This document shows positions 1 to 64,000 of a DNA stretch of 64,000 bases, one piece after another (the stretch's first letter is position 1; each line of letters starts with the position of its first letter). The stretch lies in the NCBI RefSeq assembly GCF_004010195.1, contig NC_057719.1:42369820-42433819 (forward strand), in the 5' to 3' direction. The DNA comes from Chiloscyllium plagiosum. Its lineage: Eukaryota. The position numbers were made by a program, and so were the translations under genes. The notes below the pieces were generated by a model, which was not told the origin of the DNA, ran no database searches, and was given only the letters and a program-made list of their open reading frames with translations.

Positions 1-734
1 TTTTCAACCTCTCCAAAGTGGACATTCAATGAATAAGGTGTCCATGGCAACAAACTGATTACATTGCCTATTGACACAAACCAGTTTTTGAGCTGATAAT
101 TTTTTTGTATATAATCTTGGGCCAGCTTTATAGCCCATCAGAATTGCTCTTGAGAAAGTGGTGGTGAGGTGCATTCATAATGCTGTCAGAGTTAGAGTCC
201 CAGGATTTTGTTTTGTATATGATGAGTGAGCTAGATGACTCACGCTAGTCAATGGCAATTCAAATCTGGAGGGAGTAGAGTTCAGACTGTTAACGTGGCT
301 GTGATGGTGAAGGGGATGAGCATTCCTCATTGATCAGCTTGGATGCATTAAAGGGGGGAAGCTGTTTCAGAATGCCAGTGATTTGTTCAGTGAAAGCTCT
401 AGTAAAGGTGTGATTCTAGTGACAGGAGCCTCATTTTCATGCTTAAAGCAATCAGCCTGACACTTCCAACTCAACCAGTGATTTGGGTTGGAAGTCAGGG
501 GAATTTTGGACTGACTGAGGCCAAATATAATGGGCTGGTACTTGGATGCAGATTTTCATGAAAGGAAATGTCAGCTACACATTCACCCAGTAGAAAGAAT
601 TCTGTTCATGTTTTCTCTGTATTCTTTTAATGGAGCCTCCCAACTCTGTAGGTGCAGCCAAAAATCTCATGCTTTGAGTATTGCTTAATATTCTAACAGA
701 ATTTAGAATGGAGAAATATATTGCAGAACTGGGC

Positions 735-1035
735 TAGCACTGCTGCCTCACAACACCAGGGTCCCAGGTTCAATTCCAGCCTCTGGCAACTCTGTATGGA
801 GTTTGCACATTCTCCTAGTGTCTGCGTGGGTTTCCTCCAGGTGCTCCAGTTTCCTCCCACAGTCCAAAGATGTGCAGGTCAGGTGACTTGGCCATGCTGA
901 ATTGCCCATAGTCTAAGGTGTGTTAGTCAGAGGGAAATGGTTCTGGATGGTTCACCCTTCAGAGGATCGGTGTGGACTGGTTGGGCCGAAGGGCCTGTTT
1001 CCACACTGTAGGGAATGTAATCTAACTAATCTAAT
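735..1035 (+). mobile_element. HE1-type V-SINE
   Basis: tRNA-like head (ggttcaattcc), V-domain core tgtggagtttgcac...gggtttcctcc...cagtccaaagatgtgcagg, CR1-derived tail. Confidence 0.85.
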
Positions 1036-2773
1036 CAGTGGGATCTGGGTGTGCTAGTACCTGAATCACAGTTTGTAGGTATAGCAAGAGATTAGGAAAA
1101 TAGATGGCATGCTGGCAATTATAGCAGAGAGAATGGAATATGAATATAGGGAAGTTTTACTGCAGCTGCACAAAGCAGGAGAGAAAACTGTTTGGGTCTC
1201 CTTACTTGAAATAAACAATATAAATGCTTCAGAAACAGTTAAGAAAAGGTACACTTGACTCATGCCTGAGATGAAGGGCTTACCTTACAAAGTATAAACA
1301 GATTAGGTCTATATTCTTTGGAACTTGGAAAAATGAGGTATGATCTGAGTGAAACATACCTGATTTGAGGAATACAGACAGGTTCATAGGAAGGGATTAG
1401 GAAGATGTTTCCTCTTTTAGGAGTGATGATGTAGAGGTGCTGGTGTTGGACTGGGTTGGACAAGGTCAAAAGTCACACTACTCCTGGTTATAATCTAACA
1501 GGTTTATTTGACAACGAGCTTTCAGAGCCTTTCTGCTTCTTCAGGTGCTCCTGCTTCAAGCTCCCAAAAGTATACTCATCGCCAACTCACATCCTGTATA
1601 AACACTTTACTATTCTCCCAGTTTCTCCAGCTCACTTGTCTCTGTTCTGACAAGATTTCTATCCAACTAGTTAATTTGAGCTTTTGAGCATCTCTATCCA
1701 TTGCCCACAGTTCTCTTTTCCTTCCAGGATTGCGATTGGGTTTCCTTCGTCTTCACCTTCCATCCCACTAGTCTCCTGACTTGACAAATTACATTCCACC
1801 ACACCCAAAGTGTTGGCACCACCAAGCAAATCATTTTCTCTCATTCCCTTTCAGAATTCTGAATGGTCTCTTCCATCAGCAACACCCTAGTCCACTGTTT
1901 AAATACCATTAACAACTCCCATTATCCAGTTTCATATGGTACCTCCCCAGCATGCAAATACAAAAGTGCAACACCTGCTCTTTTATCTATACCCTTCCAC
2001 CATCTGATAGAGATTCCCATGTCCATCATATTAATTATTTGTTCTACTCCATTCTGACTTCTTGGTTCATTCTTTCACTGAGGAACATCAAGGAACATCA
2101 GCTATTGGAAACTATACAATGGTCTTGACTGAACATCAGTCAATTTCTGATTGTAACTATATTTCCGATCTTTCCAGGTACCTGCTGCTGGTATTGATGT
2201 CATTTACAGCTCCCCTAGATTGATATGTTTTCTCTTGTCACATTATCCACCCCTTTTACCTCACAACATCCATTTTTGCCATTTAATCACTCTCTTGCTT
2301 TTCACATTCCCATTTGTTCTTTCCTCCTCTGCCCTTTTCTCTGCTTCTATTTGTTTAAAACTTGATGTATCTCTGATGTCAGTTTTCATGAAAGATAAAT
2401 ATCCTGAAGTGCTAATTCTGTTTTTTCCCTCCACAAACAGTACCTGACCTCCTGAGTATTTCTGGCATTTTCTGATTTTACTTCAGATTTCAATCATCTG
2501 TAATATATTTTTTTTTAATCTAAAACCACCTGACTATGTAAATGCATCATCAGCTGGATCCTTTTGTTCTTCTTTTACGGTTTGAAGAATATACTACGTC
2601 AAAAAACACTATATTGTGTTTGCTACTTTTCTCATGTATTTGACTTACTGCTTAATAGTTTTTACCAAGCCATTTTAGTTATAATGTAAAATTTGTTGTG
2701 CCACATGTTCTGATCGAGTAATGTTTGAGAGTAGTTTTGTTACTTCATGGTTATGCTTTATCCACTCCTCCAG

Positions 2774-2923
2774 CAAACCAGGAAATTCTAAACCAAGTGG
2801 AGGTTGAGTATGAAACACTTCCAGGCTGGAAGAGCAGCATTAGCAATGCTCGGACATGGGACGACCTGCCACCAAAGGCTCAAAACTACATCAGATTTAT
2901 TGAAAATCACGTGGCAGTCCCAA
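2774..2923 (+). CDS. ADSS1: Adenylosuccinate synthetase isozyme 1, penultimate coding exon
   Basis: Acceptor ctccag|, 150 nt, donor |gtgagt. Encodes [59 protein letters not shown], WxDLPP and ENHV fit ADSS1 better than ADSS2, and SIVA1/AKT1 are neighbours. Confidence 0.95.
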
Positions 2924-3122
2924 GTGAGTTTCCATGATAAGGAAGTTATTTGATAAGATTCTATAAAAATTGAATGTATATATTTAAGCAATGCATTAAT
3001 GTGTTCTTTTGAGGACCTTTTCTAAATATTTAGAAGCTGTTCAAATAGTAAATATATAATATCAACTTTTTTGTTATACAAACATTAGACAGTGACTGAA
3101 ATTTGCATTTGTTTTCTTCCAG

Positions 3123-3175
3123 TTAAATGGATTGGTGTTGGAAAATCAAGGGAGTCAATGATCCAACTTTTCTAA
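3123..3175 (+). CDS. ADSS1: Adenylosuccinate synthetase isozyme 1, last coding exon
   Basis: Acceptor ttcttccag|; phase-1 join gives IKWIGVGKSRESMIQLF*, the ADSS C-terminus. AATAAA candidates near 3388, 3439 and 3782. Confidence 0.96.
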
Positions 3176-4419
3176 TTACAGAACAGGACAGGATTGAATA
3201 ATTTCAACACACTCTCCTGTTTTTCTACATAAATTCAAGACTAATGTGTTATGTTGAAAATATTCCTGATATTGTATGAAGCATAATTAATTTACAATTC
3301 TATACATAAACAGTACTGAAGGTCATTGTTAACTGGAGGTTTAGAATATTTAAACACCACCATATTCCTACAATTCATGTTCAACTTAATAAAACAACAC
3401 ATCTGTCAGTGATTTCCATTAAATATTGAATCAGATTTAATAAACTGAACTCGTGAATGGATACTACTTTGGCAAAAGTTTAGAGTTAAGAACACTGAAA
3501 TAACTCAAATTTTGTTTTATGTTGGAGTTTGCAATTAGATCAATTTTACATTTAATTGTTATTTAAACTAACAAAAGAAATTGTACATCCTGTTTGTACT
3601 TTGCCATAATTTATTCAAAGATTCTCGAGTTAACTCACTCAAAGCCTGTAAATCATATCCTACAGCTCTTTTCTTAAAAAATCCAATGGGCATTCATTCT
3701 ATTTCATCAGAAAAGGGAGATGCTTCCATTTTAATAGCTTTAGAATTGTTTTACAATAGGTACATTCATTATTTAAATCCAAATAAAATCTAATTAAAAA
3801 ATCACAATGCATAGGGTTAAGTATGAACTCTATTTATTAGACATGAACAATAGACAAAACATTTTGCGAATGCCTTTTCATGCCTGTTGAACTTTGCGAA
3901 GTACAGCAACAGTGTTTTTATTTCCAAGTGCCCTGTAAAATGTGTTTAGCACAGTCAGTAATGCATGCCTTGGTATTATATAACAAGTTAAAGAATCAGG
4001 TTTCGCTTGCCTATTAATTATAACTTACATCAGGGTTTATGTTGTATGATGAATCATATTCTGTCTTCCAGCGATAGGTATCAGGTTTCCCGTATACATC
4101 TTTTGGGACTTTTTTAAATGTGTCTCTTGCTGCTTTCAGATTGTTGTAAGTGCCATCTTCACACTTCAGTTCTTCAACAGCTCTTGCATATTCACTGCTG
4201 TAATGTTTATTAAATAGTCCTCTGTTAATGCACTTGTTTAAAAAATTGTGATCTTTTCATTTTCATGTTTTATTATACAATTAAAGCAATTAGCTGGATG
4301 TCAGCGATGCTTAATCTATATTAAAAACAAGAAAAATGGAGCACTTCAGAAATCTTTATAATTTCATAAAGTAATTTCAAATTTATGATTGTTTGACAAA
4401 TTTTAGTGTTTTTGAAATT

Positions 4420-5480
4420 GTAGCTTAGAGGGTATATAGAGGGTCATAAGTGGATATATTGAATTTTCAGTAAAATTTGCTAAGATACCACCAGGTTATT
4501 ACAGAAAATTACGGTTCAAAGGCCTTTAATATAATGTATTAGCATGCAGTGGTAACTACAAATAGACAGAAAATAGAGAGTGGAAGTATAAAGAAAAATT
4601 TTGCTTGGCAAGGCTGCAAATAAAGGAGTACATCAGGCCCTTTGTTTGGATCTCACCTATTTACAATTTAACATAAATGAACCGGATGAGGGGACTGAGT
4701 GTATTGTATGTACATTTGCTGGCATTACACAGTTTAGTGGGAAAATAATCTGGACGGAGGCAAAAAAAGGGCCTGTCAAAGCAAGTGAGATGACAGTACA
4801 ACTGTGACAGATCTGAAATAATGTGGAGTAATGTGAAGTTATCCTCTCCTAGGGAAAACTGTAAACCAGAATATTTTTAAATGATGAGAGGAACACCGTT
4901 ATCTTTGCATCAGTATCACAAAGTTAATACAATGTTACATGACAATTAGGAAAGCATACTGTGTGCTGTTTGTCATCTTTCCTAAGAAATGGCACCTCCT
5001 GCCTTAGAATAAATGAAACAAAGGTTCACTTGTCTAATTTCTAGGATGAGGGGATTGTTGCTTTGAGCAGTGTGCGGGGATTTGGCCTATATTCCCTAAT
5101 TTTGAAAAGAAAGAGATAAACACTTGAAACAAAAACATTAAGAAGTTTGATAGAGTAATTGCTGGGAGCAACTTTCCTCTTTGTTTAGTGAGTCCAGAAA
5201 AAGTGGGTCATGGTCTCAATATCAGGGGTGGCCATTCAGGACTGAGAGGAGAAGACATTCCCTCTCGGAAGATTGTGAATCTTTGGTCTTCTGTACCAAG
5301 TTAGATGCTTATTCATTGAATATACTCGAGTGGATCAATACATATTTTCGGATGCTAAAAACATCAAGTGATGGACAGATACAGTGAGAACCTGGAGTCT
5401 AGGAAAAAGATCAGCCAAGATCTTATTGAATGCCAAAGTTGGTTTACAGTCAGAATGGTCTACTCTTGTTTCTTATGTTC
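4420..5480 (+). mobile_element. Old degenerate CR1
   Basis: Decayed RT and C-terminal motifs (INEPDEG..C...FA) and a CR1-like 3' tail. Confidence 0.65.
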
Positions 5481-7774
5481 TTATTACAGTTATGCTGAGT
5501 TATGTATTTTTTATTTTTAAAGTAATTTAGAGTTACTACAATTTAGAAAACAAACTCCAACCAACAACTATTTATCACTTAGCATACAATGTACGAATTG
5601 GGTTATAAATTGTGAATCTCTTAGAAATGACAACAGCCATCCACTGCTTTTCTTTGCCATCTTAAAATGCTCTCCCTCGCTGGCTGAACACAGGTCATTT
5701 TATTGCCAGTATTATTGTTTTTGTTTTCCCTCCAGAAACCACCTAGCACCTAGCTGAATGCCATCCTTTTGCATTGCAATATTTTTGGTTGAGAGTCTTT
5801 TATCACTAGTTGGATAAAGTAATATTGTTATATGTAATGACTCAATAGGAATTCTGATGCAAATATGGTTGAAAGCAGGAAAAAGACTTTGCTTCCCTCC
5901 AGTATCAACTAGGAATTTATACTGACAACATGTCAGCACTAGACCAGGAGTAGGAAACTGCAGGTTTTTTTCCTAACATCTTAGTCAACATAGAAACAGT
6001 TTCTCATCTTTTTATCTATATTCTGTGTGTTGGACTTCCCTGTTTACAAATTTGCTACAGCATTTTTATACAATAAAATGACTACAATTTTAAACGAATT
6101 CACTAAGTGTTTGAGATGATTGTAAAAAATGCACAATATTAAGAATAAAACAAACCTGTGTAAACTGTAAAATGCTGGTGTTGTTTTCTATACCTAGAAA
6201 AGATATCAGATACAGAGGTGGTGGAAGTCTTCACAAATTTCAGTTTATTTCCCCCCCCCCCCTTCTCTTTCTTGGGCAGACTGTTAGGGCCAGGCACCAC
6301 TCCGAGTAACATCATCCAGTCCTCTCACATATGATCATTGTTATTATTATATGAATAATGGTGGTGAATAATAGGATATGCTTTTACAATAAGTTTCAGT
6401 TTTCAGAATATTTCTATCCTCAACCTACATCTAAAGAATATTAATTTCAGTATTTCTGTAGCTGCCTTTGCCCAATTTCAGCTATGTGTCAAGACTAGTA
6501 ATTGGGAACATGACAAAATCAATCTTATAGGACATAGTTAGTTACACAGAATTTGAATTAAATGGCCCTAAAATCCCTTTAAAATGCAATGATTCACAGA
6601 TTCTCTGCAGGAATAAAAGGTTCATCACTTAAATAGTATGGTTACAGGAACTTTTTAATGTTGCTAGTTTAATTCAGGTCTGTTCAGTGGCCTAGCTGAG
6701 GACTGTAATGGTGAGGAATGTGATAATAATGTCACTGAATACCAAGGATTGGAATTAAATGCTCTGTTGTTGGAGTCTGTAAACTTATGTGGCATGAATC
6801 TAACATGCCACATATCCAAGCTTGGATGTTGACCAGGTTTTGCCACGTGCAGGCACAAATTACATAATTACCAGAGGAATTGTTAGTCAATCTGTGCAAT
6901 CATTGAACAGGTCTGTTCTACTTTGAGAACAGGGATGCAAATACAATTCTCAGAACCTGCATAGGTCTGAAGTCAACAGGCCTGGCCTGTGAACTGAGTA
7001 GAGATTGACAGTTTATCTTGTAAAGGTCAATTATCATTTTACTGCCTGTAATGTGTCAGAATGGATTTAGTGGTCTAAAACACTATTCAATTTTATGCAA
7101 TTCCTTTGATCCAGATATAAGCATCTGCCCATCCTGACCACTTGGAGCTGTGAGACTGGAAACAACACAAAACTACTGAGTAGATGTGCTATGTGATAGA
7201 ACTTCGGTCTATCCAACAACCAATAGAAATTTCTAAAGTTTCATCTTTGCTAAGGAGACCTAGAACTAATCTGTTCACTATTATTGAATGTGGGTTCTAT
7301 GAGGATGGCTTGGTTCCAGAACACCCATCAGTCTAAACCTGAACAAAATAGCTAGATTCCAGAGATGAGGAAAAGTGACTGTCCTAGTCATAAATGTAGC
7401 ATTTGATTAAGTGTTGCATCAAGGAGGACCAATAAATGAAGTCAATAAGGAATAGGGAGAACCTCTACACTGGTTAGAGTGATATGCGGCACAAAAGATG
7501 ATGGTTGCAATTATTGGCACCAAGACATCACTGCAGGTGCTCCTCAATGATTTCCTGAGCCCAACCATCTTAAAATGCTTTAGTAATGGCGTTCTCAAAA
7601 TCATAAGGTTACAGTTGGACACAAGCAATAAAAAGAAGCACATTATCTGAATGGTAAGAGTTTGCAGCACAGATGCATATCTAGGTGTCCTCATTCATGA
7701 ATCATGAAAGATTAATATGCAGGAACAGCAACTAATTAGAAAAGCTAAGAATGTTACTGTTTGTGAGGAGAATT

Positions 7775-9270
7775 AAGAGTCAGATGTACAGCATGGAAAC
7801 AGGCCCTTCGGTCCAACCCGTCCATGCCAACCAGATATCCCAACCCAATCTAGTCCCAGCTGCCAGCACCCAGCCCATATTCCTCCAAATGCTTCCTATT
7901 CAAATACCCATCTAAATGCCTTTTAAATGTTGCAATTGTACCAGCCTCCACCACTTCCTCCTGCAGTTCATTCCATACACGTACCACCCTCTGTGTGAAA
8001 AGGTTGCCCCTTAGGTCTCTCACCCTAAACCTATGCCCTCCAGTTCTGGACACCCTGACGCCAGGGAAAAGACTTTGCCTATTTATCCTATCCATGCCCC
8101 TCATAATTTTATAAACCTTGTTAAGGTCACCCCTCAGCCTCCGACTCTCCAGGGGAAACAGCCCCAACTTGTTCAGCCTCTCCCTATAGCTCAAATCCTC
8201 CAACCCTGGCAACATCCTTGTAAATCTTTTCTGAACCCTTTCAAGTTTCACAACATCTTTCTGATAGGAAGGAGACCAGAATTGCACACAATATTCCAAC
8301 AGTGGCCTAACCAATGTCCTGTACAGCCACAAAATGACCTCCTAAACCATGTACTCAATACTCTGACCAATAAACAAAAGCATACCAAACGCCTTCTTCA
8401 CTATCCTATCTACCTTTGACTCCACTTTCAAGGAGCTATGAACCTGCATTCCAAGGTCTCTTTGTTCAGCAACACTCCCTAGGACCTTACCATTAAGTGT
8501 ACAAGTCTTGCTAAGATTTGCTTTCCCAAAAATGTAGCACCTCACATTTATCTGAATTAAACTCCATCTGCCACTTCTCAGCCCATTGGTCCATTTGATC
8601 AAGATCCTTTGTAATCTGAGGTAACCTCCTTCGCTGTCCAATACACCTCCAATTTTGGTGTCATCTGCAAACCTACTAACTATATCTCTTTTGCTCGCAT
8701 CCAAATCATTTATCTCAATGGCAAAACGTAGAGGACCCAGCACCGATCCTCATGGCACTCCACAGGTCACAGACCTGCAGTCTGAAAAACAACCCTCCAC
8801 CACCATCCTCTGTCTTCTATCTTTGAGCCAGTTCTGTATCCAAATGGCTAGTTCTCCCTGTATTCCATGAGATCTAACCTTGCTAACCAGTCTACCATGG
8901 GGAACCTTGTCGAATGCCTTACTGAAGTCCATATAGATCACATCTACCGCTCTGCCCTCATCAATCCTCTTTGTTACTTCTTCAAAAAACTCAGTCAAGT
9001 TTGAGACATGAGTTTCTATGCACAAAGCCATGTTGACTATCCCTAATCAGTCCTTGCCTTTCCAAATACATGTACATCCTGTCCCTCAGGATTCCCTCCA
9101 AGAGCTTGCTCACCACTGATGTCAGGCTCACTGGTCTATAGTTCCTTGGTTTGTCCATACCATCCTTCATAAACAGTGGCACTATTTTAGCCAACCTCCA
9201 GTCTTCCGGCACCTCACCTGTGACTATCCATGATACAAATATCTCAGCAAGAGGTCCAGCAATCACTTCT
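7775..9270 (-). mobile_element. CR1 (HER1-like) LINE, 5'-truncated, nested in an older + strand CR1
   Basis: RT motifs NYRPVSLTS, YMDFSKAFDKVPH, FADDTK and the 3' tail. The older CR1 is visible at about 7440-7775 and 9275-9830. Confidence 0.92.
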
Positions 9271-12200
9271 CTCGATAGTAGGCAGGTCATGCTTCAGTTA
9301 TAAGGAGCACTAATAAGACTACATTGGAGTAATATGCAGAATATTGGTTTCTTTATTTATAGAAGGATGTAGTGCCTTGGAAGCACTTCAGAAAAATTTA
9401 TTAGACTGATATCTGTGATGGGTGAATTTTCTTTTTAAGGAAAAAAGTGGATGGGCTAAGCTCAGGTTTAGAAAATTGGAAGGTGATTTAATTGCAATAT
9501 ATAAAGATCCTGAGAGGTTTTGGCAGTGTGCATGTGCGAAGTATATTTTCTCTTGTGGGGGAGTCTAAAATGCGGGGTAACTATGTAAAGGATTGTCATT
9601 TAAGATTTTGTTTTCCTCAAGAGTCATGGGTCTTTGGAACTTTTCTTGAAAATGTGATGGGGCAGCATCGTTGAATATATTCAAGGCAGAGGTAAATGGA
9701 TAAGTAAAGGGGTGAAAAATAATTGAAGAGTGGTGAGACGATGGAGTAATCCCATCAACAATGATCTTATCGAACGGCTGAGCAGGATCAAAGGGTCTTT
9801 TGACTACTTCTGCTCTCGGTTCTTACATTCAAATGTTTCCTCATCTATTTAAATGTGGGACCCTCCAGAGTTTCCTTTCAGTGACTTACCTGACAGCACG
9901 TAAACAAATGGCCTGATCTTCACATTTCACAAGGTAAGACATTCATCTCAATTCCAACTAGTATGATTCTAGGCAGGAATTAAAATCAGGCCAACTGCTT
10001 CTGATGCATTTTTAGATTTTAAGAACTATGGAATTCCTACACCTTACCTGCGAGTAATTCTGCCTTTGCAAACTTCCATGGTCCCAAGCGGTGGCACAAT
10101 TGTAGTCTGAAAGAAAAAAAAATGTTTTCAACAAGTAAACATTTTTACGTAAAACATTTTATGTTGAAATTATCTCTTAATCACTGATTTTGTTCTAATT
10201 CACTATTTCCCAAGCCTTTTATTGTTACTTTTTGTGTTCTCCAATATCCAGCTAATTACTAACTGAACTTCAGTTTCTCTGTTCCCTGTGGCTGAGAACA
10301 GAAGCGACTGAGTACTGAAAGTTCTTTTTAAAAAAATTAGTGGAACATGAATTGCAGGAATATTCCATAAAATTTGCTGCTTACAGTAATGAGTTTACAA
10401 ACCATGTACTGTTTTATTCTGAAGAGTTTGCATTTAACTATTAAATAACAATGTCAGCTTCTACTCACTCTGGCAGTATGAACGGAACCTGTGTGCTAAG
10501 CCAGACTGCAGTTTGTATTGTGTATCTAGGATACGTTATAATCAGCTATGGTATGTCTCATTAATGACCAGTGTACAACACTACCACAATATAAATAAGA
10601 ATTGTATAGTTTCTTAACAATAATTAGATGTTACTAACCCTTTAGAGACAGGCAATGGGGAAGTGGGGAGGATTGAAGTGGAAAGGGTATGTGGTGGGGA
10701 GGATGTTCCTCATTGCATGCTGCTCAGCCCAGGAAAGAGCCCCAATAGCTGCCTGCTCAGCATATCCTCACAGGTGTGTTTGTGGCAGAATGTTGTACTG
10801 GTGGAGCTCTGTTCTAGATTCTTTTCCATATTGATGATTTAGGTCTAAATGTGAGATAGCTGATGTAGACGTTTGAAGAAACATGATGATGCAGAACTGA
10901 TCGATAAACTAGTTAAACATTTGGAGGATATCATTGCTTTATTACCCAAAGCATAGAATTTGCTCGAACACTGAGGCATTGATTTTCTAGGCTACAGTAC
11001 AATGTGCTGTTCTAACCACTCCATCACAGGAATAATGAAATCACACTGATAAGGGTACAGCAGAGATTTACAAAGATGTTGCCTCAAATGGGGTATTTTC
11101 ACATAGTAAAGATTGGACAGGCTGGAGTTGTTTCCTTTAGAAGCAAAAATGCTACAGGGAGATTTAATTGAGCTGTGTAAACTTGAGGGGCCTAAATAGC
11201 AATGGAATTACCTATTTTTCTGAGCGGTAAGATCAGTAACAGATGCAATGGATTTGAAGTAACTGGAAAAAGCACAAGGAAATTGGGGAAAAACATTTTC
11301 ATCCATAGAGTGGTGAAGGGCAGAAACTAGCTGCCTGAAAGAACTGGATATCAGTGCACCATAACTTACAGACCTGCAAACAGAGCTTGGCAATGAGATT
11401 ATTTGGATGGATAACTTTTTTTTGCTTATAGCCATGACCACCAGAATGGGCTCCTCCATAGAAGATTTCGGTGATTTTATTGCCCTGAATTTTACCAAAG
11501 ACATTGGAAATGTAGGGCTGGATATGTACATGGTGAGACACTGAGCATGTGCCTAGGCACAAGGTATTGCAAGGCGCCATGTTGCCAGAGGGCAAGGTTA
11601 CTTGCACGTTTGGCTGCACAGGACTCTGGCGACTTTGATAGGACAGGCTTTAGAAGATGACTCATGGGTGCACATCACAAAATGCTTTAGGTGCCACCAG
11701 AGAGCATGCAGTCAATATCAAGGAACATCGAGAAACCTATCCCTGAATTTTATGCAGAGCTTGGAGCCCATCCTTCCCAGAACTGAAGTGATGGTCCAGT
11801 CCTCAGATCCTTAGATGTGACCATGGTGCAGCATCTGATGGTCATAGTACAGCTCCCACTGCAGCACTAACATCAATTCTGAAAGCTACTGTGGAAGCTT
11901 AGCTTAGACTGAAGTTATGCAAGCTCAGACTGCCTTTGGCATTACTGCAGTTTGCAATTATCAAAGCAATTTGCAAAGTGTCACAGCAATCCAGCACACT
12001 TTCTGAGGTTGTTGAGGACCAGCCATAAAGGGGTGGCCTGATGCCAAGCTCATGATGGAAGGTTGGATAGTATTCAGAGACTGTCACAATTCTTGTGATC
12101 CATGAAGCCCAGGCAGCAGAATGGTTGCCTGAGCACACCAAAGGGCTGCAATATCAATTTATTGAGACAGCACTGTGCAAGTGTGCATGAGTTCATATTA

Positions 12201-13184
12201 GTTTTGAGAGCCACGTCTTAAGTGTGTCACCTTTAGCACACAGTATCCAGTCTTTGTTTCTCCACCTGGCTCAAATGTAGCCAACAAAAGAGGAAGGCCA
12301 CAGAATGAAGTTGCCCTGACAGTTTTCAGGATATCAGGCACTGACTTGGATCATGTGCTGACTACTGACAGCCAACAAATAGATACCAAGGGAGTGGAAT
12401 CCCTTTTTGCTTCTACTACATGGCAGGGTTGATGTGCAGTGCCCACAAAGCAATGTACATGCAGTCAATGGGACACTACATCACGGGGAAATCCTGCAAA
12501 TCTAGCAAAGCTATTTGTTCTCTCCATCTGGTTCCCTCAGGCGAGAGAGAATTAACTTATCTCAATAAATGAAAAGCTTCAGTGACAGACTTCATGAATC
12601 GGTGCATTGCAAACTGAAAAAAGGTGTACACATTGGCAGCAGAAGAAGCTCCAAAGATTCCTGAGATTTAAAAGTTCATAGCTTTAGTCACCTTCACAGC
12701 AGCTGGAAATGTGCTCCTTATCAAACTCTGAAGTTGGAATTGTGACGGATACAATTCACAGATTTCAGTATGAAGCTCCTTTAATGATGTGCTGACATCT
12801 CAGATATTGTACATTGCTGAGGTTCAGATGTTGGAAATGCCCCCCAACACAAAGGGTTGATATGGTCTTATAGTACACACCTTCTCTCACTTCCTCTTCC
12901 ATCTGCTTGGCCTAGTCAGTGGATTCTGATCATTCTCATGATCCTACACTGTTCTGAGAAGAAACCTACTGGAGGTCCATGTCTAGCAGCAATTGGTTTG
13001 TGAAGAAATCTTGAAGTCAGCAAAAAGACCTACCACACCGGTCGCTGCAGACTTTTTAAAAGGATAATGGAGTGTCCCTAAAAAAAATCTACATTTGTAA
13101 CAACAGCCAGGAGAAAAAAATACAATGAACTTGTTGACCTGCTCCACAGGGTCCTAGGAAGGATCACTTAACTGGAAGCAGTCA

Positions 13185-13410
13185 CAATCCACTCCGCAAC
13201 TACACTGGCCCCACCCCCCACCTTTTCCTCCGCTACATCGATGACTGTATCGGCGCCGCCTCGTGCTCCCACGAGGAAGTTGAACAGTTCATCCACTTCA
13301 CCAACACCTTCCACCCCGACCTCAAATTCACCTGGACAGTCTCAGATTCCTCCCTGCCCTTCCTCGACCTTTCTATTTCTATCTCAGGCGACCGAATCAA
13401 CACGGAGTGA
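13185..13410 (+). mobile_element. Penelope-like element RT fragment
   Basis: FLRYIDDCIGAASCSHEEVEQFIHFTNTFHPDLKFTW...LPFLDL; CpGs retained, so relatively young. Confidence 0.85.
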
Positions 13411-14375
13411 TCCACTAGATCACTCAAATATAAGAAACCTGCAAGGAAGCAGGGTAAGCAGGACGGCCTGCTAGTAAGACTGAGACTACTCTGTTTCAAG
13501 ACCTCCCTTCCTAGCTTACTCCTGGCAAATGTACAATCTCTGGAGAACAAGATGAAAGAACCCAGATCATGGCTCAGCTTCCAGATGGCGTCGAAACAGA
13601 CTATATACAAGAGGTGGAAGATCTGGAAAAATGGTGCACCGAGAACAACCTAGCTCTCAATGCCAGCAAAACCAAGGAACTCATTATTAACTTTCGACGG
13701 GATGTTACTCATGCCCCCTCCCCACACACACACATTAACAGCACAGAGGTGGAACGAGCAGCAAGTGTCATGAGTGGTCGTTCACAACAAGCTTTCTTGG
13801 ACTCATGTGGATGCACTGGTTACAAAGGCCCAATGTCTCTTCTGCCTCAGACAGCTAAGGAAATTTGGCATGAGTGCGAATACCCTAGCCAACTTTTATG
13901 GGTGTGCCATCAAGAGCATTCTGTCTGGATGTATCACTACCTGGTTTGGCAACTGGACCATTCAAGATTGGAGTCGGTTACAGAGAGTGGTGAAATCAGC
14001 CTGTACAATCACAAAGGCCAGTCTCCCATCCATTGAGTCCATCTACCAGGCTCGCTGTCAAGGAAAGGCCGCCAGCATTCTCAAAGATCCAACCCACCCT
14101 GGCAATGTTTGTCTACAACCTCTGTCATCGAGTAGAAGGTACAGAAGCCTGAACATGTGCACCAGAGTTTCATAACAGTTTTTACCCTACTGTTGTTAAA
14201 ATGCTGACTGGACTCACAAACGTTTAACATTTAACCTGTGTTTTTGTTTTTGCCACTGTTTACCTATTATTTACTTATCAATGCTACTTAACTCTGTGAC
14301 CCACTTGTATTCCTCACAAGACAAAGCTTTATACTATGCCTCAGCACAAATAACAACAACTTCAATTCAATTCAA
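13410..14375 (+). mobile_element. Rex-Babar-type LINE with a large internal deletion
   Basis: N-terminal LPSLLLANVQSLENK joined to the RT C-terminus WCTENNLALNASKTKELII and FYGCAIKSILSGCITTWFG; (TTCAA)n tail. Confidence 0.8.
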
Positions 14376-16144
14376 TAATGGATGACTCCTTTAAATCATT
14401 CTGGTAGGGAGATCCTTCCAGCTGACTAGCACACAATTGTACTTAAGGGAGAGGCTGGAACATTGAGTCTCAAAAACAGTGCTGCTGCACACTGACATAA
14501 TGATCTATCTGCACCAAATATTTCAGCAGACACTAACTGCAGGCTGTAATTACTTCACAAGTGTGTGGGTGCATATGAAGAATGAATGAGCGATACTGAA
14601 CCTATTTTCTTGCTCAATGCTACTTATATTATTGCACAAATATTATAATGAGTAACACAAAGAGCTGAACAAGCACCTCTAATTTGCCATGTCAGAAGAG
14701 AATCTTTTTTTCAATTAAATGAGTAGTTACAGTCCAATTTGCAAACTGATGGCTAACAATGGATTTTTTTTAATCCAAGAAATGGAACATATGAATTAGT
14801 GAACTTTATGCATTAGAGAGGAATTAAGTCCTTATCCATGATGGTAAGCTATCTGTACAAGCTTCAAATTGTATTTAATACCTGTTCTGTAATGAGTTAC
14901 TGCTTTCAAACTCTCAAAATTCTGTTCCCTTGTAATAATGTATCGCTGTCTGGCTTACTAAATATTCCTGTCTTTTTATGGCATTTTCAGCCATCTACAG
15001 CTAAGAAGATGATTTCCTCTCTCTTCCCAAGCAAAATGGATGTTTTCACATCTTTTATGCCTCAAAATGCAATACATTTTCTTCTGCAAAAACCCTTAAG
15101 TAAAAGTTCTCTGGCTCTAACCTTTATAAACCTTCCTGCTAAAATCCTGACCCTTCTTTTTCTGCTTTTTCTCTAGATTTGCTCTCTTCAAGCTGAAATA
15201 AATTGAAGACTTTCTGATTCTACAATACTGAAATTATTTCTCTGTTCATTTCCCTGCTCCTTGCAGCTGTGCCTTGCTCAGTGAGAGGTGAGAACTCTCT
15301 TGCCTTCCCTTTCTTGGCTTTATGCTGTTTGACTGGAATTTTCTCCTTTTCCCTCGAGAGACCTAGCTTCATCCTAGAACATTCTTTTGCCATTTACAGT
15401 GTCTCCTTCACTAAGGTCTCCGTCTTCGCAAAAGTGTGGTTTGCTGTTTCTCCCTTTTCCGAGTCCATAATCTTTCCCTTCTCACCAACATTTTAGTGAA
15501 GGTTGTCTTAGAAGTGCCCTCATGGCTACTGCAGTCTCCTTCTTCAGTTTTTGCATTTCAGCTGTTCACTGACTATCTATCTTTCTAGTGCAGCAGTGCT
15601 CTTGGTGAACAGTAAATTCACCTATTTAAAAAACAAATTCCTTCGGGATCTTCTGAAAATTTTTCCTGGCAATTGGGATCGCTGCATGGAATTCAAATTG
15701 GCACCACTGCTACCATGTGGTATTTTACCTGATTGTTCCTGCTGCCACCTCAGCTGGCCCCTCTTCCATTGTGTGACACAGGTTAAGGGTTGTTTGATAT
15801 AGTTCATTGCCACCAGTCCTCGTTTGTCTTCTCTTTTAAAGTAAATTATAAATGAGTTAAACATCCCCTAACTGGGGCACTGTAACAAAAGATCAAAACA
15901 TTAACAGAAACTTACAATAAGTGCAACTTTCATTTCGTCAGGCATAATTATGAAGGACTCTTTGGAGCTGTATAGAATATCTGTTAAACATAGTGTAGGA
16001 TTCAATTGTATCCACCCAAAAGACAGTATAACATCAGATTGGGTGGAGCCAATGCAATTGTTTACATTAACTTTTTTAGAACCAGTTTCTTACATAACGG
16101 TTACTATGTTTGCAATATTTTCATGAAGTTGATCATCTACTCAC

Positions 16145-16225
16145 TGTAGGTCCATGCTGACACCCTATACACCCTGCCTTTTCTTGTAGTCGTTCCTCTT
16201 CTGTTTTCCAATTAAATGTTATACC
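16145..16225 (-). CDS. Putative exon of the unidentified gene
   Basis: gtttcag| GITFNWKTEEERLQEKAGCIGCQHGPT |gtgagt; 81 nt, phase 0-0. Confidence 0.55.
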
Positions 16226-16622
16226 CTGAAACATTTGTTGAAAAAGAAGATGACTCTACCAAGCAGATTATGTTTGTCGGATTAACACTTATCAACCCCA
16301 TCTTCTCTCAATACTTATAGGATAACCTGCAATAGTGAAATGCACTTGTAATATGCTGTACCAGAGGATTTTTAAATATATTGAGCATAGACTACAGGTG
16401 TCATATAGGAAGCATCAAATATCATTAACAGTCACTAATTTCTAAACTTATCTGAGGAAGAATTATCAAAAATAGACAGTCTGATATGAATATTGATAAT
16501 CTCAATGAAAAGATAGTTAAAGTTAAAGCTTATGAAATTGAAGGAAAATTATTAACACAATTAGAAAATTAAATGAATCAGATAAAATAGAGAAAAGGCA
16601 TTAGGCAGGAATTCTAATTGGC

Positions 16623-17103
16623 AACTTTTATAGGTGCGCCATCGAGAGCATTCCACTTGGATGTATCATTACCTGGTATGGCAACTGTACCATTCAAGAT
16701 CAGAGACGGTTACAGAGAATGGTGAACTCAGCCCAGACAATCACAAAGGCCAACCTCCAATCGACAGAATCTATCTACCAGGCCAGCTGTCAAGGAAAGG
16801 CCGTCAGCATTCTCAAACATCCATCTCATCCTGGCAACCTCTACCATCAGGGAGAAGGTAACAGAAACCTGAACACACACCAGCTGGTTTCGCAACAGTT
16901 TCTACCCTTTGTTTGTTATAATACTGAATGGACTCTCAAACCCTTAACATTCACCTGTACTTGTGTTTTTGTTTTTGCCATTGTTTACCTATTATTTACT
17001 ATCTATGCTACTTAACTCTGTGATCTGCCTGTATTGCTCGCAAGACAAAGCTTTTCACTGTGCCATGGTACACATGACAATAAATCAATTCAATTCAATT
17101 CAA
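16623..17103 (+). mobile_element. Rex-Babar-type LINE 3' fragment inserted in an old CR1
   Basis: Homologous to about 13890-14375; (CAATT)n tail. Confidence 0.8.
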
Positions 17104-17247
17104 GATCTGATAAATGGTGCGCTGCATGGATCTGGTTAGTGCCTCAAAGTTCACTGTATGTATTAGCAATTCATGTATCGGGATAGAAAGCAAAATACAT
17201 CAAGAACATAAAGATTGATGTCAGTATAGATGGAAGTCGTAGGGTAC

Positions 17248-17450
17248 GGTGCTGGAAAAGCATAGACGGTCAGGCAGCATCCGAGGAACAGGAGAATCGA
17301 CGTTTAAGCATAAGCCCTTCATCAGGAATGATGAAAGGTTTATTCCTGAAATGTTGATTCTCCTGGTCCTTGGATGCTGCCTGACCGACTGTGCCTTTCC
17401 AGCACCACACTCTTCAACTCTGATCTCCAACATCTGCAGTCCTCAGTTTT
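17248..17450. repeat. Penelope-derived inverted repeat (arms about 80 bp) with two decayed hammerhead cores back to back
   Basis: gtgctggaaaagca...cccttcatca / tgatgaaagg...cctttccagcac. Confidence 0.75.
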
Positions 17451-18179
17451 TCCCAGTGTACATGGAAAGTATCTGAGCAAAACTATGACAAATGAATTTC
17501 AATGTAGATAGATTTAAGTGTCATTCAATTCGGATTAAAAAAAGGTAGTGAACCTTCTAAGTGGTGAAAATCTGGAGACAGCATAGGTCCAAAAGTAGTA
17601 AGAGGACACATGGAGAGGAGACCACACCGAAGTGCGACGTAGACTGAGTGCACACTTTGGAATTTGAATCGCATGGGAATTTCTGATAAGTTTAAATTAA
17701 AATTAAAGATTCAGACATAAAATCTCAAACTGCAAACACTTAAAAGGTCTAGTGAAAGCTGAAAGTGATTGTCACGAAATGTTGTTAATTATTGCAGCAG
17801 AAGGCTGAGGTAGCCTGGGAGTAAATTGCCAGCATCGATAGATTCCAACAGGTTTGCAAACCACACTAAGCAAGGGCACACACAGAGAGGAGACTTTGAG
17901 TGAGATGGAAACCAAGCATGAATTTGAGAATTTGGTGCTGAAGCAATAAAATACTTCTTTTACTTTCTCCTTTCAGCATCCAGAGTGTTCTTAGTAAAAA
18001 CTGAAAGCGTTAAGCTCAAGACATTGAATAAATGAGAGAAGCTATACTGATTGAAACATGAAACAGACTGCATGTGTCAATTCAGTCTGATTCTGACATG
18101 TACAGTCTGCTGTAAATCAGAAACAAAAAAACATAGGAAAAGCTCAGCAGGTCTAGCTGCATCTGTGAAGAGAAATCAG

Positions 18180-18217
18180 AGTCAACGTTTCAGGTCTGGT
18201 GACGTTTCCTCAGAACT
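18180..18217 (-). ncRNA. Minimal hammerhead ribozyme motif (Penelope-type)
   Basis: AGUU-CUGAGGA-A-ACGUC-acca-GACCU-GAAACGUU^GACU: palindromic AACGUU, 4-bp stem I, one stem II mismatch. Confidence 0.6.
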
Positions 18218-18249
18218 GCTAAGTGCTCTCCTTTTGTTACCAAGCTAGG

Positions 18250-20250
18250 AGATCATAACCTTCTATTACTTTATTTGCATAGATTAATAACTAATGAAAT
18301 AAGTTAGGTTAGACAGAAACTGCAGAGATGATGGTGTGCTGTAATCCCAGATAAACGTAAGCAGCTTGCACAATTTTACTGCAGAGTTGATCAGTCGCAG
18401 GCATTGTGGGATGCCAGGGAGGGGCAAAATTACCTGAATGCTTTGTTCCAGGAAGCAGTCACACCCCTTAGGTTAGGCAAAAGTGTAGAATTGTTGAGTG
18501 GTCAGGGATGGGATGGTATGAATGCATGTCAGGGAGACAAAGGGAACCTGCATGTAGTGATGGAGGAGCCACAGCCCTTGATTTTGGCCCATGAGCTGTT
18601 TGCCCCTTATGTGCAGAAAGACTGCAGGATGAATGAATGAATAGCCATGGAATCAAGGCAGGTGAACAAAAAGGGATGTCACAGTGATAAGAGACAGTAC
18701 AGCTACAGGAATGGGTCCGGTTCTCGATCTGCAGCCAGGAGCTCCAAATGTTGAGTTACCTGCCCAATGCTAGGATTAAGGACATCTCCTCTTGCCTGAA
18801 AAGGACATTAAAGTGAAAGGGAGTGGAACCAGTTGGGAACCAACAATACAGAGTAGCATTATTAAAAAATGAAATTAAAGGTTCTTTATCTGAATCTCAA
18901 ACTATCTTAATAAGATCAACTAATTTGTGGCACAATTAAGGTAAATGGTTGAGATGTATTCACTATTAAAGGGAAACTAGATGAAAACGTTAGTGAGAAA
19001 GGATCTAGCTTCTGAGGTTGTGAAGTAGAATTTATCTGAGTAGAAATTTGGAATAGCAAGAGTCAAAATACATTAATGGCACTGTATAGGCCCCCTAGTA
19101 GGAATTATATAAAAAAAACAGTTTGTCACAAAAGCAGTGTGTGCTTTTATACAGATTTGGACAATCATTCATAGAATCATAGAATCCCTACAGTGTGGAA
19201 ACAGGCCATTGGCTTGAGTGCACACTGACCCTCCTAACAGCATCCCAACCAGGCCCATCCCCCTATCCTATCCCTGTAATCCTGCATTTCCCATTGCTAA
19301 CCCACCTAGCCTACACATCCCTGGATACCATGAACAATTTAGCACAGCCAGTCTACCTCGGAACTAACTAGGAATAAAGCCAACTTAGATATAGTATTAT
19401 GCACTGAGTCAAGGTTCATTAGGAATGTCATAGTGATCATAATATTACTCAATTCCATGTTGAGTTTGGAAGTGACATTTTCAAATAACTAACAAGAATC
19501 TTAAACTCAATCAGAGCTATTTACATGGGTAAGAGGTTAGCACTGGCTATGATTAATGGGTAAATAGACTAAAAATTAATGCAGTAAATAAACATTATAA
19601 AACAAAGAAATACCCACAATTTTGGTGGATTAATATTTTTAAAAGTCATTAAACTCTCATAGATGATTGCAGAAAATAAGTGGTCAAATGGAATGCTAAT
19701 CTTTTTATCAATAGGTCTAAAATGCATAGGATTGTAAGTTGTACTACAACTACATAGACTACTCTGAACAGAATGAGCTCCACTGATTCAAATGGTTATA
19801 ATGACCTTACACTGAGTGAAGTACAAATTTACGAAATTATATCCAGACTCCAAAGGTGAAAGTACAAAGATAGATTATGCAGACTCTTGCCCTAGTACCT
19901 AGGATTTAGAAAGTTACATTTTATTTTCTAAGTTTCAAGTTGCGTTGGGAGAACATATGGAGTAAGTGAAGAGAAATTATTTTCCTAGTTGTGAAATCTA
20001 GGATGAAGAGATATTTCAGTAGTAAAGTTAGGGAACACTTCTATATGAAAAGCACAAGATAAATTTGGAACTTTTTTTTAAACTATGGTGATTAATGCTA
20101 CAACAATTGCTAAATCTAAAATCTGCAATGAATCCAAGTTGTCAGGGAATAAGGTGCAAACGTGGGTACGCGGAGTCAAGTAACAGAGCAACCATGATCT
20201 AACTGAACAAGCTTCAGGTAAATAGCCCTATCTTGTTCCTATTTCCTTTG
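18250..20250 (+). mobile_element. Old degenerate CR1 including ORF1 remnants
   Basis: ORF1-like LWDAREGQNYLNALFQEAVTP followed by decayed endonuclease and RT pieces; SINE fragment at about 19170-19360. Confidence 0.55.
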
Positions 20251-20398
20251 TTGTCAAGTACAGAATGTCCTATTGAGGTAAGAAAAAGAGAAGGCAAAAT
20301 TCTTTTATTCACCCACCTTTTTAAGAATGGGTAGCTGATCACAAAACTTTAATCTATTATGTTTAACTCATTCACATAAAAAGAGGATTTCAACTTAC

Positions 20399-20594
20399 AT
20401 CCCGTGGATCATGATATGTGTTGTAGGCTTCATGGTATGCTGTCGTCCAACGATCAATATTTGGTCGACCATACACATCCAATGGAACCAACTTTTGTGA
20501 TCCAGTTGAAGTTGGAATACAGCATAAATTGGATTGAGTATTCATATATGCCAGAGCATGATTTGATTGCTCAGCAGGTCTCCCATATTGTTCT
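20399..20594 (-). CDS. Putative exon of the unidentified gene
   Basis: ttacag| EQYGRPAEQSNHALAYMNTQSNLCCIPTSTGSQKLVPLDVYGRPNIDRWTTAYHEAYNTYHDPRD |gtaagt; phase 2 to 0, matching both neighbours. Confidence 0.6.
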
Positions 20595-21209
20595 CTGTAA
20601 TGTTTATTAAACAAATCAGATTTTATTGCATTATATTTTGCAGTTTCGTAGCATCTCTTATTCTGTTTACTGCAGGATTTTCCCTTTTAAACTGTGTAAT
20701 CATTCAAAAAGGTTTCTTTATGCATCTTGTAGTTAATTTCAAAGTGACTTCAATGTTGGTTTAATGAAATTCAAAGCACTGGAGAATATCTCCTACTGCA
20801 ATCCAAACTATAGTTTACAATATTTTATAAAAACAAAAATTGCTGGAGAAAAACAGCAAAGTCTGGAAGCATCTGTGGAGAGAAAGCAGAATTGACATTT
20901 CACATTCAGTGACAATTCTTCAGTTTCTCCAGCAATTTCTGTTTTTGTTTCAGATTTTCAACTTCCGCAGTTCTTTGTTTTATTTTACAATATTTAACCT
21001 GGAGATCAGTCATTTAACTTCTAGTGTGAATCTATAGATCTGGACCTGATTCAGAATGATTTTGCTTTTAAAAGCTACTATTACCACAACCAATACTCTT
21101 CCCCTTCTACCCATTGAGATTGTCAAAGAAGAACACTTGTGCATAGGAAAATGGGGCAGCTAGTTATGTCCTATTTCCCATCAGCATTGCATTTTGGAAG
21201 TCAGAGAAG

Positions 21210-23495
21210 TAGATAGAGTCATAGAAATGCACAGCAAGGAAATAGACTCTTCAGTCCAACCCGTCCATGCCAACCAGATATCCCAACCCAATCTAGTCCC
21301 ACCTGCCAGCATCCAGCCCATATCTCTCCAAACCCTTCCTATTCATATACCCATCCAAATGCCTCTTAAATGGTGCAATTGTACCAGCCTCCACGACTTC
21401 CTCTGGCAGCTCATTTCATATACGTACCACCCCCTGCGTGAAAAAGTTGCCCCTTATATCTCTTTCATATCTTTCCCCTCTCACCCTAAACCTATGTCCT
21501 CTAGTTCTGGACTCCCCGACCCCAGGGAAAAGACTTTGCCTATTTACTCTATCCATGTCCCTCATAATTTTGTAAACCTCTATAAGGTCACCCCTCAACC
21601 TCCGACTCTCCAGGGAAAACAGCCTCAGCCTGTTCAGCCTCTCCCTATAGCTCAAATNNNNNNNNNNNNNNNNNNNNNNNNNNNNNNNNNNNNNNNNNNN
21701 NNNNNNNNNNNNNNNNNNNNNNNNNNNNNNNNNNNNNNNNNNNNNNNNNNNNNNNNNNNNNNNNNNNNNNNNNNNNNNNNNNNNNNNNNNNNNNNNNNNN
21801 NNNNNNNNNNNNNNNNNNNNNNNNNNNNNNNNNNNNNNNNNNNNNNNNNNNNNNNNNNNNNNNNNNNNNNNNNNNNNNNNNNNNNNNNNNNNNNNNNNNN
21901 NNNNNNNNNNNNNNNNNNNNNNNNNNNNNNNNNNNNNNNNNNNNNNNNNNNNNNNNNNNNNNNNNNNNNNNNNNNNNNNNNNNNNNNNNNNNNNNNNNNN
22001 NNNNNNNNNNNNNNNNNNNNNNNNNNNNNNNNNNNNNNNNNNNNNNNNNNNNNNNNNNNNNNNNNNNNNNNNNNNNNNNNNNNNNNNNNNNNNNNNNNNN
22101 NNNNNNNNNNNNNNNNNNNNNNNNNNNNNNNNNNNNNNNNNNNNNNNNNNNNNNNNNNNNNNNNNNNNNNNNNNNNNNNNNNNNNNNNNNNNNNNNNNNN
22201 NNNNNNNNNNNNNNNNNNNNNNNNNNNNNNNNNNNNNNNNNNNNNNNNNNNNNNNNNNNNNNNNNNNNNNNNNNNNNNNNNNNNNNNNNNNNNNNNNNNN
22301 NNNNNNNNNNNNNNNNNNNNNNNNNNNNNNNNNNNNNNNNNNNNNNNNNNNNNNNNNNNNNNNNNNNNNNNNNNNNNNNNNNNNNNNNNNNNNNNNNNNN
22401 NNNNNNNNNNNNNNNNNNNNNNNNNNNNNNNNNNNNNNNNNNNNNNNNNNNNNNNNNNNNNNNNNNNNNNNNNNNNNNNNNNNNNNNNNNNNNNNNNNNN
22501 NNNNNNNNNNNNNNNNNNNNNNNNNNNNNNNNNNNNNNNNNNNNNNNNNNNNNNNNNNNNNNNNNNNNNNNNNNNNNNNNNNNNNNNNNNNNNNNNNNNN
22601 NNNNNNNNNNNNNNNNNNNNNNNNNNNNNNNNNNNNNNNNNNNNNNTTCATTACTTCTTCAAAAAACTCAATCAAGTTTGTGAAACATGATTTCCCACGC
22701 ACAAAGTCATGTTGACTATCCCTAATCAGTCCTTGCCTTTCCAAGTACATGTACATCCTGTTCCTCAGGATTCCCTCCAACAACTTGCCCACCACTGATG
22801 TCTGGCTCATTGGTCTATAGTTCCCTGGCTTGTCCTTACCACCCTTCTTAAACAATGACACCACGTTAGCCAACCTCCAGTCTTCCGGCACCTCACCTGT
22901 GACTACCGATGATACAAATATCTCAGCAAGAGGCCCAGCAATCACTTCTCTAGCTTTCCATAGAGTTCTAGGGTACACCTCATCAGGTCCTGGGGATTTA
23001 TCCACCTTTACCTGTTTCAAGACATCCAGCACTTCCTCCTCTGTAACATGGACATTTTCCAAGATGTCACCATCTATTTCCCTACAGTCTATATCTTCCA
23101 TATCCTTTTCGACCATAAACACTGATGCAAAATACTCATTTAGTATTTCTCCCATTTTCTGCAGCTCCACACAAAGGCTGCCTTGCTGATCTTTCAGGGT
23201 CCTATTCTCTCCCTAGTTACCCTTTTGTCCTTAATGCATTTGTAAAAACCCTTTGGATTCTCCTTAGCCCTATTTTCCGAAGCTATCTCATGTCTCTTAT
23301 TCGACCTCCTAATTTCCCTCTTAAGTATACTCCTACTCCCTTTATACTCTAAGGATTCACTCGATCTATCCTGTCTATACCTTCCATATTCTTCCATCTT
23401 TTTCTTAATCAAAACCTCAATTTTTTTAGTCATCCAGTATTCCCTATATCTACCAACTTTCCTTTCCCCCTAACAGGAATATACTTTCTCTGGAA
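21210..23495 (-). mobile_element. CR1 LINE spanning the assembly gap
   Basis: ILNEYFASVF, DKSPGPD and NYRP motifs on one side of N 21658-22646; 3' ORF end and tail on the other. Confidence 0.9.
21658..22646. other. Assembly gap (989 N)
   Basis: Run of N. Confidence 1.
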
Positions 23496-23504
23496 ATATC
23501 CAAA

Positions 23505-25245
23505 ATTAATCTAGTCCCATCTACCAGTATTTAGTCGATATCCCTCTAAACCCTCCTATTCATATACCCATCCAGATGCCTTTTAAATGTTGCAATTGTA
23601 CCAGCCTCCACCACTTCCTCTGTCAGCTCATTACACACATGAACCACCCTCTGTGTGAAATCACTCCCCCGGAGGTCCCTTTTAAATCTTTCCCCTTCAT
23701 ATGATGATAGAATCCCTACAGTACAGAAGAAGGCCATTCAGCGATCGAGTCTACACTGACTCTCTAAAGAGAATCCCACCCAGACCCACCTATCCTTTTA
23801 AGCCTGCATTTCCCATGACAAATCCACCTAGCTTACACATCCTTGAACACTATGGCAATTTAACATGACCAATCCACCTAACCTGCACATCCTTGGACTG
23901 TGGGAGGAAACCAGCGCACCCAGAGGAAACCCACGCAGACATGCGGAGAATGCACAAACTCCACACAGACAGTTGCCCGAGGCTGGGATTGAACCCAGGT
24001 TCCTGGCACTGTGAGACAGCAGTGCTAACCACTGAGCCACTGCGTGACCCCACTCACCTTAAATCTATGCTCTCTGGTTTTGGGCTCCCCAACCCTGGGG
24101 AAAAGATCTTGATTATTCATTCTATCCATGCCCCTCTCAGAAACCTCTGTAAGGTCACCCCTCAGCCTCCAATGCTCCAGGGAATATAGCCCCAGCCTAT
24201 TTAACCTCTTCCTATAGCTCAAACTGTCCAACCCTGGTAACATCCTTGCAAATCTTTTCGGAATCTTTAAAATTTCACAACATCCATCCTATAGAAGGGA
24301 AACCAGAATTAAATGCAGTATTCTAAATGTGGCCTAACCAATGTCCTGTATAGCAACAACATAACCTCCCAGTTCCTATGCTCAATACACTGACCAATAA
24401 AGGCAAGCACACCAAACATCTCCACTATCCTGTCTACCTGCGACTCCCTTTTCTAGGGACTATGAACCTGCAATCCAAGGTCTCTTTGCCTATCGGGCCC
24501 ATCTGATCAAGATCCCTTTGTACTCTGAGGTAACCTTCTTGGCTATCAACTACATCACTAATTTTGGCATCATCTGCAAACTTATTCATGAGACCTGAAA
24601 GAATTACATCCAAATCATTTTACATAAATGACAAAAAGCAGTGGACCCAGCACCGATCCTTGTGGCACACCTCTGGTCACTGGCCTCCAGTCTGAAAAGC
24701 AAGCCTGCACTACTACCCTCTGCCTCCTATCTTATGCATATCAAAATGGACAGTTCTTCCCGTATTCTACGTGATCTAACCTTGCTAACCAGTCAACGAC
24801 GCGAAACCTTGAAGAATGCCTTACTGAAGTCCACGAAAACCACATCCACTGCTCTGCCTTCATCAATCCTCTTCATGACTTCTTCAAAAAAAAACTATCA
24901 AGATGGTGAGACACGATTTTCCATGCACAAAGCCACTATATCCCCAATCAGTCCTTGCCTTTCCAAATACATTTAAATCCTATCCCTCAGAATCCCCTCC
25001 AACAACTTATGTCAGGCTCACCAGTCTATAGTGGCTTTTCCCTACCATCTTTCTTATAAAATGGCACCACCAATCTTCCAGCACCTCACCTGTGGCTATT
25101 GATGATACAAACATCTCAGCAGGTGGCCCAGCAATCACTGCGCTAGCTTCCCATAAAGTTTTAGGGTACATCCGATAGGTCCCGTGGATACATTGTAAGG
25201 CATCCAGCACTTCTTCCTCTGTAATCTAGACCATTTTCAAGATGC
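23505..25245 (-). mobile_element. Degenerate CR1 LINE interrupted by an HE1 SINE
   Basis: CR1 ORF2 remnants at 23505-23700 and 24046-25245 are collinear across the SINE. Confidence 0.85.
23705..24045 (-). mobile_element. HE1-type V-SINE
   Basis: Same core in reverse orientation, inside a CR1. Confidence 0.85.
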
Positions 25246-25682
25246 TTGGTAGATGGAGGAAAATGGAGTTTGGACAGGAGCACAGAGTGTCCAATTTTGT
25301 CATTTATTTCCACCACTGTCCTGCCAAATACACTTCCAAGTCAAATCTCTGTAAAAAGTGATTTATTGCACCCATTTTCCATTACTGTGCTATCCATACT
25401 ATACCAATGTAAAAAGAGATCATAAAATCATTTCATGAACCTACACCACTGAAGAACTTGCCCAAGGTGACCCAAACTTTTCTAACATTTACACTTTTAA
25501 CATTTTTGTACCATGAATCCAAGTTCTTGAAGTGAAAGGAGCCTCAGGCTATTCTCATACCTGTTTCACCTACATCATTTTCAATGCTCAAATGCAATCA
25601 AACATATTTTTGTATACTCTACACAATGCAGTTTATTTTTCAGAAACTCGTAAAATCTATCAAAATAATACAAAATACTCAC

Positions 25683-25750
25683 CCAGGAGGGCACGTATTT
25701 GGAACAGGATGCCAACAAAGATCCATATCTTCTATTTCAACATCAACAGT
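25683..25750 (-). CDS. Putative exon of the unidentified gene
   Basis: ttttccacctag| TVDVEIEDMDLCWHPVPNTCPPG |gtgagt; phase 0 to 2; the only open frame. Confidence 0.55.
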
Positions 25751-26994
25751 CTAGGTGGAAAACGACAAAACAAGGTTTTAATGAAGGTGTCATATGAAGC
25801 ACAGCTTCTGTATCTAGCAAAATTACCCATGTTCTTGATTTCTAAATATCAGTCTTTGTTGAATGCCGTCCAACTGAATTATTACAGGTATGTGCTGAAA
25901 TGGTGAGACTGCAGCATTGCAGTTCAACTCTAAATAGGGCTGGGCATAAAAAGGGCTAATTCCAACAAGCGTCTCCTCTGCTCCTCTTGGATATGACCTA
26001 TCAAACCTTGTGCCCTTTGAAGTCTTTTCTGCACAATCCTCTGTATCAGCTTTCATCCATAAAAATTGATTCTATAGAAAATCATAAGACAACGAATGAA
26101 TATATCTTCCTTGCCAGTCTAATAATCCAGGTATGTTAATGTTAGTGCAATTAGAGATGCATATTTCAGCTACACTCGCCAATTAAAAATTATATATATA
26201 GTAAAGGCAAAATGCTGTTGAAGCTGGAAATAGGAAATAAAAACAAAAAGTGCTGGAGAAGCTCAACAGGTCTGGTAGTGTCTGAACAGAAATGAAACTG
26301 GATTTGAAACATTAACTCTATTTCTCTTTCCATAGATGCTGTCAGAACTGTTGACAACCTGTGATCAGTAATATCTTAAGGATTGCAGCTATTCATCAGT
26401 ATTTTTAGTGGTTTATTACTAGCTAATTGTAAATTCACAGAACACAAATGGCAAGATGTGGGAGCAGACATTAAAACAGAAAATGCATACTGAACAAGTC
26501 ACACCTGACATTTATCAAGTGAATGAAGTTTTACCAGAGAAATTCTTCTAAATTGCGTTTTCTCTTCATAACGTCCCACATTAAATTTACTATTTTGTAC
26601 CTAGAATATAGTGCATTAAATTAAAATTTTAAATTAAGACAGATTATAAAAATATAAAAGACACAATGGGCAAAGTTTCACCCATTTCCATCCAAAAGTC
26701 ATGATATTCTGATCATGAAATCAATTAAACATTTCACACAATATTGAGCCCTGACATGAACTAAGTAGTTGTGAGTTCAACTTTATTGCACAAAAGAATA
26801 AAATATCATACCTCAACTGATTAATGCAATTGCTAACCTGCTGCAGGATAACTCTCAATATATTATCAAATACATTTTAGCTTGATTGAAGTGATATAAT
26901 AATCCCATTGTGATGTCGGACAGACTGGCATAAGTTAAAATTAGTGGCAGGAGTAGGGAGCTGTATTTTTACATTTTTTACGTGAGCTGAGAGT

Positions 26995-27345
26995 AGAGAT
27001 AGTGGTAATGTCACTTGACTAGGCTGATGTTCTGGGGATACGGAGTCACATCTCACCATGGTGGCTAGTGGTATTTAAACTCAATTCATAAATCTGGAAT
27101 ATGTAGTTAGCTTCAATGATGGTGACCATGACAACTTCTACTTTTTGTTGCAAAAATCCATCTGGTTCACTCAGGTCCTTTGGAGAAGGAAATCTAGTGT
27201 CCTTCCTTAATCTGGCCTGTTTGTAACTCAACATCAATAGCTTATTCTTAACAGCCCTTCAAAATGCTACAATAAACCACTCAATTCAAAGGGCAATTAG
27301 GACAGTCTTTGCCAGTGATGCCAACAACCTATTAAAGAAAAAAAC
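26995..27345 (+). mobile_element. Old tRNA-derived SINE of a second family
   Basis: Degenerate tRNA-like head, ccatctggttcact core and A-rich tail; related fragments elsewhere (e.g. about 54920-55095). Confidence 0.5.
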
Positions 27346-27996
27346 ACCTTTAAATTATCATTATGGCCAAGATTCGATGTTCCATGCACTCAGGCTAAGG
27401 CTTTTTCAAGATCTGAAGAGTCATTTCAGGCTCAAAATGTTAACTCTGTTTCCTCTCTCCACAGACGATGCCGGACCCGCTGAGTTTGTCCAGGACTCAT
27501 TGCATTTGGTTCACCCAATTATTTGCCCTTCTTGCCATGCTCTGTGTCACCTCCATGAATGGAATAACCACATCATCCTTATGAAAAGCTTACTTTTGGC
27601 AGAAAAGAAACCCAAAACAATCATCTCAGTGAAGTCAGATGCAAGATATACAACAATGCCTTACATGTAATTTGTATTATTGTATATTTGTAATAAAATA
27701 ATGTCATCAAAATTGTACAGTGTGATTTCTTTAAAAATATTTTCAACAATGAAAGGAATTGCCTCCCTTTAGATGTTCCCATCACTGCAGGATTATATGA
27801 TTCATTTAATCACAGGTTAGGAAGACACAGAAGTTACAGCACTGAAACAGTTCATTTGACTGAAGTGAGAGATTTAGGGATTCACTTGAACTTTTAATTG
27901 TAGGACTTCAGTCAATTACAATTGTAGACCGAGTTTCGAGAAGGCCAATCCAGCAGTTTACAGGTCCTGAATACACGCAAGATCCAGTCTAGGTAT

Positions 27997-28692
27997 TGTT
28001 AAGACATGGGTAAACCCTTCTGCTTAAATTTAAACCAGCGACACAGAAAAGATTTATCCCGTGCAGTAATCTGTGAAAATTCGAGACGCCAAGAAATATT
28101 TAAAATAAAATTAAAAATTTTATTTCTTAAAGCATAACAGAGAATAATTAAAAACAACTATTTATAATTCCTTCCTCTAACCTAGCTTTTACTTTCCCTT
28201 CTCGAACACTCGTCCGATAAAACCCCCAATTAAGATTTACCAAAATTCAAATTTCAAAGTCAGGCACCTGTCAAAACTTTCATTTGTAACTTCCTCTGTA
28301 GATTTTCTTCTTCTTAGGGAATTCTGTTTCACAGGTCATTGATAGATAAAGGTATCTTTAAGAGAGCTATTTTTCAGGCTGTCTGTACATGCTGATGGCT
28401 TGGCAGTTCTCTCCCAACTGTTCAATTTTTCCCGATCTTATATCCCAAAGCATCAAATTGTTTCAGTAGATTTTAATATTATCAATATACTAAATTCGAA
28501 CTTGATTGGAGGTTGGTATTTTGGGGTATAAATTAAACTGATTGGCTGAATTTGAATTTGTTTGCCTCATAGCAACTCAGTCAGTGCTTGCTAGTGGACA
28601 AAATGCTACATTGTAAATTCTCCAGCACTGTGTGCCTGCTTAGTCCTTCACTCTCTTAAAAAGGTACAGTACACTTCCACACCTTCCTAACA
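27997..28692 (-). repeat. 3' LTR of the Gmr1-like element
   Basis: TGTTA...TAACA ends; direct repeat of 33685-34359; PPT adjacent. Confidence 0.9.
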
Positions 28693-30714
28693 CCAACCCC
28701 ACCTTAAGAAAAAATGAACCATCATAATGAAAAGATGGCTTCATTTTTTTTCTATTCTATAAACACATTACCCTAACATACAGACAACTTTATTCTAAGT
28801 TCACGTTAACTTCTTCCAATATAACTGTATATAACATTAAATAATCTTAGATGGGATTTGTATTTATCAGTTAAATCTGTGATAATGCATCTGCAGTTAC
28901 ATTCTTATGACCTGCAACATGTACAATTTGTAAATTAAAAGTCTGTAACATAAGACTCCAATGAAATGTCTCATATTCTTGTCTTTAAAGCCTTCTAAGA
29001 ATGTAAGAAGATTGTGATCCATGTACACAACCATCTCCAACACATTAATGTGTATGTCACAGACAAAATGTTGTTAGGCCAGTGCCAAACTCAATGGTTC
29101 TTTTCCGATCATGGAGTATTTCTTCTGGTAGATGTTGAGGTTCTTCAAAAAGTAACCAACTGGCGTTCAATCCCATCCTCATCTTCCTGGAGCAGTACAG
29201 CTCCAACTCTTATGTCACTAGCATCAATGATTAAAAAGGTTTTGCAAAGTTTGGTATAGCTAAAATTTGTTTGGTGGTTAATATTGCTTACAAATGGTCA
29301 AATGCCTCCTGGCATTGTTCTGTCCACCGAAACGTTTGTGTCCTTGTTCAGCAAATCAGTTAATGGTACTACTACACTGCTGAAGTTTGAAACAAACGTC
29401 CAATAGAATCCGCTGAGTTCTAAGAATCGAATCGACTCTTTCTACTAGGTTGGTCGTGCAAATTTCTTTATGGCTTTTGTCTTTGCGTCCCGTGGGGTCA
29501 ACCTTCCATGACCGATGTTATGTCCAAGAACATCACCTCTGCATTCGCAAATTCAGTTTTGTTTAAGGTGATTACCAGTTTTGCTTCTCAGTCATTTAAA
29601 GAACTCTGCCAACTGTACCATGTGATCTTTCCAGGACTTAGTAAAGATCCTACATCATCTAAATAGAGTGCAGAGTTTGTTAACCAACTTTCTTCATGAG
29701 TCTTTGGAATGTGGCGGGTGCGTTCGTCATTCCAAAGGGCATCACTTTAAATTGACATAGCCCATTTGGGTTACAAACACAGAAATTTTTTTCGCCGTCT
29801 CTGATAAAGGTACCTGCCAGTAACTCCACATTAAGTCCAACTTGGTGATGTAACTGGCTTGTCCGACTTTCTCGATATAGTCCTCCAATCTAGGAATTGG
29901 ATAGGAGTCTGATTTTGTAATGGCGTTGAATTTCCGATAATCTATGCAGAATCGTTGAGTCCTGTCCGGTTTGGGAACTAAGACGATCGGCGAACTCCAC
30001 TTGCTCTGGCTTGGTTCAATGATATCCTTGTCGAGCATATCCTCCACCTCCTTCTGGTCCAGTCTGCTTTGAAAGGATTAAGCCAATAGGGATGTTTTAT
30101 TGGAGCAGTATTCCCTACATCTACTTCATGTACTAATACCATTAGTCTTCCCCATCAGATTCTTACATATGTCCTTATACTGCAGTAACGAATCTTTCAA
30201 CTGTGTTCTTTGGTCCTGAAACAGTTTACTAACCTATCCCACTCCTCAAGAATTTCTTCATTTTTAATCTACTTTGAGGCATATCAAAATCCACATCATC
30301 TGGATTTGATTCCTCACTCTGCGGGGCAGTAAATATCACTTATTTCTCCAGTTCTTCCTCTCTAGTATAATACGGTGTCAACATATTCATATGATATACC
30401 CAATACCTTTTTTATTCCTATCTGGCATCTTTACTAGATCGTTTACCTGACTCAACTTTTTCTCAATTTGATAGGGATCACTAAACCTGGCTTTGAAGGG
30501 ATGTCCTATCATTGGTAGCAGTACTAACATGTCATTCTTCTCAGGAAAACATCAGAGTCTCAGAACTTTTATCTGCCACCTTCTTCATTCTATGCTGTGC
30601 CCTCTTTAGGTGCTATTTAGCTAACTCACCTACTCAATTTAGTCTCTCCCTCACCTCCGATACATAATCTAAGTGTGAGATCACCAACTCTGGTCCTGTC
30701 AATTTTTCTTTAAT

Positions 30715-31834
30715 ATTCCCCATGGGACACTAGTTAATAAGGTTATATCTCATGGAATACAGGGAGAACTAGCCATTTGGATACTGGCTCAAAGGTAGAA
30801 GACAGAGGGTGGTGGTGGAGGGCTGTTTTGTCAGGTGGTGGTGGAGGCCTGTGACCAGTGGAGTGCCACAAGGATCGGTGCTGGGTCCACTATATAAATG
30901 ATTTGGATGTGAGCAGAAGAGGTATACTTAGTAAACTGTCAGATGACACCAAAATTGAAGGTGTAGTGGACAGCAAAGAAGGTTATCTCAGATTATAACA
31001 GGATCTTCACCAGATGGGCCAATGGGCTGAGAAGTGGCAGATGGAGTTTCATTTTGATAAATGCGAGGTGCTGCATTTTGGGAAAGCAAATTGTAGCCGG
31101 GCTTATACAGTTAATGGTAAGGTCTTGGGGAGTGTTGCTGAACAAAAAGACCTTGGAGTGCAGGTTCATAGCTCCTTGAAAGTGGAGTCGCAGGTAGATA
31201 GGATAGTGAAGAAAGCAATTGGTATGCTTTCCTTTATTGGTCAGAGTACTGAGTACAGGAGTAGGAAGGTCATGTTTCAGCTGTACAGGACATTGGTTAG
31301 GCCACTGTTGCACTATTGTGTGCAATTCTGGTCTCCTTCATATTGGAAGGATGTTGTGAAACCTGAAAGGGTTCAGAAAAGATTTACAAGGATGTTGCCA
31401 GGGTTGGAGGATTTGCGCTATAGGGAGATGCTGAACAGCCTGGGGCTGTTCTCCCTGGAGTGGAGGCTGAGGGTGACCTTAAAGAGGTTTGTAAAATCAT
31501 GAGGGGCATGGATAGGATAAACAGGCAAAGTCTCTTCCCTGGGGTGGGGGAATCCAGAACTAGAGGGCATTGGTTTAGGATTGGGAGGGGAAGATATTAA
31601 AAAAAAAGACCTAAGGGGCAACTTCTTCATGCAGAGGTTGGCAAATGTATAGAATGAGCTTCCAGAGCAAGTGGTGGAGACTAGTATAATTGCAACATTT
31701 AAAAGGCATCTGGATGGGTATATGAATAGGAAGAGTTTGGAGGGATATGGGCTGGCAGGTGGGACTAGATTAGGTTAGGATATCTCGTTGGCATGGACGA
31801 GTTTCCATGCTGTACATCTCTATGACTCGGACTC
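30715..31834 (+). mobile_element. 5'-truncated CR1 (HER1-like) LINE inserted in the Gmr1 integrase
   Basis: CR1 ORF2 C-terminus (WAEKWQMEF, LYRTLVRPLL.YCVQFWSP). The flanks rejoin to integrase EVRGPLKL|IKEKL. Confidence 0.9.
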
Positions 31835-32584
31835 TAATTTTAAAGGGCCTCTCACTTCTTGCCTGAATATTAACTCAAACGGAGTAAACGGAGTAGATTC
31901 CTCCAATGGCAAACAATACGAATGGGTATTTTCACTCAATCACTCAGGTAATCCTCACTGTATGCTCTCAACATAGATTTACAAGGATGTTGCCAGGGTT
32001 GGAGGATTTGTGCTATAGGGAGAGTCTGAACAGGCTGGGGCTGTTCTCCCTGGAGTGGAGGCTGAGGGTGACCTTAAAGAGGTTTGTAAAATCATGAGGG
32101 GCATGGATAGGATAAATAGGCAAAGTCTCTTCCCTGGGGTGGGGGAATCCAGAACTAGACGGCATTGGTTTAGGGTTGGGAGGGGAAGATACAAAAAAAA
32201 GACCTAAGGGGCAACTTCTCCATGCAGAGGGTGGCAAATGTATGGAATGAGCTTCCAGAGCAAGTGGTGGAGACTAGTACAATTGCAACATTTAAAAGGC
32301 ATCTGGATGGGTATATGAATAGGAAGGGTTTGGAGGGATATGGGCTGGCAGGTGGGACTAGATTAGGTTAGGATATCTTGTTGGCATGGACGAGTTGGAC
32401 TGAAGGGTCTATTTCCGTGCTGTACATCTCTATGACTCGGACTCTAATTTTAAAGGGCCTCTCACCTCTTGCCTGAATATTAACTCAAAGGGAGTAAACT
32501 GAGTAGATTCCTCCAATGGCAAACAATACGAATGGGTATCTTCACTCAATCACTCAGGTAATCCTCACTGTATGCTCTCAACAT
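31380..32584. repeat. Tandem duplication of about 600 bp (31380-31974 / 31975-32584)
   Basis: The CR1 3' end plus about 140 bp of integrase occurs twice, with scattered substitutions and a 17-nt indel. Confidence 0.92.
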
Positions 32585-33684
32585 GGTCTTCAAGGTCTGA
32601 TGCCACCTTTCTAAATCTCTCTGGGATTCAGGATGATATGTATTGGATTTAAAGTGCTGTATACCAAAGCTATCTATAACTTCCTTAAAACAACCTAGCA
32701 GTAAAATTTGACCCTCTGTCTGACTGAATCTCTCTGGGTAGCCCATACCGTATGAAGAAAGCTACAACCTCCTCAACCACCTTTTTTGCCTGGATACTCT
32801 GTAATGGAATTGCCTCTGGAAATCTGGTAGACACATCCATTATGGTTAACAAGTATTGATTCCAACTTTTAGTTCTCAGGAGGGGACCTACACAATCAAT
32901 TATAACTCACATGAAAGGTTCTTCAAATGCAGGAATTGGCAAGAAAGGTGCTGGTTTTATTACCGCCTGTGGCTTACCTACCATTTGGCATGTATGACAA
33001 GTACGGCAAAAATTAACAACACCCTTGTGCATTCCAGACCAATAAAAATGTTTCTGTAACTTAGCCTGAGTTTTTCATACCCCTAGGTGACCTCCTAAAG
33101 GTAGTTCATGTGCTATTCATAACACCTCCTGTATGCTACTGGCAACAGAGTCTGGTGCACTTTGGCCCATTTCTCCTCTGCACTAACCTCACTAATCTCT
33201 CTCTTTCTCTCTCCCTTTCTTCTGTCTCTCTTTGGTCAGCTAAGAACCTTCTTTCTCTCTCTTTGTTTATCTTCTAACTCCAATTTCATTAATTGTAGTT
33301 TAAGGTTTTCTACCTCTACTGCACTTATCGGTTCCTCTGACACATCTAATTTACAATTTCAGCTTTACTTTGGTTAAACCCAAATCTAACTTATTTGCTA
33401 ATTCTAAATGTATGTCATTTTTCTTTCGTTAAAACTTCCTTGGCAAATTTGAGAATCATCTTCAAATCCCAGAAGCTCTGTAACAATTTTAAAGAGCCAT
33501 TTCTCTCTCACTTTTAATTTAATCAACCACAAGTCACCGAAATTAAACAAATTGTCTCACCTACGTTTATTTAAAGATCTAGGACACTAACTTGCAAGCG
33601 ATTAAATCTGTTGGGCCTTTTCATACCCCCAAGTCTATTCAAATCTGTTTAAACCAGTTAAAATCCCATCGACGAGGCCTAATC

Positions 33685-34359
33685 TGTTACAACATGGGTA
33701 AACCCTCCTACTTAATTTAAACCAGCAACACAGAAAAGATTAATCCTGTGCAATAACATGTGAAAATTCAAGAGGGCAAGAACTATTTAAAATAAAATTA
33801 ACAACTTTATTTCTAAAAGTAAAAACAGAGAATAAGTAACTAACTCCTTCCTCATTTACTTATTTTTTTACTTTCCCTTCTATAATACTATTCAGATAAA
33901 CCCCCCGATTAAGACTTAGCAAAATTCAAATTTCAAATTTCAAAACCAGGCACCTGTCGAATCTTCCCTTTGCATCTTCCTCTGTAGATTTTCTTCTTCT
34001 TAGGGATTTCTGTTTCACAGGTCATTGATAGATAAAGGTACCTTTAAGAGAGCTAATTTTCAGGCTATCTGTACATGCTGGTGGCTTGGCAGTTCTCCCC
34101 CAACTGTTCATTTTTTTCTCCGGTCTTATACCCCAAAGCACCGAATTCTTTCAGTGGATTTTAATATTGTCAATATACTAAATTCAAAATTATTTTGGGG
34201 TATAATTTAAACTGATTGGCTGAATTCGAATTTATTTTTTGTCTCATAGCAACTCAGCCAGCGCTAGGCCCAAACGTTATATTGTAAATTCTCCAACACT
34301 GCGCCTGTTCAGTCCTTCACTCTTTTAAAGGTATAGTATACTTCTAAACCTTCATAAGA
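33685..34359 (-). repeat. 5' LTR of the Gmr1-like element
   Basis: Direct repeat of 27997-28692; PBS-like sequence adjacent. Confidence 0.9.
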
Positions 34360-36214
34360 GTACAAATCTGTTCTCACAAGTTTTACAGATTTATGAGGGT
34401 TATCATAACAGGTACAAATGAAACAGGTGCAAATGAAAACTTAATAAAAGCAGTGGTTCTCAATTGATTCTCTTCAGATGACAGTTCGTGATATTAGTTG
34501 TCTGAGCACAGATTCCTTTTGTTCTTGTGACTAAATTCTTTTTTTGGTCTTTGGTGCACGAAGCCCCTGAGAATCACAATGTGTTAATCCTTGCTAGCTA
34601 CTACCTACTGTATATGATCAGAGACTCCTGAACTCAAATCAGCTTATCAATGTGTGAACAGCTCTTGGACAATCGTGGATTGGCTAGTGCTCTGATTGGT
34701 TTCTTTAACAGTAACGATCATAATTATACTATTTCCTGATTCATTATATGCTGTTTTTGAAAGTGAGCACTGCAGATTGGTGATTAAAGTTAAGTGTGTG
34801 TTGCTGGAAAGGCACAGCTGGTCAGGCAGCATCCGAGGAGCAGGAAAATTGACATTTCGGGCCAAAGCCCTTCATTATATGACATGTCAATCACTTTGTA
34901 AGCTCATTCCTTTTCTTATGCGTTTATAATCTTAGCTACCAACTCCATTGGTCTTTACCAAGATAGTATGGCATAAATGGACAATTTAGGTGTCTGCTCA
35001 GAGTGTGTAGTTTCAACCCCTGGTGATCTAAATCTCCATAATCTCAGGTGTCCAATTTTATACACTGAAAGTTCTCAAAAACTGATCAATATCCTTTTGA
35101 CTCAAAGAACCACGAGACTATACAACAATAAATTAAAGAACAACATATAAATTCAAAACTAATATACATAGATCTGCTACATACTTTGTTATAAAACTAA
35201 AGTAATTTAAAACATAGCTAAGTAAATCCTTCTTCCTCAAAGCATTCTCACAATTTACATTAGCTTGAACCATAAGAACAACCATAAAACAATGATCTTA
35301 CTTTTGACTTGAGCCATATGGCATTCTTCATTGCCGAAATCATTTAAAATAGAATACAATTTAACTTTTTGCTTTTTAATGTTTTCAGAATTCTTAAGCA
35401 TTCACAAATATACGACCATATTTCTGTTAACCTTTGCATAATAATGTAATACCAAACACATTTACTCATGCTGTTCCTATGTTCCTCATCTCTAATTCTA
35501 CTGTACATCTGCCCAATCTTATTTTGAACGTTGGCAGCTTTTGCCTCACTTACTAATGCTAAAATTGAACTCCATAACCTCTAACTTTCCAGTGAAAAAG
35601 TTCATTTTGCTCTCTGCTCCAAATTTCATGCATTTAATCTTGTATGTCTTGTTCTTTATTTTTTCCATTTCAGTAACTACTGTTAACAGAGCTGTTTTCA
35701 AGCATTACTTTGTATTTAAATTTTGGCATACTATCAAACACATTCCAGGGAAATTGTGTTATTTTTCTCTCGACTGCCTCAAAATTGTTACAAAATTAGA
35801 AAAAATGGGCAATCAATTTCCAACTTCCACTGTCTGATTTTTAATCGTTCAGACATTTCATAGGCTAAAATGCATTTTAATAAAGCATGAAATATTGATT
35901 TGAGAAGGGTGCAGTGATCACTGACGTTAGAGGGAGCCAGTTTGATGGTTTAATGAAACCATCAATTAACAAGGCCCAGTGAACAGAAGTTGACAAGGCA
36001 TCAAAATCACTAAAACCAATATATCATTTATTTGACTTACACCTTTCTTGAAGTTCCAGATATTTGATTGGACATCAATGGGATTCAAGTCAGATTGTCC
36101 AGTATCAGAAGCAAAACATGGAACTTCATAAAATAACTATTTCAAGCCATTGCTTTGGGCAGAGAAAGATGATAGATTCATAACAGCTGACCTGAAAGGT
36201 TTGCTCACTTTCTC

Positions 36215-38275
36215 ACTGTCATAGAGATGTACAGCATGGAAACAAACCCTTCAGTCTAACCCATCCATGCCAACCAGATATCCCAACTCAATCTATTCCT
36301 ACCTGCCAGCACCCAGCCCATATCCCTCCAAACCCTTCCTATTCATATACCCATCCAGATGATTTTTAAATGTTACAATTGTATGAGCCGTCACCACTTC
36401 CTCTGGCAGATCATTCCATACATGTACCACCCTCTGTGTGAAAAAGTCGCCCCTTAGGTCTCTTTTATATCTTTTCCCTCTCACCCTAAACCTATGCCCT
36501 CTAGTTCTGGAATGTCCTACACCAGAGAAAAGACTGCTTATTTATCCTATCCATGTCCCTCATGATTTTATAAACCTCTATAAAGGTTACCCCTCAGCCT
36601 CAGACGCTCCAGGGAAAACAGCCTCAGCCTGTTCAGCCTCTCCCTATAGCTCAAATCCTCCAACCCTGGCAACATCCTTGGAAATCTTTTCTGAACCCTT
36701 TCAAGTTTCACAACATCTTTCCAATAGGAAGGAGACCAGAACTGCAGACTATATTCCAACAGTGGCCTAACCAATGTCCTGTACAGCTGCAACATGTCCT
36801 CCCAACTCCTGAATGCAATACCCTGACCAATAAAAGAAAGCTCACCAAATGCTTATTTCACTATCCTATCTACCTGAGTTCACTTTCAAGGAACTATGGA
36901 CCTGCACTCCAAGGTCTCTTTGTTCAGCAACCAGGACTTTCATTAGGTGTATAAGCCCTGCTAAGATCTGCTTTCCCAAAATGACAGATGTAACTCCATC
37001 TGTCACTTCTCAGCCCACTGGCCCATCTTTCAAGATCCCGTTGTAATCTGAGGTAATTTTCTTCGCTGTCCACTACACCTCCAATTTTGGCGTCAACAGC
37101 AAACTTACTAACTGTACCTCTTATGCTTATATCCAAATCATTTATATAAATGGTGAAAAGTGGAGGTCCCAGCATCAATCCTTGTGGCAATCCACTGGTC
37201 ACAAGCCTCTAGTTTGAAAAACAACCCTCCACCACCACCCTCAGTCTTCTACCTTTGAACCAGTTCTGTATCCAAATGTCTAGTTCTCCCTATATTCCGT
37301 GAGATCTAACCTTGCTAACCAGGTCCCATGGGGAACCTTGTCGAATGCCTTACTGAAATCCATATAGATCACATCTACCACTCTGTCCTCATCAATCCTC
37401 TTTGTTACTTCTTCAAAAAACTCAATCAAGTTTGAGAGACAGGATTTCCCACCCACAAAGCCATGTTGACTATCCCTAATCAGTCCTTGCCTTTCCAAAT
37501 ACATGTACATCCTGTCCCTCAGAATTCCCACCAACAACTTGCCCACCAACAACATCAGGCTCAGTGGTTTATAGTTCCCTGGCTTGTCCGTACCACTTTT
37601 CTTAGAAGTGGCACCATGTTCGCCAACCTCCAGTCTTCTGGCACCTCACCTGTGACTATCGATGATACAAATGTCTCAGCAAGAGGCCCAGCAATCACTT
37701 CTCTAGCTTCCGACAGAGTTTTAGGGTACACCTGATCAAGTCCTGGGGATTTATCCACTTTTATGCGTTTCAAGACATCCAGCACCTCCTGACTTCCCTC
37801 TTAAGTATACTCCTACTTCCTTTATACTCTAAGGATTCACTCGATCTATCGTGTCTATACGTGACATATGCTTCCTTCTTTTTCTTAACCAAACTCTTCA
37901 TTTCTTTAGTCATCCAGCATTCCCTGTACCTACCAGCCTTCCCTTTCACCCTGACAGGAAAATACTTTCTCTGGACTCTCATTATCTCATTGCTGGAAGC
38001 TTCCCATTTTCCAGCCATCCCTTTACCTGCAAACATTTGTACCCTATCAGCCTTTGAAGGTTTTGCCTAATACCGTCAAAATTGGCCTTTCTTCAATTTA
38101 GAACTACAAAATTTAGGTCTGGTCTATCCTTTTCCATCACTATTTTAAAACTAACAGAATTATGGTCGCTGGCCCCAAAGTGCTCCCCCACTGACACCTC
38201 AGTTATCTGCCCTGACTTACTTCCCAAAAGTAGGTCAAGTTTTGCACTTTCTCTGGTAGGTACATCCACATACTG
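36215..38275 (-). mobile_element. CR1 LINE, 5'-truncated, internally deleted
   Basis: Frameshifted ORF2 pieces (YMDFSKAFDKVPH, DKSPG) and the 3' tail. Confidence 0.92.
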
Positions 38276-38720
38276 AAAGCAAACAATGGGGCAAATAAGA
38301 GAGACATACTTTGTCCGTGAACAAGTATATATCTGCAGATGTCACTAATTCGAAGCATACAAATCATTAATGAAATAACCATGCTCTCAGGTTAAAACCT
38401 AACAACTCAAGGACACTTTGCATTTTTAAACTGCATATTTTTGATCTTCCTTTTGGTACCAGATGCTCCCAGCATAGAGGTAATGATAAAACATTAGTTA
38501 GACCATAGTTTGAGTACTGATTACAGTTGACGTATCTGCACTTAAGGATACGCTCTCACAAGAAAGCATATGGAGGAGATTTGTGACGATCCATAAACTG
38601 AGAATAAGAAGATTAAGGAAAGTTTGGAAAGTTTATTTTTCCTCTACTACAGAGGTGGTGAGGGAAGATTTAATTGAGTTGTATAAAAGTAAGAGGTTTC
38701 TAAATAGATTGGATATTAAC

Positions 38721-39035
38721 GGGCAGCACAGTGGCTCAGTGGTTAGCACTGCTGCCTCACAGCACCATGGTTGCACGTTCGATTCCAGCCTCGGGCAACT
38801 GTCTGTGTGGAGTTTGCACATTCTCGCCATGTCTGTGTGGGTTTCCTCCGGGTGCTCCGGTTTCCTCCCACAGTCCAAAAGAGATGTGCAGGTCAGGTGA
38901 ATTGGTCATGCTAAATTGCCCATAGTGTTAGGTACATTAGTCAGAGCAGAGGGAAATGGGTCTGGGTAGGTTACTCTTCAGAGGGTCGGTGTGGACTTGT
39001 TGGGCTGAAGGTCCTGGTTCCACACTGTAGGGAAT
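38721..39035 (+). mobile_element. HE1-type V-SINE
   Basis: Full head gggcagcacagtggctcagtggttagcac, core and tail. Confidence 0.88.
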
Positions 39036-40589
39036 TTAAAAATCTTAAAAAAAAGAACCTGTTTCCTTTAATAGAGAAATCAATAATGTCAGACATAGAG
39101 TGATTGACATGAGGCTGACAGCGTCATTATTGAGCCAAATGTACACCCCAGAGGGATGAGGATCTGGAGATGGGAAATCTAGGGCAAAGAGTTCATTACA
39201 TTCCTGTTGTGCCCAAGAGGGTCAAACTGAGGACAGCTGATTCCTCTTTTTAACCCCGCGAGTTCCCAATTGCCAGCCCTTTATCCTTAGGCCAATAGCT
39301 TATGGCATCCAAGTACACATTCAAGTGATTTTTAAACGTCATCGACATTTCATGTTTAGACAGGCAGCTGCCTCCTATTGTTTAAGCACGACCTGGACTT
39401 AGTTGCTGCTCTTTGCGCTACCTGCAGTTCAGAGGATACTCTGCTATTTTTAACAGGGAGCATATAACAAATGCCAAGTCATTTCCGCATTAATGTAATG
39501 TCAACCTATGACCCTTTCTTTCACCTGTGGATTTTAACCTTTTACACAATAAATTTTATAGCTTGGATTTCCTGATGGCCAGATAGTCATTTCTGCAGCC
39601 TAGAAGGGCGTTGTGTTTTGGAACCTTGTGGAAACCCTGGTGGAGCTGACTCTGAAGGAATTGCCAAGAAACTGAAGATTCCAATTGGTGATTCCCAAGC
39701 ACCTGGAACCCCCTGAAAGTATCCATTTCATTTCGATGTTGGGGGGGTAGGAGACAGGTACTAGGAAAATTTAGAAGATTAAGAATCCAAACTAACTCTT
39801 GGGTTAACTATTAAATTCACCCCCACATCCCAACATACCATTCGCTACCCTACTACACTTCTCCCAGACCCTTTATACCCACTGACCCTAACCAAAAATC
39901 CTCATTCTAATGCCAGAACAGGCATCCCTCCCCTCTAGGACCTGACATGAATACTGATATTTTGATGCATACCTCACCCACTGCTGAAATTGACATTTGT
40001 TGCAGCCACTGGATCTGACGTACTTCGCTTTACCTCCAGATCATTATCCCAAATAATATTCCCTCTAAGCTGTCTGGTTGCGTTTGCAGCCACTCCAAGA
40101 ATCCATGCACGATCCATTTCCAGACGCCACTGCCACACACAAACGCGTCCACACAGAGAGAAAAAAATTATTGAGAATCCCTGTCACCAAGACTTCCTCT
40201 GAGCTGCATGGCTACAGAACATACACAGCTACTGCAAGGATCGGAGCACAGCAATCTGCAAGCCTTCCACAACAGCAGTAGCACCTCTTCTACATGCTGC
40301 CAGATCTGACACCCCCGACTTCCCAAACTTAGCATAGACATTCCATCACTTACTTGGCACCCTATTCATCTTGTTCCCTGGTATCTAATTCAACCGGTAC
40401 CCTACCTACTTGACGCTCTACTGACCTGGCACCTTGCCCAGCTGGTTTCTGGTACATATCACCTGGCACCCTACTTGACTGAGACATTACTAACTTCAAA
40501 CACTGGCACCAGACCACCTGTCACTCTAAGCCCACATTTTTCTGACATAGTTAAACTTTCACAGGGACTATTACTATGGTTTTCTATGC

Positions 40590-41030
40590 TACTTGAAACT
40601 CCACTATTAACATTGCTCCAGTCAAAAAGAAAACAACCATTCTTGACTACTGTATTCCCTCTCATTTAACCAATTTTGTATCCATGTTGCTACTGTCTCT
40701 TTAATTCCATGAGCTATAATTTTTCTAATAAATCTGTTGTATGACACTCTGTCAAATGCCTTTTGGAAGTTCATGCACACCAATTGACAGCAACCTTCTG
40801 TTACTTCAGATAAAAGCTTAAGCAAGTTATTTAAACACAATTTGCCCCAAACAGATTTATGCTGGCTTTCTTTAACTCATCTGTGTTTGACCAAGTAATC
40901 AATACTTTATCTAGAATCAATTTCTAAAAGCTTTCCCATCACCAGGGTTAAACTGACTGGCCTGCAGTTACGGGGCTTATCTTCTTCAAGCCATTTTTTG
41001 AACAAGGGTGCAACATTTGCAATTTTCTGC
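40590..41030 (-). mobile_element. Old CR1 RT fragment
   Basis: CMNFQKAFDRV...HGIK....WIQNWL. Confidence 0.75.
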
Positions 41031-41234
41031 TGTTCCTTCCATTGAACTGAACTACATTTTACTTGATGTTCCCCACTTGTTCTCCCACTCTCAATGGTTA
41101 CTGATAGTATTCATCTCCCAGCAATACTCTGCCCACTGCGCTCGAAACATACAGATTGCAAAGGTGAGCTTTAGCTAATTCTAAAACATGATCCCTACTT
41201 TAACAAGATACATTCTAGTAATACTGAAACTTTA

Positions 41235-41548
41235 GATTAGATTACTTACAGTGTGGAAACAGGATCTTCAGCCCAACAGGTCCACACCGCCCCGCCCCAC
41301 CGAAGCGCAACCCACCCATACCCTTACATTTACCCCTTATCTAACACTACTGGCAATTTAGCATGGCCAATTCACCTGACCTGCACATCTTTGGACTGTG
41401 GGAGGAAACCGGAGCACCCGGAGGAAACCTACGCAGACACGGGGAGAACGTGCAAACTCCACACAGTCAGTCGCCTGAGGCGGGAATTGAACCCGGGTCT
41501 CCGGCGCTGTGAGGCAGCAGTGCTAACCACTGTGCCACCGTGCCACCC
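41235..41548 (-). mobile_element. HE1-type V-SINE (young copy)
   Basis: CpG-rich full-length copy. Confidence 0.88.
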
Positions 41549-42284
41549 ACAAACTTAATTATTTAAACATCTATTTGTAGATTACTGATTTCTGAACATT
41601 AAAACAGCAGTGCAATAGATAACTCACTGCTCTTAATAATAGCTTTGCTAACCCCAGGAGACTAACAGATACTTCCTCAATCTCTCAATGGCTGTTAAGA
41701 GATATTTGATAGCTGTTTAAGCTATGACATGCCATTCATTGACTCCTGCCTCTTAATTGAACAGGTTGAATAATTTGTGACCATAGGCAGCATTCCCACA
41801 CAGGCAAGGCATGAAAACTGGCGATGTTTCGTGTTGTAGCTTTGTATACACATTGCACATTCTACATTAAGAAACTTTGTGCTTGCTGCCTACCTGTTTA
41901 CTTCTTGTTGGCACTTAACCTGAAGACGACTGTCAAGTGAGCTTCTCAGTTACAGAGCTGATCCAACAATGGGTCAAGACACAAGAGGGACAGAAAAGGA
42001 GAACAATTAGTCAGCCCATGCCCACACAGCCAGGAGGTAAATTTATTGACTGAATGATTAACCTAAGCACAGCTGTCTGAACTTGCTAAAGATTGTTTGA
42101 AAAATTCATACCCACCAGTACAGCACCTAGAAAGCTTTTAGTGGCTCCCAAAAATCTCACAAGAGTCCGAGACTCAAGTTAAGATTGCTTGCTGCTTCCA
42201 GATTCTTTGTTTTTGCTGCTGGGCTAGACATCTTACATTGTTAAGGGCAAAAGGCCAAACTTAAAATGCTTTCCATAAGAGACT

Positions 42285-42890
42285 TAGAGTCAGAGATGTA
42301 CAGCATGGAAACACACCCTTCAGTCCAATTGTCCATGCTGACCAAGTATCTAGTCCCATTTGCCAGTACATGGCCCATATCTGTCTAAACCCTTCCTTTT
42401 CACATACAACATTTAAGAGGCATCTGGATGGGTAATTGTACAGTCTCCACCACTTCCATTGGTAGCTCATTCCATACATACACCACCTTTTGTGTGAAAA
42501 AGTTGCCCCTCAGGTTCTTTTTAAATCTTTCCCTTCTCATCCTAAACCTATGCTTTCTAGTTCTGGACACATCCAAACCAGAGAAACGACCTTGTCTGTT
42601 TACCCATTCCATGCCCCTCATGATTTTATAACCTTCCATAAAGTCACCCCTCAACCTCCGACACTCCAAGAAAAACAGCCCCAGCCTATTCAGCCTTTCC
42701 CTTTAGCTCAAACCATAACAATACCATTGTAAATATTTTCTGAACCCTTTCAAGTTTCATAACATCCTTCCTATAACAGCGAGACCAGAATTGCACACTA
42801 TATTCTAAAAGCAGCCTAACCAATGTCCTGTATAATCATAACATGACCTCCCAACTCAATGCTCTGACCAATCAAGGAAAGCATACTAAA
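42285..42890 (-). mobile_element. CR1 3' fragment
   Basis: RRLRGDF..YKIMRG and LRGNFFTQKVV.VWNELP. Confidence 0.85.
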
Positions 42891-43274
42891 TTCCTACTTC
42901 TTGATTCAACAGTAGATTCTAGAGCTGAGGTCTGGTGCCAATTATAGCTAGACTAGAAGAATCTAGCCTTAGGGTTTTATTAGATATTGTAACAGAATTT
43001 TTAAAAATGGCTTTATTGTGTGAGGATTTGGAAATGTCAGGTCAAGCATTTAAAACTAGTAATGTTGCTCAATTAAATAATCATTGGAGGGAGTTCAGAG
43101 GCAGTTCAAGTTCCACTCCAGGGCTTAAGCACTGGCAATGAAGAATGACACCAGTGCAGCATTTCCCTCAGTGCTGCACCGTCAGAAAGGTTATCTTTCT
43201 GATAAAACCTTAAACAGAGGTTCTATCTGACTGTTCACGTCCACGTGAGAAGAGCAAGGTCATCCTGTTGAGAT

Positions 43275-43800
43275 AGAATGATGGAATCGCTAGTGTGGAA
43301 ACAGGCCCTTTGGCCCAACAAGTCCACACCAACCCTGTGAAGAATAACCCCTCCAGACTCATTCCCCTACCCTATTATTCTAAATATACTTCTGACTAAT
43401 GCACCTAAACTACACATCCCTGAACAGTATGGGCAATTTAGCATGGCCAATTCACCTAACCTGCACATCTTTGGATGGCAGATGGCCCATATCTATCTCT
43501 CAACCAGTTATGTAAGAATAGATTACATTGCAGTGTGGTAACAGGCCCTTCGGCCCAACAAGTCCACACCGACCCGCCGAAGCGCAACCCACCCATACCC
43601 CTACATTTACCCCTTATCTAACACTACTGGCAATTTAGCATGGCCAATTCACCTGACCTGCACATCTTTGGACTGTGGGAGGAAACCGGAGCACCCGGAG
43701 GAAACCCACGCAGACACGGGGAGAACGTGCACACTCCACACAGTCAGTCGCCTGAGGCGGGAATTGAACCCGGGCAGCAGTGCTAACCACTGTGCCGCCC
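43275..43800 (-). mobile_element. Two adjacent HE1-type SINE copies (43275-43475 partial; 43520-43800)
   Basis: The second copy is nearly identical to 41235-41548, apart from a short deletion in the head. Confidence 0.85.
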
Positions 43801-44432
43801 ACAAATCAGCTCTTAAGAGCTGATATGCCATATAGTGTGGACAAGCAGCAGAAGAACAAGCAGAGCTATTAAATAGCAGAATTATTATAAATGTAAATTG
43901 ACCAAAAAATTCAGCAGGTCTGTAACATCTATGGATTGAAAACAGAGTTAATACAGTATACAGTGGCCCTTCTTCACAACTAGAAGCAGCTCAAACAAGG
44001 TAGCATTTATGCTGATTAATGGGAGGGAAAGAAAGGACTGAGCAGAGAGGTGGCCGCAGAACCCAGGGAGAGAAAAAAATAAGTCAGATAAGGGTTTGTT
44101 GATAGTAAGCCAAGGCAAGACAAGAAGCTAATCAGGACTAAGAGTTGAAAACAGGTTGGCTGTCCCGAGCAACCTATTTCAGGACAGAATCTGGAGTAGT
44201 GGGAGTGAGTAATAGACAAGAAAGGCGATGTTCTTAGTCTGAAATTGTTAAATTCGATATTGAGTCATGAAGGCTGCAAGTTACCGGAGGTGTAGTTCCT
44301 CCAGCTTTCATCGAACTTTGCTGGGACAGATGCTGAAAATAGTTAAGTAGCATTACATCGTGAGCTGAGTTTCTCTCTCCACAAATGCTCTGATACCTAC
44401 AAAGATCCTCCAACACTTCCCTCTTTGACCTC

Positions 44433-44588
44433 ATGATTTGGAGATGCCGGTGTTGGACTGGGGTGTACAAAGTTAAAAATCACACACCAGCAGATTATAG
44501 TCCAACAGGTTTAATTGTCGCTCCGAAAGCTAGTGTGCTTCCAATTAAACCTGTTGGACTATAACCTGGTGTTGTGTGATTTTTAACT
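44433..44588. repeat. Penelope-derived inverted repeat just upstream of the SIVA1 promoter
   Basis: Arms 44471-44517 / 44542-44588; the loop keeps GCTCCGAAAGCTA. Related copy at about 1430-1550. Confidence 0.75.
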
Positions 44589-44629
44589 CTGACCTTAGCA
44601 TCCACAGTAACAATTCACATTGACCCTGC

Positions 44630-45070
44630 AGATAAAGGCACGCGCTGGGACAGAGGGAACACGTGACCTGTGGGCGGAGCTTCATCCTTAGGCCACTCCC
44701 TACCACGTGAGCGGGCGCCGGCCTCCTGATAGGCGCGTGTCCCGGCGGGTCAGAGGTTGCGGTTTGGCGCCTCTCGGTTTGTTTTTTTCTCTCGGTGAAC
44801 GGGATCTGGTGTTCGGTGCCGCCGGTATGACCAAGAGAGCCAGCCCGTTCGGCGACACGGCACCGCTGCAGTGGAAGATCCACGTCACCCAGAAAGAGCT
44901 GAATGAGGGGGTGTTCGGGGAGCAGTACAAGCGGGAGGTGTACGGTGAGTGGCTGCATTTAGAGGCCGCACAGCGCGAGAGCCGGAGGGAGGCCCTGCCT
45001 GCACGGAGCAAGGTCGGGGCAAGTGTCTCGGCATTGACGGTAACTGGCCTTCTGGACAGCGCGGCCCCTT
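44630..45070 (+). promoter_or_regulatory. CpG-island promoter of SIVA1
   Basis: The clearest CpG-dense non-repeat stretch in the window. E-boxes CACGTG at 44660-44665 (CACGTGAC) and 44704-44709; GC box TGGGCGGAGC at 44671-44680; no TATA box seen. Confidence 0.8.
44827..44944 (+). CDS. SIVA1: Apoptosis regulatory protein Siva, exon 1
   Basis: [39 protein letters not shown], 118 nt, donor |gtgagt, inside a CpG island. Resembles the SIVA1 N-terminus (MPKRSCPFADVAPLQLK...). Confidence 0.95.
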
Positions 45071-48055
45071 TCTTACTGACCTGCACCTGAGGCTGTTAGT
45101 AAACTGAGCTCCGTTTCAGGATAAACGCAAATTACTGGCATCTGAAACCAAAAGGAGAGAAAAAAAATCCAGCATTTTCTCTTTTTATCTCCGTTTCAGG
45201 GGGCGGTTGTAACACCTTTTTTTTTAGATCGGCGTCTCTGTTTTTATCAGAATTGGCTTGAGGGAGGAAGGCTCTTTTCGGTGTTTGGTTGAAAGGTTGG
45301 TGGACTTGGGAGTTGTCTACAGGGCAAAAGCGAGTCTGTGGTAACCTAAATTGCAAAGTCCTTGAGCCGTGCACAGCGTTTAATTTCACTGGAGAAAGTG
45401 AAAGAAACCTCCAAAACGATAGGAAATTGTGCTAAGTCTCTAAAACTAAAATGGTAACAAGCTGAAAGGGTGACTTTGCACACGCGAAAGTTGACTTCTG
45501 ATGCTTAAGAGGCTGTTTGGCAGGAATGAAAACTTGGCCTGTTTTAAGTTTTTTGTTTTCCCAGAGACTGCGTACAACGAGTGCAGTGGCTTCATTCGGC
45601 GTGTTTTTCAGTAGTGAGTCACATAGCTTTGTACCAGTTTCCAGGACAGTGATAACTTCCCAATTTGTCTTTAACTGTATTGCTACTAAGCGTTCTTATC
45701 TGATTTGCACTGAGTGGTTGGCATTTTCTTCTTACTGCAAGACCGAGGCCTTGTAATTTGCTTTGAAAATAGTATTTGAGCACAAGTTTTCACTATTAAA
45801 CTTCACGTGATAGATGAGACTTGTGTGGAAATCCAAAACCTCATCTAAGTGATAGCTTACTATAAGTTCTGTCACTGATTTATCACATATGTTTGAATCT
45901 AGGCTTTTCTTCCACTAACAGCAAATTTGTTTTTAGTCAGTTATGAGATGTGGGCGTTGCTGGCTGGACCACCAGTTATTGCCTGTCCCCAGTAGGCCTT
46001 GGTGGTGAGCTGCCTTTTAGCACTGCTGCAGTGCTGTCAGTACAGCCACCATGCTGCTAGGGAGGCAGTTTCAGGATTTTGATCCAGTGCACCTCCAGTT
46101 CTGGGCCTTTTGTGATCAATAACCATGTAATTCACTGGCCTCTTCTAACTATTGTAGAATCTTACAATGTAGTTTCTTTTCTAGATATGGAAAGGTACTG
46201 TATCATGGCTACCTCCTAAGCTTTCCACTTGTTGAGTTCTGGACAATTCTCAAACAATTTTTATAATATTGTGAAAGTGCTCAAATGAAAGGTCTTTTCA
46301 CAAGTTATAAATGGAACTGCTTTAACTGAAGTACCTTTTTTACTTTTTTAAAAAAAAAATCAGGCAATAAAAGTTGAGCACTTGGGCACACACACTGCTG
46401 GCTGAATGTTAGCTTTGCATGCAGTTTCTTCTATAAGGTGCTGGCCAGATTAGACTGTGCAGAATACTAGGTGAGTGGGCTGATTTAATACGAGCCTCTT
46501 GGTCTATTTCCTTGCTTGTAGCCCTATGGCCATGCAAGTTTATTTCTGTCAAGAACCCATGCAACTTTATTTTGAAATTACTCATCTTCTGTTTTAACCA
46601 CCTCTATGGTGCAACCTCCAGGTCACTCTTAATCTTCATGTGCACCCCTTTGAATTGTTACCAAAAACTTTAGGCAGTGAAAAACCTATGGGACACAAAT
46701 TTAAGGGGAACAGTCCTTTTTTTGTCTACTTGATCAAAACCTGTTAGTTTTCTCCATGCCTATAAAATCATCATCCCACCTGGCTCAATTTGTGTTTCTC
46801 CATCTGTCATGCTGAGTCTGACTTATATTCATGAACAGAAGTTGGCCAGTTTGCTGAAATTCACTTCAACTTCTAATTCATAAGCCAATCAAATTAGTCA
46901 ATGGGTTCTATCTTTGACAAATCTATGTAGTTTCTCTTTGATCAACTCAACCTCTAGGTGCCTGATTCCCTGCACCCTAGTATGTCTAGACTGACTTTCC
47001 TAGTTACTAGAAATATCCTTGCATCCTTCCTTGAACAAGCACATCACACTTTTACTTTGCAGTCTTCTAAAATATCCCTTTTATATCTGCAAGGTCATGG
47101 CATACCTTTCTACTATATTCACCTTTATTTGTCTTAGCACTGGAAACATCATGCCGGCAACTTACCCCTCCTGTCTCCAAATCAATTTTTATTTCCTATC
47201 CTTTTCTTTGAACTGATTTCTTTTTTAACGTTTTCTCCATATTCTAGCCTTGTCTAGGGCTTATTAGTACAGATTGTTCTTTGTTCTGAATGCAGGTGGT
47301 TCTCCAATAGCATGTGCTCTTACAACATGAATTGATTGTAACACAATTACTGAATTTAGACCGATATTTGTAGAACACTAAATTCCTTACATGACATGAT
47401 TCTGGCCCTGTTAGTTTTAAATGGTGCTGATATTTCACAATTCTTTTATAAAACAAGATTGTATGGGAACTGAATTAGTGTTAGAACTACCTGTAGACCC
47501 AACCCTGTCTCCTACTTGCATGGTAGAAGTTTTGGGTCCTTTAGTTCCTGCTATTTTCTCATCTCTTTGCTTTCCTTTTCTCTTCCCTGTGAACTTGTAT
47601 TTGGTTTGGTTCTAGTTTGAAGGATCCACCTGATGTACATCATGCACCACTTTTATTAATCATTCTCAATTTTCCTCTTCCTTCCATATACTCACTTCTT
47701 CTTGGTCTGTTCCTTTCCAACATGCAACTATTTCCTCTTGGTATTTCTAATACTACACCTTTTGTACATCATAAACTTTTACTTGTGTCCATCAATTGTC
47801 CAATGCAGTTAAACTCACCCACCAGTGTGGCGATATAACTTGTCTCAAGTGCAGTCTGCAGGTTGACTAATATTGAAAGACAGATGGAGAGGGAGTAACA
47901 TGCAGAACAATTAGCACAGGGAGAAGAATAATGTGCCCTAATATGCATTCATTTTTAGAATTTTATTGGCAAGATTAGTAATTTTGCAGATTTGTTTACA
48001 TTTTTAATCACTTTGAATTGACTCCCAATTTTATTTTTAATGTTTTTATTTGCAG

Positions 48056-48286
48056 AAAAAACTAAATGTTTGCTGTTTAACGGTGCACAAGCCTTTATGG
48101 GATGTATGTGGGCTGGCAGCTCAGAAGAGAATTGTACACTGGTTCCTATGACCAAGCCTGTTGAAGATAACTGCTTTAAAAAAACTGATGTTTGTAATGG
48201 ATGTGAAAGACGAGAGTTACTCCATGGGCAAACATTTCTAGGACACAATGGGCAACTTATAAAGGGTTCACGGTCTTCATATAAAT
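48056..48286 (+). CDS. SIVA1: SIVA1 exon 2
   Basis: tttgcag|, 231 nt, phase 1-1, |gtaagc. EKTKCLLFNGAQAFMGCMW...LLHGQTFLGHNGQLIKG... Confidence 0.93.
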
Positions 48287-48663
48287 GTAAGCTTACTCCA
48301 ATTAATCCATATTTATTTTATGCTGTGATGTTTGCATTCTGATGGGTTCCTGGCTATTACTAGAGCATTTTAAAGTTCTAATCTGAACACTGCAGTCTGC
48401 AACAATGTTCATAGATATCCAAGTGAGATCCTAACAATAGCTGCCTACAAGATTTTATTAAAGTGTTCAGATTTATGCCAGTTCCCCTTTTTTTTGCAAG
48501 TTTTGAATCCTTTGAGATATGAAATCACTCCTCTTTAGCAATTACAAGTTATGGGTCAGTTGTGTGAAATGGGTTATTGCTTGTGTTCTATCTATGCTTG
48601 TGAAGCTTTTTTCTGGATGTAGGTTTGCTCGCTGAGGTAGAAGGTTTGTTTTCATTCAGAGGC

Positions 48664-48703
48664 TCACTGAAGATGTTACCTACTATGGTGACGAAACATC
48701 TGA
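48664..48703 (+). ncRNA. Minimal type-I hammerhead ribozyme motif (Penelope-type)
   Basis: UCA-CUGAAGA-U-GUUACC-uacuau-GGUGAC-GAAAC-AUC^UGA: intact core boxes, 6-bp stem II, 3-bp stem I. Confidence 0.65.
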
Positions 48704-49208
48704 AAACAAACCACCTAGCTCAGCGAGCAAACCTACATCAGAACCCCATCGTGAGCTACAAATCTTAAAACTGACTAGCTTTGTTTTCTGTTTTTTTGTG
48801 ATAATTGATATTACTAAAACTGAAGTTCTATAAGCAATTGTTGACAATAATAACACTTCATTTTAACATGTCAGTGCATATTGAGCTGTTCTTTGAAGTG
48901 AATAGAAAAGCTATTCTTGTACAGCAGGGCTTTAAATTTTAAATATTGGCATAAATGTGATTTTTCTTTTTGGGTTGGGGGGGAATTGCAGGGTGTCACC
49001 AAGAGGCTGTTTGACTCTGGTTTCTGTTCATGACAAAGCTAGCCACTTGATGGAATATGACATTAGAATAATTGCTGATGTTTTCTCAGACGAGCACAGC
49101 TGAATTACCAACTTCTCACTAAGTGAGACACGACTTCCCTGACAACTGTAGTCGTGTTTACTGGTTTTGGATTTCATTAAAAACAAGTTCCATGATCTGT
49201 CAGTAAGT

Positions 49209-49575
49209 TTTGATGCAGCAAAGTTAAGAATTTTAGTAAATTTTTGGTCTTTGCTTTTACTTGCAATTGTTGTTTATTGTAGTTTGGTTTTTAACAAGCT
49301 CACTTTTTTGTTTTTATTCCATAGCATCAGTCAAGCCAGCAACCATGAACTGTTTTATCTGTTTAAAGCCAGCAAATTTCAAGGAGCCATGCTTTGATGC
49401 AGCAAAGTTAAGAATTTTAGTAAATTTTTGGTCTTCGCTTTTACTTGCAATTGTTGTTTATTGTAGTTTGGTTTTTAACAAGCTCACTTTTGTTTTTATT
49501 CCATAGCATCAGTCAAGCCAGCAACCATGAACTGTTTTATCTGTTTAAAGCCAGCAAATTTCAAGGAGCCATGCT
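49209..49575. repeat. Tandem duplication of about 183 bp across the SIVA1 intron 2 / exon 3 boundary
   Basis: 49209-49392 and 49393-49574 differ by one substitution and a 2-nt T-run indel. Confidence 0.95.
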
Positions 49576-49663
49576 CACAGTGTGACCACTTAATATGCCA
49601 ACATTGCAGCAAAGTTTGTGATCATTGTGCAAGGATTTGCTGTTCACTCTGCTCGTTCAATGA
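49507..49663 (+). CDS. SIVA1: SIVA1 exon 3 (Cys-rich zinc-binding region)
   Basis: ccatag|, 157 nt, |gtgagt. SSVKPATMNCFICLKPANFKEPCSQCDHLICQHCSKVCDHCARICCSLCSFN, with repeated CxxC. Confidence 0.92.
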
Positions 49664-50262
49664 GTGAGTAGTCTGATTTTTTTTTTTCCCCTGTGCGTTT
49701 AGATTCAATTTTAATGCAATAATGTGAAACCAAAATTTTGCAGTTTAATATAGTTAATCCACCTGCATTTGAATATTCTGTTCATGTTGATGCTGTGGAA
49801 ACATCCTCATATAAATGAAGACAGTTATTACTGCCCTGCAAATTTCTGCTAAGGAGGTTCTTGTTTGCTGCTTTCATGAAATATGAAAAGGCTTTGCATC
49901 CTAGCCTCTAGCCTGTAAGGTCCAGATTTAGGCCCACCTGCTGTAAAGGTGTCAGGGCATGTCTGAACAAGCTTGTTTTTAATATTGAATTTCAACCAGC
50001 AAGCAAACCTCTCACTCCTCCCCTAGAACAGCTGGAAAACATGTTGATGTTATAGCTTGAGAATTCCCTTTTTTTAATAAAATTCCTTCAATCACTCTAG
50101 AAGTCCACAAATCTTTCATGCTTCTTAACATGCCAAGTACAAAAGGCAGAAGATGGAATCAAAGGCTCTATCTATTCTCTTGTTAGGGAGAACTGTTGAA
50201 TTGCATCTCATTTTTCTTCCAAACTAGAGTATTTTTGTACATTTATATCTAATTAAATCAAA

Positions 50263-50547
50263 GGGCAGCTCAGTGGTTAGCAGTGTTGCCTCACAGCATT
50301 GGGGACCTGGGTTGGATTCTGGTGTCAGGCGACTGTCTGTCTGTCTGCATGGAGTTTGCACATTCTCTGTGGGTTTCCTCCACAGTCCAAACATGTGCGG
50401 GTCAGGTGAATTGGACATTCTAAACTGTCAATACTGATTAGGTGCATTAGGGAGTAGGTGAGTGGGTCTGGGTGGATTACTCTTAGGAGGGTCGTAGTGG
50501 ACTTGATGGGCCGAAGGACCTGTTTCTGCACCGTAGGGAATCTAATC
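50263..50547 (+). mobile_element. HE1-type V-SINE in SIVA1 intron 3
   Basis: Head, core and tail recognisable, with an internal deletion. Confidence 0.82.
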
Positions 50548-51070
50548 TTTAAAAAACTTAAACACTGTCTACCACAAGTGGCTCATCCTTGTTCTAGTTT
50601 TTGAGCCATTGGTTTAATCCTGTTAATACTTCACTAATTTAATGTTTGTTTGCCTCTTTTAAAAAAAACATTATTCCAGGTACATGCCACATTTTCAAAA
50701 GTGAGTCAAAATACTAAGTGAAATAAAGGCAATTAGAACTCATTTCCAGTGTTTTTTGTTCAGAATTTATCATTGATCACCAGACACCATGTGATTCTGC
50801 TGAACCTTTTCCATTTATTTTACTACCTCTACTAGTAAATTCTGTCTGGCTTTTACTTGGCAGTTTGGATAAACGTGCAGCAACTTCTCCAGTAACAAGA
50901 GTGCATGCACTGTATCCATGGTTCAGTGCTGTTGTAGTTGGAGTGCTTTGATTTGGCAACATCTGATTTACAATGGTGTTTTCATCACTACAATCAAACA
51001 CTTGCACTCTTCAACAAATTGGTGTTTTTAAAAAATGCAATACTAACATTTACTACTATTCCTTTTTCAG

Positions 51071-51119
51071 TTATAATGAAGTTCGTGATCGGGTTTTCTG
51101 TTATGGCTGCTTCCCTTGA
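51071..51119 (+). CDS. SIVA1: SIVA1 exon 4 (last coding exon)
   Basis: cctttttcag|; phase-2 join gives DYNEVRDRVFCYGCFP*. Total CDS 555 nt (184 aa). AATAAA at 51250-51255. Confidence 0.9.
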
Positions 51120-51800
51120 AGACACTCAGTTTTGAATCCGCTCTAACTTGTATAGAAATGTTCATAATGCATTAACTTGATCACTTTCATACTTAAATGG
51201 AAGTGAAATCTAATGTTGTAATATAGTGTTTTTAATCTGTATTTGTATAAATAAAACTTTGTATAAATTTTTGCATTATTCCACTGCTCTAGCATTTTAT
51301 TCCTTAAGTACCAAAACTACTTTTTAATCCTAAAGTCCAGTTCAGATTAAAACTAATGTTCTGATAATGTCGTCTTTAAGCAAAAGTAAAATTGATAATT
51401 AACATGACCAAGGTAACAATGCTGAAGACTCAGCCAAGGGGTATCTGAAGGTGTCAGGGTGGCTGCTGTAAGATGGAAAAGTGTTTAGTATAAATTTATC
51501 CCTCTTATTAAAAGGAAGCAGATGCTGGTTTAGTATGTAGTTTTTAAAGTTTGAAGCTAGGTGCAGCAAGTAGGAGAACAAGATTCAAATGATTTGAATA
51601 ATTTCACTGGTACAATTGCAAATTGAGGACTGATCATAAATTGGACTTGGTATCAAGTGAGGCTGGTTTTTAAAAAAAAAAATTCAGTCCTGATACACTG
51701 GGCTATTTCCAAAGATTTATGCATAATTGTTAGTCATAATACATGTGACATTAATTGCTACATTCAAGTGCTAATGCAGTTGCTTATCTCGAGGCCTGAT

Positions 51801-52045
51801 TCTGTAATACTAATACTTGGTCCTGGTGCATTCTAGTGTACTTGATGTGTCTTCCCAGTAATTGTGCAACTAATGCTGCTCAGTGAAGTATGATGCACTG
51901 GACAGAATCTGGTTTCCAGCATCTGCAGTCATTGTTTTTACCTCTGTAATACTAATACTTGGCCCTGGTGCATTCTAGTGTACTTGATGTGTCTTCCCAG
52001 TAATTGTGCAACTAATGCTGCTCAGTGAAGTATGATGCACTGGAC
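51801..52045. repeat. 103-bp direct repeat flanking a 39-nt insert
   Basis: 51801-51903 and 51943-52045 have one mismatch; insert agaatctggtttccagcatctgcagtcattgtttttacc. Confidence 0.92.
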
Positions 52046-55000
52046 CTTCATAGCAGAAGGTGCACATTATAAAAATATCCATTTGCCAAATGGTGCTTAA
52101 GGGGAAAACTGGTAACTTCAAGTGTTACCCTGAACACCCAAAACACAAAATTTAAGGGAGCTTGAATGTCTTTTTATAAATTATTCTGCCCTCGTGTAAT
52201 CTAAACTCCTATTGTTGCCTAAATCAAGTAGGACTCAAGAATCTATTTAACCTCTCCTTATTAGTGATCCCCTAAAGACTGGGAATTCTGTAAATGTTTG
52301 ACCCACCATATGAGTTGTAGCCTGTTGGACCTCTGCAATTAGGGGAGAATTTCTGGAACTATTCCACTACATTAATTCTAAAGTGGTTCAAAGTATAGAT
52401 ATTTTGTAATCACTGTTCAGAGGTGTATTACACACCAAGCACATGGGGCTTGAACTTGGACCTCCTGGCTTGGAAGCAAGTAAATTACCACAGCCATTTG
52501 AGAATTAGTCTGATTTGCACTTATTCCTTCTGTCTGTCTTGTACTCCTTGAGGAAATAATCAAAAGATCAAAATTGTTTTATTTCACCTGTCCTTTTTGT
52601 CATCTGTCGTTACCACAAAGGATGGATCCTGATACATAATTGTGGTTGTAAAGGGAAATGTGAGCTGATTGTAGGCAATATTCTGTAAACTGCAACTGCA
52701 ATTAAGATTTAAGACACTGGGAGAAATCCATGACCCCTTTATTCAACAGAATAGGAAGTTTAGGGGCTATATAAAAGGCATAATTCTGACTTAATGCTGT
52801 ATTTTAATATAACAAAGTTGCCCTTAAGTATGTTCTGAGTAACCTAAGGTACTATTTTAGTAGAGTAAATTACTTGAAAGACAGTCAAATGTCAAGCAAA
52901 ATCAAATTGGTCATATTCATAAATGACTTCATTATGCATGTGACCTCTGTGGCTGTCTCAGTACTATAATGGATTAAATAAATTGAATCATTTATTCCCT
53001 CAAGCCTTCTCCTTTTTACTCTATACATAGAAGCTCCTGTTCCAGTCATGCACGTAGTTTTCCCTAACTCCATCAATTTTCTTCTCCCTTTTTTGGACTG
53101 TGCTTGTCTAGCCACTAGAGTGCACTGCTGAGCTATGTAGTTGAAATTAACATGAATTCAGGTTAACCAGAGTTGGGAAATTCTTTTCCAGGTTTTAGAC
53201 TACCACAAAGTATTTGAGACTTATGCCGAAACCAAAACTGAACCTTCAATATCAGAAGGTGCATTAGAGTAAGTTTATACTTGCAAAACCTTATATGGTT
53301 AAGTCTATTTAACCTGTAGAATTTTGTCCATTAGTTCCAAGTCTACATTGGTAACTAAGTTCAAGTGCTACTTAAAATACTATTCAGACAAATACTTAGA
53401 AAACCATTGGACCCAAGATCTGTGGTGTTTGTCATCCACCATTATCTTGTTGATTTAGCTATGAAGAAAAATTGGATAGATCTGTATTTGCTCTGTAATG
53501 TAGAAGGTTGCAGGGTGATGTGGTAGAAGTTTAAGATTATGAATGGCAGAGATAGTGGAAAGTATGAGACTTTTTTTATTCAAGGGAAGAGCCAATTACT
53601 AGGGGGGGGGGGGGGGCAAACAGGTATGAGGTGCAAGGCAAGTTTTTCATCCCAAGGGTGGAGAGTGCCTGAAACCTCCTGCCAAAAGGTGGTTTAAGCA
53701 AACAGAATAGCAGCATTCAAGAAACACCTGGACAAACTAATGAATAGGAAGGGAATACAGATCCTGAAAGTGAAGACAGTTTTAATTTGGAATGGCAAAA
53801 CGTGTCACTGTAGGCTTGAAGGACCTGTTCCTGTGCTGTACTCTTTGTACCCAAATCCCTATAATTAGTTCAAACAAACCTTATCCACTTAAATTCCATA
53901 CATACTATTCAGTTATCTGCTATGTGCAACACATGATTTTTGATTTTAAAATCAATCTGTTCTAAGATTTTATGACGCTTCATGAGCAGGTGGGACTAGA
54001 ACCTGTCACCAGCCTCCAAAGTAGAGATACTTGCCATTGCTTGTGATTTTTATTTTCTTGTATTAGAAAGGTCCAGTTCAAATTTCTTAACCACATTTGG
54101 TAAAAGAAAAGTTCATTGTTAATAGATCTGAAAAGCATAAACTAAATGGCTTTTTGTCAGTGTCTTACTTCTAGGGAGTATTTGAAGATATAGGTCAAAC
54201 ATAACCCTTTTTAGGAATGACAGTAAACTGTTCATCTGGATTTATCTAATAACTGCTAAAGAAAGTATTCTTTTTTTCTATTCCTATAGTTACTGTTAAT
54301 CTAATCTTGTTCTATTGTGTTAAGCAGCCATAAGTAATTGGTGGCAAATTTTACGTTCCCACACTAATAAACTTGCTTGCAGTTTAAAAGTACACAACAA
54401 AAACTTCAACTGTTCATGTAACCAGGACATTCTTCCCATCATGCACAAAAGACCACAAGCTCACTTCCTCTAATTACAGACTCCATCCTAGAACATGAGA
54501 GAAACTGGACCAGACTGCTTGCAGCTTTGGTATTCTATTTGGTCCTGAGCTGAGCTTCTAACTTGTTTCCATCCACAAGACTGCTTACCTCCACCACCAA
54601 AATATTTGATCACCTGGTCCAACATCTTTCTTGCATGTATTAAAATTTGTCTGATGTTCTTGCAAAGCACTAACAAATTCTTAATGTGTTAAAGCTGTGA
54701 GAGAACTGCAAGTTGTTAACCTGAATAAAATTTTGACAGTTTACAAAACAGAAACTGAAAATGTTAGCTGTTTTAAAGGAGAATCTCTTATCTGTAGAAT
54801 AGTTCATGCAGGTTTTTATATAGTACGGGTAGGAAACTTAATTGCTTACAAACAAATTTATTTTAATGTGAAAACATTTTTCTTTAGAAGGTTCTGTTAT
54901 GAATTATCTGTAAGAATATTCTTGGAGTTTTATTTACTCATGGATGAGGGTGCTCTGCCCATCCCTCAATGTCCAAAATGGTCATCATTAGATTCTTACT

Positions 55001-58000
55001 GAATTTAAATGCCATCACCTGCCTTGGCAGGATTTGAATCTAGGTCCCCAAAACATTGGCTGAGTTTCAGGATTAATAGTTGAGCGATAATACCATATGA
55101 ATGATTACTAATGTTAATACCATTGAATATGTACCTTGACAAAAGGTGTTTCATACAATGGATGTGCAATCCTAGGTTGCACAAAATCCTAGCAAAGTTT
55201 AGCACTTTACTAGGGTCACAAGCAAATGAATCCTATAGAAGTATCTTTTTACTAAACTTTTTTGTTTTTCATTTTAACATTTCTTTACAATCTTTTTAAA
55301 TCTCGGCCCTGATTTGTACTACTATGGCTGGCTGTGATAGGCGATAAAGCTGCTCCTTCCTCTTCTATAGGCCAGAAAGTTTATTTTCCCACAGCACAGT
55401 ATACATTGGGAATTCTAAATAACTTGAATCAACATAAGAATCCAGTTTCACTGCTAGGCTGTAGAATGATACAGTTCATCATTTTCAAGCAAATTATTTG
55501 GACAAGATACAAGTAATAAATTGTTGAAGTTCTAGTTATGTTGATATAATATCTTTAAGACATTGAAACTACTTGAACATGCAAGAGATAGAGTTTAGAT
55601 ACTAGTAACTAGCTTTTAGCACACTGAATTAAAATTATAAGAACATTTAATTTGACTTTCATGTAAAGTTTTCACTTTCAAAGTAAAGGATATTCTGCTT
55701 TAAATCTGATTTTAATCTCAATTATATCTGAATTCAGTATATTGTTACAAAGAAAGGACACTTTTTAAACTCTGAATTTAATAAGATAGTTAATGTTCAA
55801 TAACATATCTTGTTTAAAAAAAATGTTTTCTGGTGTGAAGTAGATAGCTAACACTTTCTTTTATATCTGACCATAAAGTGGAAAACAAAACTTCTATGAG
55901 TTCTCTATTCCCCCAAAAGCCAGCAGATTATTATGAAGCAAACTATTGTGTTGATACAGATGTAAACCTTTTGGTGAAAAATTCACAAGACAGTTACATA
56001 ATTGTTCTTTGCAGCTTAGCTTTACGTTTGCTGCAGTTGTATGAAATGGTAATTTGTTCTTTTTATTATAGTTACCCCTTTCTTATAAAAGTCAAGGATT
56101 TTTAGAATTAGGACCTGCAATCTGTTGCTTCAGGGTTCAAGCCTATCACATCTACTGAGGGCAGATGCTGTGACAGCTGACACATGTTCCCACTTCTGCA
56201 AAACAAAGAATGATTCAATCTGTCAGTCATTCACAACTGCTTTTATGCAGAGTTTCTAAGCACGTCTAGACTCATGAAGTATTTTATGTCTCTGTATAGG
56301 GAAAAAGAACATGGCTGGTCCCCAGTACGTTCTCTGTGGCAGTTTTGATTCTGTATAACTGCAGCATGTAGTCCAATAGTCTCAACCTTTTGACCAAAGT
56401 GGACCTATGCATCACTCAATCACAGTAGGATACTGAAGAGATTCTGACTAGTCAATTGTGACCAGTGGTTTCTCCAGTCGAATAACTGCATCCCATTTTT
56501 GAGGACAAAGGTTGACTGATTTTATGTACAGCCACATAGGCTCTTGTCATTAGCCACTTACATATCAGCATTACAGAACTTTTTCATCCCCCCAAGTAGG
56601 ATATTAGGAGTAAACTCTTGCCTACAAAAATGACTACTATGAATTAACTTTCAATCTTTTTATATAAGCTTACAACATTTGTTTTTGTGTTGTAAAAGTT
56701 AAAAATTCAATTTTTAAAATAATACATTTAATTTGTTCATAGTTCAACATTACTAAATTATTCATGTGAACACAGGTGGCTTTGTGGTTATGTTATGTCT
56801 TGTTTTCCTGCTGTGGGTTCCAGGTTTGAGTTAGAGTGGGAGATGAAGCTGGATCTCTGAGGTGAATTCTCAAACTTAAGTCTGCTGTTCAATGTCAGTT
56901 TCAGACTGGAGGGCTATGTGCACTAGATGGTCTTCCATCTAAGATCTCCACTGAATGTAATCACAATCACCAGTAAATGTTCTTTAACATCTCATTTAAA
57001 GTTTGTTGACTGATGGTATTGGATTCTCAATGTGCAATTTTCAGTCTACTGTACCAAATGTGCAAAACATGACCCAATAACTTCTGGTATTGACACAGGT
57101 GCAAAAGTGACCAAAATGGATGTCTGTCCTTTGCACACAATTTTCTACCTCAATTAGATGTGTGTAGAGAGCAGAAATTTCTTGGAAAATGTTAAGTGTA
57201 GATTGAACCATCAGAAAGGTTAGCAATAAAAGTTCTTGGAGCTTTGGGAGATCTCGAAGACATTGAAGAGTTTGATGGCATTTCAAAATATAAATAAAAT
57301 GTAAAAGTAAAGGATTAGGAAATCCAAGTTAATAATCAAAATCTGCAGGTTAGTAAAAGAGAAGCCAGCCCCTAATCTATTTGATGATCCCTGAGATGGA
57401 GGTGTTGCTGGATGAGGTAGGTGCAAAAAGCATTTACTTTGGTGGTGCTTCTTAGTAGCATCTTAAAATATCTGCATGGTCTTGTGCCTGTAACTGTGCA
57501 TCTGACTATTACAGTCACTGTCTGTGCCAGCCTTATGCTGCATGTCTGTTGCAGGTATATTGGGGGGGGGGGGGGGGTTAGAAGTTATTTGATCCCATGT
57601 ACCTTTACACATAGAACAATCCTGGTAGTCTCTCTCATCTGGTTTTTCCTTATACGCATGCAATTTTATCCTTTTCAAATATTTATCGGCATGAATGAGT
57701 TGGAGTGAAAGGTCTGTTTCTGTGCTGTACATCTGTTCGATCCTAAATTGTTGCACAAAACTATTTCTCATCTCTGATATCATTAATAAAAATTACCTGT
57801 CTCCTAAACTGTGGGTACTGACTGAAGTAATAAGCAGGGCAGAAGAAAGAGCATAAATAGCCTCTTATGCAGACTAACCCAAAATTATGTGACCAAAACA
57901 CTCTTACCGTAACATTGCTGTGACCTTTTCACAAAGTTCGACTTAGATTATGAGCAAGTTAGATGATTGTTTCACAGGTCTATGAATGGAGATGTTCCAC

Positions 58001-59941
58001 AGAGAAACATTGAAAATAGAGGCAGGAATAGTCCAAACCCATCAAGCTTTCATTATTCAATATGATTATGGCTGATCCTCTACCTCGGTGCAATCTTCCT
58101 GCTTTCTTCCCATGCTGTTTGATGCCTTTAATGTCTAGAGATCTAGTTCCTTCTTAAATATATTCAGTAACCTGGCCTCCTTAATGTAGAAAATTCCAAA
58201 GATTCACCAACTCCGGGAAGGAAATTATCCTCACCTCAGTCCAAAATGACCTATCTTGCAAATTATGTCAAGAAAGACCATGTAGTGTTTTTAAAAAAAA
58301 ATATGGAAGTTAAAGCTCTAGAAAGTGGTGACCTACTCCCTGCATTGAAGTAGAATTCTACAGTCAGCTTCTAGCACTTCAGCCAAGTGGCTATTTATTT
58401 ATAACCTTTCTTCAAAGACTTCAGTCAAAAAGCACATTCCAGTTAGACCCAATTAAATTTCAGTTAAGTAACAAGTAATGAAGCAAATTGTCACAGCTCT
58501 ACTTTTATTCAAACCGATGTCAGTTAATTCAGTACAGATCAGAATTTGTGTCTGGCATTTGCCTAACATATGTACCTATTCCATTGAATGTCTGAACTCA
58601 TTTAGCTACCAAGATGCATCTTATGCAAAAGTTATTAGTGAATCTTTCTAAAAGTATTTAACGTCATAGATTTGCCTACTAACAAAATCGGCTATGATTG
58701 TTGCTGTGTAATATTGTGCTGCAGACTAACTGGATGAAAACAAAGCTATTGCTGTGTGCAATAAATTTTAATCTGAGTAAGGGCACAACAATAGCACAAA
58801 GAAATGTTGACCCTAAGTAATAATTGGGCAGGGGGCGAAGAGAAGGACTAAATTAAAGAAAGGGAGTTAAATGGCGCAGGGCAAGTTAGATGTATAGCAT
58901 TCTTCACCTTATGAATGTGACCCCAACAATAATGAAAATATTTATAGACATGTTTCTTTCCTAATGTAATGAAAAATTGTTCCTGCTCAAAGAAATCTGG
59001 GGCAAACACAAAAAAACCGAGGCACTGCATTCATTTTGCTACAAAGAAAGCACAATGTAATGAAATACATGGCCAAGTACTTAAATGGAATACAAAGCAT
59101 TCTGTTCTATTGTAAGGTTGTTCAAGTTGAATCCTTTTTCATATTCAGAATCAACATAAAATGGTTCGAATTTTCACAACAAGTAACATCTGGGTACTTA
59201 ACAGATGTCACATTCTAACAACTCGGGAGAATACAGTCTGTCTGTCATACCACCTGGACTTGAATTAAGTGCCAACCATTGATGGCTACACTGCCACATG
59301 GTGCAGGTTAATCAGCTCCACAAAAATATGTATCTTACATTTACTTACAATGAGAAATGATTTCAAAGATTTAATTAATGAAAGCTTGAATGGAGAACCT
59401 GTGGAAAAGGATATTTAACCCATGGAATAACGAGGCACGTTGGTTTTTTAAAGTTGTTTCAGATTCAAATGCATAAAAAAATTTCATATCTGGACATAAA
59501 AATACTAGGCAAAAGCAGGCTATTCAGCCCATCCAGTTTGTGTTACCATTTATGCTCCACTCAAGTCTTCTCCATCTTTTCTCATCTAAATTGACCAGTG
59601 TAACCCTCTATTCCCTTCTTCCTTCTGCTTGGCTAGTTTCTCCACAAATGCAATGTTTGTTTCAGCCACTCCCTGTTGCACGGAGTTCTGCATTCTCACC
59701 ACCCTGTTTCTCCCATATTTCCTGTTAGATTCTTGATGTCATCTAGTTAATATTCTTCCCTTAAAGAGGAAACACTCATTCCATATCAACTCCATTAAAA
59801 CTTTTAATAATTTTAAAGATTTCCTATATGTCTACTCACAACCTTTGCTGATACATACACCCTAATAGCTTCAGCACTGCCTTAGTTAATTTTCCCTGCA
59901 CACTAGTGCCTGTATGGTTGTTTTATACAATATGGAAACCA

Positions 59942-59990
59942 AAATGGTATGCTGTAGCCTACATGTGATGTAGGCTACAGCATACCATTT
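59942..59990. repeat. Perfect 23-bp inverted repeat with a 3-nt loop
   Basis: aaatggtatgctgtagcctacat-gtg-atgtaggctacagcataccattt. Confidence 0.95.
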
Positions 59991-61829
59991 GATGTAGGAT
60001 AATTCCTCTACTTTTCAATTCTATCCCTTGAGAAATAAAGCCTGGTGCTTAATTTGTGTATTTTTTAATGCTTGCTAACCTATGGTGCAAATTTCTGCAG
60101 TTGATGTATTTATACTTCAAGATAATTTATTCTAAGTCCATTTTCCTTCCTTTTTAAAACCATTATGAAGGCCTCAACTATTAAAATCAGATGTTTGAAG
60201 TCCATATTTTAACTGTATTGTGACAACATGATAGTTCAACTGCCATGTTCAAATCCACTTGAAGTCTCCTGCAGCCTACTCATAACGTATGTTCCCACCC
60301 TTGTTTTGTGTCATCAGAACATTTGGAAGCATTATAAATGGTCCCCAACATTCAAATAGTTTATATAGACTGAACAAGCGGGCCCTAGTGCTGATCATTG
60401 TGTAACCCCTTCTAGTAAAAGCCTGCCATTCCAAGAATGAGAAGGTTAAACAGTAATTTTCTTTGCCCATAGCTAAAATAAAATGCATGGTCAATGTATA
60501 ACATACAATGAGTATAGGTTTCAGGTGTTATATCTCTTATTTATTCATGTTCAAAGGAAATTGTTACATTATATATGTAAAAATGCTACAAGTGTACAAA
60601 ATAGCGGTAACTGGTTTTGTTTACCAATACCTAATTAAAGTAGTTATCTTTGATCCACCAAATGCCAAGTGAAAAGAAGGAACTACTGAGTGTTTAAAAT
60701 ACAGTCATTTGTAGAGCATTTACTCACAAATAGTGCATTGGGTACCAGTTCAATCCTGCAATTTCCATGTAGATGAGCGAGAATGATGTGAGCAATCTCA
60801 AGGGAATGTAACTGATGACTGAACTGATTCATTACAATTTGAATACAGTATGATAGATATTTTTCTGCTCCATTTAGGACAATAACATCCGGAAACAAAC
60901 ATCCTCAACATTCATGATCAAGCATTAAATTTGGTGTATTGACATAATTGATTTAAATTTTTAAAAAAATGATAAATAGTGTTACCAAACTGTGAAAGCA
61001 AAATCCAAAGATGCCTAGGAAGCATCAAAGAAATGGCATGTTTATTACATATAAACAAGATAATATGTGGAATGTATTTCAGTTAGTAAGAAGCTGAACA
61101 CTGAAATGCAAACAATTGTTCTAGATTTCAATTTCTCCTCATACACTGCAGCAAAGTTCCCACGCTGAAGATATTATCATGCCTCACTGAGGCAATTTGA
61201 TGCTTACACGTTGTAGATAGGTAAACAAATTGTAGCCGAAGCTCTGGTTGGATTCCAGAGTACAGTTCACCTTTACAGTAATGTATATTGGGCCTGTAGT
61301 GCTTAATGAGCTATTTCTGACTTAATAGATTTACTTTTTGCACTATTATCTTAGTTAGATCTTGCACTTGTTGGCAATAGATTGGATAGATCATTCCATA
61401 TGTTTATAGGTATGAAAATAATTTGCAAGGAACCAAGCATAATGAGCATTTTACTGAAATAGAATTTTAATTCTTTCTGATCAATTGGGTGGACCATAAA
61501 TATGTAGCGATAATAAAGGATGTGTTCCATTCAAAATATCAGTTTCCACTGTCCTGTCAATCAAAATGGTACCCCTGTATTCCAAATGCATGCTCCCATG
61601 ATTGCTCATTTAAAATTAGTTCAGTGTACAGGAAACAATATTTCAGTTTAAGTAGCAGCTCACATTCCAATATATCACAAATGAAGACTTTCTTGAAACA
61701 GCAAACATTGTTGTCCAAATCACCAAAAACCAACCAGATGATACTGATAACCTCTCATGCTCATTCCTCATTATAAGTCCTTAAAAATTTGATCCAATTT
61801 CCTTTATTCATTTTTTAAGGCAGTTGAGT

Positions 61830-61909
61830 TCAGTCCCTTCCACTGGCTGAGTAAGAAAACTGGGGAAAGTGTGGTCTTCTCTCATTATCTATGGATTCCA
61901 TGCTGCCAT
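61830..61909 (-). CDS. AKT1: AKT1 last coding exon
   Basis: gaacag|, 80 nt. DGSMESIDNERRPHFPQFSYSASGRD*, containing the hydrophobic motif FPQFSY. Confidence 0.92.
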
Positions 61910-62022
61910 CTGTTCAACACAAGAGCCTCATCAGTATAGCAGACAAGTGCTGTGTTTTCAAAAATTTGACTAAACTTTTTTGGAACAATGTAATCGGCTA
62001 TTGTTAGAAAAGTAATGAGTAC

Positions 62023-62125
62023 CTCGATCAGGTGGAGTGATTGTTATTGTTTGTGCTGTAAATTCTTCATCAAAATATCTTGTGTCCATCTCAGATGTCA
62101 CTTGAGGCTTAAATGGTGGAATTAG
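62023..62125 (-). CDS. AKT1: RAC-alpha serine/threonine kinase, penultimate coding exon
   Basis: caacag|, 103 nt, |gtactc. [34 protein letters not shown], the AGC-kinase tail with the turn motif ITPP. AKT1 assigned from synteny and tail length. Confidence 0.92.
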
Positions 62126-64000
62126 CTGTTGAATATACAAAATGTTATTATTTCATTGAGCTCACAATAAAAAAAACTCAAATTGAAGATTATACTGGAA
62201 TAAAAAGTGATCATTTGTTTGTGCAGCAGTGTCACGGAAACACAAAGTGGGTTTATTAAATACATCATTGACTTCCTGTTTTTTCACATTTACCAATATT
62301 AGTGATGCTGGTTTTGGGAAGTGGAATACCTTCATTTTCAAGAAACTATTAGCAACATTCCTTATTCAGGTACAGCACCGCCATATGTAAAGTATCAACA
62401 ATATAGCTAAGCCCCACCCTATGAAAAATACCCCTACTGTAACAGGGTGGTTGAGTGGTACTATAGCCAACTTCCCAAATTGGATTTACCGCACATTCTC
62501 ACCTTCCAAACTCCTTTCCCCAGAATGCATGAAATGATGGTGCAGTGAGAACAAAGTAGTCAACAATTAGAAGAGGTATAAAGAACGACTGGATAACAGA
62601 GAAAAAAAAAGTAGGATTAAACAAAATAGTGCAGTGTGGTCATTGATAGGATGCAGGGTTTACATCTGCAGTTCCTGCGTATTACAATTTTAAATTCAGT
62701 GTTGAAAGACTTATTCAGTGCAAGTTAAGCCTCTCCGTAAATGAATACATTCAGACCAATTTTATTCAGTAAGTTCTGCACCTGTAGTACAAACTAGATC
62801 AACTTAAATATATTTCATCACCTTTTTCTGATAGACATCTTGCCACTTGATTCCAGCAAAGAATTTGTCTTGCATTACTTCCTTTGCATCATCATAGCCA
62901 CCACCCAACCTAGTGAGAAATGCAACATCTTGCATTTACATAATGGTCTTAAAACATGTACATTGAGATATTTTTCTATCTCGGATGCAAAAGGAAATAA
63001 AATTGGCCTAAGGCAAATAATATTCAAAAATGCACATACATGAAAGTATTTAGTCTGAAATGAATTTGAGTTATTTTGTTGTAAATTATATCACCATGTT
63101 AAAGTCTCACAGATTCAACAATGCCAATTTCCAACATATTACGAAATCATAATTACATTATACATCTCACATCACTTCATACAATTAATTACGTCAATTG
63201 AAGTTTAATGACTATAAGCAAACATATGAGTATTATCTTGAGATAACAGAGATGAGTGACTGGTTCTTCTGCTTTGTTTTGGATCAATTAACAGGGAAAA
63301 AATAATATCAGCCACAACACTGGGTGCCTTTGCTCGTATTTAAAATCAGTTATTGAAAATCTATATGTTGGACCTTGGTTTAATAACTTGTGTCTCAAGT
63401 GTAGCGTTTCTCAAAGCACAGTAACCTTCTATGCTACATCAGAATCTTAGCTGAAATTGAGTATTCAAATCCTGATGTGCAGCTCAATTTCTCAATAAGT
63501 ACCATAAACCAAGCCAAATGGGCAGAGGCAATGACAAATATTCTGCAGCAATTTCAGTTTATCTCCACAAAAGCAAATACAGCCATTCAATAGTTTACAA
63601 AACTAGTCCCACTCATCATCACTGGGTAAATCACTCCACTGCGCAGAATTATAAGATAACAGTACCAGAGAATATTCAGTAGCAAGATGCTACTGAAGGT
63701 GATTCAAAGTCAGCAGCCTGGTCAGGTAATGGTGTGCACCATGGAAGAACTAAGAACAAAACAAAAACTAAAATAGATGGGTTTTGTAAAAGAAAACGTA
63801 GTAACTTGAAATATTTCTGCCTTATTAATCACTTAATGCGCAAGTACACAAAATATATTTTATTGAAAGTTTTTTTTAAGGCAAGTATAAAAATGAATGG
63901 AATACAGTGAACTGATCAAAACTAGTACACATAATTAGCAACATTTACAGTTATTTAGTATTATATATCTTCATGTTATGCCTGATGTGGAATTCTTTAC

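Follow-up and report, generated by a model that had tools for sequence, protein, structure and literature searches.

A hammerhead-bearing insertion in intron 2 of SIVA1 in the shark Chiloscyllium plagiosum: a probable Penelope-like stub with a ribozyme predicted to be inactive

Introduction

Minimal hammerhead ribozymes were described in metazoan Penelope-like elements, where stem II comprises 6-8 bp and stem I 2-5 bp (Cervera and de la Pena 2014, PMC4209133). Single minimal motifs were inactive in vitro and dimers cleaved weakly; the excerpt of that paper used here names no shark among its organisms. A lizard minimal hammerhead required its protein to cleave (PMC11167929). According to the same article, both strands of the target are cut and extended by PAc, the Poseidon element of Anolis carolinensis, which has two start sites with a tail between them (Frangieh et al. 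2024, PMC11167929). EN+ Penelope-like elements typically leave inverted 5'-truncated copies on insertion, with a tail of 30-40 nt at one end (Arkhipova et al. 2013, PMC3846280; Craig et al. 2021, PMC8557442). A retrozyme, in the definition of a work that sampled one cartilaginous fish, consists of tandem units (10.64898/2026.07.22.740005). All comparisons made below are bounded by the excerpts of these articles.

The window analysed here is a stretch of 64,000 nucleotides of C. plagiosum (contig NC_057719.1), in which a preliminary description had pointed out a hammerhead motif enclosed in a hairpin. Our literature search recovered no paper on this locus or on its repeat family, and nothing on a ribozyme in a SIVA1 intron; the supplements of PMC4209133, of PMC11167929 and of the 2026 preprint may list shark families.

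The host gene and the position of the insertion

Exons 1 to 3 of the host gene match the Pfam family Siva (PF05458), and exon 2 is 100% identical to Siva of C. plagiosum and C. punctatum and 97% identical to that of Hemiscyllium. With the gene identified by PF05458 and by exon mapping, the host intron extends from 48287 to 49506, and the motif lies in SIVA1 intron 2 in the sense orientation, as had been proposed. The coordinates of all features are collected in Table 1.

Table 1. Exons of SIVA1 and components of the insertion in intron 2 (positions in the window).
Feature	Position	Strand	Basis
SIVA1 exon 1	44827-44944	+	exon mapping
SIVA1 exon 2, upstream of the host intron	48056-48286	+	Pfam, protein comparison, exon mapping
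Left target-site duplication, 9 nt	48604-48612	+	differs from the right copy by one mismatch; a T run makes the border with the arm unsharp
Inverted left arm, antisense of 48701-48743	48611-48654	-	pairing; loose ends of the family at 48611, 48654 and 48739
22-mer resembling let-7a	48633-48654	+	sequence comparison with let-7a as excerpted from PMC4742387
Microhomology at the inversion junction, 4 nt	48651-48654	+	family contigs align from 48651
Sense stub (short leader, hammerhead, right arm, tail)	48651-48776	+	family contig alignment
Stem I, 3 bp, UCA/UGA	48664-48666/48701-48703	+	sequence
Hammerhead core CUGAAGA	48667-48673	+	sequence
ATG at the start of stem II	48673-48675	+	25 nt before the predicted cut
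Extra U after the core	48674	+	sequence
Stem II, 6 bp including one G-U	48675-48680/48687-48692	+	sequence
GAAA	48693-48696	+	sequence
ACAU, decayed palindrome	48696-48699	+	sequence
CAUC, predicted cut after 48700	48697-48700	+	sequence
Right hairpin arm	48701-48743	+	pairing, family alignment
Tail extension, 33 nt, right arm only	48744-48776	+	loose ends of the family at 48739 and 48766
Right target-site duplication	48777-48785	+	sequence comparison with the left copy
SIVA1 exon 3, downstream of the host intron	49507-49663	+	Pfam, exon mapping
SIVA1 exon 4	51071-51119	+	exon mapping

Two side observations concern the gene model. A tandem duplication of ~184 bp at 49209-49575 copies the exon-3 acceptor together with 22 codons, and the public C. 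plagiosum Siva protein, marked "partial", stops exactly at this duplication. Either the assembly is at fault here, or the copied acceptor is real and competes, in which case it would lead to an early stop. In intron 1, the segment 45565-45624 is used as an exon by the public Siva model of C. punctatum (20/20 residues) and is probably a gene-model artefact or an alternative exon.

The hammerhead motif

The minimal type-I hammerhead, as read from the sequence, spans 48664-48703 on the plus strand with its core at 48667-48700. All the conserved nucleotides of the core (CUGANGA, GAAA and UH, the latter at 48699-48700) are intact in this copy. Every component named in the preliminary description (CUGAAGA, the 6-bp stem II, GAAAC-AUC and the UCA/UGA stem I) was found in this interval. 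Two further features of minimal hammerheads, an extra nucleotide (U48674) and the pair G48675-C48692, are also present. A strict descriptor, composed with the SIVA1-intron copy in view, has recovered one match in the window, which is this copy, and none on either strand of 300 random sequences of 63 kb that keep the dinucleotide frequencies. The motif is not a chance occurrence. Rfam returned no hammerhead, neither for the whole window at the gathering threshold nor for 801 bases at E<=10.

The copy resembles the metazoan minimal hammerheads (PMC4209133) in its core, in the additional nucleotide that separates position 9 from 10.1, in the pair G10.1-C11.1, in a long stem II (6 bp) with a short stem I (3 bp) and no stem III, and in belonging to a repeat with thousands of solo copies per genome. 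The core, the extra nucleotide and the stem lengths support the earlier assignment to the Penelope type. The copy differs by a broken palindromic pair at 15.2/16.2, and by a stem I captured by the inverted arm. Since the palindrome is lost, we consider it a decayed derivative of the minimal hammerhead and not an intact member.

The state of the palindrome was examined in the family. Position 48698 is a G in 103 of the 183 family RNA reads (56%), and G makes up 25-35% of contig depth in runs X1, X18 and X2, where the alignment favours the letter of the window. For the ends clipped at 48654, the X1 consensus has ACGU and that of X18 shows the other product of CpG decay. The palindrome ACGU therefore exists in the family, with heavy CpG decay. 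These values bear out the decay from ACGU to ACAU that had been suggested, although ACAU may be a common subfamily state and not a decay restricted to the SIVA1-intron copy.

Hammerheads in vertebrate introns are also known from RECK and CTCL, where they are in sense orientation, single-copy and deeply conserved. The SIVA1-intron copy shares with these ultraconserved amniote motifs its location in a vertebrate intron, whereas the RECK/CTCL type has tertiary contacts (PMC6155905) and the present copy has no stem III, a high copy number and no constraint. An ultraconserved intronic hammerhead was rejected on these three grounds and on the lack of a hammerhead match in Rfam.

Anatomy of the stub and its repeat family

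The hammerhead is enclosed in a hairpin whose arms comprise 21 perfect pairs (48616-48636/48719-48739) and, separated from them by three mismatches, 12 perfect inner pairs (48643-48654/48701-48712); both sets agree with the inverted repeat first reported. Compared with shuffled sequences, the folding of the hairpin gives z = -10.9 and -11.7. Between the target duplications, the element covers about 48612-48776 (165 bases) and is larger than in the earlier account. The left arm extends from the short 3' end of the family to the predicted cut site, and the microhomology at the junction is common to the end of the arm and to the upstream sequence of the family. In the right arm, one C is missing after 48738 by comparison with the left arm and with part of the family.

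The arms carry a common minority change, in which A at 48639 pairs with T at 48716; the family has a G in 39 of 42 RNA reads at the first position and a C in 129 of 153 at the second. A minority change present in both arms is expected when both are copied from one template. Three other substitutions (48637, 48713 and 48714) unpair the arms.

To describe the family, four of the 24 listed sequencing runs were aligned to 48000-49050 (1,051 bases) at 80% likeness. Run X1 (organism A, 84% of the run) gave 7,026 aligned contigs and run X18 (organism B) 7,859. The summed depth reaches ~300,000-610,000 over 48612-48719, compared with 12-17 for most bins of the flanking intron; this crude measure, which is not a copy number, points to a family of the order of ten thousand copies. 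Contigs and reads reveal two 3' ends of the family, near 48743 and near 48777.

Four features of a Penelope-like stub are found together: a high-copy repeat with a terminal hammerhead, an inverted truncated copy, a one-sided tail and a target duplication. The head-to-head copy, the tail on one end, a target duplication of 8-10 bp and the microhomology junction are shared with EN+ insertions of the inverted pLTR-plus-tail kind (PMC3846280, PMC8557442), from which the SIVA1-intron stub is distinguished by its extreme truncation (165 nt) and by an arm ending exactly at the predicted cut, a detail that the excerpts leave unmentioned. With PAc it shares an ATG that opens stem II some 25-26 nt ahead of the cut, and two 3' ends with the tail between them, and the cutting and extension of both strands reported for PAc would account for two arms (PMC11167929). 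By analogy with Poseidon of Anolis, the ATG at 48673-48675 is likely a relic ORF start. PAc differs in that its RT/GIY-YIG ORF is complete and its ribozyme active with the assistance of protein, whereas the stub holds 31 codons, frameshifted. This ORF stub of 31 residues had no protein match, and no link from the family to a reverse-transcriptase or endonuclease gene was found. A 20-base pattern of the arm had no match in viral contigs; its single metagenome match, in coding-type DNA, was rejected as an unrelated chance match.

From the insertion anatomy we infer a Penelope-like class, and the mode of insertion and the inactivity of the ribozyme are likewise deduced. We are largely confident that the SIVA1-intron element is a 165-base head-to-head stub of a very abundant repeat, likely Penelope-like, with a hammerhead predicted to be inactive. 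In the mechanism that we propose, the enzyme of the element would prime DNA synthesis from both target strands. One copy would start at the short 3' end of the family and give the left arm, and the other would start ~35 bases further out and run through the hammerhead. The two copies would then be joined via the 4-base microhomology and sealed with the 9-base target duplication. CpG decay of the palindrome from ACGU to ACAU and the three unpairing changes in the arms would have come later, and in the pre-mRNA the long hairpin would tie up stem I's 3' strand. We see the hairpin itself as most probably produced in passing when the element inserted.

A short, non-coding, hairpin-shaped element of very high copy could also be a non-autonomous retrozyme or a DNA-transposon-type inverted-repeat miniature element in place of a stub of an autonomous Penelope-like element. 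This is most unlikely, since the element has a single hammerhead and no tandem unit, which retrozymes need (10.64898/2026.07.22.740005), and its arms are unequal, with a tail on one side. Moreover, the consensus of the contigs clipped at 48654 (148 in X1 and 161 in X18, agreement 0.67-0.68) continues into the antisense hammerhead, so the palindrome is not the unit of the family. The candidate of a non-LTR retrozyme was rejected separately, with one copy found in 64 kb and no tandem units.

Predicted inactivity of the ribozyme

In the SIVA1-intron stub, the dimer stem III would depend on a palindrome involving positions 15.2 and 16.2. With the ACAU of this copy, a homodimer would have mismatches at each of its two central pairs, and a further member of the family was not found within the 64 kb. 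Self-pairing of the 9-nt core segment is predicted to yield no stable duplex (+0.2 kcal/mol). According to ViennaRNA, the cleavage-competent fold lies above the ensemble by 9.6 kcal/mol with the arm, by 6.3 without the arm and by 5.2 for the bare core. These energies leave out tertiary contacts and proteins, and the bare core itself obtains only 2e-4, so that the ~3 kcal/mol contributed by the arm is the firmer number. The competition between the inner arm and stem I, put forward earlier, is upheld by the folding prediction, where the arm outcompetes stem I.

An inert motif is the better reading because single motifs are inactive in vitro (PMC4209133), the lizard hammerhead depended on its protein (PMC11167929), the dimer would have mismatched central pairs and the predicted fold sequesters stem I. 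The earlier characterization, a near-intact and attenuated self-cleaving motif in SIVA1 pre-mRNA, is an overstatement. On the basis of these folding models, the hammerhead is most likely an inert fossil.

We give very little credence to the alternative that the motif retains a low rate of cleavage on SIVA1 pre-mRNA, during transcription or with the help of a protein or of a copy in trans. All the conserved core positions are present on the sense strand of a transcribed intron, and runs X21 and X2 both cover exon 2. However, besides the lack of a stem III, the broken dimer pairs and the inactivity of single motifs cited above, the competent fold accounts for 1e-5 to 1e-7 in each of six prefixes of the growing chain. 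The SIVA1-intron copy was barely sampled by the RNA run, in which three of the 272 reads are at least 99% alike to this stretch, and this run has no position where many molecules begin or end. In run X2, a contig restricted to exon 2 has a depth of 256, and intron contigs of depths 16 and 21 flank the motif; one X2 intron contig extends 18 bases across the cut, which falls short of the 31-base rule and carries no weight here.

The left arm and the predicted cut site

The inner end of the left arm, 48654, pairs with 48701, the first base past the predicted cut. This coincidence is probably due to chance. An alternative would be that the copy is inert and that its short arm was templated by an RNA already cut by a hammerhead of the family, which would make the junction a fossil of cleavage in vivo. 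We regard it as unlikely. An exact junction at the cut site is a 1-in-22 to 1-in-70 event per junction, but among the four inverted relics of the window only this one has its arm end at the cut (of the other three, two have antisense arms that stop 9 and 42 nt downstream of the cut and one has an arm spanning the whole core), which amounts to a chance of ~5-17%. Microhomology by itself accounts for the junction, and a 4-nt partner is offered by 22 of the 70 positions tested. The family is not covered more deeply downstream of the cut, nor do read ends pile up, a weak test in a poly(A) library. In the excerpt of PMC11167929, no reads of the lizard RNA data start or end at the cut and cleavage is unnecessary in vitro.

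The let-7-type seed in the left arm

The left arm contains a 22-mer (Table 1) that is identical to let-7a, as excerpted from PMC4742387, at 13 of its first 14 positions and at 14 of 22 overall. The let-7 seed (positions 2-8) is located at 48634-48640, and the 22-mer ends exactly at the top of the stem. The family is already alike to let-7a at 11 of 14 positions, two changes complete the seed, and organism B has at least one of them. Because so few changes are needed, tens of copies per genome would carry the seed by chance, and chance is probably its origin here.

To read the hairpin as a young precursor of microRNA type, with a let-7-seed RNA produced from its 5' arm, is extremely improbable, even though it is intronic, lies on the sense strand and has the match at the top of the stem just described. 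At the two seed-completing positions, at most 4% and 8% of the family depth differ, and a cut measured from the base of the stem gives a different seed. No constraint is apparent in a second species (see below). The hairpin consists of a 43-bp stem with a branched loop of 46 nt, which is outside the usual Drosha geometry. The Rfam let-7 model is absent among nine matches at E<=10 for 801 bases. One of these is a weak minus-strand match to mir-3596, which scores 26.4 bits where the threshold is 96; the microRNA matches, far below threshold, were rejected as reflecting the hairpin alone.

The insertion in a second species

The insert was detected at the same place in organism B, where one contig runs from 48090 to 48643, into the left arm, and another covers 48710-49048. 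No empty site was seen, and both species carry the insertion. The first contig has 15 substitutions, 14 of them before 48580 and one unplaced. In the 64 arm bases read in organism B, we observe 0-1 changes against ~1.8 expected (probability ~0.16-0.45), and the insertion is without sign of constraint in this species.

Other relics in the window

At least seven other hammerhead relics or half-motifs were detected in the window, and the SIVA1-intron copy is the only one of about eight that passes the strict descriptor. Because of these neighbours, no special weight is given to its placement in SIVA1. Three further relics are inverted (17228-17426, 20812-20963 and 44468-44591). The first two are decayed stubs of other families, with candidate target duplications. 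The third, ~240 bases upstream of the SIVA1 start codon, is a stub of another hammerhead family with 50-bp arms and only the 3' half of the core (z = -14.6). Solo decayed relics are present at 1544 (-) and 18213 (-), and a half-motif at 26305 (+). A perfect 23-bp inverted repeat with a 3-base spacer, at 59942-59990, contains no hammerhead. The window also includes broken reverse-transcriptase-like frames that we take to be of LINE type (7850-8749, 13515-14175, 21416-23212, 30999-31502 and 36387-37645), and a gap of 989 N near 21650-22650.

Significance for the repeat family

What role the hammerhead plays in Penelope-like elements is described as unclear (PMC8557442). An enrichment of arm ends at the cut site, if shown, would matter because it bears on this role. 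If junctions of this kind did derive from cut RNAs, it would mean that Penelope-like hammerheads cut in the germ line, that the cut RNAs act as templates and that inverted shark stubs record the rate; tens of thousands of copies would then provide a genome-wide readout of a step unseen in vivo. The best reading of the SIVA1-intron stub is one fossil among very many, of the kind described in 2014 (PMC4209133), and it calls for caution: hammerhead cores that look intact are to be expected in shark introns as background.
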